This document shows, piece by piece, positions 1 through 64,000 of a DNA stretch of 64,000 nucleotides. How positions within the stretch are numbered: position 1 is the stretch's first letter; the number at the start of each line of letters is the position of its first letter. The notes beneath the pieces were generated by a model. That model had not been told where the DNA came from. It searched no databases and saw only the letters and a program-made list of their open reading frames with translations. This DNA comes from an uncultured Acidobacteriota bacterium (lineage in GTDB: Bacteria > Acidobacteriota > Vicinamibacteria > Vicinamibacterales > UBA2999): NCBI GenBank assembly GCA_963815285.1, contig CAWFGB010000012.1, positions 194,777-258,776 on the forward strand, given 5' to 3'. The position numbers and the translations under genes were made by a program.

Positions 1-1133
1 CGTCGGCTCACGGTGTCCGACACGCCCGTCGGTCGATAGGGTCCGACGATGCTGAGGTCTTTGAGGTGCGGGAGAGTGGTGATGCCGAACGCCACGCCGA
101 TTTGCGTATCAGCGAGGGTGTGTTCGATCGGGGCCAGCAAGTCCACCACCGGCCCCTCGAAGCGATTGATGAACGCGGCGGTCACGCGCCGGGGTCCGGC
201 GCGTACAAACACCGGCGGCGTTTTCAACGTGAGACCCGTTTCAACTTCGGTCATCCGCGGGTTGATGTCGAACAGCGCCACGCGTTCGCCTTCGATCGAC
301 ACTTCAAGTTGTTCGCCGGTGGTGGGTCCGCCAAAGAGGACTCCGCACGCGTTCGCGTGCAGGTCCGCGCGAAAGACATACTCACCATCGGCCGGGAACA
401 CGTGGATCGTCGACAATCCGCCGCGAGTGCCAAAGGGAGCCCCGTCGGCGCGCTGCAACTGCGAAGCGGTCTTGGGTACCTTGTAGTTCGATTCGCTGGC
501 CGCAGCTTCGACGTCGCCGAGTGCCAGCGCCGTGATACGACTGGCGGCGCGCAGGTAGCCTGACAGCAGCGTGGCCGAGAACGTCTGCGCGTCCGCGATG
601 TTATCGAATCCATCGCTGATGGTGTCGGCGGGGAGAAAGGCGCTGACGTCAACATCGACCGCGAGCAGATCCTTGATTGCTTGCTTGTACTCGGCGCGGT
701 TGAGACGCTGGAAGGAACGCCACCCGGGATCCGGCCGCTTCGCGGCCGCTTGGTCCATGCGCGTCTCGAGTGCCTCCACCAGACCGACGAGCACTTCCGG
801 CGCAGGACGCCGGGCGCCCGCAGGCGGCATCATTCCCGCGCGCAGCTTTCGAATCATTTTCTCGGTGACGTCAGCGTGGTCAGCCGCCTGGGCGGCATCG
901 AATGGGGCGAGCGTCAGCCCTCCGGCTTTTGCGCGATCGTTGTGACACGTCGCGCAATATTGTTTGATGAGTGCGGTCTGCGAGTCTGCGGCCGGCGCCG
1001 GGGCATGCGCTCGCGCCGGAGTGGGCGCGGCGACGTCAGGTGGGGTGGCCCGCCCCTGCGCGTGGACGGCGACAGAAACCACCGTGAATGTCACGACCGC
1101 CAGCGCAGCCCTGACCTTCCCGACTCGTGCCAT
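1..1133 (-). CDS. Secreted cytochrome-c-motif protein of the DUF1587/DUF1592 (PSD1-like) family; N-terminal part only, gene runs off the left window edge
   Basis: Absent from the supplied ORF track because there is no stop inside the window. Hand translation of the minus strand from ATG (1133-1131) stays open to base 1. It reads MARVGKVRAALAVVTFTVVSVAVHAQG (signal-peptide-like), then QYCATCHNDRAKAGGLTL (CxxCH haem-c motif), then RSFQRLNRAEYKQAIKDLL (the RLNRxEY motif typical of DUF1587). Confidence 0.75.
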   Translation of the reverse strand, partial: MARVGKVRAALAVVTFTVVSVAVHAQGRATPPDVAAPTPARAHAPAPAADSQTALIKQYCATCHNDRAKAGGLTLAPFDAAQAADHADVTEKMIRKLRAGMMPPAGARRPAPEVLVGLVEALETRMDQAAAKRPDPGWRSFQRLNRAEYKQAIKDLLAVDVDVSAFLPADTISDGFDNIADAQTFSATLLSGYLRAASRITALALGDVEAAASESNYKVPKTASQLQRADGAPFGTRGGLSTIHVFPADGEYVFRADLHANACGVLFGGPTTGEQLEVSIEGERVALFDINPRMTEVETGLTLKTPPVFVRAGPRRVTAAFINRFEGPVVDLLAPIEHTLADTQIGVAFGITTLPHLKDLSIVGPYRPTGVSDTVSR

Positions 1134-1231
1134 GGTAGCCCTCAGTTGACCAAAGTATAACGAACTGGAGGGCGCTCGTTACTTCATGTCCTCTACCGGC
1201 TAGGAACCCCAGAGTGGGCGACGGCTGGGTA

Positions 1232-1270
1232 CCAAGAAAGAGACGCGGGCGGCCCAGCCGGCCGCTCGCG
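1232..1270 (-). terminator. Putative intrinsic terminator downstream of the TonB-dependent receptor gene
   Basis: The minus strand reads CGCGAGCGGCC-GGCTG-GGCCGCCCGCG, an 11-bp GC stem with one A.C mismatch and a 5-nt loop. It is followed by TCTCTTTCTTGG. It lies about 25 nt after the receptor stop codon (1294-1296). Confidence 0.45.
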
Positions 1271-1293
1271 TCCCCGGTGTCTGTGGTCGACCG

Positions 1294-5623
<4,330 letters not shown>

Positions 5624-5656
5624 ACGAGCAGCGCGTAGATCGGCAACACTCTCGCC

Positions 5657-6145
5657 TTGGAGTCCGCCATGAAGGTCCCCATCACGATTACTGTCAACGG
5701 CCGTCCGACTCATGCAGAGGTGGAACCGCGCCTTCTGCTCGTGCACTTTCTCCGAGACGTCGTCGGGCTCACCGGCACCAAGATCGGCTGCGACACCAGC
5801 CAGTGCGGGGCCTGCACCATTCAACTGGATGGCATCGCCATGAAGTCCTGCACCTGTCTCGCGGTGCAAGCTGATGGCGCGCGGGTCACGACCATCGAGG
5901 GCATCGCGGTCGATGGACAACTGAGTGCCCTCCAGGAAGCCTTCTGGAACAAACACGGCCTGCAGTGTGGCTTCTGCACTCCTGGCATGGTGTTCGCCGC
6001 GCAAGAGATCCTCCGCCGGCACCCTGAACCCTCCGCAGAACAGATTCGACACGGGCTGGAGGGCAACATGTGCCGCTGCACCGGCTATCAGAACATCGTC
6101 CGCTCCGTGCGGACGGCCGCGGCGTCGGCGGGAGGGCAATCATGA
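5657..6145 (+). CDS. coxS: (2Fe-2S)-binding small subunit of a CoxSLM/xanthine-dehydrogenase-family molybdo-hydroxylase
   Basis: Shows the two [2Fe-2S] cysteine clusters of CoxS/CutS small subunits: [16 protein letters not shown] and CGFCTPGM...CRCTGY. Its stop overlaps the next start (ATGA at 6142-6145). Confidence 0.9.
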
Positions 6146-8511
6146 GCTCAACGGCCGCAGCTGGCACGCGCGTTTTTGGATCAGGCATTCGGCGGCGCGA
6201 GGATCCGCGCCTGTTGACGGGCACGGCTCGCTACACCGCCGACATCACCCTGCCAGGCATGACTTACGCCGCTGTGCTCAGGAGCCGCGACGGTCATGCC
6301 CGCATTCGCTCCATCGACACCTCGCGCGCCCACGCGGCACCTGGGGTGGTGGCGGTGTTCACTGCCGCAGACGTGGACGGCGTGCTGCAAAACATCCCCT
6401 GCGCCTGGCTGATCCCAAACAGCGAGTTGAAGATTGCGCCCTATCGCGCGCTCGCCAAGGATGTCGTGCGATACGCGGGCGACGCGGTCGCCGTGGTCGT
6501 GGCCGATTCGTCCGAGCAAGCCTACGACGCGCTCGAGTTGATCGACGTCGATTACGAAGCTTTGCCCGCCGTAGTGGACCCTGAGCAGGCCACCAGGAAC
6601 GGCGCTCCGCAACTCCATGCCGAGGCCCCTGGCAACGTCGCATTTCACTGGACGGTGGCCGGCGGCGATGTGGACGCCGCCTTCGCCGGCGCTGAAGTCG
6701 TCGTGCGCGACCGAATCATCCAGCAGCGGCTGATTCCCACGGCAATGGAGCCCCGTGGTGCCCTCGCCAACTACGTTCCGGTAACGGGCGAGCTGACACT
6801 CTGGAACACGACACAGAACCCGCACATCGTCCGCTTCATCATGTCGCTGGTGACCGGCGTGCCCGAGGATCGTCTGCGCGTCATCGCGCCCGAAGTGGGC
6901 GGCGGCTTCGGCAGCAAGATCCCGCAGATTCAGGGGGACTTCATCACCGTGTTTTGCGCGATGAAGCTTGGACGGCCGGTCAAGTGGATAGAAACGCGAT
7001 CCGAAAACTACGTGTCGACGACACACGGCCGCGACCACGTACAAGACGTGGAGCTGGCGGCGACGCGCGACGGGAAGATCCTCGGATTGCGCTGCACGGT
7101 ATGGGCCGGGATGGGCGCGTATCTGTCTACCGCCGCGCCCGGGATTCCGACCATTCTTCACGGCCTGATGCTATCGGGGCCCTATCAGATTCCAGCCGTC
7201 AAGGAAGACGTCTACGGCGTTTACACCAACACCACACCGGTCGAAGCCTATCGAGGCGCTGGACGGCCTGAAGCCACGTTCATGCTCGAGCGGATGATCG
7301 ACCTGCTCGCCGATGAGATCAAGGTCGATCCAGTCGAACTCCGGCGGCGCAATCTCATCCCGCCGTTTGCAGATGGTCACCCGGTGGTGACTGGCCTCGT
7401 GTACGACAGCGGCAACTACCAGGCCGCCCTCGACAAGGCGCTGGCGCACATCGGCTACGACGCCTTGAGACAGGAACAAGCAGCGGCGCGTAAGCAGGGA
7501 CGCTATCTCGGCATCGGCGTCAGCGTCTACGTTGAGATCTGCGGCCTTGGTCCTTCACAGGTCGCCGGCGCGGTGGGTTTCCAGGGCGGCCTCTGGGAAA
7601 GCGCGATCGTGCGCTTCCATCCGAGCGGCAAAGTCCACGTCTTCATCGGCGCCAAGCCACACGGGCAAGGCGAGGAGACGACGTTCGCTCAAATTCTCGC
7701 CGACGAGCTCGGCGTCGCTGTGGACGACGTCAAGGTGGTGCACGGGGACACCGACAACACGCCCATGGGCTGGGGCACTTACGGCAGCCGCACCACTGCG
7801 GTGAGCGGAGCGGCGCTCGCGGTCGCGACACGGAAGATCAAGGAGAAAGCCAAACTGCTCACCAGTCACCTGCTCGAAGCCGCTGTCGAGGACATCGACT
7901 ACGCCGACGGCAAGTTCTTCGTCCGCGGCTCTCCGGACAAGCACAAGACGATTCAGGACATCGCGCTCATGGCCAACGTCGCGTGGAACCTTCCACAGGG
8001 CATGGAGGCCGGGCTCGAAGCCTCCAGCTTCTACGACCCTCCCAATTTCGTGTTCCCCTTCGGTACTCACATCGCCGTCGTCGAGGTGGAACGCGACACG
8101 GGCAAAGTCGAATTGAAGCGATACGTAGCGGTAGACGACTGCGGCCCTCAGATTAATCCGATGATCGTCGAAGGTCAGGTCCATGGCGGCGTCGTGCAGG
8201 GCATCGGCCAGGCGCTCTGGGAGGAAGCCGTCTATGACGGTAACGGGCAGCTGCTCACGGGGTCGATGACCGACTACGCGCTTCCCCGTGCCGACATGCT
8301 GTGCGACATCGACGTGCTGTCCACGGTCACGCCGTCACCGCACCACCCCCTTGGCGTCAAAGGGATCGGCGAGGCCGGCACCATCGCGTCGACATGCGCT
8401 GTGTACAACGCGGTGATCGATGCGCTCGAGCCGTTCAAGGTCAAGTCGCTGCGCATGCCGCTGACACCAGAACGGGTGTGGCGGGCCATGGCCGAGCAGA
8501 AGGGTGCGTGA
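6142..8511 (+). CDS. coxL: Molybdopterin-binding large subunit, form-II CoxL-like (AYRGAGR active-site loop)
   Basis: About 789 aa from the ATG at 6142. The loop VEAYRGAGRPEA (DNA 7246-7266) matches the form-II AYRGAGR signature, not the form-I VAYRCSFR of bona fide CO dehydrogenases. S-L-M gene order is also typical of form II. Confidence 0.9.
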   Translation: MSSTAAAGTRVFGSGIRRREDPRLLTGTARYTADITLPGMTYAAVLRSRDGHARIRSIDTSRAHAAPGVVAVFTAADVDGVLQNIPCAWLIPNSELKIAPYRALAKDVVRYAGDAVAVVVADSSEQAYDALELIDVDYEALPAVVDPEQATRNGAPQLHAEAPGNVAFHWTVAGGDVDAAFAGAEVVVRDRIIQQRLIPTAMEPRGALANYVPVTGELTLWNTTQNPHIVRFIMSLVTGVPEDRLRVIAPEVGGGFGSKIPQIQGDFITVFCAMKLGRPVKWIETRSENYVSTTHGRDHVQDVELAATRDGKILGLRCTVWAGMGAYLSTAAPGIPTILHGLMLSGPYQIPAVKEDVYGVYTNTTPVEAYRGAGRPEATFMLERMIDLLADEIKVDPVELRRRNLIPPFADGHPVVTGLVYDSGNYQAALDKALAHIGYDALRQEQAAARKQGRYLGIGVSVYVEICGLGPSQVAGAVGFQGGLWESAIVRFHPSGKVHVFIGAKPHGQGEETTFAQILADELGVAVDDVKVVHGDTDNTPMGWGTYGSRTTAVSGAALAVATRKIKEKAKLLTSHLLEAAVEDIDYADGKFFVRGSPDKHKTIQDIALMANVAWNLPQGMEAGLEASSFYDPPNFVFPFGTHIAVVEVERDTGKVELKRYVAVDDCGPQINPMIVEGQVHGGVVQGIGQALWEEAVYDGNGQLLTGSMTDYALPRADMLCDIDVLSTVTPSPHHPLGVKGIGEAGTIASTCAVYNAVIDALEPFKVKSLRMPLTPERVWRAMAEQKGA

Positions 8512-8513
8512 CT

Positions 8514-9386
8514 ATGTATTCCCCGGCCTTCGACTATCACCGCGCCTCTTCGCTCGCCGACGCGCATCGGTTGCTCGCGGCACATCCCGGCGCCAAGCTC
8601 CTGGCCGGCGGCCACAGCCTGATTCCGCTGCTCAAGCTCCGGCTTGCATCGCCGGCCGCGGTCATCGATATCGGCCGCGTTGACGAACTGCGCGGCATCA
8701 CCGAGAGCGGTAACCATGTCCGCATCGGCGCCCTCACTACCCACGCGGAAGTCGCGTCCTCGTCGGTTTTGCAGTCGATCGCACCGGCGCTGACCGACGC
8801 CGCCGGGCTTGTCGGCGATCCGGCCGTACGCAATCGGGGCACCGTTGGCGGCAACATCGCGCACGCCGACCCCGCCTCGGATCTGCCGACTGCGCTGGTG
8901 GCGCTCGGCGCCGACATCGTTTTGGCGCGAAAAGGCGCTGAGCGAACGATCGCTGCCGAGATCTTCTTTACCGGGATCATGACGACGGCGCTCGAAGAAC
9001 ACGAGATCATCTTGGCGGTGCTCATCCCCGCGGGCGGCGCGGGCCGGGGATCGGCCTACGTCAAATTCTCCCACCCGGCGTCGCGCTACGCGGTGGTCGG
9101 CGCCGCCGCCCTCGTCACACGCGCGGCCGGCCGATGTACGGCTGCCCGGGTGGCCCTGGGCGGGCTGGTGTCGCACGCCACTCGCTGCGCCGGCGTCGAG
9201 AAAGCGCTCATCGGCACGACCGGCGACGATGCCGCCATTTCGGCAGCAGCCACTGCTGCATCAGCCGATCTTGGTGACGATGTGACCGGCGATATCTACG
9301 CGTCCGCCGAGTACCGCCTGGCGATGGCGCCGGTGTTCGTCAAGCGGGCCATCGCCGCCGCGTTGGGGCGGACCGGGACGGACTGA
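8514..9386 (+). CDS. coxM: FAD-binding medium subunit (CoxM/CutM-like)
   Basis: MYSPAFDYHRASSLADAHRLL...LLAGGHSLIPLLKLRL is the FAD_binding_5 pattern. The start was moved to the ATG at 8514, 3 nt after the coxL stop. Confidence 0.9.
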   Translation: MYSPAFDYHRASSLADAHRLLAAHPGAKLLAGGHSLIPLLKLRLASPAAVIDIGRVDELRGITESGNHVRIGALTTHAEVASSSVLQSIAPALTDAAGLVGDPAVRNRGTVGGNIAHADPASDLPTALVALGADIVLARKGAERTIAAEIFFTGIMTTALEEHEIILAVLIPAGGAGRGSAYVKFSHPASRYAVVGAAALVTRAAGRCTAARVALGGLVSHATRCAGVEKALIGTTGDDAAISAAATAASADLGDDVTGDIYASAEYRLAMAPVFVKRAIAAALGRTGTD

Positions 9387-9423
9387 TCTGGCCGGCACTC
9401 GAATCGCCGCCTCCGTCGAGGAG

Positions 9424-10326
9424 TTGCAGGAAGCGCTTGGCAATCAAGGCTACGTGGCGGAGCGCGGGCTCGCCGTCTCGATCTTCCTGGCGCTGCAGCT
9501 GAAGCGTCCGCTCTTCCTCGAGGGCGAAGCTGGCGTCGGCAAGACGGAGCTGGCCAAAGTCCTTGCCGCCACCCTCGGGACGACTTTGATCCGGCTGCAG
9601 TGCTACGAGGGTCTGGACATCACGCACGCGGTGTACGAGTGGAACTACCCGCGCCAGATCCTCGAGATTCGACTGCTCGAAGCCTCGCTGCGTGATGTGG
9701 CCGATGGTGACGACGTCCGACACCGGATCACTCGTGACCTTTTCTCCGAAGCGTTTCTAATCAAGCGGCCGCTGCTGAGGGCCATCGAAGCCTCGAACGA
9801 GCACCCACCGGTCTTGCTCATCGACGAGGTCGATCGCGCAGATGAGGAGTTCGAAGGCTATCTGCTGGAGCTGCTGTCGGACTTCCAGATCACCATTCCG
9901 GAGATCGGGACCATTCGCGCAACGAACCCGCCGATTGTGGTGATCACGTCGAATCGAACGCGAGAGGTGCACGACGCACTCAAACGCCGGTGCGTGTACG
10001 CCTGGATCGACTATCCCGATTTCGCGAAGGAACGACGCATCGTGGCCGCCAAGCTGCCCGGTGTGCCGGCGCAGCTGGCCGAGCAGGTGACGGCATTCGT
10101 GCAGGAACTGCGCACGACCGACTTGTACAAGGCCGCCGGCGTCTCGGAGACCCTGGATTGGGCCGCCGCGCTCGTCGCGCTCAACCACGCGACACTCGAT
10201 GCCGACACCATCGACCAGACGCTTGGCGTGCTGCTCAAGAATCAGGAAGATCTCGAGGCCGTGCGTGGCGAGCGCACGCGCATGCTGTTGGCGCGCGCGC
10301 TGGACCGAGGGACCAAACAAGCCTAG
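9424..10326 (+). CDS. coxD: MoxR-family AAA+ ATPase (CoxD-like)
   Basis: Walker A GEAGVGKT and Walker B LLIDEVDRA, with MoxR-like length. The TTG start comes from the track. A slightly more upstream start (for example CTG 9388) cannot be excluded. Confidence 0.85.
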   Translation: MQEALGNQGYVAERGLAVSIFLALQLKRPLFLEGEAGVGKTELAKVLAATLGTTLIRLQCYEGLDITHAVYEWNYPRQILEIRLLEASLRDVADGDDVRHRITRDLFSEAFLIKRPLLRAIEASNEHPPVLLIDEVDRADEEFEGYLLELLSDFQITIPEIGTIRATNPPIVVITSNRTREVHDALKRRCVYAWIDYPDFAKERRIVAAKLPGVPAQLAEQVTAFVQELRTTDLYKAAGVSETLDWAAALVALNHATLDADTIDQTLGVLLKNQEDLEAVRGERTRMLLARALDRGTKQA

Positions 10327-10335
10327 AGCAACCAC

Positions 10336-11463
10336 ATGGTTTCGCACCCGCTCGTGGCCAACCTCCTGCTGTTCGGCCGGCTGCTGCGACGCGCCGGCCT
10401 CCCTGTGCATCACAGCCGGCTGCTCGATGCGGTGCGCGCGATCGACTGGGTTGGCGTCCGCCGGCGTGACGATGTGCGCGCCACGCTGCTGGCGCTGCTC
10501 GTGCACCGTCACGAGGACATCGACCGCTTCGATGCGGCCTTCACGCTGTTCTTCCGCGATCACGCCCGCGCGGCGTCCGAGCTGGCGCTCTTCTCGCTTG
10601 GTGAACGCCCGCGCGTCGTCTTCCGGCCGGTGCCGGGCGTCGTCTCGCACGTCGAGATCGAGGACCTAACCTCCGACGCCTCCCAGCCGACGGAACGAGC
10701 TGTGGGTGCCTACAGCGCCGCCGGAGTGTCTCGGACCAAGGATTTCGCCGACTTCTCGCCCGCGGAGATGGAGGACGCCCGTCGACTACTGGCCGAGCTC
10801 CCGTGGCGTCTCGGTATGCGCCGCACGCGACGGTGGGACCAAAATGATGGCACCTCTGTCAACCTCCGCCCGATCCTCCGGAGAGCGATGTCGCAAGGCG
10901 AGATCCTCGAGTTGGATTTTCGACGGCGGCGAACCGCGCCTCGCCCTATCGTCTTCGTCGGCGACGTCAGTGGCTCGATGGAGCGCTACAGCCGGGTGCT
11001 GATGCATTTCGTCTACGGGCTGGCCCGGCACGTTCGCCACGTTGAAAGCTTTGTCTTTGCGACTACGCTGACCAGAATCACGCACCGCGTGGTCCGGCCC
11101 GGCGCAGAACGGCAGCTCACCGCGGTTATCCGCAGCGTCAGCGATTGGGGCGGTGGCACACGCATCGGCGAATCGCTGCGAGTGTTCAACACGCGCTGGG
11201 CCCGCCGGGTCATGCGGCATGGACCAGTAGTCGTCCTCGTCTCCGACGGGTGGGACCGCGGCGAACCGACCGTTCTGCGACGGGAGCTGGCCCGGCTGCG
11301 CCGCGGATGCCACCGCCTGATGTGGCTGAACCCGCTGCTGGGCGACGCCCAATACGAGCCGCTCACGCGCGGCATGCAGGCCGCGCTACCTTACGTCGAC
11401 GACTTCCTTCCCGCCCACAACATCGCGAGCCTGGAGCAACTGGCAGAACGGCTGAACTCATGA
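10336..11463 (+). CDS. coxE: VWA-domain protein, CoxE-like
   Basis: MIDAS-type motif VFVGDVSGSM, then ...WGGGTRIGESL... and ...VVLVSDGWDRGEP...WLNPLLG, typical of VWA_CoxE proteins. It lies directly after the MoxR ATPase. Confidence 0.85.
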   Translation: MVSHPLVANLLLFGRLLRRAGLPVHHSRLLDAVRAIDWVGVRRRDDVRATLLALLVHRHEDIDRFDAAFTLFFRDHARAASELALFSLGERPRVVFRPVPGVVSHVEIEDLTSDASQPTERAVGAYSAAGVSRTKDFADFSPAEMEDARRLLAELPWRLGMRRTRRWDQNDGTSVNLRPILRRAMSQGEILELDFRRRRTAPRPIVFVGDVSGSMERYSRVLMHFVYGLARHVRHVESFVFATTLTRITHRVVRPGAERQLTAVIRSVSDWGGGTRIGESLRVFNTRWARRVMRHGPVVVLVSDGWDRGEPTVLRRELARLRRGCHRLMWLNPLLGDAQYEPLTRGMQAALPYVDDFLPAHNIASLEQLAERLNS

Positions 11464-14363
11464 CCTCGACACACATCCGTCACGCAGCGTCCGTCATCGC
11501 CATGAGCCTGCTGTGGCTCTCCTCGAGTGCCGCACAACAGCCGAGGCCGTTGGAGCCGCAGGAGTATGGCCGCTGGGAACAGCTCGCCGCACAGCGAACT
11601 CCGCTGTCCCCTGATGGACGATGGCTCGTCTACGGCATCACGCGGTCGAATCGCCAGAACGAGCTGCGCGTGCAGCCCAGCCAGGGTGGCCCTGCCACGG
11701 CCATCGCCTTTGGCGAACAGCCGGCGTTTTCGGACGACTCGCGCTGGCTGGCGTACCTCGTCGGCTTCTCCGAGGAGCAGGAAGCGAAGCTCCGCAAGGA
11801 AAAAAAGCCACTGCACAAGACCTTTGGCTTGCTCGAGCTGTCAACCGGCAAGACGACGACGGTGGAAGGCGTCGAATCATTTTCCTTCAGCCCTGACGGC
11901 GCACACCTCGCGTTGCGCCGCTACGCACCGGAATCGCGCGAGGCCGCGGGCGCGCCGCCGCCGGCCGCGGCGGACGATGCGCCTAGGCCCGGCACGATGG
12001 TCGTCCTGCGCGAGTTGACTACGGGACTCGACTCCACGTTTGGCTCGGTCTCGGAGCTAGCCTGGCAGGATGGCGGGACGCTGCTCGCAATGGCCATCAC
12101 GGTGGACGGCGGTGTCGGAAACGGCGTGCAGTTATTCGATACTTCGACCAGCCGCCTGCGTGTGCTCGATTCCTCGTCGTCCACTTACTCCGGGCTGACC
12201 TGGCGCAAGGATTCTGCGGCGCTCGCCGTGCTTCGCTCGTCAGAGTCTGACGCGCGCGAGGGCGCCAACCACGTCGCGCTGGTGTGGCCGGATCTGTTGA
12301 AGACACCCGAAGTGGTGCGGACGCTGGACGCGTCCGCCAATGGACAGCTGGCGCCGGACTTACGTGTGGTTCGCTATCGCGCGCCGCGCTGGTCGGAGGA
12401 CGGCGCCTTCCTCTTCGTCGGTGTGGGGCCATGGCCGCCGAAACCCGCTACGGCCCCTAGCGACGAGCAGCCACGAAGGATCGTGGCGACGAGCGACAAC
12501 CCCGACGAGCTTCCGGACGTGCAGGTGTGGCATCCCAAGGACTCCATCGTCATGCCGCGGCAGAAAATCGACGCGCGCCGCGAACGCGAGCGCTCCATGC
12601 TCGCCGCCTGGGGGGTTCATGACGGGCGTCTGGTGCGGATTGCCACGGCCATTGGCGAAGAAGCCACGCCGATTCCGCACACGGCCCGCGCGCTCGTCAT
12701 CGACACCAACGCGTTTGCGATGGCCCGCAGCATCGGCCGCGTCCGCGGACACGCCTGGATGGTGGAGCTGCGAACCGGAGCGCGTACCGACCTGGTCGAG
12801 GGAGTTGAGGATCGCTATCTGCAGGTGAGCCCCGGCGGCCGCTATGTGCTCTATCTCAAGGACAACCACTACTGGACCATTGACCTCGCACCGAGCGGAT
12901 CCGGGCAGACGCCGGGCAGCGCGCCCGGGCTTCAGCCCGGCCGCCCCATCAACATCACCGCCGCGATCAAGACGTCATTCATCGATCTCGAGTCTGACGC
13001 CACCGTCGAACAGAAGCCCTCCTTCGGCGTCGCCGGCTGGTCACGCGACGACCGATCGGTGCTGCTTTACGACAAGTTCGACATCTGGGAAGTCAACCCG
13101 GCTGGAGCCGCCGCAAACCGGCTGACCAACGGGGCGGCTGAGCACATACGCCATCGATACGCTCGCCTTGATCCCGACGAAGAGTTCATCGACCGCGCGG
13201 CGCCGATGCTCGTCTCCCGGTTCGGCCTGCGCTCCAAGAAGTCCGGCTACGCACACGTCAACGCGGGCCCTGGCGCCCCTGCTGTCACCTCGCGCGTCTG
13301 GCTCGACAAGCGCATCGATCGCGTGTTCAAAGCGAAGAAGGCGGACCGTGTCGCCTATGTCGTACAGGCCTTCGACGACTCGCCCGATTATTTCGTTGCC
13401 GATGCGACGATGGAGCAGGCCACGCAGGTCACGGGCACCAATCCCTTCATGGGCGACTACGCCTGGGGCCGCGCCACCACCATCAACTATCGCAGCCGGC
13501 AAGGCGCTGAACTCCAGGGGTCGCTCTTCTACCCCGCCGGTTATGAACCAGGCAAGAAGTATCCGATGGTCGTCTACATGTACGAGAAGCTGTCGGATGG
13601 CGTGCATCAGTTCTCGGTGCCTTCCGAGCGGGACTCCTACAACGCGGCGGCCTTCACTTCACGCGGATATTTCTACCTGATGCCGGACATCGTGTTCCGG
13701 CCTCGAGAGCCCGGCGTCTCGGTCGTGGACTGCGTCGTCCCCGCGGTCCAGCACGTCACTTCGATGGGCATCATCGATCCGGGGAAGGTGGGCGTCGTCG
13801 GTCACTCCTGGGGCGGCTTCGATAGCGTGTATCTCGCCACGCATACCGAGGTCTTCGCCGCCGCTGTGGCCGGTGCGCCGATCACGAACCTGGTGAGCAA
13901 TTACGGTAACCATCACTGGACCAGCGGCATCGCCGAGACCGATCACATCGAGACCGGACAGCAGCGGATGGAGGTGCCGGTTTATGAGGACCTGCAGGCC
14001 TACATCCGCAACTCCGCCGTCTATCGCGCGCACCTCATGAAGACGCCGCTGATGGTCATGTTCGGTGACAACGACGGCACGGTGCATTGGCATCAGGGCG
14101 TCGAGTTGTACAACATCGCCCGGCGCGCCGGAAAGCACGTCGTCCTGCTGCAATATGGCGGCGAAGATCACGGCCTACGCAAGCAGGCGAACCAGATCGA
14201 CTACCACCACCGTATCTTCGAGTGGTTCGACTACTACTTGAAGGGCGCCCCGGCGACTGCCTGGATCATCAACGGTGAACGCTTCGTTGACCGGGAGCGC
14301 GATCTTCAGCAACGGAAGTTGCCGGCGAAGGCGACGGCGACGACGCAAACACCACAGCCTTAG
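11460..14363 (+). CDS. Secreted S9-family serine peptidase (prolyl oligopeptidase/acylaminoacyl-peptidase-like) with N-terminal beta-propeller region
   Basis: The start was set to the ATG at 11460 (MTSTHIRHAASVIAMSLLWLSSSAAQQ, a signal peptide), which overlaps the coxE stop (ATGA). Nucleophile elbow GVVGHSWGG. The C-terminal alpha/beta hydrolase region includes ...MFGDNDGTVHWHQG. Confidence 0.85.
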   Translation: MTSTHIRHAASVIAMSLLWLSSSAAQQPRPLEPQEYGRWEQLAAQRTPLSPDGRWLVYGITRSNRQNELRVQPSQGGPATAIAFGEQPAFSDDSRWLAYLVGFSEEQEAKLRKEKKPLHKTFGLLELSTGKTTTVEGVESFSFSPDGAHLALRRYAPESREAAGAPPPAAADDAPRPGTMVVLRELTTGLDSTFGSVSELAWQDGGTLLAMAITVDGGVGNGVQLFDTSTSRLRVLDSSSSTYSGLTWRKDSAALAVLRSSESDAREGANHVALVWPDLLKTPEVVRTLDASANGQLAPDLRVVRYRAPRWSEDGAFLFVGVGPWPPKPATAPSDEQPRRIVATSDNPDELPDVQVWHPKDSIVMPRQKIDARRERERSMLAAWGVHDGRLVRIATAIGEEATPIPHTARALVIDTNAFAMARSIGRVRGHAWMVELRTGARTDLVEGVEDRYLQVSPGGRYVLYLKDNHYWTIDLAPSGSGQTPGSAPGLQPGRPINITAAIKTSFIDLESDATVEQKPSFGVAGWSRDDRSVLLYDKFDIWEVNPAGAAANRLTNGAAEHIRHRYARLDPDEEFIDRAAPMLVSRFGLRSKKSGYAHVNAGPGAPAVTSRVWLDKRIDRVFKAKKADRVAYVVQAFDDSPDYFVADATMEQATQVTGTNPFMGDYAWGRATTINYRSRQGAELQGSLFYPAGYEPGKKYPMVVYMYEKLSDGVHQFSVPSERDSYNAAAFTSRGYFYLMPDIVFRPREPGVSVVDCVVPAVQHVTSMGIIDPGKVGVVGHSWGGFDSVYLATHTEVFAAAVAGAPITNLVSNYGNHHWTSGIAETDHIETGQQRMEVPVYEDLQAYIRNSAVYRAHLMKTPLMVMFGDNDGTVHWHQGVELYNIARRAGKHVVLLQYGGEDHGLRKQANQIDYHHRIFEWFDYYLKGAPATAWIINGERFVDRERDLQQRKLPAKATATTQTPQP

Positions 14364-14364
14364 C

Positions 14365-14403
14365 GAGTTCAACGGTTCAAGGGTTCAAGGTTCACCGTTC
14401 ATG
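14365..14403. repeat. Short tandem repeat, GGTTCAA-like 7-9-bp units (about 5 copies)
   Basis: GAGTTCAAC GGTTCAAG GGTTCAAG GTTCACC GTTCATG. It fills the whole 37-bp gap after the peptidase stop and runs into the next ATG (14401). Confidence 0.85.
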
Positions 14404-14919
14404 GCGGCATTTACACTGTCCGCATTCCTCTGCGTCGTTGCCCTCTCCATCGGCTGGACGCAGCAGACGACGCCCGACTTTGCGGGCGAGTGGGGATTCG
14501 ACGCGACACTAAGCGACGATCGCGCGGCCGCCGATCGCCTGGTCGTAGTGCAAACATCCCGCATCATCACACTCCGGCGGACCTTGTGCTGCCGTCAGGC
14601 CGGCGAAGAGTGGACCACGACCTACCACTTCAACGAGTGGGGGCCGCGTGCTGCTCGACCGCTTCGAAGCTCCCCGACAACGGCGCGCGTGGACCGCAAG
14701 CCGACACAGGCACGGTGGGACGGCGCAGCGCTGCTCCTGCATGCCGGGCCCGAACTCGACCGGCAAGGCGGCAGCCTCCACATCTGGCGTTTGAGCGCCA
14801 GTGGGCAGCAGCTTGTCGAAGAGGTGATCAATCGCGGACTGGGCCTACGCTTCGACTTCAAAGAGGCATCCATCCCCAAGGGGTACGCCCGCGACCGGCA
14901 CGTTTACGTGAGGCGGTAA
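14401..14919 (+). CDS. Hypothetical small secreted protein
   Basis: ATG at 14401 gives MAAFTLSAFLCVVALSIGWTQQ, which looks like a signal peptide. 172 aa, with no motif I recognise. Coding status is supported only by ORF length and the signal peptide. Confidence 0.5.
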   Translation: MAAFTLSAFLCVVALSIGWTQQTTPDFAGEWGFDATLSDDRAAADRLVVVQTSRIITLRRTLCCRQAGEEWTTTYHFNEWGPRAARPLRSSPTTARVDRKPTQARWDGAALLLHAGPELDRQGGSLHIWRLSASGQQLVEEVINRGLGLRFDFKEASIPKGYARDRHVYVRR

Positions 14920-14921
14920 GA

Positions 14922-14942
14922 GGTTCACGAGTTCAACCGGTG
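14922..14942. repeat. Second copy of the GGTTCA/GAGTTCAAC repeat, immediately after the small ORF
   Basis: GGTTCAC GAGTTCAACCGGT. GAGTTCAAC(C)GGT also occurs at 14365-14377, so the small ORF is bracketed by direct repeats. Confidence 0.75.
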
Positions 14943-15016
14943 CCCGGATCCCGCCGAAGTCACCTCGCGGCCCGAGCGAGAAACCAACATCCGCGCGGCC
15001 CTTGGCGGACTGAGTT

Positions 15017-16696
15017 TTACGACTCGCGGTCGGTCACCGCACCTGTGCTGGCGCTCGACACCAGGCGCGCGTATTTGGCGAGCACACCTCGCGTGTAACG
15101 CGCCTTGGGCGGCTTCCACGCCTTGGCTCGAGCAACCAGCGTCTTCTTCGGCACTTCGAGCGTAATTGTCCGCGCGCGTGCATCGATGGTGATGACGTCC
15201 CCGTTCCTGACCAGGGCGAGCGGGCCGCCGACATGCGCCTCAGGCGTGATGTGCCCGACGACAAAGCCATGCGTGCCGCCGCTGAAGCGGCCATCGGTGA
15301 TGAGCGCCACGTCCTGGCCCAGGCCACGCCCCATGATTGCACTGGTCGGCGCGAGCATTTCGCGCATACCCGGACCGCCGCGCGGACCTTCGTAGCGAAT
15401 GACCACCACGTGGCCGGGACGAACGCGGCCGCGCAGAATCGCTTCCAGCGCTTGTTCCTCCGTATCGAAGACGGTCGCCTTGCCGGTGAACCGCTCGCCT
15501 TCCTTGCCGCTGATTTTGGCGACGGCGCCATCTGGCGCGAGGTTGCCGTAGAGCACCACGAGATGGCTATTGGCTTTGAGCGGCGCGTCAAACGATCGCA
15601 CCACGTCCTGGCCGGCGGGATAAGGCACGACGTCCTTTACATTCTCGCCAAGCGTGCGCCCGGTCACCGTCAACGTGTCGCCGTGAAGCAACCCACGCTG
15701 CAGCAGCATCTTGAGCAACGGCGTCACGCCACCAATGCGAACGAGCTCGGCCATTTCGTAGCGGCCGCTCGGCTTCAGATCAGCGAGCACCGGCACGCGG
15801 CGCCCCACCCGGGTGAAGTCGTCAATCGTCAGCTTCACGCGTGCGGCATCGGCAATGGCCAAGAGATGCAGGACGGCGTTCGTGGAGCCGCCGAGTGCGA
15901 CGACCGCGGTGATCGCGTTCTCGAATGACTTGCGGGTCAAAATGTCGCGCGGACGAATGCCGCGTTCGACCAGGTTCAGGACCGCGGCCCCCGCGCGCGC
16001 ACAATCCTCGCGCTTCTCCATCGAAATCGCGGCTTGCGCCGAGCTGTTGGGCAGACTCAAGCCGAGCGCCTCGATGGCCGAAGCCATCGTGTTTGCTGTG
16101 TACATTCCCCCGCAGGATCCGGCGCCGGGACATGCGTGCGCTTCGAGGTCGGCGAGATCGGCGTCGGTGATGCTGCCGGCGGCATGCTGCCCAACCGCTT
16201 CGAACACCGAAACGATATCGACGGGGCGATCCCTCCATCGTCCCGGCAGAATCGTGCCGCCGTAGACAAACACGGACGGACGGTTGAGCCGCGCCATCGC
16301 CATGGCGCACGCCGGCATATTCTTGTCGCACCCACCGATGGCGACGAACCCATCGAAACCTTCGGCGGCGATCACCGTTTCGATGGAGTCGGCGATGACT
16401 TCGCGCGACACCAGCGAATACTTCATCCCCTCAGTGCCCATGGAAATGGCGTCGGACACGGTGATGGTGTTGAAGATCGTCGCCTTCGCCCCGGCGCCGT
16501 CCGCACCGGCGGCGGCGTAGCGGGCCAGCTCGTCGATGTGCATGTTGCACGGTGTCACCTGGCTCCAGGTGGAGCAGACGGCAACCTGCGGCTTGCGAAA
16601 ATCCTCACGCGTAAACCCAACCGCGTGCAGCATGGCGCGACCGGCGGCGCGCGCGGGCCCGTCGAGTACCTTGGAGGAGTGCGTCCGCGAATTCAT
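15017..16696 (-). CDS. ilvD: Dihydroxy-acid dehydratase
   Basis: 559 aa with an IlvD/Edd pattern throughout: ...[16 protein letters not shown]..., ...GGCDKNMPA..., ...[14 protein letters not shown]... Confidence 0.95.
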
Positions 16697-16746
16697 CGGT
16701 ATGAAAGAATACCCTTTAGCGGCTGGTCTTCAGAGCGGCCGGTCTG

Positions 16747-17136
16747 GTGATGAAAGACTGCGTTCGACTCGACGTCTGGCTCGACGTCGCCTGCCTGTTC
16801 AAAACCCGCTCCGAAGCCCAGCGTGAGTGCAAAGTGGGTCGCGTCACGGTCAACGGCGTCGTCGCCAAACCGCATCGCGATGTGCGTGTCGGTGACGAGC
16901 TGGTCATCTCGCGACCGGGTGGACGCAAACAGCTCCTCGTCGTGCGGGCGCTCGCCGACGAGCACATCGCCAAGGCGGTAGCGCGCGAGCTCTACGAGGA
17001 CCGCACGCCGCCGCCAACGGCTGAGGAGATCGAGGCGCGCCGGCTCGCCAGGCTGTTCCACGCGACCCAGAAACCGCCGCAACGCATGGACCGCCGCACT
17101 CAACGGAATGTCGCCAAGCGGAAGTGGACGACTTAA
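16747..17136 (+). CDS. S4-domain RNA-binding protein (Hsp15/HslR-like)
   Basis: VRLDVWLDVACLFKTRSEAQRECKVGRVTVNGVVAKP is an S4 alpha-L motif. The start is GTG 16747 or the adjacent ATG 16750. Confidence 0.75.
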   Translation: MMKDCVRLDVWLDVACLFKTRSEAQRECKVGRVTVNGVVAKPHRDVRVGDELVISRPGGRKQLLVVRALADEHIAKAVARELYEDRTPPPTAEEIEARRLARLFHATQKPPQRMDRRTQRNVAKRKWTT

Positions 17137-17145
17137 GATAAGGCC

Positions 17146-19869
17146 GTGAGCCCCCGGATTCTCATCTTCGCGGCGTTAGCCGTCATCTTCTTCGTCCTGC
17201 CGTCCGTGACGACGTTCCTTGCGGACTGGTTCTGGTTCGGTGAAGTCGGTTACCAGTCGGTCTTTGTGACCACGCTCACGGCCAAAACGTTGGTTGGCGC
17301 GGGCGTCTTTGTCGTCGCGTTTCTGTGGCTCGCCGCGAATCTCCGCCACGCGCTCAACGCCGCCAGCGCTGCCCCGGCGTCCTTCACCACTCGTGAGGGG
17401 TTCACGATTGTTTTGCCGACACGCGACCAGCTGCGCCCGTTGGCCATGCTGGCCGCAGCGGTGGCCGCCAGCCTGGTCGCCGTCTTTGCCGCATCTGAAT
17501 GGCTGACGGTCCTCTCGTGGTGGCACCGGACGGATTTTCCGGCTGCGGATCCCATTCTCGGCTACAACGTGTCGTTCTACATCTTCACGATGCCGGTGCT
17601 CGATCTCGCACGCGGCCTGTCGCTCGCGCTCATCCTGCTCGCGGCCGCCGGTGCCGCCGGCATCTACGTTTTTGCCGGCGAGCTCGCGTTGACGCCGTTC
17701 GGGCTTCGCATGGCGCCAGGCGTCCGACGGCATGGCGCGTGGCTCGCGGCGGCGTTGTTCCTCATCCTCGCTCTCGGCGCCTGGTTGGATCAGCCGCGCC
17801 AGCTGCTCACGACGTCCGGGATCATTCAGGGCGGTAGTTATGCCGATGTTCACGCGCGCATGCCGGCGGCGCTCGCACTAACCGCCGCGTCGCTGCTGGG
17901 AGTGCTGTTGTCGATTGGCTACGCCCTGGGTCGGGTCACCTGGGGCCTGGCAGGCGCGGCCGGCCTCTACGCCGTCGTGCTGTTGGGCGGCAGCTTGTAT
18001 GCCACCCTCATCCAGCGCTTCGTCGTCGCGCCCAACGAACAGGTCCGCGAGACTCCCTACATCGAGCACAACATCCTGGCCACGCGCCAGGCGTTCGCGC
18101 TCGACCGCATCGACGATCGTGAGCTGAGTGGCGACGCCGAACTCACCCGCGCGGATATCGAGCGCAATCGGGAGACCATCGACAACGTCCGGCTCTGGGA
18201 TCATCAGCCGCTGCTGCAGACCTTCGGCCAATTGCAGGTCATCCGGCCATACTACGACTTCATCTCGGTGGACAACGACCGCTACGACATCAACGGTCGC
18301 ATGCGCCAGGTGATGCTGTCGCCCCGCGAGCTCAACCCCGCGGCGCTGCCCAGCCGCACGTGGATCAACGAACGGCTCGTTTTCACGCACGGGCACGGCT
18401 TGACGCTCGGCCCGGTCAATCAAGTGGATCCGGAAGGCCTGCCGGTGTTGTTCATCCGCGACCTGCCACCGGTTTCCACCATCAACATGCCGATCACGCA
18501 GCCCAGCATCTACTTCGGCGAGCTGTCGAACGAATGGGTCATCGCCCGCACCCGGGCGCGCGAATTCCACTATCCCAAGGGCAACGACAACGTCTATGCC
18601 GATTACGAGGGGCGCGGCGGCGTCGGGTTGTCGTCCTTCTGGGCCAAGCTGCTGTTTGCCCTTCACTTCCGGTCGTATCAGATCCTGCTGAGCGACGACA
18701 TCAGCACGGAAAGCCGCCTCATCTTCGATCGGCAAGTTCGGACGCGCGTCTCTAAGATCGCCCCATTCGTCGTGCTCGACGAGGATCCCTATGCCGTTAT
18801 TCACGACGGGCGCATCTTCTGGATTCAGGACGCGTACACCATCTCGACGCGCTATCCCTATTCGGCGTCGGGCACGAATCGCATCAACTACATCCGCAAC
18901 TCGGTCAAAGTGGTAGTGGATGCTTACGACGGCACGGTAACGTTGTATCTGGCTGAACCCGGCGACCCTCTCATACAGACGGTCAGCAAGATCTTCCCGG
19001 GTCTGCTGCGGCCGCTCGACGAAATGCCGGCCGGGCTGCGTGCGCACATTCGTTATCCCGAAGGCATCTTCAACCTGCAGGCGGGCATGTACTCGACCTA
19101 CCACATGACCAACCCGGCGGTGTTCTACAACCGCGAGGATCAGTGGGACGTCCCGGCTATCGATCGCGGCACGGGCGAGACCGTGCGAATGGAGCCGTAC
19201 TACACCATCATGAAGCTGCCGGGCGAAGGCAGCGCGGAGTTCATCCAGATGCTGCCCTTCACGCCGCGGCGCCGAGACAATCTGGCCTCGTGGATGGTGG
19301 CGCGCAGCGACCCGGACAAGTACGGGCAGCTGCTGGTCTTCCGCTTCCCGAAGCAGAAGCTGGTGTTCGGCCCGAGCCAGGTCGTCGCGCGCATCAACCA
19401 GGACCAACTGATTGCACCTCAGATCACGCTCTGGAACCAGCAGGGCTCGTCCGTGATCCAGGGCACGCTGATGGTGATTCCGATCGAGGAGTCACTGATC
19501 TACGTGCGGCCGCTGTACCTGCGCGCACAGGGCGGGCGCATTCCCGAGCTGACGCGCGTCATCGTGGCGTATCAGAATCAGATCGTCATGGAGGCCACGC
19601 TCGAAGCCGGCTTGTCGCGTTTGTTCGGCGCCGTTGGCGGCGGCGAGGCCCCGGCGCCGGGCGCGGCGGCGGCGGTAGAAGCCAAACCGGCAGAACGGCG
19701 ACCCGAGCGCGAGGAAGGCGCGCTGGAACCGCAGGGAATGGCCGCGCTCGCCGCCGAGGCGCAGGCGACCTACGAGCGCGCGCTGGCCGCGCAGAAGGCC
19801 GGGGACTGGGCGCGCTACGGCGAGGAGATCCGGCGGCTCGGGGAGATCCTGGTGAAGATGCGGCAGTGA
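17146..19869 (+). CDS. UPF0182 family integral membrane protein
   Basis: 907 aa with an N-terminus ...FLADWFWFGEVGYQSVF... characteristic of UPF0182. It has multiple N-terminal TM segments and a large C-terminal region. GTG start. Confidence 0.85.
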   Translation: MSPRILIFAALAVIFFVLPSVTTFLADWFWFGEVGYQSVFVTTLTAKTLVGAGVFVVAFLWLAANLRHALNAASAAPASFTTREGFTIVLPTRDQLRPLAMLAAAVAASLVAVFAASEWLTVLSWWHRTDFPAADPILGYNVSFYIFTMPVLDLARGLSLALILLAAAGAAGIYVFAGELALTPFGLRMAPGVRRHGAWLAAALFLILALGAWLDQPRQLLTTSGIIQGGSYADVHARMPAALALTAASLLGVLLSIGYALGRVTWGLAGAAGLYAVVLLGGSLYATLIQRFVVAPNEQVRETPYIEHNILATRQAFALDRIDDRELSGDAELTRADIERNRETIDNVRLWDHQPLLQTFGQLQVIRPYYDFISVDNDRYDINGRMRQVMLSPRELNPAALPSRTWINERLVFTHGHGLTLGPVNQVDPEGLPVLFIRDLPPVSTINMPITQPSIYFGELSNEWVIARTRAREFHYPKGNDNVYADYEGRGGVGLSSFWAKLLFALHFRSYQILLSDDISTESRLIFDRQVRTRVSKIAPFVVLDEDPYAVIHDGRIFWIQDAYTISTRYPYSASGTNRINYIRNSVKVVVDAYDGTVTLYLAEPGDPLIQTVSKIFPGLLRPLDEMPAGLRAHIRYPEGIFNLQAGMYSTYHMTNPAVFYNREDQWDVPAIDRGTGETVRMEPYYTIMKLPGEGSAEFIQMLPFTPRRRDNLASWMVARSDPDKYGQLLVFRFPKQKLVFGPSQVVARINQDQLIAPQITLWNQQGSSVIQGTLMVIPIEESLIYVRPLYLRAQGGRIPELTRVIVAYQNQIVMEATLEAGLSRLFGAVGGGEAPAPGAAAAVEAKPAERRPEREEGALEPQGMAALAAEAQATYERALAAQKAGDWARYGEEIRRLGEILVKMRQ

Positions 19870-19882
19870 TATCGCACGAGCG

Positions 19883-21022
19883 ATGAAAGTCGTCGTCATT
19901 GGGGCCGGCGTCTTCGGTTCGTGGACGGCGAAATTTCTCGCCGACGACGGCCACACCGTCACGCTGGTGGACGCATTTGGACCGGCGAACGGCCGCGCAA
20001 GCTCCGCGGATTATTCCCGCGTCATTCGGGCGGGGTACGGCGCCGACGAGATCTACTCACGCTGGGCGACGGACTCGCTGACCGATTGGCAACGGCTGTC
20101 AGACATCTCGGGCCAGACGCTGCTCGCCCGCACCGGGGCGCTGTTCCTGGGCGAACCTGGCAACCCCTACGTGCTCGACACTCATCGCACACTCGACCGT
20201 CTCGGGCTGGCCGTGGAGCTGATCGAGCCGGCGCTGCTTCACGGGCGTTTCGCGCAGATTGCGACCGAAGGGTTGGGCGTCACGCTGTTCGAGCAGGAGG
20301 CGGGCGTGATTCGCGCTCGGACGGCGGTGCAGGCTCTCGTCAACACTCTGGTTCGCTCCACCGGGCTCACCTACGTTCAGGCACAAGTGGAACGGGTCGA
20401 TGAAGACAGGACGACATGTCGCGTTCGATCGGCCGACGGCCGGGACTTCGAGGCCGACGTCTCGGTCTTTGCCTGCGGGCCCTGGCTTGCCACGGTGCTG
20501 CCAGACGCCGTTGGCTCGCGTGTTCGAGCGACGCGTCAAGAGGTGTTGTACTTCGGCGTGCCACCGGGCGATGGGCGCTTCTCAGTTCCGCAATTGCCAG
20601 TGTGGATTGATTTCACCGCTGGCTTCTACGGCATCCCCGACCTCGACGCGCTTGGGTTCAAAGTGGGTATCGATCGACACGGGCCATCGATCGATCCGGA
20701 CCGGCTCGATCGTGTGGTCGACCCGGAGCTGGTAGAGACAACGCGGCAATGGATCGGGCGCCGCTTTCCGGCCATGCAGGGCGCCCCGCTCGTCGATGCC
20801 CGCGTCTGCCAGTACCAAAACACATCCTCCGGAGATTTCGTCATCGATCGCCATCCCGCGTGGCCAACATGCTGGATCGTGGGTGGCGGGTCAGGTCACG
20901 GCTTCAAGCACGGCCCTGCGGTTGGGCGACATGTCGCTCGGCTCATTGCCGGCACGGAGCGAGTGCAGGAGCGCTTCTCTCTCGCCACCAAAGCGACAAC
21001 CGCTGCCCGGACCGTCTTCTAA
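19883..21022 (+). CDS. FAD-dependent oxidoreductase (DAO family, sarcosine/N-methyl-amino-acid oxidase-like)
   Basis: N-terminal Rossmann motif MKVVVIGAGVFGSWTA and a DAO-like length (379 aa). Confidence 0.85.
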   Translation: MKVVVIGAGVFGSWTAKFLADDGHTVTLVDAFGPANGRASSADYSRVIRAGYGADEIYSRWATDSLTDWQRLSDISGQTLLARTGALFLGEPGNPYVLDTHRTLDRLGLAVELIEPALLHGRFAQIATEGLGVTLFEQEAGVIRARTAVQALVNTLVRSTGLTYVQAQVERVDEDRTTCRVRSADGRDFEADVSVFACGPWLATVLPDAVGSRVRATRQEVLYFGVPPGDGRFSVPQLPVWIDFTAGFYGIPDLDALGFKVGIDRHGPSIDPDRLDRVVDPELVETTRQWIGRRFPAMQGAPLVDARVCQYQNTSSGDFVIDRHPAWPTCWIVGGGSGHGFKHGPAVGRHVARLIAGTERVQERFSLATKATTAARTVF

Positions 21023-21124
21023 CCTTCGCACGTCACGTTGCCCTCAGCATTCGGCGCTCGGCTCGCAAGGCTGACAGCCTTCGGCTAATGGGGCGGGCAT
21101 TTAGTGTCGAGCCAAGCCCCTAGG

Positions 21125-21168
21125 GCCTGAGAGCCTGGGGCCTGAGCCCTGAGGCCTGGGGCCTGAAG
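21125..21168. repeat. Short tandem repeat, GCCTGRG 7-8-bp units (about 6 copies)
   Basis: GCCTGAGA GCCTGGG GCCTGAG CCCTGAG GCCTGGG GCCTGAAG, in the convergent gap between the oxidoreductase and the TonB receptor. The same unit recurs at 58461-58502. Confidence 0.85.
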
Positions 21169-21175
21169 AGCGGGA

Positions 21176-23752
21176 TCAGAAGGAGAAGCGCCAGCCCATT
21201 TCCACGCGCCGCGCGGCCTGCGCCGATGTCGCTTGCATGAAGAAATCCGACGTCTCAACGCCGACAAAGTTGGACTTGTTCACGGTGTTGAGCAGGTTCG
21301 ATGCCCACAGATAGACCTCAAAGCGCCGTTGGCTTTCAGCCGGCCGTCCGCCCGGCCCCCCGGGCCCACGGGGGCCGCCACCGCCACCACCTGGACCGCG
21401 TTGCAGCAGTGCGCTGCCCGAGGGACGCATCGACGGCAGCGTCCATGACACCCGCAGGTCAGTCTGCGTGGTGGCGGTGCCCTGCAGACTGTTGCGCGTC
21501 ACACCGGCCGGCCGATCGTTGAAGAACGCATCACCGTTGTTATCACGGCCGGTCGTCCAGTTGTAGTAGCCACCCGAGTTCCACCGGCCGTTGACCGAAA
21601 TGAACAGGCCCACGCGCTGGATGGGCACGCCAACGTTCCAATTGAACCGGTGGCGCACTTCGCGAGTTCGCGCCCACTCGGACCCGAACTCGCCCGTCGC
21701 CGGCGGCGTGAACTCGTCGTCCGCGTCGTTCATGTTGTTCGACAAGCCATAGCGAACGTTGCTGAACATGCCCTGACGCGGCGAGTAGTTGAGATCGACG
21801 TTGAAGCCGACGCGGCGGGCGCGGCCGATCGACTGCACCAGCAACGCCCGGCCGTAGTTCGGATCGGGACGGACGCCGTCAACCGGCGCGTTGAGGTCGA
21901 GTGAACGGAATTCATTATTCGTCGACTCGTAGAAGGTATCGAAGTTCACGCGCATACCTTGCCGGAGCTGATGATTCAGGCCGACCGAGAAGCGTTGCCA
22001 CCGCGGCAGGTCGGCACCGCCCGCCAGGTCGAGACGCGTCGGTGGATCGCGTCGGGTAAAGATATTGCCGCCTTCATACGGGTTCGGGAAGGACGGATTC
22101 TGGATAACGACCTCTTCTTCGGTGGACCCCTGCGCCAGGCGAATCGACTCTTCTTCGACCCGAACGGACATCCAGTCATAGAACCAGCCATAGCCGGCGC
22201 GGAAGTTTGTCGTGTTACGGCGGAACGAACGCGAGACCCCCAAGCGTGGCGCAATCGCGCTGCGATCGCCGATACCACTCTGCAACTCGTAGCGCACGCC
22301 GGCACCGAAATTCCACCGCCACTTCACAAACTCGGCTTGCGCGAACGTCGCTGCCTGGGTCACGCCGACCGTCAACGGCTGCGCGCCGCGGCGCTGGGTA
22401 AACGTCGTCGGCAGCCCAAGGGCGAAGGCCGCGAGGTTGGTGAACGTGTACGTACCGAGTGAGTTGCGCAACTGCCCCTGCTCGTTGCGGTCGTAGTTGA
22501 TCAACGAGCCAACCCGCAACGTATAGGGACGCGCGACGAGCGTGAACATGGCATCGCCCATCACGGAGCGACCGCGATTGGTACCCGTGATCGAGGCCCC
22601 ACCGCGCCGGAAGGAGTTCTGAACGCTGATGGTCGGCGCGATCGTGTCGGGAACGATTTCGTTCCGCGCTTGATCGAATTGCAGGCGCATGTGGTACGGC
22701 CGCCGCTGACCGCCTTCGAGCGAGAACCGCAGTTCGTGGTTCACGCCCTCACTGGTGTAGCCACGCTCGGGATAATCGAGCTCCGAGATGCCCTGGTTGC
22801 CACGTTCCGTTGTGCTGCGCTCATACGACGTTCGAAACAGCGTCTGCTGCGTCAGCAGACCTTCGGTCCGGATCGAGATGCTGCGATTGTCGGACGGTTG
22901 TGTGAGAACCGCAATGTAAGGCCCGTCGAGCGTCACCGCGGAAATGCCCCGGGTATCTTCAGAGGACGAACCCTCGATGTTGGCGGAGAACGACACCCGA
23001 TTGCGCACGAGTGGTCCGGCGGCAAAGGCGTTCATACGAACCGATGTGCCCGCCTTGGTGCCAGCGGCGGCGGCCGCGTTACGTGCCGAGAGGCCGCTCG
23101 GGCGCAGGTTGAGTCCGGCATTGCCGCGCCACCGATCGACGCCTGGCCGCGTGGCGATCTCGACGCGGCCGCGGCCGACATCGTGGAACTCGGCGGAAAA
23201 AGCGTCACGGCGAACGACGATGCGCGCAATCTGATCGCGCGTCGGCAGACGCCCGCCGGAAAAGCCGTCGACGCGGATTGTGGCGCCTGGCCCGGCGATC
23301 TCCTCCAACATTCGCTGCAACTCATCCGGATCGTCGGGCAACTGATCGATCTCCGCCCGGCTCAACGCCTCAGTCAAACCACCAGCTTCGTTCGACTCCG
23401 TTGCCGACACGACAACGTCAGTTTCGATGTTGGCCAGTGCCAGCGGGACGGTGACCAGATGGGTCGTAACCTTCGGCGGATAGATCACTTCCACTTCTTC
23501 AGTGGCGAAGCCCGGCGCTGTGACAATCAACTTCAGGGCCTCGGTGCTACGCAGCGTAATGAGCGCAACGCCCTTGACGTCGGCCACCTGTTCGGCGATC
23601 AAGTCGGAGCCGGCAAGCACGATGATCGAGGCCCCCGGGATGGTCGCGCCCGAGGGGTCGGTGACCAAGACCGTCAGGCGACGATCCTGAGCTGATACGT
23701 TTGAAACCGCCAGGAACACCAGACTAAGGATAAGAACGAGGGTTGAGCGCAT
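21176..23752 (-). CDS. TonB-dependent receptor with carboxypeptidase-regulatory-like N-terminal domain
   Basis: 858 aa. It has a signal peptide, then LTVLVTDPSGATIPGASIIV (CarboxypepD_reg-like), a plug and a beta-barrel with C-terminus ...RRVEMGWRFSF. It contains a Gly/Pro-rich loop (RGPGGGGGGPRGPGGPGGRP). Confidence 0.85.
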   Translation of the reverse strand: MRSTLVLILSLVFLAVSNVSAQDRRLTVLVTDPSGATIPGASIIVLAGSDLIAEQVADVKGVALITLRSTEALKLIVTAPGFATEEVEVIYPPKVTTHLVTVPLALANIETDVVVSATESNEAGGLTEALSRAEIDQLPDDPDELQRMLEEIAGPGATIRVDGFSGGRLPTRDQIARIVVRRDAFSAEFHDVGRGRVEIATRPGVDRWRGNAGLNLRPSGLSARNAAAAAGTKAGTSVRMNAFAAGPLVRNRVSFSANIEGSSSEDTRGISAVTLDGPYIAVLTQPSDNRSISIRTEGLLTQQTLFRTSYERSTTERGNQGISELDYPERGYTSEGVNHELRFSLEGGQRRPYHMRLQFDQARNEIVPDTIAPTISVQNSFRRGGASITGTNRGRSVMGDAMFTLVARPYTLRVGSLINYDRNEQGQLRNSLGTYTFTNLAAFALGLPTTFTQRRGAQPLTVGVTQAATFAQAEFVKWRWNFGAGVRYELQSGIGDRSAIAPRLGVSRSFRRNTTNFRAGYGWFYDWMSVRVEEESIRLAQGSTEEEVVIQNPSFPNPYEGGNIFTRRDPPTRLDLAGGADLPRWQRFSVGLNHQLRQGMRVNFDTFYESTNNEFRSLDLNAPVDGVRPDPNYGRALLVQSIGRARRVGFNVDLNYSPRQGMFSNVRYGLSNNMNDADDEFTPPATGEFGSEWARTREVRHRFNWNVGVPIQRVGLFISVNGRWNSGGYYNWTTGRDNNGDAFFNDRPAGVTRNSLQGTATTQTDLRVSWTLPSMRPSGSALLQRGPGGGGGGPRGPGGPGGRPAESQRRFEVYLWASNLLNTVNKSNFVGVETSDFFMQATSAQAARRVEMGWRFSF

Positions 23753-23809
23753 TCATTCCAGTTACGACGGGAACACGCCAGGATTTACCTCGGCAGGTAC
23801 AATATAACG

Positions 23810-24928
23810 ATGGCCACGCTGGGTGACCTCCTGACCGCCCGCACCCGGGGAGGAGATGTCTACGAACGTCTCGATCGGGGATGGATTCGCTGCCATGCTT
23901 GCGGCCACGATTGCCGTATTCCGCCGGGTGCGGCGGGCGTTTGCAAAGTCCGCGTCAATGTCGACGGTGTGTTGCAGGTACCCTGGGGGTACGTCGCGGG
24001 CGTGCAGTGTGATCCGATCGAGAAGAAGCCGTTCTTCCACGCTTGGCCGGGCGCACTCGCCTACAGCTTCGGGATGCTCGGGTGCGACCTGCACTGCGCC
24101 TATTGCCAGAACTGGGTGACCTCTCAGGCACTCCGTGACCCGGCGGCGACCGTGCCGCCCCGCGACGTCACCCCTGAGGATCTGGCCGCCGACGCGTTGC
24201 GTCAGGGCGCTCGCGTTCTCGTCTCGACCTATAACGAACCACTCATTACGGTTGAGTGGGCGCTCGCCGTGTTCAAGGCGGCACGCGCGCACGGCCTGGC
24301 GACCGGATTTGTCTCCAACGGTAATGGAACGTCACAGGTTATCGACTACCTCGCGCCGTGGATCGATCTCTACAAGGTCGATCTCAAGAGCTTCGACGAC
24401 AAGCAGTACCGAAAACTGGGCGGGCGCCTGCAACCAATCCTGGACACCATCCGCGCGCTGCACGCCCGCGGTCTGTGGGTGGAGATCGTCACGCTGCTCA
24501 TCGACGGCTTCAACGACTCGGAGGCCGAGCTCACGAGAATGACCGAGTTCATCGTGTCGGTTTCCTCCGACATCCCGTGGCACGTCACGGCCTTCCATCA
24601 GGACTACCGCATGCAGGATCCGGCGGCGACCACACCGGACATGCTGCGCAAGGCCGCCGGTATCGGCCGACGCGCGGGGCTACGCCACGTGTATGCCGGC
24701 AATCTGCCCGGGATGGTTGGCGATCTGGAGGACACGCGCTGCGCGTCATGCACGCGCGTCCTCGTCGGCCGCTACGGGTACCACATTCGGGACTATCAGG
24801 TGACCGATGACGGTCGTTGCCCGACGTGCGGAACGGTGGTTCCTGGCCGCTGGGATCGCGCGTTTGCCGGACAGATCACGTCGCATCCGTTTTTGCCGCA
24901 CGATCGCACGCGACTTCGCGTCGTCTAG
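23810..24928 (+). CDS. amrS: AmmeMemoRadiSam-system radical SAM enzyme
   Basis: Radical SAM cluster CDLHCAYCQNW, N-terminal Cys pair RCHACGHDC...GVCKVRVN and C-terminal CASC...CPTCG. This architecture is typical of the AmmeMemoRadiSam radical SAM family, which is related to PFL-activating enzymes. Confidence 0.8.
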   Translation: MATLGDLLTARTRGGDVYERLDRGWIRCHACGHDCRIPPGAAGVCKVRVNVDGVLQVPWGYVAGVQCDPIEKKPFFHAWPGALAYSFGMLGCDLHCAYCQNWVTSQALRDPAATVPPRDVTPEDLAADALRQGARVLVSTYNEPLITVEWALAVFKAARAHGLATGFVSNGNGTSQVIDYLAPWIDLYKVDLKSFDDKQYRKLGGRLQPILDTIRALHARGLWVEIVTLLIDGFNDSEAELTRMTEFIVSVSSDIPWHVTAFHQDYRMQDPAATTPDMLRKAAGIGRRAGLRHVYAGNLPGMVGDLEDTRCASCTRVLVGRYGYHIRDYQVTDDGRCPTCGTVVPGRWDRAFAGQITSHPFLPHDRTRLRVV

Positions 24929-24982
24929 CGACGGGGCGCGAGCGCGCCGAAGTCCCGCCAGCCGCAACGGCCGAGTCCTATA

Positions 24983-26017
24983 ATGAATGGACCTGTTCCG
25001 ATGATTCTGGACACCCAGCAGCGCCCGCTCGCCAACCTGCGCCTGTCGGTCACCGATCGCTGCAATCTGCGCTGCCAGTACTGCATGCCCGAGCCCGACT
25101 ACGTCTGGCTTCCGCGGGAAGACATCCTGCAGTTCGAAGAAATCGATCGTCTCGTGGACGTGTTCCTCGACCTCGGCGTCCGCAAGGTGCGCCTGACCGG
25201 CGGCGAGCCCCTGCTGCGCAAAGACGTGCCGGTCCTCGTCGAGCGGCTGGCCCGGAAGGACCGCATCGACGACTTGGCCATGACCACCAACGGCGTGCTC
25301 CTCGCGACCAACGCCGCCGCGCTCAAGGACGCCGGCCTGCATCGTCTGACCATCAGCCTCGACACGCTCCAGCGCGATCGGTTCATCCGCCTGGCGCGCT
25401 ACGACGAGCTCGATCGCGTCATGGCCGGCATCACGACCGCCGCACCGTTGTTCCCCGGCTTCAAGATCGACACGGTGGTCATCCGCGGCGTCAACGACGA
25501 CGAGTTGGTTGCGCTGACTGAGTTTGGCAAGTCGCACGGCGCCGAGGTCCGGTTCATCGAATACATGGACGTGGGCGGCGCGACGCGTTGGCACCGGGAC
25601 AACGTCGTCACTCGCGCGCAGATGCTCGAGACGCTCGCGGAGCACTACGGCGGGGTCGAGCCCTTCGGCGAGCGTGGCTCCGCGCCAGCGGATCGCTTTC
25701 GGCTGGCGGACGGCACCGTCTTCGGTATCATCGCGTCAACGACCGCACCGTTCTGTCGCGACTGCGATCGCAGCCGCCTCACCGCGGACGGCCTCTGGTA
25801 CCTTTGTCTCTATGCCGCGCGCGGCACCGACCTGCGCGGGCCACTGCGGGCGGGCGGGAGCCGTGAGGAACTGGCCGCGCTGGTGTCGCGGACGTGGGAG
25901 CACCGAGTCGATCGTGGCGCCGAATCACGCCTGGCGCTGCGTGATCGGTCGCCGATGATCTCGCTCAGTTCGTTGAAGAGAGATCCGCATCTGGAGATGC
26001 ATACGCGCGGCGGCTGA
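24983..26017 (+). CDS. moaA: GTP 3',8-cyclase (molybdenum cofactor biosynthesis protein A)
   Basis: LRLSVTDRCNLRCQYCMP radical SAM motif, and the C-terminal cluster FCRDCDRSRLTADG with the ...TRGG tail typical of MoaA. The alternative start ATG 25001 is possible. Confidence 0.9.
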   Translation: MNGPVPMILDTQQRPLANLRLSVTDRCNLRCQYCMPEPDYVWLPREDILQFEEIDRLVDVFLDLGVRKVRLTGGEPLLRKDVPVLVERLARKDRIDDLAMTTNGVLLATNAAALKDAGLHRLTISLDTLQRDRFIRLARYDELDRVMAGITTAAPLFPGFKIDTVVIRGVNDDELVALTEFGKSHGAEVRFIEYMDVGGATRWHRDNVVTRAQMLETLAEHYGGVEPFGERGSAPADRFRLADGTVFGIIASTTAPFCRDCDRSRLTADGLWYLCLYAARGTDLRGPLRAGGSREELAALVSRTWEHRVDRGAESRLALRDRSPMISLSSLKRDPHLEMHTRGG

Positions 26018-26025
26018 CGCCGCCC

Positions 26026-26051
26026 GGCCAGTTTGCAACCGCCAAACTGCC
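26026..26051 (+). terminator. Weak hairpin after moaA (possible terminator)
   Basis: GGCCAGTTTG-CAACCGC-CAAACTGCC gives a 9-bp stem with one bulge. No T-run follows, so support is weak. Confidence 0.25.
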
Positions 26052-26121
26052 AGCTCAAGACCCACTGTCACTGCCGACGACAAGAATCTGAACTAACTTT
26101 TGCGCGGCGGCGCGTCTGACC

Positions 26122-26547
26122 TTACGAGCAGTGCTGCGCGAATGCGGCCTGCAGGCGCTCGGCGATGACATCGGCCGGGCAGCCTTCGATCTCGCGCCGC
26201 TCCATCATGTAAACGAGCTTGCCGTCCTTCATCAGCGCGACGGAGGGCGACGATGGAGGGTATGGGAGGAAATGTTCGCGCGCACGAGCGGTGGCTTCGA
26301 TGTCGCCGCCGGCGAACACCGTGCCTAGATGCTCTGGCCGAGCGCCGCCGCGAAGCGCCAGGGCAATCCCGGGGCGTGCCTTTCCTGCTGCGCATCCGCA
26401 CACGGAATTGACGACGACCAAGGTGGTGCCGGCGCGCGTGACCGCCTCGTCCACGAGTGCCGGCGTGCGCAGTTCCTCGAAGCCCAGTCTCGTCAACTCG
26501 TCACGCATCGGCGCCAGAAAGTGCTCCGGATATCCCTGAGAAATCAT
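26122..26547 (-). CDS. BrxA/BrxB-family bacilliredoxin (DUF1094)
   Basis: VVVNSVCGCAAGKARPG (CGC redox motif), then TVFAGGDIEAT and PSSPSVALMKDGKLVYMMERREIEG, a pattern I recognise from YphP/YqiW bacilliredoxins. Confidence 0.85.
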   Translation of the reverse strand: MISQGYPEHFLAPMRDELTRLGFEELRTPALVDEAVTRAGTTLVVVNSVCGCAAGKARPGIALALRGGARPEHLGTVFAGGDIEATARAREHFLPYPPSSPSVALMKDGKLVYMMERREIEGCPADVIAERLQAAFAQHCS

Positions 26548-26738
26548 GAGTCGATCATAGCAGGAGATCTACCGCGGTCCGTTTGGACCCGGGAACTCTC
26601 GGTGCAAGCGCGAAGCAGTCTTCGCAAGCGCTAGCCCCGGCGCTGGTCTTGTCCTCGAAGTCGCGGCCAGAACATAGACCGCTGAGGTCTGCGGCAACCC
26701 CGTGGTTTACGCGCCTGCGCGGTGTTACCCTGTCGCGC

Positions 26739-28013
26739 ATGAGAAAGCGGATCGCCAGTTTTGTCGTGGCACTGTGTGTTCCCGTCGCTACGGCGGCGCA
26801 AACGACGGCGTTTGTCGGCGCCAGGGTCATCGATGGCCGTGGCGGCGTCATCGAGCGCGGCACGGTGGTCGTGCGGGACGGAAAGATCGTCGCAGTCGGA
26901 GCCGCCGCGAGCACCACGGTGCCGGCCGGGGCACAAGAGGTCGACGTGACCAACGCCACGATCATGCCGGGCCTCGTCAACGCACACGGCCACCTGACCG
27001 GCGCCGTCGGCATGCGCAACGACCCGAACGGCTACACCCGCGACAACCTCATTCGTCAGCTCACCACCTATGCGCAGTATGGGGTGACCACTGTCTTCAG
27101 TCTGGGCGACGACCAGGAGGCCGCGTTCGAACTGCGCAACGAGCAAGCCGCCGGTAAGTTTCACGGCGCTCGGTTGTTCGTGGCGGGACCCGTCATCAGC
27201 GGTGCGGCCGCTGATGCCGCCCGGGCGATGACCGACAAGGTCGCCGCCATGAAGCCCGACCTGTTGAAGATCAGAATCGACGACAACCTCGGCTCCTCCC
27301 GCAAAATGCCGGAGGATGCGTGGCGCGCCACCATTGCCCGCGCTGAGGAACTGAAGCTTCCGATCGCCACGCACATCTTCTATCTGGCCGACGCGAAGGC
27401 CGCGTTGATGGCCGGCGCCGACGTCATTGCCCACAGCGTCAGAGATGTGCCGGTCGATGCCGAGTTCGTGCGCGAGCTCAAGGCGCGGAACGCCTGTTAC
27501 ACACCGACGCTGATGCGCGAGGTGTCAACATTCGTGTATGGCGCGACACCGCCATGGGCGCGTGATCCGTTCTTTCTGAAGGGCGCGGGTGCGGCGACGG
27601 CCGACGAGCTGTCCGATCCGTCACGACAGGAGCAGGTGCAGTCGAGTAACGCCCACAAGCAGGGCCTGCGTTACAAGGAAGGGCTTCAGGTCGCCACGCG
27701 CAACCTGAAGACGTTGGTTGACGCCGGCGCCCGCGTGGCCATGGGCACTGACTCGGGGCCAGCGGGACGCTGGCAAGGGTTCTTCGAACATCTCGAACTC
27801 GAGATGATGGTGCAGGCCGGAATGACGCCAATGCAGGTGATCGTGTCGGCGACGGGCGCGGCGGCGGAGTGTCATGGCCGAAGCGGGCAGTTCGGCAGCA
27901 TTCAGCCGGGCGCGTCCGCAGACTTGCTCGTGCTCAACGCCAACCCGCTCAATGACATCCGCAACACACGTCAGATCCGCAGCGTGTGGATTGCCGGACG
28001 GCAGCTGCAATAG
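26739..28013 (+). CDS. Secreted amidohydrolase-family metallohydrolase
   Basis: The ATG at 26739 gives MRKRIASFVVALCVPVATAAQ (signal peptide). GLVNAHGHL is an HxH metal-binding motif, and the fold length matches the amidohydrolase family. Confidence 0.8.
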   Translation: MRKRIASFVVALCVPVATAAQTTAFVGARVIDGRGGVIERGTVVVRDGKIVAVGAAASTTVPAGAQEVDVTNATIMPGLVNAHGHLTGAVGMRNDPNGYTRDNLIRQLTTYAQYGVTTVFSLGDDQEAAFELRNEQAAGKFHGARLFVAGPVISGAAADAARAMTDKVAAMKPDLLKIRIDDNLGSSRKMPEDAWRATIARAEELKLPIATHIFYLADAKAALMAGADVIAHSVRDVPVDAEFVRELKARNACYTPTLMREVSTFVYGATPPWARDPFFLKGAGAATADELSDPSRQEQVQSSNAHKQGLRYKEGLQVATRNLKTLVDAGARVAMGTDSGPAGRWQGFFEHLELEMMVQAGMTPMQVIVSATGAAAECHGRSGQFGSIQPGASADLLVLNANPLNDIRNTRQIRSVWIAGRQLQ

Positions 28014-28108
28014 CCAGGCAACGAATGAACATGCAGGGCAATGAGTCGCCAACCTGAGTGCTTCGTGCGCAGCAGCCAGGAGCGGCAAACCAGATCCATA
28101 CTGCAGCC

Positions 28109-29221
28109 ATGCCCACGGGCTTCGTCCCCTCATCCGAGAACCGCCCGCTCAACCTGTTCGCCGAGAGCGATTTCGCCGAGCAGCGCGCCTTCTTTGAAGC
28201 TCGTCCATGGCTCCAGCCAACGCCATTGCATCGCTGTCCGGCGCTCGCCGAACGGCTCGGCATCGGCCATCTGCTGGCAAAAGACGAAACGGCGCGCTTC
28301 GGGCTGAACGCCTTCAAGGCCGCCGGCGCGATGTTCGCGATTGCGACCCTGCGCGACCACGGCCGGCTTCGCGCGGGTGACACGCTGGTGTGCGCCAGCG
28401 AAGGCAACCACGGCCGTGCCGTCGCCAACGCGGCGCGCGAGGCCGGGTGCGCGGCGAAGGTCTACATGTCCAACCGAGTCGCGCCAGAGCGAGCGCAGGC
28501 CATTCGCAATGAGAGCGCGGAGGTGGAGCTTGTGGATGGCTCGTACGACGAGGCGGTGCGCGTCATGGCCGCTGCCGCCCAGGCCCACGGTTGGACCGTG
28601 ATCTCGGATACCTCGTGGCCCGGATACAGCGAGATCCCACGCCTCATCATGCTCGGCTACACGCGTATTCTCGACGAGGTCGCAATGCAGATGAGCGAGC
28701 CTCAGCCCCGCCCCACCGTCATCTTTGTTCCGGCAGGTGTCGGCGGGCTGCTGGCGGCCGCGGCGTGCTGGGCCGATTGGCGCTATGGATCGACACGACC
28801 TCGCGTGGTGGCCGTCGAACCGGTGAGTGCCGCCTGCGTGCAAACGTCAATGCGTGCTGGTCACCCGCGCAACCTGGCCGGCCCGTTCGACACCGTCATG
28901 GGCGGGCTGCGCTGTGGCGTCATGTCGCCATCAGTGTTTCCAGCCGTCCAGACGCTGGTCGATGCTTGTGTCGGTATCGAAGACGAGTATGCGTTCGAGG
29001 CTATGCGTCTGCTGGCCCGCCCGGCGTCGCCGGACCCGCCCATCGCCTGCGGAGCTTCCGGCGCTGCGGCCCTCGGAGGTCTGATCGCCGTCCTCCAGGA
29101 ACCCGCGCTCGGCAATGTACGCGACCACCTCCGCCTTGGGCCAGAGAGTTGCGCGGTGGTACTGGTGACGGAGGGAGTGACGGAGCCCGCCCTCTACAAT
29201 GAAGTGGTGGCTCGTGCCTGA
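28109..29221 (+). CDS. dpaL: Diaminopropionate ammonia-lyase-like PLP enzyme
   Basis: KDETARFGLNAFKAAGA closely parallels E. coli YgeX KDESKRFGLNAFKMLGG, the PLP-lysine region. About 370 aa from the ATG at 28109. Confidence 0.7.
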   Translation: MPTGFVPSSENRPLNLFAESDFAEQRAFFEARPWLQPTPLHRCPALAERLGIGHLLAKDETARFGLNAFKAAGAMFAIATLRDHGRLRAGDTLVCASEGNHGRAVANAAREAGCAAKVYMSNRVAPERAQAIRNESAEVELVDGSYDEAVRVMAAAAQAHGWTVISDTSWPGYSEIPRLIMLGYTRILDEVAMQMSEPQPRPTVIFVPAGVGGLLAAAACWADWRYGSTRPRVVAVEPVSAACVQTSMRAGHPRNLAGPFDTVMGGLRCGVMSPSVFPAVQTLVDACVGIEDEYAFEAMRLLARPASPDPPIACGASGAAALGGLIAVLQEPALGNVRDHLRLGPESCAVVLVTEGVTEPALYNEVVARA

Positions 29222-29290
29222 CACCGTGCGTCCCAGAAACGGACACATGGGGCCAGTTTTGGCGGAACCTTCTGACGCTAACTCTCGTTT

Positions 29291-29303
29291 TATCAATATG
29301 TTG
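29291..29303 (+). promoter_or_regulatory. Candidate IHF binding site
   Basis: TATCAATATGTTG fits every specified position of the IHF consensus WATCAANNNNTTR. It sits in an AT-rich patch 17 nt upstream of the sigma54 -24 element. Confidence 0.4.
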
Positions 29304-29318
29304 AATGGGCCTGGCTGG

Positions 29319-29335
29319 CTGGCACAGCCTTTGGA
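29319..29335 (+). promoter_or_regulatory. Candidate sigma54 (-24/-12) promoter for the macA-like efflux operon
   Basis: CTGGCAC-AGCCT-TTGGA versus the consensus CTGGCAC-N5-TTGCA. The -24 element is 7/7, the -12 element 4/5, and the spacing is correct. It lies about 100 nt upstream of the ATG at 29437. A sigma54 activator gene lies 5 kb downstream. Confidence 0.55.
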
Positions 29336-29399
29336 CGACTTTTCTGATGGGCCGACATCCAATCAGCCTCAATTCCCCGTCTAAGGTTCCATGTTCCCA

Positions 29400-29429
29400 G
29401 GAACCTTGGAACTTTGGAACCTTGGAACT
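29400..29429. repeat. Short tandem repeat GGAACYTT (8 bp, about 4 copies) in the efflux-operon leader
   Basis: GGAACCTT GGAACTTT GGAACCTT GGAACT, ending 7 nt before the ATG. The first unit pairs with AAGGTTCC (29383-29390) to form an 8-bp hairpin. Confidence 0.85.
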
Positions 29430-29436
29430 ATAAGCA

Positions 29437-30699
29437 ATGGATATTCAGCGACCGGCATCCGTGGCGCGGCAGAAGAAAATGCGCCGAATCATGTTCGCCG
29501 TGGTCGGCGTTCTCGTCATCGGCGTCGTCTCGGTCGTCCTCGCCCGGCTCAAGCCGGCGGCGCCCACGGTGGAGCAAGCCACGGTCTGGGTGGACAGCGT
29601 CAAGCGTGGCGACATGAACCGCAACGTGCGCGGTCTGGGCACGCTGATGCCCCTCGACGAAGCGCGGCGTCTGATTCCGGCGGTCACCCAGGGGCGCGTC
29701 GAGCGCATTTTGATCCGCCCTGGTGTCGAGGTCACGCCTGATACGGTGATCCTGGAACTGAGCGAGCCCACCGTGCAGCAGGCACTCGCCGACGCCGAGC
29801 AGCAAATGCGCGGCGCCGAAGCGGACTACACCAGCCTGGAGGCGCGGCTCGAAAGCGATCGACTGACTCAGCGCTCAGCCGCGGCGGCCATCTCGGCGGA
29901 TTATCGCGCGGCGCAACTGCAGAAGGAGGTCGACGAAAACCTCGCGAAAGACGGCCTTGTCTCGGCGCTCCAGCTCAAGACCTCGACGGTGCGCGCCGAA
30001 TCGCTCGCTGAGCGTAATACCATCGCCCTGGAGAACATCAAGATCGCGGAGAACAACGTCAAGGCACAGCTGATGGCGCAGCAGGCGCGTGTCGATCAGC
30101 TGCGTTCGCAGGTCATCCTGCGCCGCCAGCAGGTCGAACAGCTCCGCGTGCGGGCCGGGATGAACGGCGTACTCGAACAGGTTGCGGTCAACGTTGGACA
30201 GCAGGTCTCGCCTGGCGCCAATCTCGCCCGCGTCGCCGACCCGACGCGCCTCAAGGCCGAACTGCGGATTGCAGAAACGCAAGCGCGGGATCTGACCATC
30301 GGGCAGAAGGCGGAGATTGACACGCGCAACGGCATCATCCAGGGCCGTGTGATGCGGATTGACCCGGCCGCCCAACAGGGCACCGTCACCGTAGACGTCG
30401 AACTCCTGGGAGAATTGCCGCGCGGCGCCCGTCCTGACCTGAGCGTCGACGGGACGATCGAACTCGAGCGGCTCACCAACGTCTTGTATGTAGGACGCCC
30501 CGCGTTTGGCCAGGAGCAGAGTTCGGTCGGGCTCTTCAAGGTGGACGCCACCACCGGCGAAGCCGAGCGGGTCACGGTGCAGCTCGGTCGCAGTGCGGTC
30601 AACACCATCGAGGTGATCAAGGGGTTGTCGGAAGGCGATCGCGTAGTGCTGTCGGACATGTCAGCCTGGGATCAGTTCGAACGAATTCGTTTGCGATAA
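29437..30699 (+). CDS. Efflux transporter periplasmic adaptor subunit (HlyD/MacA family)
   Basis: N-terminal TM anchor, a long coiled-coil region (...AEADYTSLEARLESDRL...QARVDQLRSQV...) and beta-barrel/lipoyl-like flanks. It lies directly upstream of MacB-type ABC genes. Confidence 0.85.
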   Translation: MDIQRPASVARQKKMRRIMFAVVGVLVIGVVSVVLARLKPAAPTVEQATVWVDSVKRGDMNRNVRGLGTLMPLDEARRLIPAVTQGRVERILIRPGVEVTPDTVILELSEPTVQQALADAEQQMRGAEADYTSLEARLESDRLTQRSAAAAISADYRAAQLQKEVDENLAKDGLVSALQLKTSTVRAESLAERNTIALENIKIAENNVKAQLMAQQARVDQLRSQVILRRQQVEQLRVRAGMNGVLEQVAVNVGQQVSPGANLARVADPTRLKAELRIAETQARDLTIGQKAEIDTRNGIIQGRVMRIDPAAQQGTVTVDVELLGELPRGARPDLSVDGTIELERLTNVLYVGRPAFGQEQSSVGLFKVDATTGEAERVTVQLGRSAVNTIEVIKGLSEGDRVVLSDMSAWDQFERIRLR

Positions 30700-30709
30700 A
30701 GGAGTCACG

Positions 30710-31411
30710 ATGAACGCTTCAGCGCCGCCGCTCATTCGGCTTGACGGCATCAAGAAGGTTTTCTACACGGACGAAGTAGAGACCCACGCCCTCGCGGGCA
30801 TCCATCTCGAGATCCAGCAGGGTGAATATGTCGCCATCGCAGGGCCGTCAGGCTGCGGCAAGTCCACGCTGCTGGCTATTTTGGGGCTGCTCGATACGCC
30901 GACTGAAGGCGCTTACACGCTGAACGGCAACCAGGTGGCCAATCTGTCGCTGTCCGAGCGCGCTCGGGTCCGCAACCGCGAGATCGGCTTCATCTTCCAG
31001 AGCTTCAACCTGATCGGCGACCTGACGGTCTTCGAGAATGTCGAGCTCCCGCTCATCTACCGGGGTATGAAGTCGGCCGAGCGGCGCGAACGCGCCAACG
31101 CCGCGCTCGAGCGCGTCGGCATGGCGCATCGCTCCAAGCACCTGCCTTCGCAGCTTTCCGGCGGTCAGCAGCAGCGCGTCGCCGTCGCGCGCGCCGTCGG
31201 CGGCCAGCCGTCGATCCTGCTGGCGGACGAGCCGACCGGTAACCTCGACTCCAAGAACGGCGAAGCGGTGATGGACCTGCTGCGCGAACTGCATCGCGGC
31301 GGCGCCACCATCTGCATGGTCACACATGACCCACGGTATGCAGCGCACGCCGACCGTAGCGTGCACCTCTTCGACGGCCGCATTGTCGAAGAAAGCGTTG
31401 CAGCGATCTAG
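30710..31411 (+). CDS. ABC transporter ATP-binding protein (MacB/LolD-type NBD)
   Basis: Walker A GPSGCGKST, signature LSGGQQQRVAVARA, Walker [13 protein letters not shown]. Confidence 0.9.
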   Translation: MNASAPPLIRLDGIKKVFYTDEVETHALAGIHLEIQQGEYVAIAGPSGCGKSTLLAILGLLDTPTEGAYTLNGNQVANLSLSERARVRNREIGFIFQSFNLIGDLTVFENVELPLIYRGMKSAERRERANAALERVGMAHRSKHLPSQLSGGQQQRVAVARAVGGQPSILLADEPTGNLDSKNGEAVMDLLRELHRGGATICMVTHDPRYAAHADRSVHLFDGRIVEESVAAI

Positions 31412-31417
31412 CGGCTG

Positions 31418-33829
31418 ATGAGCGCGTTGGGCCAGGACGTTCGCTACGCGCTCAGATCGCTGGGGCGAGCGCCGGGCTTCACGCTCGTTACCCTGCTCAC
31501 GCTTGCGCTCGGGATCGGAGGAACGACAGCGATCTTCTCGGTCGTCGACGGCATTCTCCTGCGTCCTCTCCCCTATCCCCAACCCGACGCCATCGTCAGC
31601 GTGGCGCAGGTGAGTAGGACGTCGCGCGCGGCCGGCGCCTTTGCCGCCGCGGACTTCATCGACTACAAGCGAGACACGCGCAGCTTTGCCGCGCTGGCCG
31701 GATTCCGTCAAGACATCATCGACATGACCGGCGGCACCGAGCCGATCCGGCTGACGACGCTTGAAACGACCGCGGAGTTTTTCGACGTGCTCGGGGTCCC
31801 ACCGGTGATGGGCCGCGTGTATTCAGAGAGCGATCGCACGAGCGGGTCGCGCCTCACCGTCATCGGCGAACGCACGTGGCGCCAGCATCTGGGCTCGGAC
31901 CCTCAGGTCATCGGACGCACTCTGCGCCTGAACGCCGTGCCCCATACCGTCATCGGTGTCATGCCCGAGCGGCTGGTGCATCCGCAGAAGGTGGACATGT
32001 GGACGCTTGCCGCGCACGAGGTGCCGTCCTCACCGATTCCCATCCAAGGTGACATGCTCGCCTCGCGCGAAGTGCATTACTTCCAGGTAATCGGACGGCT
32101 TGGTTCCGGAGTGACCATCGATCAGGCCAATGCTGATCTTCGCGGCATCGGCGATCGCCTGGGCCGCGACTTCCCCGACACCAATGACGGGGAATGGGCC
32201 GAAGCGACTGCCTTTCACGAGTTGCTGGTCGGCGACATCCGCGGCGCGCTGCTGATGCTGCTCGGTGCGGTCGGGTTCGTGCTGCTGATCGCGTGCGCCA
32301 ATGTTGCAAGCCTGCTGCTGGCGCGGGGCACCGCACGTCGGCGCGAACTGGCGCTTCGCAGCGCGCTCGGCGCTCGCCGTGGTCGCCTCATCCGCCAGCT
32401 CCTGACCGAAAGCGTGTTGCTCGCGGGCATCGGCGGCGCCCTGGGGCTGTTTGTCGCCTATTGGGGGGTTCAGGCGCTGATCGCAATGGCGCCGGAGTCG
32501 ATTCCACGGCTCGCCGATGTGCAAGTGGATCCGCGCGTTGCCGCGTTCGCGATTGCCGCCTCCGCTATCGTGGGTGTGCTGTTTGGCATCGTCCCTGCGC
32601 TGCAAGGTGCGCGACCCCAGGTGGTCGAGGCGCTGAAGGATGGCGGGCGCACGGGCACGGCGCGCGCCGGCGCGCAGAAGACCCTGGTCGTCGCCGAAGT
32701 CGCACTCGCGCTGGTGCTGCTGATCGGAGCGGGGCTGACGATTACCAGCTTTTCGCGCCTCCGCGCCGTGGACGTCGGCTTCAACACGAGCAATCTGGTC
32801 GTCGTCTTCGTGCCGCTGCCGCAAGCGCGTTACAACTCCGAGGCCCAATCGCAGTTCTACGCACAGCTGCTCGAGCGCCTGCGCACCAATCCAGTCACCG
32901 AGCGTTCCGCGCTGGTCTTCCCTACACCGTTTGGCGGCGGCAACGCCCGCGGGAGCTACAGCGTCGAGGGGGCGCCCGAACAGCCGCGGTCCGACCGACC
33001 GACGGTGCAGATCAATTCGATCACGCCCGGCTACTTCCAGACGATGGGCATACCGTTGTTGAAAGGACGCGATGTCGAGCTGACTGATACCCGCGACCGG
33101 CCGGGCGTGATCGTGATCAACCAGACGCTCGCCGAGCGCGAATGGCCGAATCAGGATCCGGTTGGCAAGCGCCTGAGCATCGGCGGCGGCATGCTGACCG
33201 TCATCGGTGTCGTCGGCGATTCGAAGCGGAGCGATCTGGAAGGTGCCCAGCAGGCGGCGGTCTACATGTCGCACGCAGCGTTCACGCTGCCGCTCATGGG
33301 GGCGATCGTCCGGAGCGATCTGAGCGAAGGCACGATCACGAGCGCCGTGCGCGAGGCGGTGCGGTCGCTCGATCCGGAGTTGCCGGTCGACAACTCGGAT
33401 ACCGTCGAGACCATCCTGGAGCGCACTACGGGGCAACCCCGCTTTCGCGCCCTGCTGGTGACCGCCTTTGCTGCGACGGCGCTGTTGCTGGCCGCGGTCG
33501 GGCTCTATGGCCTCATCAGCTACACCGTGGCGCAACGCGTGCCGGAGATCGGCGTGCGTCTGGCCCTCGGCGCCACGCCGGCGCAGGTCGGCGGGCTCAT
33601 CGTGCGGCAGGGGCTGAGCCTCGCCTTGGCCGGCGTCGCACTCGGCATCGTCGGCGCTCTCGGGGCAGCCCGGGTGATTGAGGGGCTGCTCTACTCCGTG
33701 AGCGCGACGGATCCGATGGTCTACTCCGCACTCGCGGCCCTGCTGCTGTCGATCGCGGCGCTGGCCTGCTACGTGCCCGCTCGCCGCGCGATGCGCGTCG
33801 ATCCCATGGCCGCACTGCGTGCGGACTGA
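31418..33829 (+). CDS. ADOP-family duplicated FtsX/MacB-type ABC permease
   Basis: 803 aa. The N-terminus DVRYALRSLGRAPGFTLVTLLTLALGIGGTTAIFSVVDGILLRPLPYP is the characteristic start of 'acidobacterial duplicated orphan permease' proteins. It has two FtsX-type 4-TM modules. Confidence 0.85.
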   Translation: MSALGQDVRYALRSLGRAPGFTLVTLLTLALGIGGTTAIFSVVDGILLRPLPYPQPDAIVSVAQVSRTSRAAGAFAAADFIDYKRDTRSFAALAGFRQDIIDMTGGTEPIRLTTLETTAEFFDVLGVPPVMGRVYSESDRTSGSRLTVIGERTWRQHLGSDPQVIGRTLRLNAVPHTVIGVMPERLVHPQKVDMWTLAAHEVPSSPIPIQGDMLASREVHYFQVIGRLGSGVTIDQANADLRGIGDRLGRDFPDTNDGEWAEATAFHELLVGDIRGALLMLLGAVGFVLLIACANVASLLLARGTARRRELALRSALGARRGRLIRQLLTESVLLAGIGGALGLFVAYWGVQALIAMAPESIPRLADVQVDPRVAAFAIAASAIVGVLFGIVPALQGARPQVVEALKDGGRTGTARAGAQKTLVVAEVALALVLLIGAGLTITSFSRLRAVDVGFNTSNLVVVFVPLPQARYNSEAQSQFYAQLLERLRTNPVTERSALVFPTPFGGGNARGSYSVEGAPEQPRSDRPTVQINSITPGYFQTMGIPLLKGRDVELTDTRDRPGVIVINQTLAEREWPNQDPVGKRLSIGGGMLTVIGVVGDSKRSDLEGAQQAAVYMSHAAFTLPLMGAIVRSDLSEGTITSAVREAVRSLDPELPVDNSDTVETILERTTGQPRFRALLVTAFAATALLLAAVGLYGLISYTVAQRVPEIGVRLALGATPAQVGGLIVRQGLSLALAGVALGIVGALGAARVIEGLLYSVSATDPMVYSALAALLLSIAALACYVPARRAMRVDPMAALRAD

Positions 33830-33972
33830 TCAGAACTCTGTCACCGACCTGGTTCGAAAAAAGGTCATGTTCGGAGAACCCTGTCGAACAACTCTGTGAA
33901 CCGCGTGGACGGAACGCCGTGGGGAACCCCCTCTGCGAACCTAGTGATCCCCGCTACAATTCGTCTATCACC

Positions 33973-34638
33973 ATGATCAAGTTACGAAGCATCGAGAAGA
34001 GTTACCGCCACGGATTGTCCCAGACCTTCGTGCTGCGCCGCATCAACGTGGACCTTCAGCAGGGCGAGTTCGTGTCGATCATGGGTCCCTCGGGCGCAGG
34101 CAAGAGCACCCTCCTCCACATCATGGGCATGCACGACAGCGCGTGGACCGGGGAGTACTGGTTGTTCGACGAGCCGGTGCACCAGCTCTCAGCGAAGGAT
34201 CGCATGCGGCTGCAGAAGCAGCACGTCGGCTTCGTGTTCCAGAGCTATCACTTGCTCGACAATCTGACCGTCTACGAGAACATCGATCTGCCGCTGTCGT
34301 ACCGCGACGTGAAGAAGTCGGAGCGCCAGGGCATGGTGGCCGACATCCTCGACCGCTTCAACATCGTCGGCAAGAAGGACCTCTACCCTAATCAGCTGTC
34401 GGGTGGACAGCAGCAGCTCGTCGCCATCGCGCGCGCCGTGGTGGCCAAGCCTAACCTGATCCTCGCCGATGAGCCGACCGGAAACCTTCATTCGGATCAG
34501 GGCCGCGAAATCATGGAATTGTTCAAGCGCCTGAACGATGCTGGCACTACGATCATTCAGGTGACTCACTCCGAGGTAAACGCGGCGTACGGGCAGCGCA
34601 TCATCAAGCTCAAGGATGGGTGGGTGGTCGAAGAATAG
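33973..34638 (+). CDS. Second MacB/LolD-type ABC ATP-binding protein, no adjacent permease of its own
   Basis: Walker [10 protein letters not shown], signature [14 protein letters not shown], Walker [12 protein letters not shown]. The start was set to the ATG at 33973 ([11 protein letters not shown]). The stop is 2 nt before the next gene's ATG. Confidence 0.85.
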
Positions 34639-34640
34639 CC

Positions 34641-36035
<1,395 letters not shown>

Positions 36036-36041
36036 CCCACC

Positions 36042-37358
36042 GTGCGGCGACTGACCCACGACACACAGGTATTTTTGCTGGCGCTGGCGGCCGGGCTGCC
36101 CGGCGCCGCGACGTCGATGATCATCTTGTGGACCGGCGACTACACGCCGAAGGCCCAGTGGACGCTGACTGTGCTCATCGTCGGGTGCCTGCTCGGATTT
36201 GCCGCGTCGATCCGCAGCCGGGTCGTGCTGCCGCTGCAGACGGTCGCCAACCTGCTGGCGGCCATGCGGGAGGACGACTTCTCCATTCGCGGACGAACCG
36301 CGGATCCGGAGGATCCGCTCGGCGCCGTGCTCATCGAGATCAACGAACTGGCCGCGACGTTACACGAGCAGCGCCTGGGCGCCGTCGAGGCCACGGCGCT
36401 GCTGCGCACGGTGATGGAGCAGGTCGACGTCGCGTTGTTTGCCTTCGATCCGGGCGAGCGGCTGCGCATCGTGAACCGCACCGGCGAGCGGTTGATCGGC
36501 CGCAGCATGGAACAACTCCTCGGGCGCACGGCGGAGGAACTCAACGTCACCGACTGGTTCGGCGATGTCCCGCGTGTGGTCGATCTGTCTCTGCCCGGCG
36601 GCAACGTGGGACGCTGGGAAGTGCGCCGGACCACCTTCCGGCTCGGCGGGCTCCCTCACGATCTGCTCGTGCTGTCCGATGTCAGCCGTCCGCTGCGCGA
36701 GCAGGAACGCCAGGCGTGGCAGCGGTTGATTCGTGTCATCGGACACGAGCTTGGCAATTCGCTTGGCCCGATCAAGTCCATTGCCGGCAGCCTCGAGACG
36801 CTGCTGCAGCGCAATCCGCCTCCCGAAGATTGGCGTGACGACATGACGCGCGGCCTGCAAGTCATTGCGTCGCGCAGCGAATCGCTCAGTCGCTTTACCG
36901 CCGCGTACGCGAGGCTCGCACGCTTGCCGGCGCCCAAGCTCGCCCCCGTGGTGCTCAAGCCGCTGCTCGTCAAGATTGCCGATCTCGAAAGCCGCGTGCC
37001 GGTAGCGGTGCGCCCGGGCCCTGACCTCACCGTGGAGGTCGATACCGATCAGATCGAGCAGCTGTTGATCAACCTGATTCGCAACGCCGCCGACGCGTGT
37101 CTCGAAGTGGGCGGCGGGTCGGTCACGATCGGCTGGCGTCGCACACGTCATGGCACCGACATCTGGGTAGACGATGAGGGGCCGGGCTTGTCGAACACCA
37201 CCAACCTGTTCGTGCCCTTCTTCACGACCAAGCCAGGCGGGTCGGGCATCGGCTTGGTGCTCTGCCGGCAGATTGCTGAAGCGCACGACGGATCGCTGAA
37301 GCTCGAAAACAAGCCCGAAGGACGTGGCGCGCGCGCCACACTGACGCTTCCGCTGTAG
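36042..37358 (+). CDS. Sensor histidine kinase (2 TM with about 9-residue outer loop, HAMP, PAS, HisKA, HATPase_c)
   Basis: TM1 VFLLALAAGLPGAATSMIILW, loop TGDYTPKAQ, TM2 WTLTVLIVGCLLGFAASI. H-box VIGHELGNSLGPI, and the ATPase G-boxes DDEGPGL and GGSGIGL. GTG start 6 nt after the regulator's stop. Confidence 0.85.
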   Translation: MRRLTHDTQVFLLALAAGLPGAATSMIILWTGDYTPKAQWTLTVLIVGCLLGFAASIRSRVVLPLQTVANLLAAMREDDFSIRGRTADPEDPLGAVLIEINELAATLHEQRLGAVEATALLRTVMEQVDVALFAFDPGERLRIVNRTGERLIGRSMEQLLGRTAEELNVTDWFGDVPRVVDLSLPGGNVGRWEVRRTTFRLGGLPHDLLVLSDVSRPLREQERQAWQRLIRVIGHELGNSLGPIKSIAGSLETLLQRNPPPEDWRDDMTRGLQVIASRSESLSRFTAAYARLARLPAPKLAPVVLKPLLVKIADLESRVPVAVRPGPDLTVEVDTDQIEQLLINLIRNAADACLEVGGGSVTIGWRRTRHGTDIWVDDEGPGLSNTTNLFVPFFTTKPGGSGIGLVLCRQIAEAHDGSLKLENKPEGRGARATLTLPL

Positions 37359-37494
37359 CGCTCGGTTTTTCAGCTGGTGGAGGCTCAGCCAGAGCTCCCA
37401 GCTAAGACTTTTCGGCTCTCGGCGTCACGAGCTACAGCCCCCCTCAAGCACCTCCGTTGATCGTCCGATATGGCGGCTGCAGCTCAGCGCACAC

Positions 37495-38904
37495 ATGACG
37501 CCTCCATCATCGCCACCGGCATGGATTTGTCCCTCCTGCGAGCGACACCTGCCGGGACGCGTCCGTCAATGTCGCTGCGGTTACGACTCTGGGGCCGTTA
37601 ACGAGTCGATTACCCCAACCGCCCCGAGCATCAAGCCGGGCTCCGCGAAGACGGCGCTGTGGCTCGGGATCGCGATGCTGGCATTCATCAGCGTTGTTAC
37701 CGCCCTTAACCTTCAGTCACAAGACGAGGCGATGACGCATCCCGCCGCCGCCGCCGCCGCCGAAACCCCGGCGTTGCCCGCCATCGGATCCGGAGCGAGC
37801 ATCCAGTCTCAACCCGTCCCGATGGGCGCTCGGGACTCGCCCGCTACACCACGTCTGGTGCCTCTCGAGCCCGTGTCGTTGCGAGAGGAACCTGCGGCGC
37901 CGGCGCCAGTGCCGGTCGAGCGCCCGACCCTGCGATCGATTGAGGAGATCGTCAGTCGAGCGGCGCCCGCGGTGGTGCTGATCCGCACCTCCAACTCCGC
38001 CGGCACGGGTTTCTTCGTCACACAGGATCTTCTGCTGACCAACGCCCACGTCGTGGATGGCCAGTCGTTCGTAGAAGTGCGCTTGGCGAGCGGCGAAGCC
38101 ATCCAGGGCCGCGTCGAACGCACGTCACCGGACCTCGACCTTGCCGTCGTGCGCGCCACGGCGCGGCCGGGGAGCAACCAGATTCTCCAGCTCGGTTCGG
38201 CCAGCCCGATCCTGCCCGGCCAGGAGGTCCTCGCGATTGGATCCCCGCTCGGCCTGCAGAACACGGTCACGCGCGGGATTGTCAGCGCTGTGCGCAACAC
38301 GGGCGGCGTCGAGTTGATTCAAACCGATGCGGCCATCAATCCGGGCAACAGCGGCGGGCCGCTCCTCGATCGCGACGGACGCGTCATCGGTGTCACGACC
38401 CTCAAGGTGACGCGCGGCGCGGAGTCGCTCGGCTTCGCCGTCGCCATCTTTCACGCCGTACCCCTGATTGAGGGACGCGCCATGCCGACCGGACTCGGTA
38501 CCTCACACGCCCCATCGCTGCAAGCAGGACCCGGTGGCGCGAGTGAGACCGAGACGGCTCGACGCTCGGGGGCGGTCCGTTTCGAGCAGACACTGCAGCA
38601 GGCCGCGCAACGGGCGGAACAAATTGACGCGCAGTTCAAGCGATTCACGGGCAACTGCCTGGTCACACCCATCACGCACGACGGGCAGCGCGACTGGTTT
38701 GTGTACCGTGATCAGGCGCCTTTGTTCAAGACGCTCGATACGTGGTGCACATCGTTTGCGGGCGACCTGCAGGGATTCGCGCGCCAGTTCAGCACGTTCA
38801 TGGCAGAAGCGAGCGAGCAGGCACGGCGGGCCGGGGTATATCCGGGCACGCTGCGGGACACGCGCCGCAAATACCGGCTGGATTGGACGGGGTGGGATCG
38901 TTGA
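37495..38904 (+). CDS. Membrane-anchored trypsin-like (S1C/HtrA-like) serine protease with N-terminal zinc-ribbon and uncharacterised C-terminal domain
   Basis: N-terminus WICPSCERHL...CRCG (4-Cys ribbon) and a TM segment (ALWLGIAMLAFISVVTALNL). The protease core has GTGFFVTQDLLLTNAHVV and TDAAINPGNSGGPLL. No PDZ-like region is recognisable in the last roughly 120 aa. Confidence 0.8.
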   Translation: MTPPSSPPAWICPSCERHLPGRVRQCRCGYDSGAVNESITPTAPSIKPGSAKTALWLGIAMLAFISVVTALNLQSQDEAMTHPAAAAAAETPALPAIGSGASIQSQPVPMGARDSPATPRLVPLEPVSLREEPAAPAPVPVERPTLRSIEEIVSRAAPAVVLIRTSNSAGTGFFVTQDLLLTNAHVVDGQSFVEVRLASGEAIQGRVERTSPDLDLAVVRATARPGSNQILQLGSASPILPGQEVLAIGSPLGLQNTVTRGIVSAVRNTGGVELIQTDAAINPGNSGGPLLDRDGRVIGVTTLKVTRGAESLGFAVAIFHAVPLIEGRAMPTGLGTSHAPSLQAGPGGASETETARRSGAVRFEQTLQQAAQRAEQIDAQFKRFTGNCLVTPITHDGQRDWFVYRDQAPLFKTLDTWCTSFAGDLQGFARQFSTFMAEASEQARRAGVYPGTLRDTRRKYRLDWTGWDR

Positions 38905-38906
38905 TC

Positions 38907-38942
38907 GGGTGCGGCTGGGTGCGGCTGGGTGCGGTCGGGTGC
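38907..38942. repeat. 10-bp tandem repeat GGGTGCGGCT (about 3.5 copies); also a G3N7G3N7G3N7G3 motif
   Basis: GGGTGCGGCT GGGTGCGGCT GGGTGCGGTC GGGTGC. It occupies essentially the whole 39-bp convergent gap between the protease stop (38904) and the sua5 stop (38944). Confidence 0.9.
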
Positions 38943-38943
38943 T

Positions 38944-40020
38944 TTATGGGCGGACGACGCGGCCCTCGGCGGCTCTCGTGAGGCGATCGAGAATCGCCGC
39001 ATTGATGCCCTCTCCTTCCGGCGCCGACGCGAAGATGACGTCTACGGCTTCGGCGTCGAGTGCGCGTAACGCCCGGAATAGATCGCGCGCGGTCTCCTCC
39101 CGATCGCGCCGGCTTCCGCACCGCATCGTCACCACTCTCCCGCTGCCGCCTACCGCCGCCACCCGGGGCGCGAGTGCGATCAGGTCTTCTTCCGGTGCGA
39201 GCACGCCGGCCCGCAGCCCGGACGCTGCGGCGCTGCGGATGTCGTTGCCCATCCGCTCCACCACCTGGCCCACGTCACCGACATACAACGTTAGGGTGGC
39301 GCGCGGCGCGTAGTGGCGCAACAACTGCCCTGGTGCGGGCTGTGCGCGTGCCTGGTTCAGGGCCTCTGAGACACTGCGCGCATCTGGCACGAGACGCCGG
39401 ATGTCTGCGAGAGCAACCCCGCCCGGCCTGCGCACGAGTGGCGGCGTCACGGTGAAATCGAGAATCGTCGATTCGACGCCGATCGGCGTGGCGCCGCCGT
39501 CGATGACGATGTCCACAACCCCATCCAGATCCGCGAGCACGTGCTCGGCACGTGTCGGGCTCGGATACCCGAATCGGTTGGCGCTGGGCGCCGCCACCGG
39601 CACGCCCGCCGCGGCAAGCAGCGCGCGGGCAATGGGATGTGACGGGACACGGATTGCGACGGTCGGGAGTCCGGCGGTCACCACGTCCGGCACGATCGAT
39701 TGCTTCTCGAGAATCAACGTGAGCGCCCCTGGCCAGAACGCCGCCGCCAGGTCGCGTGCAGCGGGCGGTACTACCTTCGCAATCTGCTCGACCTGATCGA
39801 CGCCGGCGAGATGCACGATCATCGGATCGGTCGGCGGACGGCCCTTGGCTTCGAAGATGCGCGCGACGGCCGCCGCGTTCAAGGCATGTGCGCCAAGCCC
39901 GTACACCGTTTCCGTCGGGAAGGCGACCAGCCCACCGGCGCGCACGACAGCCGCCACCTCGCGAATGCGCGCGAGATCCGGATGCTGCGGATCGATTACC
40001 ACCACGCGGGTCATGGCCAA
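38944..40020 (-). CDS. sua5: L-threonylcarbamoyladenylate synthase, long Sua5/YwlC type
   Basis: N-terminal YrdC domain (...GGLVAFPTETVYGLGA...SANRFG..PSPT...) plus a C-terminal Sua5 domain, 358 aa. Confidence 0.9.
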   Translation of the reverse strand: MAMTRVVVIDPQHPDLARIREVAAVVRAGGLVAFPTETVYGLGAHALNAAAVARIFEAKGRPPTDPMIVHLAGVDQVEQIAKVVPPAARDLAAAFWPGALTLILEKQSIVPDVVTAGLPTVAIRVPSHPIARALLAAAGVPVAAPSANRFGYPSPTRAEHVLADLDGVVDIVIDGGATPIGVESTILDFTVTPPLVRRPGGVALADIRRLVPDARSVSEALNQARAQPAPGQLLRHYAPRATLTLYVGDVGQVVERMGNDIRSAAASGLRAGVLAPEEDLIALAPRVAAVGGSGRVVTMRCGSRRDREETARDLFRALRALDAEAVDVIFASAPEGEGINAAILDRLTRAAEGRVVRP

Positions 40021-41066
40021 TCGAGCGCACCGGACGCGAGCAGCAGTTCGACCACACGGCTGTAGCTCGCCACGCCTTCCTGTACCCCCTGCGCCTTCAA
40101 GTACTGATCGTAGGTGTCCCAGCTCGCGCGCGCGACCACCTCGACACGGTCATCGAGCCGCGCCGCAATCGCCCGGCGATCAGCGGTCGGGCCGGGCCCG
40201 AGCAGCGCGACGCTCGCCCGCTGTTCGCCTGCGGGGAGCTGGCCGATGGCATGATCGAAGAGAGACAGCCACGCGCTGTACTGTGAGGCTGCATCAGCCC
40301 GCACGGCTGCGAGGAGCCCAACGAAGCTCGCGTCAGCTTCGGGGGCGTAGCCGGCCAGGTGGGCCCATTCGTGCGCTAGCACGGCAGGACGCTCCGGAGG
40401 CGTCAACGCCGGGTTGACGAGCGTCTCCAGCAGGAAGGGGGCGTGCATACCGTCAACGCCCGCAGCGCGAAAAAACGGCGCCAGCAGCGTCCGTTTCGGG
40501 CGGCCGGGCGTCGTCGGGGTCGGACGGCCCAACCGGCGTTCCACGTCGTGCAGCGCCCTCACGAGAGCGGCGGGCACGTCCCCGCTTTCAGGGAACCCCA
40601 CGACGTGGGCCGCCTCGTGCAGGCGATTGACCTCCGATGTCGCACGCCCAGCCAATGCGCGAAGGGCGGCGGGTGTGACGCGCGTCGCATCGTACCCGAT
40701 GGCTCCCTCCAGAGGTACGCGCGCGTAGTTCAGGCCCCATGCTAGAGCGAACCACACGTAGAGCACCGATACGACAACAAGGGTCGCGAGCGCACCGCGC
40801 AAGATCGGCTGCGCCCGGCGCGTGCGCCAAGCCCGCCGGAGCCAACGCCCCCAGGCAATGAGTAGGGCGATCGCCATCGTGCCCACGAGCACATCGAAAA
40901 GTGAAAACCTGCTGGTGTTCGACCACGAGGTCAGGTTGGTCTGCAGCGCCGGATAAAAGCCAACAGCGTAGTAATGCTCGACGAGGGCGGGCGGTAGTGG
41001 GAGCACGAAGACTCCCGCCGCAAGAATGACGGTGGCCGCTTGCAGCGCGATAAGGGCACGGCGCAA
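40011..41066 (-). CDS. DUF3810-family membrane protein (putative zinc metallopeptidase, HEWAH motif)
   Basis: N-terminal TM segments followed by ...VLAHEWAHLAGYAPEADASF... (HExxH). The layout matches what I recall for DUF3810. Its 3' end overlaps the sua5 start by 10 nt. Confidence 0.7.
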   Translation of the reverse strand: MRRALIALQAATVILAAGVFVLPLPPALVEHYYAVGFYPALQTNLTSWSNTSRFSLFDVLVGTMAIALLIAWGRWLRRAWRTRRAQPILRGALATLVVVSVLYVWFALAWGLNYARVPLEGAIGYDATRVTPAALRALAGRATSEVNRLHEAAHVVGFPESGDVPAALVRALHDVERRLGRPTPTTPGRPKRTLLAPFFRAAGVDGMHAPFLLETLVNPALTPPERPAVLAHEWAHLAGYAPEADASFVGLLAAVRADAASQYSAWLSLFDHAIGQLPAGEQRASVALLGPGPTADRRAIAARLDDRVEVVARASWDTYDQYLKAQGVQEGVASYSRVVELLLASGALDWP

Positions 41067-41070
41067 GGGA

Positions 41071-41475
41071 TTACTGAATCGTCAGCGTCTGCTCCTGCGA
41101 TGCGGAGCTCGTGCCGCAGGCATTACGAGCGAAGACGCGCACGTAGTAGGTGCCAGCTCCGGCTTCACGTTCGAACGAGGTGCTCGTCGCAGGCGCGACG
41201 AACGTGCCCTGATTGTTCGTACCTGGAGTGCTGCCGGCCTCGATGATGTAGGTCGTGACTGACTCGTTCGCCGGAGCGGGGGCCCAGGTCAGGCGTCCCT
41301 TGGGGCCTTCGGCCACCACTGCGACACCCGTCGGCGCACTCGGCGGCGCCGAACAGTTGGCGCCCACCGGTCCGAGTTCGCTGCTGCGCATGGCCCAGAG
41401 TCCGACGAGGATGATGGAAACCACGACGACGACGACAGCGATGACACCGTTCTTGTTCATACGTTCTGTACACAT
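41071..41475 (-). CDS. Small membrane-anchored fibronectin type III domain protein
   Basis: TM anchor VIAVVVVVVSIILVGLWAM, then PSAPTGVAVVAEGPKGRLTWAPAPANESVTTYIIEAGSTPG...YYVRVFARNACG (FN3 pattern). The start may be the second ATG (41460). Confidence 0.6.
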   Translation of the reverse strand: MCTERMNKNGVIAVVVVVVSIILVGLWAMRSSELGPVGANCSAPPSAPTGVAVVAEGPKGRLTWAPAPANESVTTYIIEAGSTPGTNNQGTFVAPATSTSFEREAGAGTYYVRVFARNACGTSSASQEQTLTIQ

Positions 41476-41528
41476 ATGAGGGGCCAGCCCGCGGCGTGGC
41501 CCCTACTAGAAAACCCAGAGTGCGAAAT

Positions 41529-41605
<77 letters not shown>

Positions 41606-41642
41606 ATCTTGCTTCTCTCTTGCTTCTTGGCCCTGGCTTTCG

Positions 41643-42104
41643 TTAACTCGCCCGCCGACGTTTCGCGGCCGCACCCTTTTGCCGGCTGGCAGGCGCGACC
41701 AGCTGCAGTTCTGGCGGGTGGCCTGCGTCCTGACTGAGCAGCTGGAGGATTGCTTCCAGACCTGTGCGGACCTCTCGCAGCTTGGACCGCGCCATCTCGC
41801 TCAGGACGTCGTCCATCGCTTCGGCGGCGATCGACGAACGCGGCCCCTGCTTTTCCTCTTCGAGGCGGCGCCGTGCACCGGCCAGGGTCAACCCCTCGCC
41901 GAAGACCAGCTCCTTAATCCGAAGGACCAGCTCGACATCAGCCCGACGATACATTCGCCCGCCACCGCTTGCCGCCGGTTTCCCCAACCCGGGGAATTCG
42001 GCCTCCCACGACCGCAGCATGTAAGGCTGCAGCTGGGTCAGTTCGCAAACGTCAGCGGACTTGAACAGTTCGCGTTTCGCAACCACAGACGACTCAGCGG
42101 ACAC
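41643..42104 (-). CDS. MerR-family transcriptional regulator
   Basis: N-terminal winged HTH ...FKSADVCELTQLQPYMLRSWEAEF...RMYRRADVELVLRIKELV...GLTLAGARRRLEE. Confidence 0.8.
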   Translation of the reverse strand: MSAESSVVAKRELFKSADVCELTQLQPYMLRSWEAEFPGLGKPAASGGGRMYRRADVELVLRIKELVFGEGLTLAGARRRLEEEKQGPRSSIAAEAMDDVLSEMARSKLREVRTGLEAILQLLSQDAGHPPELQLVAPASRQKGAAAKRRRAS

Positions 42105-42124
42105 ATGAGTATATCACGCGCATA

Positions 42125-43537
42125 TCACTGTTTTCGGTCTTCTGACCGGCCTCTTGCCCGTTTGCGGACGGTGATCTTGATGGGGGAACCGACGAACCCG
42201 TACTTCTCGCGGAGTTGGTTCTCGAGGTAACGCTCATAGGAGAAATGGAACCTGCTGGCAACGTTAGTGAACAGCACGAAGGTCGGCGGTGCGACGCCGG
42301 TCTGCGCCGCGTAGAGCACGCGCACGCTGCGGTGTCCGGGGCTGACCGGTGGCTGCTTCGAGGTGATCTGTTCGATGAAGCGGTTCAGGTCCGAGGTTCC
42401 GACGCGCCGCCGCCGCGACACAGACACCATGTCGATGGCCTCGAGCAGCTTCGGTGTGCGCTCGCCGGTTTTCGCGGAGATGTGAAGGATGGGCGCGTAT
42501 TCCAGGAACTTGAGCTGATAGCGTAGCCGCTCATCGAACACCTTATAGGCGTCGGGGCCCTGTTCCTTCATCAAATCCCACTTGTTCGCGGCAAGGATGA
42601 TGCCCCGGCCTGCCTTGTCCGCGTCGCCGCCGATAGCCGCATCCTGGTCGGTGACGCCCTGTGACGCGTCGATGACCAGGACCACGACGTCGGCGCGTTC
42701 GATGGCGCGCCGCGCCAACATCACGCTGACTTGCTCCACCGTGCCGCCGGCGTGAACTCGCCCGGCGCGTCGAATTCCCGCGGTGTCCACGATGCGGAAC
42801 TGGCGGCGGTGCCACTTGAGCAGGGTGTCGACCGAGTCACGCGTCGTCCCGGGGACATCCGACACAATCATCCGCTCCTCTCGGAGCAGCCGATTGACCA
42901 GCGACGACTTGCCCGCGTTCGGCCGGCCCACGATCGCGACCGACGTTTCTCCCGTGGCCGCATCGGCCGCGGAGGGGGCGGGGCTTGCGACGTCTTCGGC
43001 GTCCTCATCTCGATCGCGCAAGCGTACCGTTCGCGGCAGCCGCTTGACGATCTCCTCCAATAATTCGCCGACACCCCGCCCGTGTTCGGCGCTGATCTCG
43101 ATGATTGGGTCGAACCCCAGGCGGTAGAGTTCGAGGGCGCCGCTTTCCGAGCGGCGATCGTCGGTCTTGTTGACCGCGAGCAGCACCGGGACGCCCGCCG
43201 CTCTCACAGCGGCCGCGATGTCCTCATCGCCGGGGACCCGCCCTTCCCGGCCGTCCACAACGAACACGATGGTGTCCGCCGTGTCGATGGCTCGTTTGCC
43301 CCGAGCGACCACCAGTTCGTGCAGCGGGTCGTGCGAGGCGCCAAACATCCCGCCGGTGTCCGTCAGCTCGAAGGTCAGGTCCTGCGAGACGACCGGGTGC
43401 GTCAGGACGTCGCGGGTCGTTCCCGGAAGGGGCGCCACGATAGCACGCCGCGTCCCGGTGAGCCGATTGAACAGCGTGGACTTGCCCACATTGGGTCGGC
43501 CGACGAGCACGACGGAGGGGAGGCGCTTGGGAGACAC
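42125..43537 (-). CDS. der: Ribosome biogenesis GTPase Der (EngA), tandem GTPase domains + KH-like domain
   Basis: Two G domains, VVLVGRPNVGKSTLFNRL and VAIVGRPNAGKSSLVNRL, each with DTGG/DTAG and NKxD motifs. GTG start. Confidence 0.95.
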   Translation of the reverse strand: MSPKRLPSVVLVGRPNVGKSTLFNRLTGTRRAIVAPLPGTTRDVLTHPVVSQDLTFELTDTGGMFGASHDPLHELVVARGKRAIDTADTIVFVVDGREGRVPGDEDIAAAVRAAGVPVLLAVNKTDDRRSESGALELYRLGFDPIIEISAEHGRGVGELLEEIVKRLPRTVRLRDRDEDAEDVASPAPSAADAATGETSVAIVGRPNAGKSSLVNRLLREERMIVSDVPGTTRDSVDTLLKWHRRQFRIVDTAGIRRAGRVHAGGTVEQVSVMLARRAIERADVVVLVIDASQGVTDQDAAIGGDADKAGRGIILAANKWDLMKEQGPDAYKVFDERLRYQLKFLEYAPILHISAKTGERTPKLLEAIDMVSVSRRRRVGTSDLNRFIEQITSKQPPVSPGHRSVRVLYAAQTGVAPPTFVLFTNVASRFHFSYERYLENQLREKYGFVGSPIKITVRKRARGRSEDRKQ

Positions 43538-43677
43538 GAAGGTCGGCCCTATCTTACAGGCTCACAAGGGGTTGTGGTTTTCGGCGGATCACCCGCAACG
43601 GGGAGGGGATGGTCCCCTTTTATCAGGCGTGTCCGCGGTTTCGCCGATAAGTGCATGTGTAACATAGACTTAACCGT

Positions 43678-43706
43678 TTGACAGCGTAAGTTACTCAAAT
43701 TAAGAT
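43678..43706 (+). promoter_or_regulatory. Candidate sigma70-type promoter for the IHF/HU gene
   Basis: TTGACA (43678-43683), a 17-nt spacer, then TAAGAT (43701-43706). It lies inside a conspicuously AT-rich island of the 267-bp divergent der/ihf intergenic region, about 100 nt upstream of the ATG at 43805. Confidence 0.45.
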
Positions 43707-43804
43707 AGTTACGGTCGGTAGCGCTGGTCAGTCGGGGAGCGCGGTATGACGGGTGGGGCGGGCTAACGTCTTCGTCAGGCATATCTGCAGCCAGACTCAA
43801 TTTC

Positions 43805-44074
43805 ATGATCAAGGTCGACATCGTCAACGAAGTCTCGCGGGTCGCGGAGATCACCAAAGTCAAGGCCGAGCTGGCCGTGGACGCGGTATTCGAAGCCATG
43901 CGGCATTCGATGCAACGTGGCGAACGTATTGAGCTGCGGGGCTTTGGCGTTTTTCAGGTGAAGCCGCGCAAGCGTGGCATCGGCCGAAATCCTCGCACCG
44001 GCAAGGAAGTTCGTATTCCTCCCGGACGAACGATCCGTTTCAAGCCCGGGAAAGAGCTCCAGAACATCGGATAA
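43805..44074 (+). CDS. Integration host factor / HU-family DNA-binding protein
   Basis: 89 aa. ...IELRGFGVFQVKPRKRGIGRNPRTGKEVRIPPGRTIRFKPGKEL is the IHF/HU beta-arm pattern. Confidence 0.85.
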   Translation: MIKVDIVNEVSRVAEITKVKAELAVDAVFEAMRHSMQRGERIELRGFGVFQVKPRKRGIGRNPRTGKEVRIPPGRTIRFKPGKELQNIG

Positions 44075-44082
44075 TCGATCCG

Positions 44083-45063
44083 TTGTCTCTGAACGAGTCG
44101 CTCAATCCCCCCGTGTCGCCCTATCGGCTTGGCGACGACCATCCGTATTATTTGCCTCCTCCGCGTCGGCGCGACCGCGTGTGGGTCCACGTTCTGTTGC
44201 TGGTCCTCACGGTCGTCACCACCACGCTGGTCGGCGCGTCGCACTTCTTCGGGTTCAGCGCAGGCTTCAACGCTGAAGCCGTTGTCCTGCCGAACTTTCG
44301 CGACCCTGGGTTTTATCTGGCCGGCTTCTGGTACAGCGCGACCATCCTCGCCATTCTCGGATGTCACGAGATGGGGCACTACATCGCGTGCCGCTTCTAC
44401 CGCGTGGAAGCGTCGTTGCCGTTCTTCTTACCGGCGCCGCTGCCCTTGACGGGCACGCTCGGCGCCTTCATCAAGATTCGCGCGCGGATTCCGTCGCGCG
44501 TGGCGCTCTTCGACATTGGCCTGTCGGGGCCGATTGCCGGCTTCATCGTGGCACTCCCTGCCCTCTTCATCGGGCTCGGCCTGTCGACTATAGAACGGGT
44601 GCCCGAGGATTTCTCCGGCGTCGAGCTCGGAGAGCCGCTGCTGTTTCGCGCGGCGGCCTGGCTGATCTGGGGCGAGATCGGCGACGGGATGTCCATCAAC
44701 ATGCACCCGATGGGGTTTGCGGCATGGTTTGGCCTGCTGGCGACAGCGCTCAATCTGTTTCCTATCGGGCAGCTCGATGGCGGCCATGTGGCCTATGCCG
44801 TGCTCGGACGACGCTCGACGCTGGTCACGCTGGTGATGATCCTCGTGGCGGTGGCGCTGACGGCGCTGGTGTCTACGAGCTGGCTGGTGTGGACCATTCT
44901 GATGGTCGTCATGATCTTCTTCATCGGCCCGCACCACCCGCCGACGTTGGACGATGAGGTGAAGCTCGGGAGGGCGCGTCTGGTGCTCGCGGTGATTGGG
45001 CTCATCATGCTGATTGTGTGCTTCACGCCCGCGCCGATCGAGCCATTCGTCACCGGGCAGTAG
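44083..45063 (+). CDS. Site-2 protease family (M50) membrane metalloprotease
   Basis: HEMGHY (HExxH) inside a TM segment, and a downstream NLFPIGQLDGGH motif. Polytopic membrane protein. TTG start. Confidence 0.8.
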   Translation: MSLNESLNPPVSPYRLGDDHPYYLPPPRRRDRVWVHVLLLVLTVVTTTLVGASHFFGFSAGFNAEAVVLPNFRDPGFYLAGFWYSATILAILGCHEMGHYIACRFYRVEASLPFFLPAPLPLTGTLGAFIKIRARIPSRVALFDIGLSGPIAGFIVALPALFIGLGLSTIERVPEDFSGVELGEPLLFRAAAWLIWGEIGDGMSINMHPMGFAAWFGLLATALNLFPIGQLDGGHVAYAVLGRRSTLVTLVMILVAVALTALVSTSWLVWTILMVVMIFFIGPHHPPTLDDEVKLGRARLVLAVIGLIMLIVCFTPAPIEPFVTGQ

Positions 45064-45145
45064 ACTGACGCGGCGCGATCGTGGAAGCAGCGCGTGTTCT
45101 GCGCCGGCACGACATGAGCGTCCTGCGCCGCGCGATGCGAGGCCG

Positions 45146-45164
45146 TCCGCCGCCGAAGGGCGGA
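45146..45164. terminator. Small GC hairpin in convergent gap (possible bidirectional terminator)
   Basis: TCCGCC-GCCGAAG-GGCGGA, between the M50 protease stop (45063) and the priA stop (45169). There are no clear U-tracts. Confidence 0.3.
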
Positions 45165-45168
45165 GGTG

Positions 45169-47394
45169 CTACAACACACTGATGGGATCGATGTCGACTG
45201 ACGCTTTGCGTGCGATTTCGGGTGCCGCTGCGAGCGCGTCGCGGAGCGCGCCGCGCATCGCCAGGCGTGAGGTCCCCTTGAGAAAGAACTGCGCGCGGTG
45301 TTCGCCACGGAGTCGGGTCAACGGCGCCGGTGCCGGCCCGAGAACCACAAACCCTCCGGTCGCGCGTTCTTCTGTCCGGCGCGCCAGGTCGGCGGCCGCT
45401 TCCATCGCTGCGTCGTACGACTTCCCCCGCACCACGACGTTGACCATCGCGATGAGCGGGGGGTAGCGCATCTTCTGCCGGAAGTCGAGTTCCTTGGCGA
45501 AGAACCCCGGATAGTCCTGTGCGGTTGCGAGGCGGATACTGTAGTGCCCGGGAAAGAGCGTCTGAATGATCGCCTCACCGGCTTGTTGGCCACGACCCGC
45601 ACGGCCGGCGACCTGTGTCAGCAGCTGAAAGGTGCGCTCCGCGGCGCGAAAGTCTGCGAGCCCGAGGCCGACATCCGCCGAGATCACACCCACCAGGGTG
45701 ACCTGCGGGAAGTCGTGCCCCTTGGCGATCATCTGGGTGCCGACGAGGATGTCGAGGTCCTGTTTCGCAAAGCGATTCAGCAATCCGGCCAGGCTGCCAC
45801 GCCGGCGAACGGTGTCGCGATCGACGCGCCCGATCCGCGCGCCGGGAAACAACGATTGCACCTCCGCTTCCACGCGCTCGGTCCCAAAACCGATATGTTC
45901 CAGATAGGGGGCCGCGCACTGCTGGCACGTCTTCGGCACGATCCGTGAGAAGTTGCAGTAGTGACAGCGCGCCCGCCACTCCCGCCGTCCCGTATGCACC
46001 GTCAGCGAGACGCTGCAGTTCGGACACTCCAGGGTCCCTCCGCACTGACGGCACACCACCGCTGTAGCAAACCCGCGCCGATTGAGCAGCACGAGCACTT
46101 GCTCGCGCCGATCCAGCCGCAGCTCAATTGACGCGCGCAGCGCACGCGAGAGGATCACGTCCGGTCCTTCCTCGGCATACTCCTCGCGCATGTTCACGAT
46201 CTTGACCGCTGCGAGCGGACGGTCGAGCACGCGCCGCGTGAGCGTGACGAGCTCATAGCGCTTCTGCTGCGCGTTGTAGAACGATTCCATCGACGGCGTC
46301 GCAGAACCCAGCACGACGAGCGCACCGGCAAACTTTCCGCGCATCACCGCGACATCGCGACCGTGGTAGCGCGGCGTTTCTTCCTGCTTGTAGGACGTGT
46401 CGTGTTCTTCATCCACGATGATGAGGCCAGGCTTGGCGAGCGGCGTGAACACGGCGGAGCGGGTCCCGATGACGACATCGACTTCGCCGCGCCGGACGCG
46501 GTGCCACTGATCGTGCCGTTCGCCGTCGGACAGGCCGCTGTGCTGGATCGCCACGCCCGTGCCGAAGCGGGCGCGAAAGACCGCCGCCATCGCAGGCGTG
46601 AGCGCGATCTCCGGCACCATCATCAACACTCCGCGGCCGGCCCGTCGCACCGCATCGGCCAGGTGCAGATACACCTCGGTTTTGCCGCTCCCGGTGATGC
46701 CATGCAGGAGCGCGACCCGAAACTCGTGGGTGTCGGCCAGGTCGCGCAGACGCCCCAGGGCCAGCTGCTGTTCAGCCGTCAGTCCCCGGTCCGCGGTATC
46801 AGCCGCAGATGTGGCGCCGTGGCCCGACGCAAACGGATCGCGCTCCTGGCGCTCTTGCCGGATCGTGACCAGCCCCATGGTCTCGAGGCGCGCGACCACG
46901 CCAGCCGAGATACCGCGCGCGGCGAGATGCGGCGCCGGGATTCCGTCAGGTGCGCCGTTCAGCTGCAGCACGGCGGCTGCCTGCTTTGCACTGAGCGTGT
47001 CGGCGCGACTCGCGGCATCGCGCCCCGCGGCAGTCAGCGCCACCGTGCGAACCGTGCGAAACGCATGAACGCGCGTGGTGAGCGCGTGCGGCGGCATGGC
47101 CATCGACAGCGTCGCGCCTGGGCCGGCGACGTAGTAGTCCCCGACCCAGTCCGCGAGCTCGATGACGTCGTGCGGGAGATACGGCTCGGTGTCGAGCACG
47201 TCGATCAGGTCCCGCAGCTCGAAATCACCACGCGGCGGCTCGGCCTCGCCGATGACCACGCCGGTCAGCGTGCGACTTCCCAGCGGCACGACCACACGCG
47301 CGCCAGCCGGTGGCGTCGCGAGCCCATCGGGGACCGTGTAGGTCAGCAGATCGAGCGCAGGGACAGGAACCGCGACCGAGACAAGTCGTGCCAC
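45169..47394 (-). CDS. priA: Primosomal protein N' (replication restart helicase PriA)
   Basis: 741 aa. Walker A LLHGITGSGKTEVY, DEEH box IIVDEEHD and a Cys-rich zinc region CRQCGGTLECPNCSVSLTVH...CHYCNF. Confidence 0.95.
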   Translation of the reverse strand: MARLVSVAVPVPALDLLTYTVPDGLATPPAGARVVVPLGSRTLTGVVIGEAEPPRGDFELRDLIDVLDTEPYLPHDVIELADWVGDYYVAGPGATLSMAMPPHALTTRVHAFRTVRTVALTAAGRDAASRADTLSAKQAAAVLQLNGAPDGIPAPHLAARGISAGVVARLETMGLVTIRQERQERDPFASGHGATSAADTADRGLTAEQQLALGRLRDLADTHEFRVALLHGITGSGKTEVYLHLADAVRRAGRGVLMMVPEIALTPAMAAVFRARFGTGVAIQHSGLSDGERHDQWHRVRRGEVDVVIGTRSAVFTPLAKPGLIIVDEEHDTSYKQEETPRYHGRDVAVMRGKFAGALVVLGSATPSMESFYNAQQKRYELVTLTRRVLDRPLAAVKIVNMREEYAEEGPDVILSRALRASIELRLDRREQVLVLLNRRGFATAVVCRQCGGTLECPNCSVSLTVHTGRREWRARCHYCNFSRIVPKTCQQCAAPYLEHIGFGTERVEAEVQSLFPGARIGRVDRDTVRRRGSLAGLLNRFAKQDLDILVGTQMIAKGHDFPQVTLVGVISADVGLGLADFRAAERTFQLLTQVAGRAGRGQQAGEAIIQTLFPGHYSIRLATAQDYPGFFAKELDFRQKMRYPPLIAMVNVVVRGKSYDAAMEAAADLARRTEERATGGFVVLGPAPAPLTRLRGEHRAQFFLKGTSRLAMRGALRDALAAAPEIARKASVDIDPISVL

Positions 47395-47401
47395 CGCGGG
47401 C

Positions 47402-48214
47402 TTACTCGGTGCCTTGCAGGATGGCCCGAACTCTCTTCATGTCGTCCCACACTTCGCGCTTGGCCGACGGGTTGCGGAGCAGATACGCCGGGTGGAAAGT
47501 GGGAATCAGGGTGGCGCCACGATAATTGAACGATCGCCCGCGCAGGCGGGTGATCGGATCGGTTGTGCGTAGCAGCGACTGCGCCGCGAATTTGCCCAGC
47601 GCGACAATCACCTTTGGCTTGATCGCCGCCACCTGCTGGAACAGAAACGGCTCGCACTGCTCTACTTCGTCCGGCTCAGGATTGCGATTGCCCGGCGGCC
47701 GGCACTTGATGATGTTGGCGATGTACACCTGGTCGCGCCGCAATCCGATGGCCTCGATGATCTTGGTCAGCAGTTGACCGGCCCGTCCGACAAACGGCTC
47801 GCCCTGCAAATCTTCATCCGCGCCTGGTGCTTCCCCGACGAACATCAAGTCAGCATCCGAATTGCCCACACCGAAGACGACCTGCTTCCGGCCAAGGGCG
47901 TGCAGCTTGCAGCGCGTGCAGGCCGGGCCGATTTCTTCGCGCAGCATGGTCAAGATTCGCATGCTGCCGGTGCCGGATTCGGCGCGGCTCGAGCTCGCGC
48001 TTTCCTGCGGCGGGAGGCTCACGATCGCAGCGCCTTCAGTGGCAGGGAACTCGGCTTGTTCGCCGGCGTGGCCAACCGAGGCCTCAGCCAGGGCAGCACT
48101 GATCGCGCGCTTCCGCCACACCGGGTCGCGGCTGATGCCGTCGACGCCGAGCTGCTCAAAGAATCTTAAATGTTCCGCGAGGTTGGAACGATCCACAGAG
48201 ATCACAGAATACAC
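47402..48214 (-). CDS. Uracil-DNA glycosylase, family 4 type
   Basis: ...[37 protein letters not shown]...[10 protein letters not shown]...CRPPGNRNP...HPAYLLRNP. The GTG start at 48214 lies inside the left inverted-repeat arm of the 48190-48402 element. Confidence 0.85.
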
Positions 48215-48402
48215 AGAATTGTCTTACTAGAATTGGCTTACCCAGAATTGGCCATCACAACTCAGCTCTGAGCTCCGAACTCTGAGTTCTCAGCTCTGGC
48301 TCTCAGCTCTCAGCGCTTTCAGCCTATTGCCCTTTAGCCTCTTAGCCCTGTTGGCTGTTGGCCCGTGACTCCTTTCGGTGTTCTCTGTGATTTCTGTGGA
48401 TC
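48190..48402. repeat. 213-bp inverted-repeat-bounded element (MITE/REP-like) filled with short tandem arrays
   Basis: The left arm is GATCCACAGAGATCACAGAATACAC (48190-48214). The right arm is GTGTTCTCTGTGATTTCTGTGGATC (48378-48402), whose reverse complement matches the left arm at 22/25 positions. The interior holds AGAATTG(G) x3, CTCAGCT-like units, TTAGCC x2-3 and GTTGGC x2. Confidence 0.45.
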
Positions 48403-49586
48403 GCTTCTATTCTGTCGAGGATGCTGGAGGCGATGCCGCTCTTCGACTGTAACGGCACCTCTTCGACACCGTCGGACGTGACCAGCGTCACTGCGTTTGT
48501 GTCACCGTCGAAGCCGACGCCTGGACGGGAGACATCGTTGGCCACAATGAGGTCAACGCCCTTGCGCTCGAGCTTGTCTTTCGCGTGAGCGACAACGTCA
48601 TGCGTTTCGGCGGCGAAGCCCACGAGCACGGGGCGTCCCGCCTCACGCCGCGAGGCCAGCTGACCAAGGTCTGCGAGGACATCTCGCGTACGGCTGAGCG
48701 TCAGCGTCAGCGGACCATCGCTCTTCGCGATTTTCTCGACGTTGGGAGCGGCCATCGTATAGTCGGCCACCGCGGCAGCCATGATGACGACGTCAGCCTC
48801 GGACGCGCGGGCCATCACCGCTTGGTGCATGTCAGCCGCGCTGCGCACGTTGACCACTTCCTCGACTTTCGGCGCGGCCAACTTCACTGGTCCTGAGACG
48901 AGCGTCACATGCGCACCGCGCACGGCCGCTTCGGCGGCAAGCGCGTAGCCCATCTTGCCGCTCGACCGATTCCCGATGAAGCGCACCGGATCAATATCTT
49001 CGAGGGTGGGCCCTGCCGTCACCAGCACGCGTGAACCGGCAAGCGCCCCTTTGGGGCGAAGCATCTGCATGACGGCATCGACAATCTCCGCCGGCTCGGC
49101 AAGCCGCCCCTTGCCGATCCAGCCACACGCCAGGTAGCCTTCGCCGGGCTCGACGAACCTGACACCGCGGGCCGCGAGCGTTTCCAGGTTCTTCACCACC
49201 GCCGGGTGCGCGAACATGTTGGTGTTCATTGCCGGCGCCATCAACACCGGCGCCGTCGTCGCGACGTAAAGCGAAGACAGAAAATCATCCGCGATACCGT
49301 TGGCGAACTTGCCGATGATGTTTGCGGTGGCGGGCGCGATCAGCAGCAAATCAGCCGTGGACGCCAGCGAGATATGCTCGATGTCGGCATTGGCCCCGGG
49401 CTTCCACTGATCGGTGATCACCTCGCGCCGCGTAATCGCCTCGAACGTGACCGGACCCACGAACCGGCGGGCCGAGCGGGTCATGACGGCGGTGACGTCG
49501 TGACCCTGTTGTTGCAGGCCGCGCGCCACTTCCACCGCCTTGTAGGCACCGATGCCGCCGCACACGCCGAGTGCAATCAGGGACAT
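48342..49586 (-). CDS. coaBC: Bifunctional phosphopantothenoylcysteine decarboxylase / phosphopantothenate-cysteine ligase
   Basis: 414 aa. N-terminal flavoprotein domain (IALGVCGGIGAYKAVE...) and C-terminal CoaB domain (...VTAGPTLEDIDPVRFIGNRSSGKMG...). The last roughly 20 codons are encoded by repeat sequence. Confidence 0.95.
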   Translation of the reverse strand: MSLIALGVCGGIGAYKAVEVARGLQQQGHDVTAVMTRSARRFVGPVTFEAITRREVITDQWKPGANADIEHISLASTADLLLIAPATANIIGKFANGIADDFLSSLYVATTAPVLMAPAMNTNMFAHPAVVKNLETLAARGVRFVEPGEGYLACGWIGKGRLAEPAEIVDAVMQMLRPKGALAGSRVLVTAGPTLEDIDPVRFIGNRSSGKMGYALAAEAAVRGAHVTLVSGPVKLAAPKVEEVVNVRSAADMHQAVMARASEADVVIMAAAVADYTMAAPNVEKIAKSDGPLTLTLSRTRDVLADLGQLASRREAGRPVLVGFAAETHDVVAHAKDKLERKGVDLIVANDVSRPGVGFDGDTNAVTLVTSDGVEEVPLQSKSGIASSILDRIEAIHRNHREHRKESRANSQQG

Positions 49587-50248
49587 GATCTGAATGTTTC
49601 GATGATGTGCTCGGCAATGGGTTTCATCCGGTGCGTTCGCGAGCGCTCGGCGGCGATGATCTCCTGCAGCCGTACGACGGTGGCCTGCAGTTCGTCGTTG
49701 ACGACCACATAGTCGTAATCCACGTAACTCGACGCCTCGCCACGGGCAGTATCAAGGCGGCGCTGCATCTGCTCTTCCGAGTCCTTGCTGCGCCCTCGAA
49801 GCCGCTTCTCCAGCACCTCGAACGACGGCGGCATGACGAAGATGGCCGTGTGGTCAACACCGCGGGCCTTCACCTGTCGAGCACCCTGGACATCGATGAC
49901 GAGGACCACGTCCTGCCCGTCGGCGAGCATCCGCTCGACGTCGGCCAGCGCGGTGCCGTAATAGTTCCCGAAGACATCCGCCCACTCCAGGAATTCCGAA
50001 GCGTTGATCCGTCGCTGAAACTCCTCGGGGCTGATGAAATGATAGTCCACGCCATCGCGCTCGCCGTCGCGCGCCGCGCGCGACGTGTACGACCGCGACA
50101 TCCGCAGGTTGGGAAGCACCTGAACGAGCTTTTCGACGAGCGTGGTCTTGCCGGTGCCGGACGGCGCGGAGACGATGAACAGCAGCCCGCGAACGCCGGC
50201 CCGCCGCGCCGCGCGCTCGGTCTGCGGTGCCGTCGCATCACTCGACAT
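49577..50248 (-). CDS. gmk: Guanylate kinase
   Basis: P-loop SAPSGTGKTTL, then ...SYTSRAARDGERDGVDYHF... and ...EWADVFGNYYGT... Confidence 0.9.
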   Translation of the reverse strand: MSSDATAPQTERAARRAGVRGLLFIVSAPSGTGKTTLVEKLVQVLPNLRMSRSYTSRAARDGERDGVDYHFISPEEFQRRINASEFLEWADVFGNYYGTALADVERMLADGQDVVLVIDVQGARQVKARGVDHTAIFVMPPSFEVLEKRLRGRSKDSEEQMQRRLDTARGEASSYVDYDYVVVNDELQATVVRLQEIIAAERSRTHRMKPIAEHIIETFRSCP

Positions 50249-51128
50249 TCTGCACCTGTTCGCGCATCCGTTCGAGTTCGGCCTTGGCTTCGATAATCAG
50301 CCCGGACACCCGTAGACCGTCGGCCTTGGAGCCGATGGTGTTGATCTCGCGGTTCATCTCCTGCAGCAGGAAATCGAGCTTGCGCCCGCATGGCTCGTCG
50401 GCGCCGGCCAGGGCGTCCCAGTGCGCGAGGTGCCCGCGAAAGCGCGTGACCTCTTCGGTGATGTCGGAGCGCTGGGCCACCCGCACAACCTCCTGAGCAA
50501 GGGCGTTCGGATCGCTGGGCACGGCCATAAGCAGTTCCTTGACCCGCTCCATGAGGCGCGCCTCGAGTTCTTCACGGCCATTTTCGGCGGCCTCCGCCAG
50601 CGCACCGATAAGGCGGCACAACGTGTCTTTTCGTTCGGAGAGATCCGCCGCGAGGTGGGTGCCTTCGCGCGACCGCATGGCGTCGAGTTGATCGATGGCG
50701 CCGTTGAGCGCCGCCTCCATCGCCGGCCCGAGCGCGGCGCCGAGCGTCTCCGTTTCACCCTGCCGTTCCCGAATCGCCATTGCCTGCGGCAGGCGCAGCA
50801 GATCGCCGGGGGTGATGTCGCCCTTGACGTAGCCGGCCTCGCGCGCCACGTCGATGGCCGCCGCGATGGCGCGCACGAAATCCTCCTGGAGCTCGACTTG
50901 CGGCGCCGTGCCCTGACGCAACTGGAGCGACGCAGACAGCTCGATGCGACCGCGTGCGAGGCGCTTCTGGAGCAGTGCCCTGATACGCGGTTCCAGATCG
51001 GCCAGGTTCGCCGGCAGGCGGATCTGCAGGTCGAGAAACCGGTGGTTGACGGCCCGAATGGTCAGGCCGAGGGTGCCCCGTTCATCGTCGTGGCTGAGCG
51101 AGGCGAAGCCCGTCATGCTCTTGATCAT
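50238..51128 (-). CDS. yicC: YicC-family stress-induced protein (endoribonuclease YicC-like)
   Basis: MIKSMTGFA... N-terminus, the C-terminal LLQEMNREINTIGSKA motif and 296 aa, the classic YicC layout. Confidence 0.85.
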   Translation of the reverse strand: MIKSMTGFASLSHDDERGTLGLTIRAVNHRFLDLQIRLPANLADLEPRIRALLQKRLARGRIELSASLQLRQGTAPQVELQEDFVRAIAAAIDVAREAGYVKGDITPGDLLRLPQAMAIRERQGETETLGAALGPAMEAALNGAIDQLDAMRSREGTHLAADLSERKDTLCRLIGALAEAAENGREELEARLMERVKELLMAVPSDPNALAQEVVRVAQRSDITEEVTRFRGHLAHWDALAGADEPCGRKLDFLLQEMNREINTIGSKADGLRVSGLIIEAKAELERMREQVQNVE

Positions 51129-52906
51129 CTGGGGGCCTCCCGACCCGCCTGCCCGGCCGCCACGCCGCTCTTTTTCGGCTCGATGAGCTGCATTTGGTGC
51201 AATCGCGCGTACACCCCGCCCGGACGCGCAATCAGCTCGTCGTGACGGCCTAGCTCCGCAATGCGACCGCGTTCCATGACGATGATCGCATCCGCGCGGC
51301 GCACGGTCGAGAGTCGGTGCGCGATGACAAACGACGTGCGGTTGAGCATCAGCGTCGTCAGCGCATCCTGGACGAGGCGCTCGGACTCGGAATCGAGTGA
51401 CGACGTCGCCTCATCCAAAATCAGGATCGGCGAGTTTTTCAGCAGGGCACGGGCAATCGCCAGCCGCTGCCGCTGCCCGCCCGACAGGCGCTGGCCGCGC
51501 TCCCCGATGCGCGTATCGTAGCCTTCAGGCAGTGCGGCGATGAAGTCGTGGGCGTGCGCGGTCCGCGCGGCCGCCTCGATCTGCTCTCGCGACGCCTCCG
51601 GCGCGCCATAGGCGATGTTGGCCGCGATCGTATCGTCGAACAACACCGTCTCCTGGGTGACGATGCCAATCTGATCACGCAACGAGCGCAGGGTGGCGCT
51701 GCGAATGTCAACGCCATCGATCAGGATCGTCCCGCTGGTGACGTCGTAGAACCGGGGCAGCATGTTCACCAGCGTCGTTTTCCCCGCGCCGCTTCTCCCC
51801 ACAATGGCAACCATCTGGCCGGCACGTACTGAGAATGTCACATCGCGGATCGTGCTCCGGCCGTGACTGTCCTCGTAGCGGAACTCCACGCCGCGAAATT
51901 CGATGCGATCGCGAAATGGCGGCAACGGTCGGGTGCCGGGCGCCTCGACAACTTCCGTATGCTTGTCGAGCAGCTCGAAAATCCGCTCCGATGCCGCCGC
52001 CGCCTGCTGCAGATTCGCGTTCACGCGACTGAGCTTCTTGACTGGACCGTACATCAACAGCAGCGCCGCAACGAACGACGTGAACTCGCCGGCCGTCAGC
52101 CGCCCTTCGGCAATCTCACGACTGCCGTACCAGAGCGCCCCGGCAATCGCGAGGCCGCCGACAAACTCCATCATCGGCGGCAGCACTGACAACACGCCGG
52201 TCACTTTCAGGTTCGTGCGATACAAGGCGCGCGACGCCCGCTCGAATTTCTCCGCCTCGCGCCGTTCGGCCCCGAAGGCTTTCACGATCCGATGGCCCGT
52301 GAACGCCTCGCCGGCGACGTGAGACATGTATTCGAGCCGCTCCTGGCTCCAGCGCGTGACCATCCGCAGCCGCTTGCCCAGTCGCACTAGCGGATAGATC
52401 GCCAGCGGCGCCCCAGTCATGGCCAGCAGGGCCAGGCCCGGGTCGTAATAGAACAGCAGCGCCGCGTAGCCGACGAGCGCGAGCGACTCGCGTGCGAGGT
52501 CGCCCACCGTTTCCGCGACCGCACGGTGAACCTGACCGACGTCGTTGTTGATGCGCGACAGCAGCCCGCCCGTCGTGCGCCGCGAGAAAAACGCCGCGGA
52601 CTGATTCAGCAGGTGGCTGAACAACTGATTGCGCAGCCGCATCACCACCCGATGGCCCAGGTCGTCCATCAAGTAACTGGAAAAGTACGCACCGAGCCCC
52701 TTGAAGAAATACGCGATGATGATGGCGACCGCGACAAACCGCAGGGACGATTGCGCCTGCGCCTGCAGCACGTCGTCGATGATCGGCTTGATCAACCACG
52801 CCTGGGATGCCGACGCGGCCCCGTACACCAGCATGGCCAGCATCGCGCCGGCGATGAGCATGCGGTGAGGAGCCGCGTAGCGAAGCAGCTTGAGAATCGG
52901 GTCCAT
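51125..52906 (-). CDS. MsbA-like ABC exporter (fused 6-TM permease + NBD)
   Basis: The start was set to the ATG at 52906 (MDPILKLLRYAAPHR), overlapping the galE stop by 1 nt. The track's upstream extension is Arg/Ala-rich and overlaps galE. Walker A GRSGAGKTT, signature LSGGQRQRLAIARA, Walker B ILILDEATS. Confidence 0.85.
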   Translation of the reverse strand: MDPILKLLRYAAPHRMLIAGAMLAMLVYGAASASQAWLIKPIIDDVLQAQAQSSLRFVAVAIIIAYFFKGLGAYFSSYLMDDLGHRVVMRLRNQLFSHLLNQSAAFFSRRTTGGLLSRINNDVGQVHRAVAETVGDLARESLALVGYAALLFYYDPGLALLAMTGAPLAIYPLVRLGKRLRMVTRWSQERLEYMSHVAGEAFTGHRIVKAFGAERREAEKFERASRALYRTNLKVTGVLSVLPPMMEFVGGLAIAGALWYGSREIAEGRLTAGEFTSFVAALLLMYGPVKKLSRVNANLQQAAAASERIFELLDKHTEVVEAPGTRPLPPFRDRIEFRGVEFRYEDSHGRSTIRDVTFSVRAGQMVAIVGRSGAGKTTLVNMLPRFYDVTSGTILIDGVDIRSATLRSLRDQIGIVTQETVLFDDTIAANIAYGAPEASREQIEAAARTAHAHDFIAALPEGYDTRIGERGQRLSGGQRQRLAIARALLKNSPILILDEATSSLDSESERLVQDALTTLMLNRTSFVIAHRLSTVRRADAIIVMERGRIAELGRHDELIARPGGVYARLHQMQLIEPKKSGVAAGQAGREAPR

Positions 52907-53907
52907 CAGGTCGGTGGAAGACTCCGGTAGCCGTGCGGATGCAAGCGGTGCCACTGCCACGCGTGCTGAACGATGTGCTGGAGGTCTGGGTAGTTTGGCC
53001 GCCACCCTAGCGCCTGCTGCAGGCGCGCGCTTGACGCGTAAAGCGCGGCCGGATCGCCCGCGCGGCGGCCCGCTGGCGTCCACTGCACAGGCGCCCCCAC
53101 GACCTGACTCACGGTGTCGATGACCTGCTTCACAGAATGCGGCTGTCCAGTGCCGGCATTGTAGGCCGCCGACAAGTGTCCGGCTTCGAGGGCTCTCAGC
53201 GCCAGCACATGTGCGTCCGCCAGGTCACACACGTGAATATAGTCGCGCAGACAGGTCCCGTCCGCAGTCGGATAATCCAGCCCGAAGAGCTGAAGGGGGT
53301 CACCTCCAGTGGCCGCCTGAATCGCTCGCGGGATGATGTGGATTTCGGGGTCGTGATCTTCGCCGATCGTGCCGTCAGGGTGGGCGCCAGCTGCGTTGAA
53401 ATACCGCAGGGCGATCCACTCTAGCCGGTGTGCGCGTTCGACATGGCCCAGAGCCCGCTCGATGGCGAGTTTCGTTTCCCCATACGCGTTGATCGGCCGT
53501 GGCTCGAGTGTTTCGACGATTGGCACCGTCGCCGGCTCGCCGTAGACAGCGCACGTGGACGAAAACACGAGCCGGCGGACGCCCGCATCGACCATCGCCC
53601 CGAGCAGCGAAAGCGATCCGACGACGTTGTTGTTGTAGTAGCCCAAGGGATCACGGACCGAATCGGGCACGACCAGCCAGGCCGCAAAGTGCATCACGGC
53701 GTCGATACCATGCTCACGCAGCGCGGCCGCGACCCGCCGCCGATCGTGAGTAGACAGTTCGACGAGCGGCACGCCGTGCGGGACCGTGGCGCGGTGTCCG
53801 GCCGACAGATCGTCGAGCACCACCACCGCATGACCGTCGTCAAGCAGCGCACGAACGGCGTGACTGCCGATGTAGCCGGCCCCGCCGGTGACGAGCACTC
53901 GCGCCAT
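52906..53907 (-). CDS. galE: UDP-glucose 4-epimerase
   Basis: VLVTGGAGYIGSH Rossmann motif, ...SSTCAVYG... and YGETK (YxxxK), 333 aa. Confidence 0.85.
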   Translation of the reverse strand: MARVLVTGGAGYIGSHAVRALLDDGHAVVVLDDLSAGHRATVPHGVPLVELSTHDRRRVAAALREHGIDAVMHFAAWLVVPDSVRDPLGYYNNNVVGSLSLLGAMVDAGVRRLVFSSTCAVYGEPATVPIVETLEPRPINAYGETKLAIERALGHVERAHRLEWIALRYFNAAGAHPDGTIGEDHDPEIHIIPRAIQAATGGDPLQLFGLDYPTADGTCLRDYIHVCDLADAHVLALRALEAGHLSAAYNAGTGQPHSVKQVIDTVSQVVGAPVQWTPAGRRAGDPAALYASSARLQQALGWRPNYPDLQHIVQHAWQWHRLHPHGYRSLPPT

Positions 53908-53908
53908 G

Positions 53909-55204
53909 TCAGCGTCCGATCGAACTGTAAGTGAACCCGTGCGCTTTCATCTGCTGTGGGTTGTAAACGTTACGGCCGTCGAAGATGATCGGCGAACGCA
54001 TGAGCTTGCGCATCCGGTCAAAGTCCGGCTCGCGGAATTCGTGCCATTCGGTGACGATCACCAGCGCATCTGCGCCCTTCAGGGCGTCGTAACTCCTTGT
54101 GGCGTAGGTGACCTTCGATCCGAAAATACCCCGTGCTATACGAACGGCTTCGGGATCGTACGCCTGAACCTTGGCCCCTTCCTCGAGCAGTGCTCTGACG
54201 ATTACGATCGCGGGCGCCTCGCGCATGTCATCGGTTTTCGGTTTGAACGCCAGCCCCCAGATTGCAATCGTCCGCCCTTTCAGAGATTTGAAGTGCCGCC
54301 TCAACTTGGCGATGAGCACGCGCTTCTGCCGCTCATTGACCGATTCAACGGCCTTCAGCACCTCGAAGTCGTAGTCCTTGTCAGCAGAAAACCGGATGAG
54401 CGCCTTCACGTCCTTCGGAAAGCAGCTGCCTCCGTAACCCACACCGGGAAACAGAAACGACGTGCCGATGCGGCGATCGGCACCGACAGCCTGACGCACC
54501 CGGTCGACGTCCGCGCCGAAAAGCTCGCAGACATTGGCGACCTCGTTCATGAAAGAGATACGTGTCGCGAGAAGGGCGTTGGCGGCGTACTTCGAGAGTT
54601 CGGCGCTGGCGCAGTCCATCACCATGATGGGCGCGCCGGTGCGCGTGAAAGGCGTGTACAACGCCTGCATCAGCTCGGCCCCACGCGGGTCTTCCGCGCC
54701 AATCACCACCCGATCAGGCTTCATGAAATCGTCGACGGCGGCACCCTGCTTGAGAAACTCCGGGTTGCTCACCACGCTGAACGGGTGCTTCGTCTCGCCA
54801 CCGATGATGGCGCGGACTTTCTCCGCCGTACCGACCGGCACCGTGCTCTTGTTGACGATGACCCGGTAACCGTCCATCGTCCGGCCGATCTCCCGTGCGA
54901 CGCCGAGCACATGCTGCAAGTCGGCCGACCCATCCTCGCCTTGAGGCGTGCCGACGGCGATGAAGATGATCTGCGACGCCTTGACCGCTCGTCCGAGCTG
55001 CGTCGTGAATGACAGACGACCTTCGGCCGCGTTGCGGTGGACCAGCTCCGTGAGGCCGGGTTCGTAAATCGGCACTCGTCCCCGGCGCAAGGTCCGCACC
55101 TTCGCAGCGTCCTTGTCGACACAGATGACATCGTTGCCGGTTTCGGCCAGGCATGCTCCCAGCACCAACCCCACATATCCACTGCCTACTACTGCAATCT
55201 TCAT
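53909..55204 (-). CDS. ugd: UDP-glucose 6-dehydrogenase
   Basis: MKIAVVGSGYVGLV... and the catalytic region ...GVGYGGSCFPKDV..., 431 aa. Confidence 0.9.
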   Translation of the reverse strand: MKIAVVGSGYVGLVLGACLAETGNDVICVDKDAAKVRTLRRGRVPIYEPGLTELVHRNAAEGRLSFTTQLGRAVKASQIIFIAVGTPQGEDGSADLQHVLGVAREIGRTMDGYRVIVNKSTVPVGTAEKVRAIIGGETKHPFSVVSNPEFLKQGAAVDDFMKPDRVVIGAEDPRGAELMQALYTPFTRTGAPIMVMDCASAELSKYAANALLATRISFMNEVANVCELFGADVDRVRQAVGADRRIGTSFLFPGVGYGGSCFPKDVKALIRFSADKDYDFEVLKAVESVNERQKRVLIAKLRRHFKSLKGRTIAIWGLAFKPKTDDMREAPAIVIVRALLEEGAKVQAYDPEAVRIARGIFGSKVTYATRSYDALKGADALVIVTEWHEFREPDFDRMRKLMRSPIIFDGRNVYNPQQMKAHGFTYSSIGR

Positions 55205-55328
55205 CGCGTGGCCTCGAAACTTGGCAGGGTATCACCCACCCCATGTGCTGTCAACATACTGCATTCAAAGGACTTGTCGTCCGATGTGGCTGTGCTCTCC
55301 CGGGCCGCCCGTGGTACATTGCGACTCG

Positions 55329-56459
55329 GTGCGGATTCTGCTCGATTACCGGCCGGCCCTCCGCGAGCGCACCGGCGTGGGCGAATTCGTGCACGAGCTG
55401 GCACGGGCGCTGGCAAGAAGCGGCACAGACGACATCTCCATTCTCTCAGCCTCATGGAAAGACCGACCATCGGCGGGACTGGCCGCCGAACTGGGCCGCG
55501 TCCGCCTTGTCGATAGACGGCTTCCGGTCCGAGGGCTCACCTGGTCATGGAATCGCTTGAGCTTTCCGCCGGTCGAGTGGCTCGCCGGTCCCGCCGACGT
55601 GGTACACGCGCAGACACCACTGGTCATACCGGCCACGCGGGCGGCGCGGGTCGTCACCATTCACGACCTGGATTTCCTGCTGCACCCCGAACGGGCCGAG
55701 GCGGAGATGCGTCGCGATTTTCCCGCCCTCGTCCGCAAGCATGTCCGTCGCGCCGACCACGTCGTGGTGTCTTCACGGTATGCGCTCGGAGAAGTCACCT
55801 CCAGGCTCGCGCTGCCCCATGCCAAGGTGACAGTCTGCTCCCCAGGCACGCCACCCTGGGCCGAAACGATCGCCCTGGAGCGCCGCATCAGTAGCACGTC
55901 AGGCAGCCTCATTCTTTTTCTCGGCACGCTCGAGCCGCGAAAGAACATCGGTGGCCTGCTCGACGCCTACGCGCGCCTGCGCGAACGCCGCCCAGACGCG
56001 CCGCCACTTGTGCTGGCCGGTCGCGCGCGCGACGGTGCGGCGCGCGATCTCGAGAGGCTGAAGGCACCTCCCTTTGCGGGGCACGTCACCGTCGCCGGCT
56101 ATGTCAGCGATGATGAGAAGCGACGCTTGTATCGCGAGGCGCGCATGCTCGTCCTCCCGTCACTTGAGGAGGGCTTCGGTTTGCCTGTGCTCGAAGCCAT
56201 GGCCTGTGGCGTGCCCGTGGTGATCTCCGATCGCGGTTCGCTGCCTGAGGTCGCAGGCGACGCGGCATCGCCGGTGGATCCCGCTGATGCGGACGGTCTG
56301 GCCGGGCAGATGGAGCGTCTGCTTGCACCGCCAGCCGCGCTTGCGGCCACCACTCGCGGACTGGCGCGCGCCGCCTTCTATTCGTGGGATCGCTGCGCGG
56401 CCTCCGCACGCGACGCCTATCGCGCAGCGCTGGAGCAGCGGCACAGGCGCAGCCGATGA
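55329..56459 (+). CDS. Glycosyltransferase family 4 (GT-B)
   Basis: With the GTG start at 55329 the protein begins (M)RILLDYRPALRERTGVGEFV, typical of GT4. The C-terminal EEGFGLPVLEAMACGVPVV motif is present. An alternative start is ATG 55284. Confidence 0.8.
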   Translation: MRILLDYRPALRERTGVGEFVHELARALARSGTDDISILSASWKDRPSAGLAAELGRVRLVDRRLPVRGLTWSWNRLSFPPVEWLAGPADVVHAQTPLVIPATRAARVVTIHDLDFLLHPERAEAEMRRDFPALVRKHVRRADHVVVSSRYALGEVTSRLALPHAKVTVCSPGTPPWAETIALERRISSTSGSLILFLGTLEPRKNIGGLLDAYARLRERRPDAPPLVLAGRARDGAARDLERLKAPPFAGHVTVAGYVSDDEKRRLYREARMLVLPSLEEGFGLPVLEAMACGVPVVISDRGSLPEVAGDAASPVDPADADGLAGQMERLLAPPAALAATTRGLARAAFYSWDRCAASARDAYRAALEQRHRRSR

Positions 56460-57544
56460 GAGTCGCCGTCGATGCACGCGAACTTGCAGGTCGGCCGACT
56501 GGAGTCGGACGCTACCTGGCGGAATTGCTCGATAGCTGGGCCGATTCCCCCGACGCGCAGCGGCACGACTGGCGCTTCTTCGCTCACCAGCCTGTCACCG
56601 TCCCCACTGCCTTCTCCTCGTCAGCCGTAGTGATTACGGGTTCAGGCGGCACGCGCTGGGAGCAAACGGCGTTGGCGCGCGCGCTCGGCCGCGAAAAGCC
56701 GGATGTCCTGTTCGCGCCCGCTTACACGGCCCCGCTGACGGCTCCGTGCCCCGTCGCCGTCACCATTCATGACGTGTCCTTCGCGGCGCATCCCGAGTGG
56801 TTTTCGTTTCGCGAAGGGCTTCGCCGGCGCATGCTGACGGCATGGTCGGCGCGCCGTGCGCGGCTGGTCATCACCGATTCGCGATTCTCTCGAGACGAGA
56901 TCGAGAGACACATCGGCATCCCCACCGGCCGCATTCGGGTGATTCCGCTTGGGATTCGGCGTCCTCTGCAGCGCCCGGAGGTGGCACGCGAGCCGATCAT
57001 CCTGTATGTGGGCTCAATTTTCCGGCGACGCCATGTCGAGACGCTCATCGACGCCTTTGTCAATCATGTCGCCACCCGCGTGCCCGGCAGTCGACTCGAG
57101 ATTGTCGGCGAGAACCGGATGTACCCGCCCGGTAACCCCGCAGAGGCGCTGAACCGCTGCGCACCTGAGGTCGCCAATCGCGTCACCGTCCGCTCCTACG
57201 TCGATGAGGCAACGCTGCGTGGTCTTTATCAGCGGGCGTCAGTGTTCGCGTTCCTGTCGTCGTACGAAGGATTCGGGCTGACGCCGCTCGAAGCGTTGGC
57301 CTCGGGCGTTCCTCCCGTGGTGCTCGAGACACCTGTCGCCCGCGAAGTCTACGGCGCTGCAGCGAGCTACGTCCCGACGATCTCGTCGGTAGGAGTCCTG
57401 GCCGACACATTGACGGAGTTGCTGCTCGATTCTCAGGCACGCCGGACGGTGCTTGCCCACGCCGAGGAGGTCCTGGCGCGCTACGACTGGGCCCGTACCG
57501 CCGAGACGACCTTGCGCGCACTCGAGGAGGCGGCCGGTGCCTGA
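56456..57544 (+). CDS. Glycosyltransferase family 4 (GT-B)
   Basis: MRVAVDARELAGRPTGVGRY... and YEGFGLTPLEALASGVPPV. ATGA overlap with the previous gene. Confidence 0.8.
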   Translation: MRVAVDARELAGRPTGVGRYLAELLDSWADSPDAQRHDWRFFAHQPVTVPTAFSSSAVVITGSGGTRWEQTALARALGREKPDVLFAPAYTAPLTAPCPVAVTIHDVSFAAHPEWFSFREGLRRRMLTAWSARRARLVITDSRFSRDEIERHIGIPTGRIRVIPLGIRRPLQRPEVAREPIILYVGSIFRRRHVETLIDAFVNHVATRVPGSRLEIVGENRMYPPGNPAEALNRCAPEVANRVTVRSYVDEATLRGLYQRASVFAFLSSYEGFGLTPLEALASGVPPVVLETPVAREVYGAAASYVPTISSVGVLADTLTELLLDSQARRTVLAHAEEVLARYDWARTAETTLRALEEAAGA

Positions 57545-58352
57545 CGAACTGACGATTGTCATCGTCAGCCACAACGTTCGCGGGGAGCTCGCGGCGTGCC
57601 TGCAATCGCTCGTCGGGAACACTGCTCCGTACCCGACCGAGATTGTGGTGGTGGACAACGCGTCCACCGACGGCACGCTGGAGATGGTTCGAGCGTCATG
57701 GCCCTCGGTGAAGGTGATCGAGGCTGGGGGCAACCTCGGTTTCGCGCGGGCCAACAACGTCGGCATTCGTGCCACGTCCAGCGAGTTCGTGCTGCTGCTC
57801 AATCCGGATACCGTCGTGCCACCCGGCGCTATCGCGACGCTGATTCGAGGCCTGGCGATGCACCCCGATGGCGCCGCGGCGGGACCGCGGCTTGTCGACG
57901 ACGAGGGATTTCCCGAGTTGTCCTTCGGGTGGACCATCGGACCCCTTGGGGAGCTTCGCCAGAAGATCGTCGGCCGCTTATACGCTCGGCGCGTCCGCCA
58001 GGCCGTGCGCGTGGTCGATCGCTGGTCTCGCGAAGCCGGTCCCCGCGAGTGGGTCAGCGGCGCCTGCATGCTGCTGCGACGCGCGGATCTGGAGGCAGTC
58101 GGCCTGCTTGACGAACGTTACTTTATGTACACCGAGGACGTGGACCTGTGCGTCTCGCTCCGACAGCGGGGCCGGTCCGTCTACTACGTCCCCACGTCCG
58201 AGGTGCTCCACCTGCGCGGACGATCCTCTGGTCGCAATCCCAACACCGAGCGCATGCGCCGAATAAGTCAGATCGCGTTTTACGAGAAACATCATCCCGG
58301 GTGGGTACCGCTGCTCCGCAGCTACCTGCGGTTGACCGGCAAGTTCCCATGA
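57537..58352 (+). CDS. Glycosyltransferase family 2 (GT-A)
   Basis: LTIVIVSHNVRGEL...VVVDNASTDGT...NLGFARANN...LLLNPDT is the GT2 DxD-containing fold. The GTG start overlaps the previous stop. Confidence 0.85.
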   Translation: MPDELTIVIVSHNVRGELAACLQSLVGNTAPYPTEIVVVDNASTDGTLEMVRASWPSVKVIEAGGNLGFARANNVGIRATSSEFVLLLNPDTVVPPGAIATLIRGLAMHPDGAAAGPRLVDDEGFPELSFGWTIGPLGELRQKIVGRLYARRVRQAVRVVDRWSREAGPREWVSGACMLLRRADLEAVGLLDERYFMYTEDVDLCVSLRQRGRSVYYVPTSEVLHLRGRSSGRNPNTERMRRISQIAFYEKHHPGWVPLLRSYLRLTGKFP

Positions 58353-58360
58353 CCGGGGGA

Positions 58361-58502
58361 CAGGCTCCAGGCCCCAGGGTCCAGAGATCACACGGACGAG
58401 CCCAGGTGTTCTCGGTTCAAAAAGGCAGCAAGCCTCTGTCTGTGTTCTTGCGGCTCCGAGGCCTGGGGCCTGGGGCCTGGCGCCTGGCGCCTGAGGCCTG
58501 AG
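58361..58502. repeat. Composite intergenic repeat region: inverted CCAGGCCCCAGG / CCTGGGGCCTGG arms plus GCCTGRS 7-bp tandem array (about 6 copies)
   Basis: CCAGGCCCCAGG (58367-58378) is the exact reverse complement of CCTGGGGCCTGG (58462-58473, and again at 58469-58480). The array GCCTGGG GCCTGGG GCCTGGC GCCTGGC GCCTGAG GCCTGAG spans 58461-58502. The interior carries CAGAGATCACA (58382-58392), identical to 48196-48206. Confidence 0.75.
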
Positions 58503-58517
58503 AAGTAGACTGGTGGC

Positions 58518-59630
58518 GTGCGGATTGCCATCGATGCCCGGAAGCTCCACGACTTCGGCATTGGCACGTACATCCGCAACGTGCTCGTCGGCTTGGCGGC
58601 GATCGACCAGGACACCGAGTTCATCGTCCTCTCTCCCCCGGGGGATGCCGACGCTATCAACGATCTGGGCGCCAATTTTCGAGCCGTGCCCGAAACGGCA
58701 CGACCGTACTCGATCGGCGAGCAGGTCTGGGTTCCGCTCAGCCTCGTGCGCGAACGCGCGCACCTGTTGCATGAACCACACTACGTCCTGCCGCCCGCCA
58801 CGCGCTGCCGTACGGTGGTGACGATTCACGATTGTATTCACCTGATGTTTCCGCAGTACCTGCCCAACCGACTCGCGCACCTCTACGCGCGCGCGTCGAT
58901 GTGGAGCGCGGTGCACAAGTCCGATCGGATTCTGACCGTTTCAGAAGCGTCGAAGCGAGACATCCTGCGCTTCTTCGACATTGCCGCCGACAAGGTCTCC
59001 GTCATCTACAACGCGATCGACGAACGCTTCCTCGCGCCACCCGACGAAGAGCGCATGGACCAGATTCGGCAGCGTTACCAACTCGATCACCCATTCCTGC
59101 TCTACGTCGGCAACATCAAGAAGCACAAGAATCTCGAGCGGCTGATCGATGCCTTCGGCCGCGCGCGCGCCGCCGGCCTCGCTGACTTGAGGCTGGTGAT
59201 CATCGGCGATGAGATCTCGAAGTATCCGCCGCTGCGCCAGTCCGTCCACCGGCATCGGCTGGACAAACACGTGCGCTTTCTCGGCTTTCAGCCCTACGAC
59301 ACGCTGGCGGCATTCTATCGGCTCGCGCGCGCGTTCGTGTTCCCGTCGCTGTATGAAGGATTTGGTCTGCCGCCGCTCGAGGCCATGGCATGCGGCACGC
59401 CCGTCGTCACGTCGAATGTGTCATCGTTGCCGGAGGTGGCCGGAGGCGCGGCCATCCTCGTCGATCCGTACGAGCCGGCGTCGATTGCCGAAGGCATCGG
59501 CCGGGCGGTCACGGAGGAGTCCACGCGAGCGGACCTTATCGCACGCGGTCTGGCGCGGGCGCGCGACTTCTCGTGGTCGCAGTCCGCAACCTCCATTCAC
59601 CGCATCTACATGGACGTGCTCGAGCGGTGA
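58518..59630 (+). CDS. Glycosyltransferase family 4 (GT-B)
   Basis: (M)RIAIDARKLHDFGIGTYIRN... and YEGFGLPPLEAMACGTPVV. GTG start. Confidence 0.85.
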   Translation: MRIAIDARKLHDFGIGTYIRNVLVGLAAIDQDTEFIVLSPPGDADAINDLGANFRAVPETARPYSIGEQVWVPLSLVRERAHLLHEPHYVLPPATRCRTVVTIHDCIHLMFPQYLPNRLAHLYARASMWSAVHKSDRILTVSEASKRDILRFFDIAADKVSVIYNAIDERFLAPPDEERMDQIRQRYQLDHPFLLYVGNIKKHKNLERLIDAFGRARAAGLADLRLVIIGDEISKYPPLRQSVHRHRLDKHVRFLGFQPYDTLAAFYRLARAFVFPSLYEGFGLPPLEAMACGTPVVTSNVSSLPEVAGGAAILVDPYEPASIAEGIGRAVTEESTRADLIARGLARARDFSWSQSATSIHRIYMDVLER

Positions 59631-60763
59631 AGGTCGCGTTGATCCATGACTGGCTGACCGGCATGCGCGGCGGTGAGCGCGCGCTGCTCGCCTTTTGTGA
59701 GATGTTCCCCGACGCCGACCTCTTCACGCTGGTCCGCGTGCCCGGCGCGACCGATCCGATTATCGAGCGGCGGCGCGTGCGCACGTCACCGATCCAGTTC
59801 CTCCCGTGGCCGGGGCGTCTGTATCGGCACTACCTGCCGCTTTTCCCGATAGCCATCGAGCAGTTCGACCTCGATGGCTACGATCTCGTCCTCAGCACCA
59901 GTCACTGCGCCGCCAAATCCGTGGTGGTGTCGGGACACACCCGTCACCTGTGCTATTGCCTCACGCCCATGCGCTACGCGTGGGATCAGTTCGACGCCTA
60001 CTTCGGGCCCGATCGGGTCGGACCGACAGTGAGCCGAATGATGCGCCCGTTGATGGCAACGATGGCCCGCTGGGATCGCGCGACCGAAGGCCGAGTACAC
60101 CGCTATCTCGCTATCTCTCAATACGTTGCACGGAGGATCGCGCTGTACTATAATCGCCAGTCAAGCATCGTGTACCCCCCCGTCGAGACGACGTTCTACA
60201 CACCCGCACCGTCCGGAACTCGAGTGGAACCCGTCGTGAGCGAGGGGCAAGCGGCGGGACTGCTCGTCGTGTCAGCCCTGGTACCCTATAAACGTGTTGA
60301 CCTCGCAATCAGAGCGGCCCGGCGCGCACAGTTGCCGCTGACCATCGTGGGCGACGGCCCCGAGCGCGACGCCCTCCAGACCCTCGCTGGTGAAGGCGTT
60401 CGATTTCTTGGCTGGTGCACGAACGAAGAGATCCGCGATCTGTATCGATCTTCAGTTGCGACCATCCTCCCTGGCGAAGAAGACTTCGGGATCGTGCCCC
60501 TCGAGGCGCAGGCATGCGGCCGCCCAGTGGTCGCCCTCGGCCGCGGCGGCGCGCTTGAAACTGTAATCGACGGAGAAACGGGCGTACTGGTGGAACCAGG
60601 CGAGGACGCCCTGGCCGAGGGTCTGCAGCGCGCGACGCGCACCACATGGGATAAGACCAGAATCCGGCAGCACGCAGAACGGTTCAGCCGCGACCGTTTC
60701 GTTCGTGAAATCGAGGGCGCCATCGATCAGACGATGGCGGTGCCGGCGGGTCAACGATGGTAA
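59627..60763 (+). CDS. Glycosyltransferase family 4 (GT-B)
   Basis: The GTG at 59627 (GTGA overlap) gives (M)KVALIHDWLTGMRGGERALL... with the C-terminal EEDFGIVPLEAQACGRPVV. The track's upstream extension overlaps the previous gene. Confidence 0.8.
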   Translation: MKVALIHDWLTGMRGGERALLAFCEMFPDADLFTLVRVPGATDPIIERRRVRTSPIQFLPWPGRLYRHYLPLFPIAIEQFDLDGYDLVLSTSHCAAKSVVVSGHTRHLCYCLTPMRYAWDQFDAYFGPDRVGPTVSRMMRPLMATMARWDRATEGRVHRYLAISQYVARRIALYYNRQSSIVYPPVETTFYTPAPSGTRVEPVVSEGQAAGLLVVSALVPYKRVDLAIRAARRAQLPLTIVGDGPERDALQTLAGEGVRFLGWCTNEEIRDLYRSSVATILPGEEDFGIVPLEAQACGRPVVALGRGGALETVIDGETGVLVEPGEDALAEGLQRATRTTWDKTRIRQHAERFSRDRFVREIEGAIDQTMAVPAGQRW

Positions 60764-62190
60764 AGCGGCACAATCGCCTGCTCGTTGCCTTTCACATCGT
60801 CACCGACGCTGTGCTCGGCATGGTGGCCTTCATCGCCGCCTATTTCAGCCGGTTTGAGACCGACCTCATTCCGACACCCAAGGGGCAGCCGCCCTTTGAG
60901 CAGTACGTCGACATCCTGCCCTACATCGCCGTCATCGTGCCGGTGGCGTTTCACGTGCAGGGTCTGTATCGGCTGCGGCGCGGGCGATCGCGCATCGACG
61001 ACTTCTTCAACGTCCTGGTCGGGAGCGTTCTCGCGGTCGTCTTCGGCATCGTCGTCACTCTCTACGTCGGGACGTATTACGTGCCGGACGTCGCACGCGA
61101 TGCCGGGGCCTATGAAGTATCCCGCGCGGTGTGGGGCATCTTCCTGATCTTCAATATCGCGCTCGGGTATCTGTCGCGCAAACTCGTCCGCGAAGCGCTG
61201 GAGCGGCGCTGGGTCGCGGGTGTCGGCTTGCGGCGCATTTTGATCGCCGGCGCCGGCGAACTGGGCCGCATGGTCGCCGACAAGATCCTGGAACACCGCG
61301 AGCTCGGATATCAGATCGTGGGTTTCGTGGACGATCGCGCCGGAGGCGATCACCTCGGTTACCGCGGACTGCCGCTGCTCGGCCGATTGAGCGAGGCCGC
61401 CGAGATTGTCCAGCGCGAGCGCGTCGACCATCTTTACGTGACCCTGCCGCTCGAAGAGCACATGAAGCTACTCGACCTCGTCGAATCGACGAGCCGCGAA
61501 GGGGTGGACGTGAAGGTGGTGCCGGACCTGCTCCAGTTCATCGCGCTCAGGGCGCGGCTCGAGGATCTCGACGGCGTTCCGGTGATCAACCTCAACGACG
61601 TGCCGCTTCAAGGTCTCAACGCGGCGGTCAAGCGGGTGCTCGACATCGCCATTTCGGCGGGGGCGCTGCTGCTGATGGCGATCCCGTCGCTCATCATTGC
61701 GGCGCTCATCAAGCGCGGTTCTCCAGGACCAGTCTTTTACCGGCAGGAGCGGATGGGGCTCGACGGCAAGCAGTTCGTCGTCTACAAATTCCGCACGATG
61801 CCGATGGATGCCGAGGACGAGGGCCCGGTCTGGGCGGATCAGGACGATCCTCGAGCCACTCCGGTCGGTCACTGGCTGCGCAAGCGCGACCTCGATGAGT
61901 GGCCCCAGTTCTGGAACGTGCTCAAGGGCGAGATGTCCATCGTCGGCCCGCGACCGGAGCGGCCATTCTTCGTCGAGCAGTTCAAGCACCGCATCCCGCA
62001 GTACATGCTGCGGCACAAGGTCAAGGCGGGAATTACCGGCTGGGCACAGGTCAACGGCTGGCGCGGCAACACGTCGCTCGAGAAGCGAATCGAATACGAC
62101 CTGTATTACATCGAGAACTGGTCGGTGTCGCTGGACCTGAAGATCATGTGGCTGACGCTCATACGCGGGGTCTTCCGGCACGCGGCGTAA
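60757..62190 (+). CDS. Priming polyprenyl-phosphate glycosylphosphotransferase (WbaP/exopolysaccharide biosynthesis type)
   Basis: N-terminal TM block, a central Rossmann-like region (RILIAGAGELG) and a C-terminal bacterial sugar transferase domain (PGPVFYRQERMGLDGKQFVVYKFRTM...KGEMSIVGPRPERP). Confidence 0.9.
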   Translation: MVKRHNRLLVAFHIVTDAVLGMVAFIAAYFSRFETDLIPTPKGQPPFEQYVDILPYIAVIVPVAFHVQGLYRLRRGRSRIDDFFNVLVGSVLAVVFGIVVTLYVGTYYVPDVARDAGAYEVSRAVWGIFLIFNIALGYLSRKLVREALERRWVAGVGLRRILIAGAGELGRMVADKILEHRELGYQIVGFVDDRAGGDHLGYRGLPLLGRLSEAAEIVQRERVDHLYVTLPLEEHMKLLDLVESTSREGVDVKVVPDLLQFIALRARLEDLDGVPVINLNDVPLQGLNAAVKRVLDIAISAGALLLMAIPSLIIAALIKRGSPGPVFYRQERMGLDGKQFVVYKFRTMPMDAEDEGPVWADQDDPRATPVGHWLRKRDLDEWPQFWNVLKGEMSIVGPRPERPFFVEQFKHRIPQYMLRHKVKAGITGWAQVNGWRGNTSLEKRIEYDLYYIENWSVSLDLKIMWLTLIRGVFRHAA

Positions 62191-62220
62191 GGCCGCGGGC
62201 GACCCTCAATCCCGAAGGCG

Positions 62221-63156
62221 CTACACCTTGGCGCGGAAGTAATCGATCGTAGAGGTCAGCCCGGTACGTAAATCGACCTTGGGTTCCCACCCCAGCAGCG
62301 TCCGCGCTCGGGTGATGTCGGGCTGTCGCACCTTGGGATCGTCTTCCGGCAGTGGCCGGTACACCAACTGACTCTTCGAGCCGGTCATCTCGATGATCAA
62401 GCGCGCGATCGCCTCAATCGTCATCTCGGCGGGATTGCCGATATTGACGGGATCGTTGATGTCCGACAACATCAGGCGGATGATGCCATCGACTTGATCG
62501 CTGATGTAACAAAAGCTGCGTGTCTGGCTGCCGTCGCCGAAGATCGTGACGTCCTCGTTCTTCAGGGCCTGAGAGATGAACGCAGGCACGGCGCGGCCGT
62601 CGCGGATGCGCATCCGCGGACCATAGGTGTTGAAGATGCGCACGATCTTGGCGTCAAGTCCGTGGTAGCGGTGATACGCGACGGTGATCGCTTCGGCGAA
62701 CCGCTTGGCTTCGTCGTAGACGCCGCGCGGGCCGATTGGGTTGACGTTGCCCCAGTAGGTTTCTTGCTGCGGGTGCTCGAGCGGATCGCCGTAGACCTCG
62801 GACGTCGAGGCGATGACGAAACGCGCCCCCTTCGCCTTAGCCAGCCCGAGTGCCTTGTGCGTTCCGAGAGCGCCGACTTTCAGCGTCGGGATCGGCAACT
62901 CGAGATAGTCGATTGGGCTGGCCGGACTGGCCCAGTGCAGCACGTAATGCACCGGCCCATCGATGTAGATGTAGTTGGTCACGTCGTGCTTGACGAACTC
63001 GAAATCGCGGTTGCGCAGGTGCGCGATGTTCGCGATATCTCCGGTCAGCAGATTGTCGATGCCGATGACCGCATAGCCGCGATCGAGCAACGCCTCAGCC
63101 AGGTGCGACCCGATGAACCCAGCCGCGCCGGTAACGACCACACGTTCCTGTGTCAT
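62221..63156 (-). CDS. UDP-glucuronate decarboxylase (UDP-xylose synthase)
   Basis: [14 protein letters not shown], ...[37 protein letters not shown]... and [12 protein letters not shown], which is strongly UXS-like. 311 aa. Confidence 0.9.
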
Positions 63157-63264
63157 GAGTAAACCTGATTATGGCTCAGTCCGAACAGATGAAGTGGGGC
63201 GCCGCGGTTCGCAGGCGAGCAGTCGTGTTGCGGAAGTCGGCGCGCCGCGCCTTGGGTCGGACCC

Positions 63265-63822
63265 TCACTGGTTGATGATGCGCGCGACTCGAAAGACGTA
63301 ATCGATGCCCGAGGCCAGCGTGATCGCTAGCGAGCCCCAGATGAACGCGTCCACGACCACCGACGTCGTCCCCAGGTAGTTGTAAAACATCACCACGACG
63401 CAGGTAACGATGAAGAACGCCGTCGCCGCCTTTCCCAGCAGCGACGGCTTGAACGTACGCGGTCCCATGGCCAGACTCACCAAGGCGACGGTCAGCACGA
63501 TACCCACGTCACGGCTGATGACGATCACCGTCAGCCAGATCGGAATGCGATTGACGAGCCCAAGATTCGGCAGGGTCAGCACTACGAATGTAGTGACCAG
63601 CAGGAGCTTGTCCGCCGCCGGATCGAGCCAGGCACCGAGGGTTGTCTTCTGCCCCGCTTGTCGCGCGGCGAGGCCATCGAAGGCGTCGGTGGCGCCAGCG
63701 ATCAGAAAGACGACGAGCGCCCAGCCGAACCGGCCGTACACCACGAGCAGCACGAAAGCCGGTATCAGCAGCATGCGGAGCAGCGTCAACTGATTGGCGA
63801 CAGTGAAGATCGGCTCGCTCAC
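63265..63822 (-). CDS. pgsA: CDP-alcohol phosphatidyltransferase (PgsA-like)
   Basis: ATDAFDGLAARQAGQKTTLGAWLDPAADK matches the motif DG(x2)AR(x8)G(x3)D(x3)D. 185 aa, multi-TM. The GTG start overlaps the upstream gene's stop (GTGA). Confidence 0.8.
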   Translation of the reverse strand: MSEPIFTVANQLTLLRMLLIPAFVLLVVYGRFGWALVVFLIAGATDAFDGLAARQAGQKTTLGAWLDPAADKLLLVTTFVVLTLPNLGLVNRIPIWLTVIVISRDVGIVLTVALVSLAMGPRTFKPSLLGKAATAFFIVTCVVVMFYNYLGTTSVVVDAFIWGSLAITLASGIDYVFRVARIINQ

Positions 63823-64000
63823 TGCGCCAGCGCTTCGAGGCGGGTCACGACTTCGACCGCTTCCGCACCCGAGACGGGCCGCAGCAGCTGGAACGTCCCC
63901 GTCTCGGTCAGCGGCATGACGCCCGACGCTACGGCGGTGGACACTGACGGATAGCTCAGGTGGTTTGGAGGTACGTCCGGGATCTTCTGTTTCGCGCCCG
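63819..64000 (-). CDS. 3' end of an unidentified gene running off the right window edge
   Basis: Not in the ORF track. Hand translation of the minus strand gives ...GAKQKIPDVPPNHLSYPSVSTAVASGVMPLTETGTFQLLRPVSGAEAVEVVTRLEALAQ*, with the stop at 63821-63819 overlapping the pgsA start. Function is not recognisable from 60 residues. Confidence 0.4.
   Translation of the reverse strand, partial: GAKQKIPDVPPNHLSYPSVSTAVASGVMPLTETGTFQLLRPVSGAEAVEVVTRLEALAQ

Follow-up and report, generated by a model that had tools for sequence, protein, structure and literature searches.

A conserved sigma-54-type control region with an upstream dyad and an IHF-type site ahead of a MacB/ADOP-type exporter operon in Vicinamibacterales

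Results

Gene content of the locus

The window analyzed here is a 64-kb stretch of DNA from an uncultured Acidobacteriota lineage, in which a 215-nt gap separates a diaminopropionate ammonia-lyase-like gene (ending at 29221) from a membrane fusion protein (MFP) gene (ATG at 29437). The MFP gene opens an export operon (Table 1) that continues with a first ABC ATPase (ABC1), a duplicated permease that scored 911 bits against the ADOP model TIGR03434 (cutoff, 622 bits), a second ABC ATPase (ABC2), an activator of the NtrC family, and a histidine kinase. MFP orthologues were found at 80 loci. Essentially all loci had an NtrC-type activator and a histidine kinase in the operon, and the order MFP–ABC1–(permease)–ABC2–activator–kinase was kept in approximately 45 loci, with ABC2 always directly upstream of the activator gene and the activators 85–96% identical. 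Searching for homologues of the activator brought up orthologues alone, at 85–100% identity. The sigma-54 activator gene to which the original prediction had pointed is the one in this conserved operon.

The activator consists of a receiver, an AAA+ domain, and a Fis-type helix-turn-helix (HTH). Its best NCBIfam similarities were to AtoC, ZraR, and NtrC, but because these matches all fell far below the equivalog cutoffs (e.g., 367 bits against a cutoff of 714 for AtoC), no named regulator can be considered its orthologue. Its sigma-54-contacting L1 loop is the variant GAFTDA, not GAFTGA. All 35 orthologues and paralogues whose loop was read had this form, G[AS]FTDA (GSFTDA in some), and the F and T, which have been singled out as important (PMC7057263), were retained. 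GAFTDA is a natural loop variant that also occurs in Desulfovibrio vulgaris DVU2106, a regulator with assigned sigma-54 target promoters (PMC4641369); for VfmH, another GAFTDA protein, an interaction with sigma-54 was not detected (PMC10714721). In the kinase, hydropathy analysis revealed two N-terminal membrane helices with a loop of only about eight residues between them.

Farther downstream, the window encodes a small protein that the original prediction had assigned to the IHF/HU family, and both Pfam and NCBIfam bore out this membership. The NCBIfam scores were 80.8 bits for IHF-beta (cutoff, 115), 75.7 bits for IHF-alpha (also below the cutoff), and 61 bits for HU, and the PDB matches to IHF and HU were about equal. 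This protein is a candidate binder of the site at 29278–29303 described below.

Table 1. Genes and regulatory features at the locus, with coordinates in the window; positions with a minus sign are relative to the predicted transcription start
Feature	Coordinates	Strand	Evidence or remark
Candidate upstream activating sequence GTCCCAGAAACGGACAC	29230–29246	+	gTCCCa....CG.ACAC columns 70–99% conserved in 47 orthologous promoters
GGAAC(CTT) block, −82 to −75	29264–29271	+	GGAAC at least 90% conserved
Conserved block CTAACTCTCGTT, −68 to −57, immediately 5' of the IHF-like core	29278–29289	+	Conservation in orthologues
IHF-consensus match TATCAATATGTTG, −55 to −43	29291–29303	+	Exact fit to WATCAANNNNTTR
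Sigma-54-type promoter CTGGCAC-AGCCT-TTGGA	29319–29335	+	TGGCAC and TG at least 90% conserved, exact spacing; sole 9/9 core match
Predicted transcription start	29346	+	26 nt past the T of TGGCAC; inferred from the standard −24/−12 geometry
Leader module of 33 nt, CCG ACA TCC ... CCC GTC TAA	29352–29384	+	Family form NTG-NCA-TCN-N18-C-GTC-TAA
Leader hairpin of 8-nt repeats	29380–29429	+	Two GTTCC units, then 3.6 units of GGAACCTT
Membrane fusion (HlyD/MacA-like) adaptor, first operon gene	29437–30699	+	Pfam HlyD_D23, HlyD_3; NCBIfam RND_mfp
MacB/LolD-type ABC ATPase (ABC1)	30710–31411	+	Pfam ABC_tran; 94–98% identity in orthologues
ADOP-family duplicated MacB_PCD/FtsX permease	31418–33829	+	NCBIfam TIGR03434 ADOP; Pfam MacB_PCD x2, FtsX x2
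Second ABC ATPase (ABC2)	33919–34638	+	Pfam ABC_tran; overlaps the start of the activator gene
NtrC-family response regulator/sigma-54 activator	34620–36035	+	Pfam Sigma54_activat 3e-62, Response_reg, HTH_8
Histidine kinase	36042–37358	+	Pfam HATPase_c, weak PAS match
IHF/HU-family DNA-bending protein, 89 aa	43805–44074	+	Pfam Bac_DNA_binding 7e-27

Sigma-54-type and IHF-type motifs in the intergenic gap

A sigma-54-type motif and an IHF-consensus match lie in the 215-nt gap on the plus strand, exactly where the original prediction had placed them, and each occurs once in the window. The IHF match satisfies its consensus at every position, as had been claimed. The sigma-54-type motif likewise agrees with the claim of a single mismatch at correct spacing: the GG at −25/−24 (29321–29322) lies within TGGCAC (29320–29325), and ten bases separate it from the −13 G of the TG at −14/−13 (29332–29333). 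The mismatch is not a minor one, as it replaces the canonical C of the −12 "GC" with G (29334), so that the window reads TTGG. Two details of the earlier description had to be amended. The IHF core is 15 nt from CTGGCAC and 16 nt from TGGCAC, not 17 nt, and it does not occupy the only AT-rich patch of the region: the whole gap has a G+C content of 48–55%, compared with 63–76% in the flanking genes, and its minimum lies elsewhere, at 29350–29449.

Within the window, neither motif is significant by itself. TGGCAC-N5-TTGS had an expectation of 0.32 copies and occurred at least once in 26 of 100 shuffles; for WATCAANNNNTTR, the corresponding values were 0.20 and 19 of 100, and the full sigma-54 consensus with one mismatch allowed had an expectation of 1.86. 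The chance of finding both motifs on the same strand within one gap was estimated at approximately 1e-5 over the gaps of the window. In a looser scan, 29319–29335 was the sole 9/9 match to the −24/−12 core in the window. The significance of the motifs lies in their same-strand co-occurrence in one gap, in this sole core match, and above all in their conservation in orthologues.

No sigma-70-like promoter was found in 28900–29700. The looser core scan detected no other sigma-54 promoter of this lineage in the window, and 977 kb of loci yielded 18 loose matches with no pattern. Neither rpoN nor a protein with an RpoN box was seen in the fetched loci or among the ORFs scanned in the window, which covers just 64 kb of its genome; RpoN was present in three of three Acidobacteria genomes surveyed in 2011 (PMC3372290).

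Conserved block order in orthologous promoters

The promoter set comprised 52 promoters from Vicinamibacterales genomes and contigs of close relatives. Conservation upstream of orthologous operons had been named as a refutation test in the original prediction, and the prediction withstood it: ahead of the first operon gene, 47 of the 52 promoters carried the same blocks, in the same order and with fixed distances between them. From 5' to 3', these blocks were GTCCCA-N4-CGRACAC, GGAAC, CTAACTCTCGTT, yCAR-N3-GTTG, and TGGCAC-N5-(T/G)TG (the last at 29320–29333 in the window), and the DNA between them was merely 30–60% conserved. Scanning metagenomes for the module gave 52 matches, of which approximately 44 also carried the dyad, and an MFP orthologue followed these dyad-containing modules wherever the contig extended far enough. 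No regulon members beyond this operon were found in the metagenome scan; every true module preceded an MFP orthologue. The motifs are specific to these promoters within approximately 1 Mb of related DNA.

The most distal block, GTCCCAGAAACGGACAC, is an imperfect dyad, GTCC-N7-GGAC, centered at about −108 from the predicted start. The original prediction had missed this dyad, which lies where an enhancer is expected. Its distance to TGGCAC was 89 nt in 33 of 47 promoters and 88–91 nt in 13 more, with one outlier (L084). In the related DNA, 41 copies occurred in these promoter regions and two elsewhere, both of the latter on the opposite strand of homologous promoter regions. The dyad is probably the binding site of the NtrC-type activator encoded in the operon. 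The GGAAC block lay 56 nt ahead of TGGCAC in 35 of 47 promoters. At some loci (L006, L011, and L013), GGAAC forms the right half of a full GTCCC-N5/6-GGAAC dyad, and in the Terriglobia orthologues, a GGAAY block adjoins the dyad and is distant from the IHF-like site. These arrangements suggest that the GGAAC block is probably a second, half-site-like contact of the activator.

The IHF core is located between the dyad and the −24 element, in a position and helical phasing suited to a bending site. In the orthologues, tCA and tGTTG were kept, whereas the WAT positions and the three bases past CAR varied. The strict IHF consensus was found in L018, L019, L038, L043, L084, and some Terriglobia loci, and most orthologues kept the CAA...GTTG core alone; CA(A/G) and GTTG are the most informative positions of the Escherichia coli IHF consensus. 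The GTTG-to-TGGCA distance was 20 nt in 35 of 47 promoters, 19–22 nt in 11, and 30 nt in one; the intervening sequence was not conserved. The sole outlier, L084, has a 10-bp insertion, i.e., one helical turn, between GTTG and TGGCA. The adjoining CTAACTCTCGTT block had the highest conservation of the region after TGGCAC, and all 37 occurrences of TAAnTCTCGTT in approximately 1 Mb of related DNA fell within these promoters. A short T run, CGTTTTA, abuts the IHF core on its 5' side, but the conserved block is not A/T-rich, unlike the tract of some E. coli IHF sites. The simplest reading of the block is that it forms the 5' arm of a bending-protein site of roughly 26 bp.

A related layout was found in more distant orthologues. 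Twelve Terriglobia loci carried a canonical TGGCAC-N5-GTGCA promoter and a WATCAA-type site, of the form TATCAATAGCTTG or TATCAAT, which was 16 nt ahead of TGGCAC as in the window and was preceded by a long A/T-rich tract. Other distant orthologues also had GG-N10-GC promoters, namely TGGCGC-N5-TTGCG in L050 and TGGCAC-N5-TTGCA in L059.

The base at position −12

The C at −12 is normally near-invariant in sigma-54 promoters. Among the 47 orthologous promoters, it was absent throughout (A, n = 37; G, n = 7; T, n = 3; C, n = 0), with TTGA in 25, GTGA in 11, TTGG in seven, TTGT in two, and GTGT and ATGA in one each, and the TGGCAC-N5-TTG spacing had no exception in the family. The approximately 43 metagenome copies gave a similar picture (TTGA, 23; TTGG, 16; TTGT, 3; TCGA, 1), again with C in none. 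We consider it rather doubtful that the non-C base is a selected feature, as opposed to tolerated decay, across these approximately 90 promoters (two samples with partial overlap) and two paralogous Vicinamibacterales operon families. If it were selected, the sigma-54 of Vicinamibacterales might recognize a different −12 element, or this activator/promoter family might be tuned, for example toward weaker closed-complex locking and stricter dependence on a bend.

Co-variation between the GAFTDA loop and a non-C base at −12 was also considered as a general rule. All 35 G[AS]FTDA activators were paired with promoters lacking the −12 C; the only GAFTGA activator, that of L050, was paired with TTGC. 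The rule was nevertheless rejected because L068 has a GAFTDA activator beside TGGCAC-N5-TTGCA and because regulators of D. vulgaris with GAFTDA or GAYTDA loops have GG-N10-GC promoters as their targets (PMC4641369 supplement).

The 5' leader

A conserved 33-nt leader module lies downstream of the predicted start; in 37 of 40 scorable loci, CCATC and GTCTAA begin exactly 24 nt from each other. RNAalifold predicted no pairs in a consensus structure of the module, and an Rfam scan of 29100–29600 at E <= 10 gave only chance-level matches. The module was also examined as a 10-codon upstream ORF. The fixed 24-nt distance, the NTG that 36 of 45 loci have where the ORF would begin, synonymous-looking changes (TCG/TCC/TCT and GTG to GTA), and an in-frame 6-nt deletion in L034 spoke for this idea. 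It was rejected on its start codons (CTG in 16 and non-start codons in nine, with CCG in the window), the lack of excess variation at third positions, and in-frame stops in L018, L033, and L043; in our reading of the alignment, the module is also one nucleotide shorter in the outgroups L046 and L050.

The module is followed by a repeat array whose hairpin ends 8 nt ahead of the start codon. Tandem Repeats Finder (TRF) identified 29400–29428 as a repeat of period 8 with 3.6 copies, inverted repeats were detected in the leader, and the RNA fold placed a centroid hairpin at 29380–29426. The array was restricted to the sub-clade of the window, and in L081, it has expanded to 5+5 units (−56.7 kcal/mol, z = −4.3).

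Discussion

A model for enhancer-dependent control of the exporter operon

The original interpretation of a sigma-54 promoter with an IHF-type site is supported by the observed motifs, by the way in which they and their distances are conserved, and by the genes of the operon. The sigma-54 assignment is well supported by sequence comparison, and a sigma-54 promoter plus activator is very likely. A protein with a Sigma54_activat AAA+ domain is encoded in the operon, and a candidate enhancer dyad lies ahead of TGGCAC. That the whole of 29230–29335 is an enhancer-dependent sigma-54 control region driving MFP–ABC ATPase–ADOP permease–(ABC ATPase–activator–kinase) is likely. The IHF assignment is plausible, and we lean slightly toward an IHF-like protein as the bending protein acting at 29278–29303.

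On this basis, the membrane kinase would sense a signal, perhaps through the transporter, because it has almost no periplasmic loop, and would phosphorylate the NtrC-type regulator. The regulator would then assemble on the dyad (about −108) and the GGAAC block (about −80), and an IHF/HU-family protein may bind the conserved 26 bp (−68 to −43) and bend the DNA, bringing the activator to a sigma-54 RNA polymerase held in a closed complex on TGGCAC-N5-TTGG (29320–29334). ATP hydrolysis by the activator would open the promoter, with transcription expected to start near 29346. With a −12 base that departs from the consensus, the polymerase would be expected to bind more weakly. The promoter would then rely on the bend and require exact helical phasing, which would account for the rigid spacing.

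Alternative readings of the conserved blocks

The stretch from GGAAC to CGTT (29264–29289) could also be an ECF-sigma-type promoter in tandem with the sigma-54 promoter, with GGAAC as the −35 part of a GGAAC-N17-CGTT pattern and a start near 29296; the "IHF site" would then be part of, or overlap, the initially transcribed region. Several ECF groups, among them EcfG/SigT and the mycobacterial SigE/SigH, have GGAAC-N16/17-CGTT as their consensus. Both elements are at least 90% conserved and stand 17 nt apart in 46 promoter regions, which have the −35/−10 sequences and 16–17-nt spacing of an ECF promoter, 16 nt apart in one, and 18 nt apart in none. However, eight of the 17 "spacer" positions (c.cTAAcTCT) are also conserved, which is unusual for an ECF spacer, and the fixed distances of the block to the dyad and to TGGCAC would be needless for an independent promoter. 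The nine other GGAAC-N17-CGTT matches in approximately 1 Mb share no common flanking sequence, and the Terriglobia GGAAY, adjoining the activator dyad, has no CGTT 17 nt downstream. No ECF sigma or other sigma-70-family domain was found among the window ORFs scanned; an independent ECF promoter would be expected to have a freely varying spacer and a linked sigma/anti-sigma pair or other regulon members. The ECF reading also leaves the conserved CAR-N3-GTTG unexplained, and we regard it as quite improbable. In a second alternative, the promoter and enhancer are real but 29278–29303 is bound by another factor, for example a repressor, an additional protomer of the activator, or an architectural protein specific to the lineage, and the match to the IHF consensus is coincidental. 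Conservation within the 13-nt consensus is limited to CA(A/G) and GTTG, and a dimeric regulator could be accommodated by CAA-N4-TTG, which is a small palindrome; the adjoining CTAACTCTCGTT has no counterpart in described IHF sites, and the scores of the IHF/HU-family protein in the window do not separate IHF from HU. Nevertheless, the conserved positions are those that carry most information in E. coli, the spacing of the site, which falls between enhancer and promoter, is fixed except for one 10-bp length variant, and the Terriglobia have their WATCAA-type site at the same 16-nt offset after an A/T-rich tract; a non-IHF binder appears unlikely.

Use of the core promoter by something other than sigma-54 appears highly improbable. 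The GAFTDA regulator might activate a sigma-70-type polymerase, as NtrC of Rhodobacter does, or TGGCAC-N5-TTGG might be the site of another protein, and both the family-wide absence of the −12 C and the variant contact loop would fit such a scheme. Yet TGGCAC and TG keep the exact distance of sigma-54 elements and show at least 90% conservation, the gap contains no sigma-70-like hexamers, and distant orthologues have fully canonical GG-N10-GC promoters. The regulator retains the G-A/S-F-T of the loop and a full Sigma54_activat domain, and GAFTDA regulators are associated with sigma-54 targets elsewhere (PMC4641369); in L068, the gene of such a regulator lies beside TGGCAC-N5-TTGCA.

Comparison with known systems

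An enhancer 100–150 bp upstream combined with IHF-assisted looping is the textbook layout of sigma-54 promoters (PMC7057263). The description of the motifs as "textbook-like" is apt for the classical design of the region, the one oddity of which is that the −12 C is never present; it is less apt in detail, as the strict IHF match is confined to the window and a few relatives and the −12 C is missing family-wide. The region resembles glnHp2 (NtrC, E. coli), nifH (NifA, Klebsiella), and Pu (XylR, Pseudomonas TOL plasmid) in having a candidate enhancer dyad at about −100, a −24/−12-type promoter, an IHF-type site between the two, and an AAA+ activator. A weak core promoter with strong dependence on a bend, as in those systems, may be a further likeness. 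It differs from them in the lack of C at −12 in every family member, in the extra conserved 5' block of its putative bending site, which is not A/T-rich, in its host, an uncultured Acidobacteriota lineage, and in its product, an export system. The activator shares the receiver, AAA+, and Fis-type HTH order of NtrC/AtoC/ZraR-type proteins and has its cognate kinase gene adjacent, but it differs in its GAFTDA loop and in the location of its gene inside the operon that it presumably controls, with a solitary ABC ATPase gene ahead of it.

Sigma-54-driven efflux pumps, which the original prediction had described as uncommon, are less unusual than it suggested. Sigma-54 control of efflux or FtsX-like/MacB-type ABC systems has been predicted computationally (PMC12316311), with a sigma-54 promoter upstream of an ABC system that has an FtsX-family permease and a COG1136-type ATPase, as here. 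In the sections of that study drawn on here, the ATPase enrichment concerns Opitutia, and Pseudomonadota, Verrucomicrobiota, and Bacteroidota are listed, with no mention of Acidobacteriota; the scans described there used position-specific scoring matrices of sigma-54 promoters, which would be expected to down-weight a −12 element without C. Sigma-54-dependent regulators are also reported to govern tolerance or catabolic gene clusters in studies that use the term "efflux", namely CorSR of Myxococcus xanthus (PMC3707914) and EtpR of Aromatoleum (PMC4630880); these regulators are unrelated to the present one, and the clusters are of another kind. Another likeness is to BceRS-BceAB of Firmicutes, in which a kinase with two membrane helices and a minimal outside loop is encoded beside an ABC transporter with an FtsX-family permease. 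Unlike that system, the operon described here has an NtrC-type sigma-54 activator instead of an OmpR-type regulator, and a duplicated MacB permease (ADOP) plus an MFP; a functional link to Bce-type transporter-dependent sensing is speculation by analogy.

Significance

Most of the Vicinamibacterales, an abundant group of soil bacteria, are uncultured, and to our knowledge, no promoter has been mapped in this order so far. The region described here is a regulatory unit supported by comparison. It combines a candidate enhancer and a putative bending site with a promoter and a leader, and it appears to control an exporter of the MacB/ADOP type, which is widespread in Acidobacteriota but without a known substrate. 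The approximately 90 natural variants of a sigma-54 promoter without the canonical −12 C provide a handy test case for the role of the −12 base, and they warn that consensus-based sigma-54 scans may miss such promoters. If recognition of the −12 element has indeed shifted, standard sigma-54 matrices would systematically overlook promoters in this abundant soil lineage.

Position of the motifs and conservation of the promoter region

The original prediction of an IHF site and a sigma-54 promoter before the efflux operon placed both motifs correctly: TATCAATATGTTG lies at 29291–29303 and CTGGCAC-N5-TTGGA at 29319–29335, both on the plus strand, in the order ...CTCGTT-TTATCAATATGTTG-AATGGGCCTGGCTGG-CTGGCACAGCCTTTGGA..., within the 215-nt gap that separates a diaminopropionate ammonia-lyase-like gene (28058–29221) from the first ATG of the operon (29437). 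Each motif occurs once in the 64-kb window. The chance expectation per window was 0.32 for the sigma-54-type motif (at least one in 26% of shuffles) and 0.20 for the IHF-type motif (at least one in 19%), and with one mismatch allowed the complete sigma-54 consensus was expected 1.86 times, so the window alone is no proof of function. The gap is uniformly 48–55% G+C, and the site therefore does not occupy a unique AT-rich patch, contrary to what had been proposed. Neither a sigma-70-like promoter nor an intrinsic terminator was found in 28900–29700.

When one genome per species was scanned for relatives of the membrane fusion protein (MFP), 80 loci were obtained, nearly all from MAGs of Vicinamibacterales or other Acidobacteriota, and the gene order MFP–ABC1–(permease)–ABC2–activator–kinase was kept in about 45 of these (70–90% identity). 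Conservation of the motifs upstream of orthologous operons, which had been suggested as a check, was borne out when the 230-nt stretches preceding the first gene were compared: the same ordered blocks recurred in the ~45 order-keeping loci, with column conservation of 70–99% inside the blocks versus 30–60% between them. After five further close relatives were added via activator homologues, the complete module was present in 47 of 52 promoters. Its only length variant was at orthologous locus L084 (~1560–1600), where a 10-bp insertion, equivalent to one helical turn, separates the IHF-like core from TGGCAT by 26 nt instead of 16.

Features of the operon, its upstream region and the IHF/HU-family gene, with distances to TGGCA among the orthologous promoters
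Feature	Position	Details
Block gTCCCa....CG.ACAC (dyad)	29230–29246	TCCC to TGGCA: mode 89 nt (n = 33); 88–91 nt (n = 13)
Block GGAAC.T	29264–29270	GGAAC to TGGCA: mode 56 nt (n = 35)
Block c.cTAAcTCTCGTT	29276–29289	
Block tCA...tGTTG	29293–29303	GTTG to TGGCA: mode 20 nt (n = 35); 19–22 nt (n = 11)
Block TGGCAC..c.ctTGa	29320–29334	
Leader module	29352–29384	33 nt; family form NTG-NCA-TCN-N18-C-GTC-TAA
Octamer repeat array	29380–29429	(c/g)GTTCCa(a/g) units, then GGAACCTT units
HlyD/MacA-type MFP	29437–30699	First of six downstream genes
MacB/LolD-type ABC ATPase (ABC1)	30710–31411	
ADOP-family duplicated MacB_PCD/FtsX permease	31418–33829	803 aa; TIGR03434, 911 bits
GAAC-containing short repeats	33833–33915	GAACTCTGTC / GAACCCTGTC / GAACAACTCTGT
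Second ABC ATPase (ABC2)	33919–34638	Overlaps activator gene
NtrC-family activator	34620–36035	Receiver-AAA+-HTH_8
Histidine kinase	36042–37358	
IHF/HU-family protein	43805–44074	89 aa

A metagenome scan with the pattern TCTCGTT-N4-CA-N4-GTTG-N16-TGGCA gave 52 matches, ~44 of which also had a correctly spaced dyad; all of these were followed by an MFP orthologue if the contig extended far enough. The other eight, without the dyad or a -12 element, were chance matches. In ~1 Mb of related DNA, the blocks of the module were essentially confined to these promoter regions. One metagenome contig (L091; OFHL01010258.1) appears chimeric, in that the module and the first ~35 MFP codons give way to unrelated coding sequence of ABC- and Clp-like type.

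Genes of the operon

The identity of the operon proteins to their orthologues was uneven, at 94–98% for ABC1, 85–96% for the activator, 85–96% in most loci of the window's own group for ABC2, 70–90% for the MFP, and only 51–84% for the permease. At least eight loci (L002, L006, L009, L010, L017, L024, L028, and L036) had no permease gene between those for the ATPases. Near its N terminus, the histidine kinase carries two membrane helices joined by a loop of only ~8 residues, as in the intramembrane-sensing type. Its gene neighbours those for a MacB-type transporter and an additional, solitary ABC ATPase, an arrangement that resembles Bce-like transporter-dependent sensing, but the output here is a sigma-54 activator. 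Directly 3' of the kinase gene, the window carries a trypsin-like protease gene, whereas the close relative L081 carries a DDE transposase gene (DUF772/DDE_Tnp_1; 9889–10968).

Identity of the promoter

A sigma-54 promoter is supported by TGGCAC and TG, which are invariant and exactly spaced, and further by the linked activator, the enhancer-like dyad at approximately -108, the canonical homologues, and the lack of an alternative promoter. Against this reading, the -12 GC lacks its C, which was never found in either sample: the -12 tetramers were TTGA (25), GTGA (11), TTGG (7), TTGT (2), GTGT (1), and ATGA (1) in the 47 promoters, and TTGA (23), TTGG (16), TTGT (3), and TCGA (1) in the metagenome set. 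The -12 C is reportedly among the most conserved positions in the compilation of Barrios et al. 1999. The Desulfovibrio promoters examined from PMC4641369 all have it. Also against the reading, the sigma-54-contact loop of the activator is GAFTDA, not GAFTGA (35330–35350, residues ~238–243), and G[AS]FTDA was present in all 35 activator copies read from this family and the paralogous family (L055 and L062). The GAFTDA variant is known from DVU2106 of D. vulgaris, which was assigned canonical sigma-54 targets (PMC4641369), and from VfmH of Dickeya, for which a sigma-54 interaction was not detected (PMC10714721). RpoN was present in all three Acidobacteria genomes surveyed in PMC3372290. A general link between the loop variant and the -12 variant fails, because locus L068 has a GAFTDA activator beside TGGCAC-N5-TTGCA, and is also contradicted by the Desulfovibrio regulators that combine variant loops with canonical promoters (PMC4641369). 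The one notable feature of the predicted sigma-54 promoter is its systematically non-canonical -12 base.

Alternatively, GGAAC-N17-CGTT matches the ECF pattern and might be an ECF-type promoter; however, half of its spacer is conserved, the block keeps fixed distances to the neighbouring elements, and the GGAAY block of Terriglobia accompanies the dyad, not the IHF-like site. No ECF sigma gene was found among the window ORFs scanned.

Canonical sigma-54 promoters occur in distant orthologues. Twelve Terriglobia loci have TGGCAC-N5-GTGCA, the canonical GG-N10-GC, with a TATCAATAGCTTG-type site 16 nt upstream of TGGCAC, preceded by an A/T-rich tract. GC at -12 was also found in L050 (TGGCGC-N5-TTGCG), L059 (TGGCAC-N5-TTGCA), L051, and L047. 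In a second Vicinamibacterales paralogue group (L055, L062, L075, L076, L079, and L080), an ATCCCA...GGAC dyad lies 64 nt before TGGCAG-N5-TTGAG, and the IHF-like site is absent. The promoters of the distant orthologues and of the paralogue group indicate that the predicted promoter type is ancestral to the operon family. Two classes of the phylum have the putative IHF-like site at a constant offset.

The IHF-like site

The conserved positions of the IHF-like core, C-A-(A/G) and G-T-T-G, are also those that carry most information in the IHF consensus WATCAANNNNTTR. WAT and the three bases that follow CAR vary. The adjoining CTAACTCTCGTT block is even better conserved than the core and is not accounted for by the E. 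coli consensus; block and core form a contiguous conserved 26 bp, and IHF/HU-family proteins cover ~35 bp. IHF-assisted looping goes with a weak core promoter, which the non-consensus -12 fits. The site lies between the enhancer-like dyad and the promoter, at a distance from the latter that is fixed save for the one +10 variant, and such placement and fixed spacing are predicted by IHF-assisted looping (PMC7057263, with its references Hoover 1990 and Bertoni 1998). The candidate bending protein encoded in the window scored best against the IHF-beta and IHF-alpha models, both under their cutoffs, and was about as similar to solved IHF chains as to solved HU chains.

The leader region

The predicted 5' leader contains a conserved 33-nt module, found at the same position in L001–L053; in 37 of 40 loci, GTCTAA begins exactly 24 nt after the start of CCATC. 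The module lies at a variable distance from the promoter, and its end usually falls ~17–20 nt upstream of the start codon. Most loci have GTG, CTG, or ATG at the place of CCG in the window copy, and the copies in outgroups L046 and L050 are one nucleotide shorter. RNAalifold gave no consensus RNA structure for the module. A 10-codon upstream ORF (e.g., MPSFLVVITV and a stop) is weakly indicated; alternatively, the module could be a second promoter or a bipartite site for a protein.

The octamer array forms a GTTCC/GGAAC hairpin ending 8 nt before the ATG and is confined to the window's sub-clade, including L081 (1475–1575), L001, L082, L084, and L085. Copy number varies among close relatives, from 2 + 3.6 units in the window to 5 + 5 in L081 (-56.7 kcal/mol, z = -4.3). 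The enhancer-proximal block at 29264–29271 has exactly the sequence of the octamer GGAACCTT. In other lineages, this leader contains repeats of different octamers (e.g., four copies of CTGACAAC in L029 and L043). In some loci of the second paralogue group (L055, L062, L075, L076, and L079) and in Terriglobia L063–L074, TGGCA lies only 30–35 nt before the ATG, with a predicted leader of ~5–10 nt and no obvious Shine–Dalgarno sequence. The predicted long, structured leader is peculiar to the window's group, and its module and hairpin suggest further, post-initiation control.

Proposed regulation of the operon

The layout of the promoter region matches those of glnHp2, nifH, and Pu, and the regulator is similar in type to NtrC/AtoC/ZraR but is the orthologue of no named regulator. 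On computational grounds, FtsX-type ABC systems have been proposed to be under sigma-54 control (PMC12316311); the relevant passages name Opitutia, Pseudomonadota, Verrucomicrobiota, and Bacteroidota, with Acidobacteriota unmentioned there. The sigma-54-dependent regulators CorSR (PMC3707914) and EtpR (PMC4630880) are reportedly tied to clusters for which efflux is mentioned. A literature search for Acidobacteria, sigma-54, and MacB together found no paper.

In the permease–ABC2 gap, upstream of ABC2–activator–kinase, the GAAC-containing repeats also occur in L001, L081, and L085 and are expanded in L081, and L002 has (GTGCTCA)x7 at the corresponding place. The repeats are possible signs of regulator sites or of an internal promoter, and a separate promoter could lie within this 90-nt gap.

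In the mechanism we propose, a signal would reach the kinase, possibly via the transporter, and the phosphorylated regulator would assemble on 29230–29271. With the DNA bent at 29278–29303, the activator would touch the sigma-54 polymerase at 29320–29334, and transcription would start near 29346. The circuit would be positively autoregulated if the genes for the activator and the kinase are transcribed together with the rest of the operon.

Follow-up and report, generated by a model that had tools for sequence, protein, structure and literature searches.

The coaBC-udg junction of a Vicinamibacterales clade carries a conserved inverted repeat, whose arms are formed by the last codons of coaBC and the first codons of udg, around a hypervariable interior, which in this genome is filled with short tandem repeats. 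We propose, with moderate confidence, that this segment belongs to the coaBC-udg operon as a cis-acting structure peculiar to the clade and is not a transposable element, and that a long-range mRNA stem with a hypervariable loop would make translation of udg, which encodes a family-4 uracil-DNA glycosylase (UDG), depend on translation of coaBC. Vicinamibacterales are abundant soil bacteria, mostly uncultured.

Results

The locus was analysed within a 64-kb window, the whole stretch of DNA under study, and all of its features lie on the minus strand. Among the inverted repeats of the window, the coaBC-udg repeat ranked first: its two 30-nt arms, at 48189-48218 and 48374-48403, lie 155 nt apart with 87% complementarity, and a second arm copy was found in 0/100 shuffles. 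The first-pass annotation had placed 25-bp arms at 48190-48214 and 48378-48402 with complementarity at 22 of 25 positions, which is accurate; the repeat search lengthens them to 30 nt. Both arms are composed of 9-nt tandem units, CACAGAATA and TTTCTGTGA, each repeated 2.9 times (TRF), and CACAGA/TCTGTG clusters are confined to these arms within the window.

On the mRNA, the 5′ arm (GCGAUCCACAGAAAUCACAGAGAACACCGAA, 48374-48404, from the inverted-repeat search and TRF) lies on the coaBC side. It begins directly after the residues LDRIE (48419-48405), the point where CoaBC homology stops in relatives, and its 9-nt (3-codon) units CACAGAnnn are translated as the CoaBC tail A395-IHRNHREHR. The coaBC stop codon, TAA at 48342-48344, falls inside the loop, 60 nt past LDRIE, and the coaBC ORF therefore reads through the whole 5′ arm. 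An earlier description of this side, in which the arm encodes AIHRNHREH and the 11 codons RKESRANSQQG lead on to the stop, proved correct. The ORF traverses the 5′ arm in 8/8 arm-bearing loci, with stops +36 to +84 nt past LDRIE. The 3′ arm (UUCUGUGUAUUCUGUGAUCUCUGUGGAUCGU, 48188-48218, from the inverted-repeat search) lies on the udg side and contains three in-frame GTGs (48214-48212, 48205-48203 and 48196-48194), which are all the candidate udg starts. The first, previously reported with the codons VYSVISVD and confirmed here, opens the longest ORF; P0001, the gene call in the database, begins at the second; the third corresponds by homology to the ATG/GTG of "MDR..." in armless relatives, and udg counted from this ancestral-homologous start occupies 47402-48196 (Pfam). 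Since the arm units are 9 nt long, a change in their copy number leaves both reading frames intact.

The coaBC part that is homologous in relatives comprises residues 1-394 (48405-49586; Pfam Flavoprotein and DFP, with boundaries from tblastn). The Pfam DFP domain ends at aa 369 of 414, and the Pfam family-4 domain of UDG spans aa 114-260. The suggestion that both gene ends had been remodelled is borne out by relatives that are 50-76% identical, in which homology breaks exactly at the arm boundaries, running to CoaBC residues ~394-396 and from UDG residues ~7-12. The gene order gmk-coaBC-udg-priA is common to annotated relatives, and coaBC and udg are adjacent in 145 loci. At these 145 related loci the homology ends are a median of 50 nt apart, with the stop either overlapping the start or no more than about 10 nt from it, which indicates that the two genes were tightly coupled ancestrally. 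The coaBC-udg junction showed no promoter-like or terminator-like site.

The orthologous junction has the two arms in the window (WIN), L001, L002, L083, L084, L085/L086, L169/L170 and L171-173, which represent at least six lineages of one Vicinamibacterales clade with UDGs 77-96% identical. The 5′ arm is kept in L001, L002, L083, L084, L085, L169 and L171, and the 27-nt core of the 3′ arm is identical in five other lineages and differs by one codon in L085. Within the arms, 18/23 third codon positions show no variation, vs. 16/63 in conserved coding sequence next to them (Fisher p=1.4e-5), and flanking synonymous sites are 57-63% identical between the arm-bearing lineages. The arms use codons that are rare locally (AGA supplies 3% of Arg codons and TCT 4% of Ser codons), and their GC3 is 0.44-0.50 vs. 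0.80 locally. Because synonymous sites are conserved and the codons are rare ones, neither peptide selection nor codon bias explains conservation of the arms.

The arms are not universal in the clade or its surroundings. L168, nested inside the clade, has a 275-nt spacer without arms, and L087 has the 3′ arm alone. L002, which has both arms, also speaks against the stem: its 5′-arm substitutions are uncompensated, and a duplicated start region stays free of the pairing. A metagenome scan with the UDG protein revealed no arms among the matches listed (relatives 55-67% identical), and arm-like complementarity was absent from expanded coaBC-udg spacers of other lineages (z from -1.5 to +1.6). Armless L168 and these stemless spacers show that a stem is not a necessary answer to spacer growth.

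The sequence between the arms (48219-48373) is a 155-nt loop made of 7-15-nt tandem units, and TRF upholds its earlier description as a mosaic of short tandem units. TRF resolved CTCAGCT x7.9 at 48261-48314, 15-nt units x2.9 at 48210-48252, 16-nt units at 48312-48349 and CTGTTGG x2.1 at 48348-48362; the sense strand contains GCCAACA twice, GGCTAArG twice, about eight AGCTGAG-type heptamers and three 14-15-mers that contain GCCAATTCT. Its purine fraction on the sense strand is 63%, and its GC content is ~0.50-0.53 vs. 0.65 in the flanks. Homologs of this loop exist only in L001 and L002, with unit-sized indels, and it is unrelated to the interiors of L083, L084, L085, L169 and L171. Across lineages the interiors comprise 122-212 nt of differing repeats or of non-repeat sequence; that of L169/L170 is ~0.9 kb long with an rve IS remnant, and the largest measures ~1.27 kb with a 177-aa ORF. 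The loci L171/L172/L173, and likewise L169/L170, encode identical UDGs and differ in the number and type of repeat units, although some repeat-number differences among the compared contigs may be assembly artefacts. Unrelated repeat blocks occupy the coaBC-udg junction in L027, L034 and L168, and the genomes contain 184 tandem arrays (~97 per Mb), in which the heptamer is the dominant period (96/184).

The segment had also been read as a MITE/REP-like dispersed insertion, and neither the window nor 1.86 Mb of related sequence supports this. No second arm copy exists in the 64-kb window, and an arm motif search allowing up to 4 mismatches in 168 loci (1.86 Mb of relatives) returned the orthologous junction only. 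Viral contigs gave no meaningful match to the segment, the sole plasmid hit was a low-complexity run, and a target-site duplication is absent, the flanks ...GGAAC/GATCC and GGATC/GCTTC sharing no direct repeat. REP/BIME elements are intergenic, imperfect palindromes of 20-40 nt that occur in hundreds of copies; the coaBC-udg arms occur at a single locus. The hint of a dispersed family had come from an 11-mer, CAGAGATCACA, which does recur at 58382-58392, but this recurrence is at chance level because its window-level E-value is 5.3 and six other 11-12-mers match just as well. A link to the 58361-58502 repeat region was rejected on the same E-value; a colinear 9-mer (GGTGTTCTC) hints at such a link only in hindsight.

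A narrower version holds that a MITE-like, inverted-repeat-bounded element inserted once, in the ancestor of the clade, and had its termini captured into both reading frames. The low-GC segment with its inverted termini and the gene ends remodelled relative to distant relatives would fit such a relic, and the locus does take up real mobile DNA, as the IS remnant of L169/L170 attests. The termini of that IS (GGAGACATAGGTAAC) are unlike the arms, however, and no other IS termini were seen. We consider the relic very unlikely: besides the single locus, the missing direct repeat and the results for viral and plasmid sequences, the interiors are unrelated between lineages, and an inactive single-copy relic would not lose its interior yet retain its termini. 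Moreover, the outer part of the 3′ arm (GTG GAT CGT) is native to udg, and its homolog in armless relatives reads ATG GAT CGx.

Inverted repeats around a 120-1270-bp segment immediately upstream of a gene, together with polymorphic repeat copy number, also recall an inverton or a classic on/off phase-variation switch upstream of udg. This is extremely unlikely here, as the interior has an identical orientation in all orientable contigs (WIN/L001/L002, L083, L169/L170 and L171-173, whose interiors are comparable or contain AGCNGAR-type repeats), no promoter-like site lies inside the segment, no recombinase is encoded among the neighbouring genes, and inversion would exchange non-identical coding arms.

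We then turn to pairing between the arms. The minus-strand RNA of the junction is predicted to fold at -89.9 kcal/mol (z=-5.7), with a stem energy of -43 kcal/mol in the window locus. Arm-arm duplex energies range from -31 to -61 kcal/mol in 8/8 loci, with z from -4.6 to -9.8 in seven of them, and the stem appears in full-length predicted folds (MFE and ensemble) of 8/8 loci. A 10-bp core has a pair probability of 0.78-0.999 in 7/8 of these folds, among them those of two constructs 1112 and 1467 nt long. The predicted stems contain 28-35 pairs overall, with 23 consecutive perfect pairs in L083 and L169; in the predicted L002 fold, the 5′ arm pairs with the upstream copy of the duplicated 3′ arm. 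Comparison between lineages supports the proposal that a long mRNA stem covers the UDG start: the arms are kept in at least six lineages while the interior was replaced, synonymous sites are conserved, and the stem is predicted at every one of the eight loci.

Compensatory variation, which had been named as a further expectation for such a stem, is present but weak. In register, 85.6% of cells are paired, vs. 32-50% with the partner slid by 1-3 columns, and L085 has two compensated pairs (G-C to A-U and U-A to A-U). True two-sided compensation is limited to this one lineage, and the shuffle controls gave a marginal result, at 25/500 for the share of paired cells and 30/500 for the score of covariation. 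The 3′ arm hardly varies rather than covarying, which suggests that its sequence as such is constrained, as a start region or through recognition by a protein or RNase, beside or instead of pairing. Comparison of sense and antisense duplex energies, for the G·U signature of RNA-level selection, revealed no consistent bias and therefore does not separate RNA-level from DNA-level pairing; that pairing acts in RNA rather than DNA, and controls udg translation, is what we infer. An ancestral local hairpin in L087 was not significant (z=-1.6, 6% of shuffles). At the gathering scores of its families, Rfam 15 matched only a tRNA in the window, the best hit in 47900-48700 being IMES-2 at 16.4 bits vs. 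a 54.7-bit threshold.

The near-invariance of the 3′ arm would also be expected of paired protein-binding sites in DNA or RNA, with triple TCTGTG/CACAGA units whose inverted layout provides for looping or two operators. Hexamer repeats at a fixed 9-nt spacing, clustered nowhere else in the window, agree with this. On the other hand, a candidate binding protein is missing, neither the window nor the relatives' flanks contain another such site, the 9-nt spacing is off the helical repeat, and the changes in L085 keep the arms complementary, a form that a shared binding motif does not need. We regard such sites as quite improbable. Two other ideas were set aside. A role for a CRP-like half-site (TGTGATCT) and for GATC pairs in the arms was dismissed because the half-sites are separated by 150-1200 bp and some arms do not conserve them; ribosomal bypassing and a CoaBC-UDG fusion were dismissed because the arms are inverted and not direct repeats.

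The length of the predicted duplex raises the alternative of an RNase III processing or decay site, at which cleavage would part the coaBC message from that of udg and cut out the spacer. The run of 23 consecutive perfect pairs in L083 and L169 would suit RNase III as a substrate, which also counts against reading the stem as a coupling device, and a conserved stem around a hypervariable loop resembles intervening sequences. The stems that flank rRNAs or intervening sequences are cut in a similar way. An RNase III-targeted 5′-UTR element of H. influenzae is reported to act together with a heptanucleotide repeat tract (PMC12721329). In-stem cleavage would nevertheless remove the coaBC stop and the udg starts, which looks destructive, and the in-frame, translated state of both arms would be left unexplained. 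Processing as the primary role is in our judgement unlikely, though not negligibly so. In a variant compatible with coupling, and perhaps part of it, cleavage could destroy the udg 5′ end when coaBC is untranslated.

Of similar standing, and likewise improbable but deserving of attention, is the view that the structure is a non-functional by-product of DNA-level processes. Slippage at the udg start would have amplified a 9-nt unit, and quasipalindrome formation by a template switch would have placed an inverted copy on the coaBC end; the hairpin-prone DNA would then have drawn more slippage and insertions. The tandem 9-mers of both arms fit this origin, as do L087 with its 3′ arm alone, the frequency of heptamer-dominated arrays in these genomes, and the unrelated repeat blocks that arose at the same junction in L027, L034 and L168. 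In addition, the native coaBC end of this clade, GACAGAATC, present in armless L087 and L168, resembles the unit CACAGAATC. This account covers origin but not persistence: synonymous sites of the arms are conserved against codon bias through complete replacement of the interior, and gene conversion between the arms cannot stop divergence between lineages.

Discussion

We favour a mechanism of translational coupling by "RNA unfolding". A helix of ~25-35 bp would join the 5′ arm, with the final codons translated from coaBC, to the 3′ arm, with the opening codons of udg, and whatever lies between the arms would be looped out. A closed stem would block initiation at udg, and a ribosome completing coaBC would melt the 5′ arm and expose the udg start. 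The stem would thereby preserve the dependence of udg on coaBC translation across an untranslated spacer of 127-1270 nt, a dependence that armless relatives may reach via overlapping or adjacent stop and start codons. The loop would be free of sequence constraint, and its fast turnover could proceed through replication slippage of 5-15-nt units and insertions. RNA-unfolding coupling, also over a distance, is established for rpmI-rplT and MS2 (reviewed in PMC12548453).

If the stem works as proposed, two cistrons are held together by selection through a long-range RNA helix that persists while the spacer grows from a few bases to more than 1 kb, taking in repeats, an IS element and an ORF. RNA-unfolding coupling would then reach far beyond textbook distances, a hypervariable repeat tract would be linked to expression of a DNA-repair enzyme in Vicinamibacterales, and two 30-nt arms of in-frame 9-nt units would offer a portable "coupling clamp" design. 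A more speculative extension, which we think quite improbable, is that frequent slippage, by altering the length and composition of the loop, could serve as a heritable, reversible tuning knob: loop length would set stem closure, hence the amount of UDG made per coaBC translation event, and so create standing variation in the C-to-T mutation rate. Such a contingency locus would use RNA structure to act on a repair gene of housekeeping type, with the corollary that the junction is a safe harbour in which repeats, IS elements and genes accumulate while the flanking genes stay coupled. Should the stem be functionless, the locus still records how slippage and inverted duplication remodelled the ends of essential genes.

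Several known systems share parts of this arrangement. Like MITEs and REP/BIME elements, the segment has short inverted repeats at a gene junction and a GC content below that of its surroundings; it differs in being single-copy and locus-specific, with no target-site duplication, an interior that is not conserved, and one "terminus" that is partly native gene sequence. It resembles rRNA-operon intervening sequences and processing stems in its long conserved stem, a potential RNase III substrate, around a freely variable insert, but its context is an mRNA, both strands of the stem are translated, and excision would remove stop and start codons.

Simple-sequence contingency loci such as the heptanucleotide tracts upstream of H. 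influenzae genes (PMC12721329) also place untranslated tandem repeats beside a start codon, and copy-number polymorphism between near-identical genomes (L171/172/173 and L169/170) is a further likeness. The coaBC-udg loop, in contrast, mixes many unit types rather than extending one tract, its repeats are looped out and lie neither between promoter elements nor in an ORF, and it has no evident on/off logic, its candidate target being a housekeeping repair enzyme. The intergenic heptamers of Cyanobacteria and Beggiatoaceae (STRR; TAACTGA, PMC4679880) are likewise direct repeats of heptamer period, often near starts. The Acidobacteriota units differ from these and are very diverse, without one heptamer that recurs genome-wide, and at coaBC-udg the repeats are the variable part and not the conserved part.

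The closest parallels are the RNA-unfolding systems of E. coli rpmI-rplT and the coat-lysis and coat-replicase pairs of phage MS2 (PMC12548453), with which coaBC-udg shares a downstream start predicted to be sequestered by sequence of the upstream ORF. In those systems upstream translation opens the start, and coaBC and udg are likewise co-directional and apparently co-transcribed. The stop-to-start distance is longer, at 127-145 nt and up to ~1.27 kb in relatives, compared with +52 nt in rpmI-rplT. Finally, both coaBC-udg arms are coding and made of 9-nt tandem units, and the coupling predicted here would span a loop that is hypervariable, filled with repeats and tolerant of an IS remnant and an ORF.

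Inverted repeats at the coaBC-udg junction

The priA (45169-47394), udg (family-4 uracil-DNA glycosylase; 47402-48214) and coaBC (48342-49586) genes lie on the minus strand, as do gmk and yicC. Between coaBC and udg, a repeat search delineated two 30-nt inverted-repeat arms (48189-48218 and 48374-48403) that are 87% complementary, 155 nt apart, and first in rank among inverted repeats within 2 kb across the whole 64-kb window. The first-pass annotation had described such arms around a repeat-filled interior, and this observation is confirmed: complementarity between 48190-48214 and 48378-48402 holds at 22 of 25 positions, sequence and ORF place a GTG and VYSVISVD in the left arm, and the right arm encodes AIHRNHREH, followed by RKESRANSQQG and a TAA at 48344-48342. 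TRF resolved the interior into a mosaic of tandem units (CTCAGCT x7.9, 15-mers x2.9, 16-mers x2.4, CTGTTGG x2.1) and the arms themselves into 9-nt units (CACAGAATA x2.9 and its complement x2.9). GC content is 0.50 at the element vs. about 0.65 around it, and CACAGA/TCTGTG clusters in the window are confined to this locus.

All three candidate udg starts (48214, 48205 and 48196) fall within the 3′ arm, on the udg side of the mRNA. The third GTG, close to the stem base, is the ancestral start, and the native udg start makes up the outer nine bases of this arm, GTG GAT CGT (48196-48188). When minus-strand RNA is folded, the arms pair and the free energy is -89.9 kcal/mol (z=-5.7). Neither promoter-like nor terminator-like sites were found in the junction.

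The arms occupy a single orthologous locus in the DNA searched

UDG homologues assign the window to Vicinamibacterales (Acidobacteriota), and coaBC-udg adjacency is retained in 145 fetched loci. In relatives with 50-76% identical UDG, CoaBC homology stops at window residues ~394-396 (…ILDRxE) and UDG homology starts at residues ~7-12, with a median of 50 nt in between. Their CoaBC tails are short (about 10-25 residues), and udg usually starts with ATG/GTG GAT CGx (‘MDR…’), overlapping the coaBC stop or within about 10 nt of it. Alignment with relatives bears out the earlier suggestion that both gene ends were remodelled: homology at the gene ends stops exactly at the window's arm boundaries.

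The closer clade, with 77-96% identical UDG, shows both arms at the same place in the window and in relatives' loci L001, L002, L083, L084, L085/L086, L169/L170 and L171-173. L087, basal on the UDG tree, has the 3′ arm only, with an 11-nt gap from the coaBC stop to the first GTG. L168, which falls inside the clade, is without arms and carries ~50-nt palindromic units in an array of 275 nt; its udg start, ATG GAT CGT, follows a purine-rich leader.

These data bear on the earlier suggestion of a MITE or dispersed family. A fuzzy search with either arm (up to 4 mismatches) in 168 related sequences (1.86 Mb) matched only the orthologous junction of close relatives, and no second arm copy with up to 3 mismatches occurs in the whole window, as in 100 shuffles (0). 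The 11-mer at 58382-58392, previously taken as a hint of dispersal, has E=5.3 window-wide, and six other 11-12-mers match as well. There is no target-site duplication around the arms in the window sequence, no viral-contig match, no Rfam family at the element, and no plasmid match except to the CTCAGCT low-complexity run. With only the orthologous locus found in the window and these 1.86 Mb, and none of these marks, the MITE and dispersed-family interpretation was rejected.

The family-4 uracil-DNA glycosylase gene directly follows coaBC throughout Acidobacteriota (window 47402-49586 and the 145 loci). In E. coli, coaBC (dfp) lies directly upstream of dut, and association of coaBC with uracil-excluding genes may be a recurring link.

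Evidence for constraint on the nucleotide sequence of the arms

When six lineages are compared, 10 of 12 third codon positions in the 3′ arm and 8 of 11 in the 5′ arm do not vary, vs. 7 of 35 and 9 of 28 in the conserved coaBC and udg codons next to the arms, which have a pairwise third-position identity of 0.57-0.63 (18/23 vs. 16/63; Fisher p=1.4e-5). The arms use locally disfavoured codons (AGA, 3% of Arg codons; TCT, 4% of Ser codons), with a GC3 of 0.44-0.50 vs. 0.80 in neighbouring genes, and the encoded peptide is variable (HRN, HRD, HRK, HRI; I, F, S). Disfavoured codons and variable peptides indicate that constraint acts on nucleotide sequence.

In all eight loci the arms are predicted to form duplexes of -31 to -61 kcal/mol, with 28-35 pairs and at most 23 consecutive perfect pairs; z-scores against shuffles were -4.6 to -9.8 (seven loci). 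In full-length folds including 60 nt of coding flank per side, a 10-bp core paired with probability 0.78-0.999 in 7 of 8 loci, including constructs of 1112 and 1467 nt. In L002, the 3′ arm is duplicated, and the 5′ arm was predicted to pair with its upstream copy. In a hand-registered alignment, with one extra 9-nt unit taken out of L084 and of L171, 85.6% of in-register cells were paired vs. 32-50% with the partner slid, and 25 of 500 shuffles reached the observed pairing value. One-sided changes lead mostly to G·U, and the two compensated pairs both occur in a single lineage, L085. Sense and antisense duplex energies gave no indication as to which strand's pairing matters.

The arms are, in our view, likely to be a pairing element under selection rather than the relic of a mobile element. 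A purely mutational origin, seeded by the native GACAGAATC at the coaBC end and proceeding by 9-mer slippage and then an inverted template switch, would account for where the arms arose but not for their persistence; as the whole explanation, we judge it improbable.

The interior is hypervariable

Content between the arms (48219-48373 in the window) is wholly different across the closer clade. L001 and L002 share the window's mosaic with unit-sized indels; L084 has ~165 nt of non-repetitive sequence, L085 ~210 nt with CTGCTGACT x3.6, and L171-173 arrays of AGCCAA, GCCAA and ACCAA. L169/L170 hold ~0.9 kb with an rve-type IS remnant within its own inverted termini and AAGCCGA heptamers, and L083 ~1.27 kb with a 177-aa ORF (1737-2270) without Pfam match and AGCAGAA-type heptamers. 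The IS remnant (L169 ~735-1345, L170 ~30-640; termini GGAGACATAGGTAAC…/…GTTACCTATGTCTCC) encodes, on the opposite strand, an 80-aa rve integrase-core fragment (E=6.8e-6, below the Pfam cut-off). In L169 (~540-690), the 3′ part of the L083 ORF and the sequence downstream of it can still be recognised, indicating that a gene had entered the loop and was then deleted in part.

Where contigs encode the same UDG protein, the repeats differ in number and type (L171 vs. L172 vs. L173; L169 vs. L170), which suggests that the loop varies at population level, although part of this variation may be assembly artefact. In L001 (ENA ERZ25039536 contig_192671; 96% identical), yicC, gmk-coaBC and ABC transporter calls are split or fused, as is typical of long-read indel errors, and single-base indels in its element are therefore untrustworthy. 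L002 carries a 21-nt tandem duplication of the udg start region (1872-1915; CTGTGATCTCTGTGGATCGTC x2), which puts a second GTG-GAT-CGT copy beyond the predicted stem.

Repeat blocks also occur at this junction in L027 (~9800-10000; AGCCTGA/AGCCCAA/AGCCTGT heptamers, 239 nt), L034 (~8940-9030; a 15-nt unit x4, read as CoaBC tail (SPAGS)n) and L168 (9726-10000; ~4.5 units). These blocks are unrelated and independent, and the junction is a recurrent hot spot. Fetched Acidobacteriota loci (1.89 Mb) contain 184 arrays of period 5-9 with at least 3 copies (~97 per Mb), of which 96 are heptamers, with highly diverse units; abundant short arrays look like a general trait of these genomes. Given this frequency and the independent blocks, the repeat-filled loop appears to be a local case of a general tendency. 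An excess of bacterial heptameric repeats was noted earlier (PMC4692102), and intergenic heptamers close to start codons are known from other phyla (PMC4679880).

Window blocks at 21124-21166, 29400-29428 and 58460-58500 resemble the loop repeats. The second-best inverted repeat in the window (58353-58491; 29 nt, 83%) sets a left CAGGCTC/CAGGCCC/CAGGGTC array opposite a right GGCCTGG x5.9 array, nearly filling the 165-nt spacer between co-directional ORFs 57453-58352 and 58518-59630; it resembles the coaBC-udg element in architecture (inverted tandem units by a stop and a start), but the units are unrelated. GGCCTGA-type heptamers x6 (21118-21166), preceded from about 21040 by further short repeats (TTCGGC, GCTCGGC), lie between convergent ORFs 19883-21022 (+) and 21176-23752 (-). 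At 29376-29428, GGAACCTT x3.6 stands directly upstream of the ATG at 29437, and its inverted complement AAGGTTCC at about 29384 precedes the array, giving a small 5′-leader hairpin-plus-repeat block. At 41529-41627, an 11-nt direct repeat (TCTTGCTTCTC x1.9) directly abuts a minus-strand tRNA-Pro(GGG).

A candidate translational coupling device

The alternative reading in the first-pass annotation, an mRNA stem, is supported and now extends to a long-range stem, coding on both sides and conserved in the clade, around a hypervariable loop; its occlusion of the udg start is a prediction from folding. In all 8 loci the coaBC frame continues across the 5′ arm, with the stop 36-84 nt past LDRIE (48419-48405), the last residues homologous in relatives. 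Since each 9-nt unit spans three codons, both frames survive when units are gained or lost.

The closed helix would sequester the udg start, and ribosomes translating coaBC would melt it. Termination-reinitiation coupling reportedly requires overlaps or very short distances (PMC10666635); having gained a spacer of 127-1270 nt, a clade could keep coupling solely via such a helix. We regard it as an evenly balanced proposition that the stem is an RNA-unfolding coupling device. Against it stand covariation in one lineage alone, the near-invariant 3′ arm, hinting at an extra sequence-specific requirement, the loss of arms in L168, other long-spacer lineages without comparable stems, and L002, with uncompensated changes and a start copy escaping the stem. 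The main functional rival is that RNase III cuts the duplex, either by itself or together with coupling.

In RNA-unfolding coupling, an inhibitory helix hides a downstream start until upstream-translating ribosomes melt it (PMC12548453). The coaBC-udg junction resembles this model in the coaBC frame through the 5′ arm, the placement of all three candidate udg starts in the 3′ arm, and a junction in which no promoter-like or terminator-like site was found. The predicted stem would be a variant of a known regulatory arrangement.
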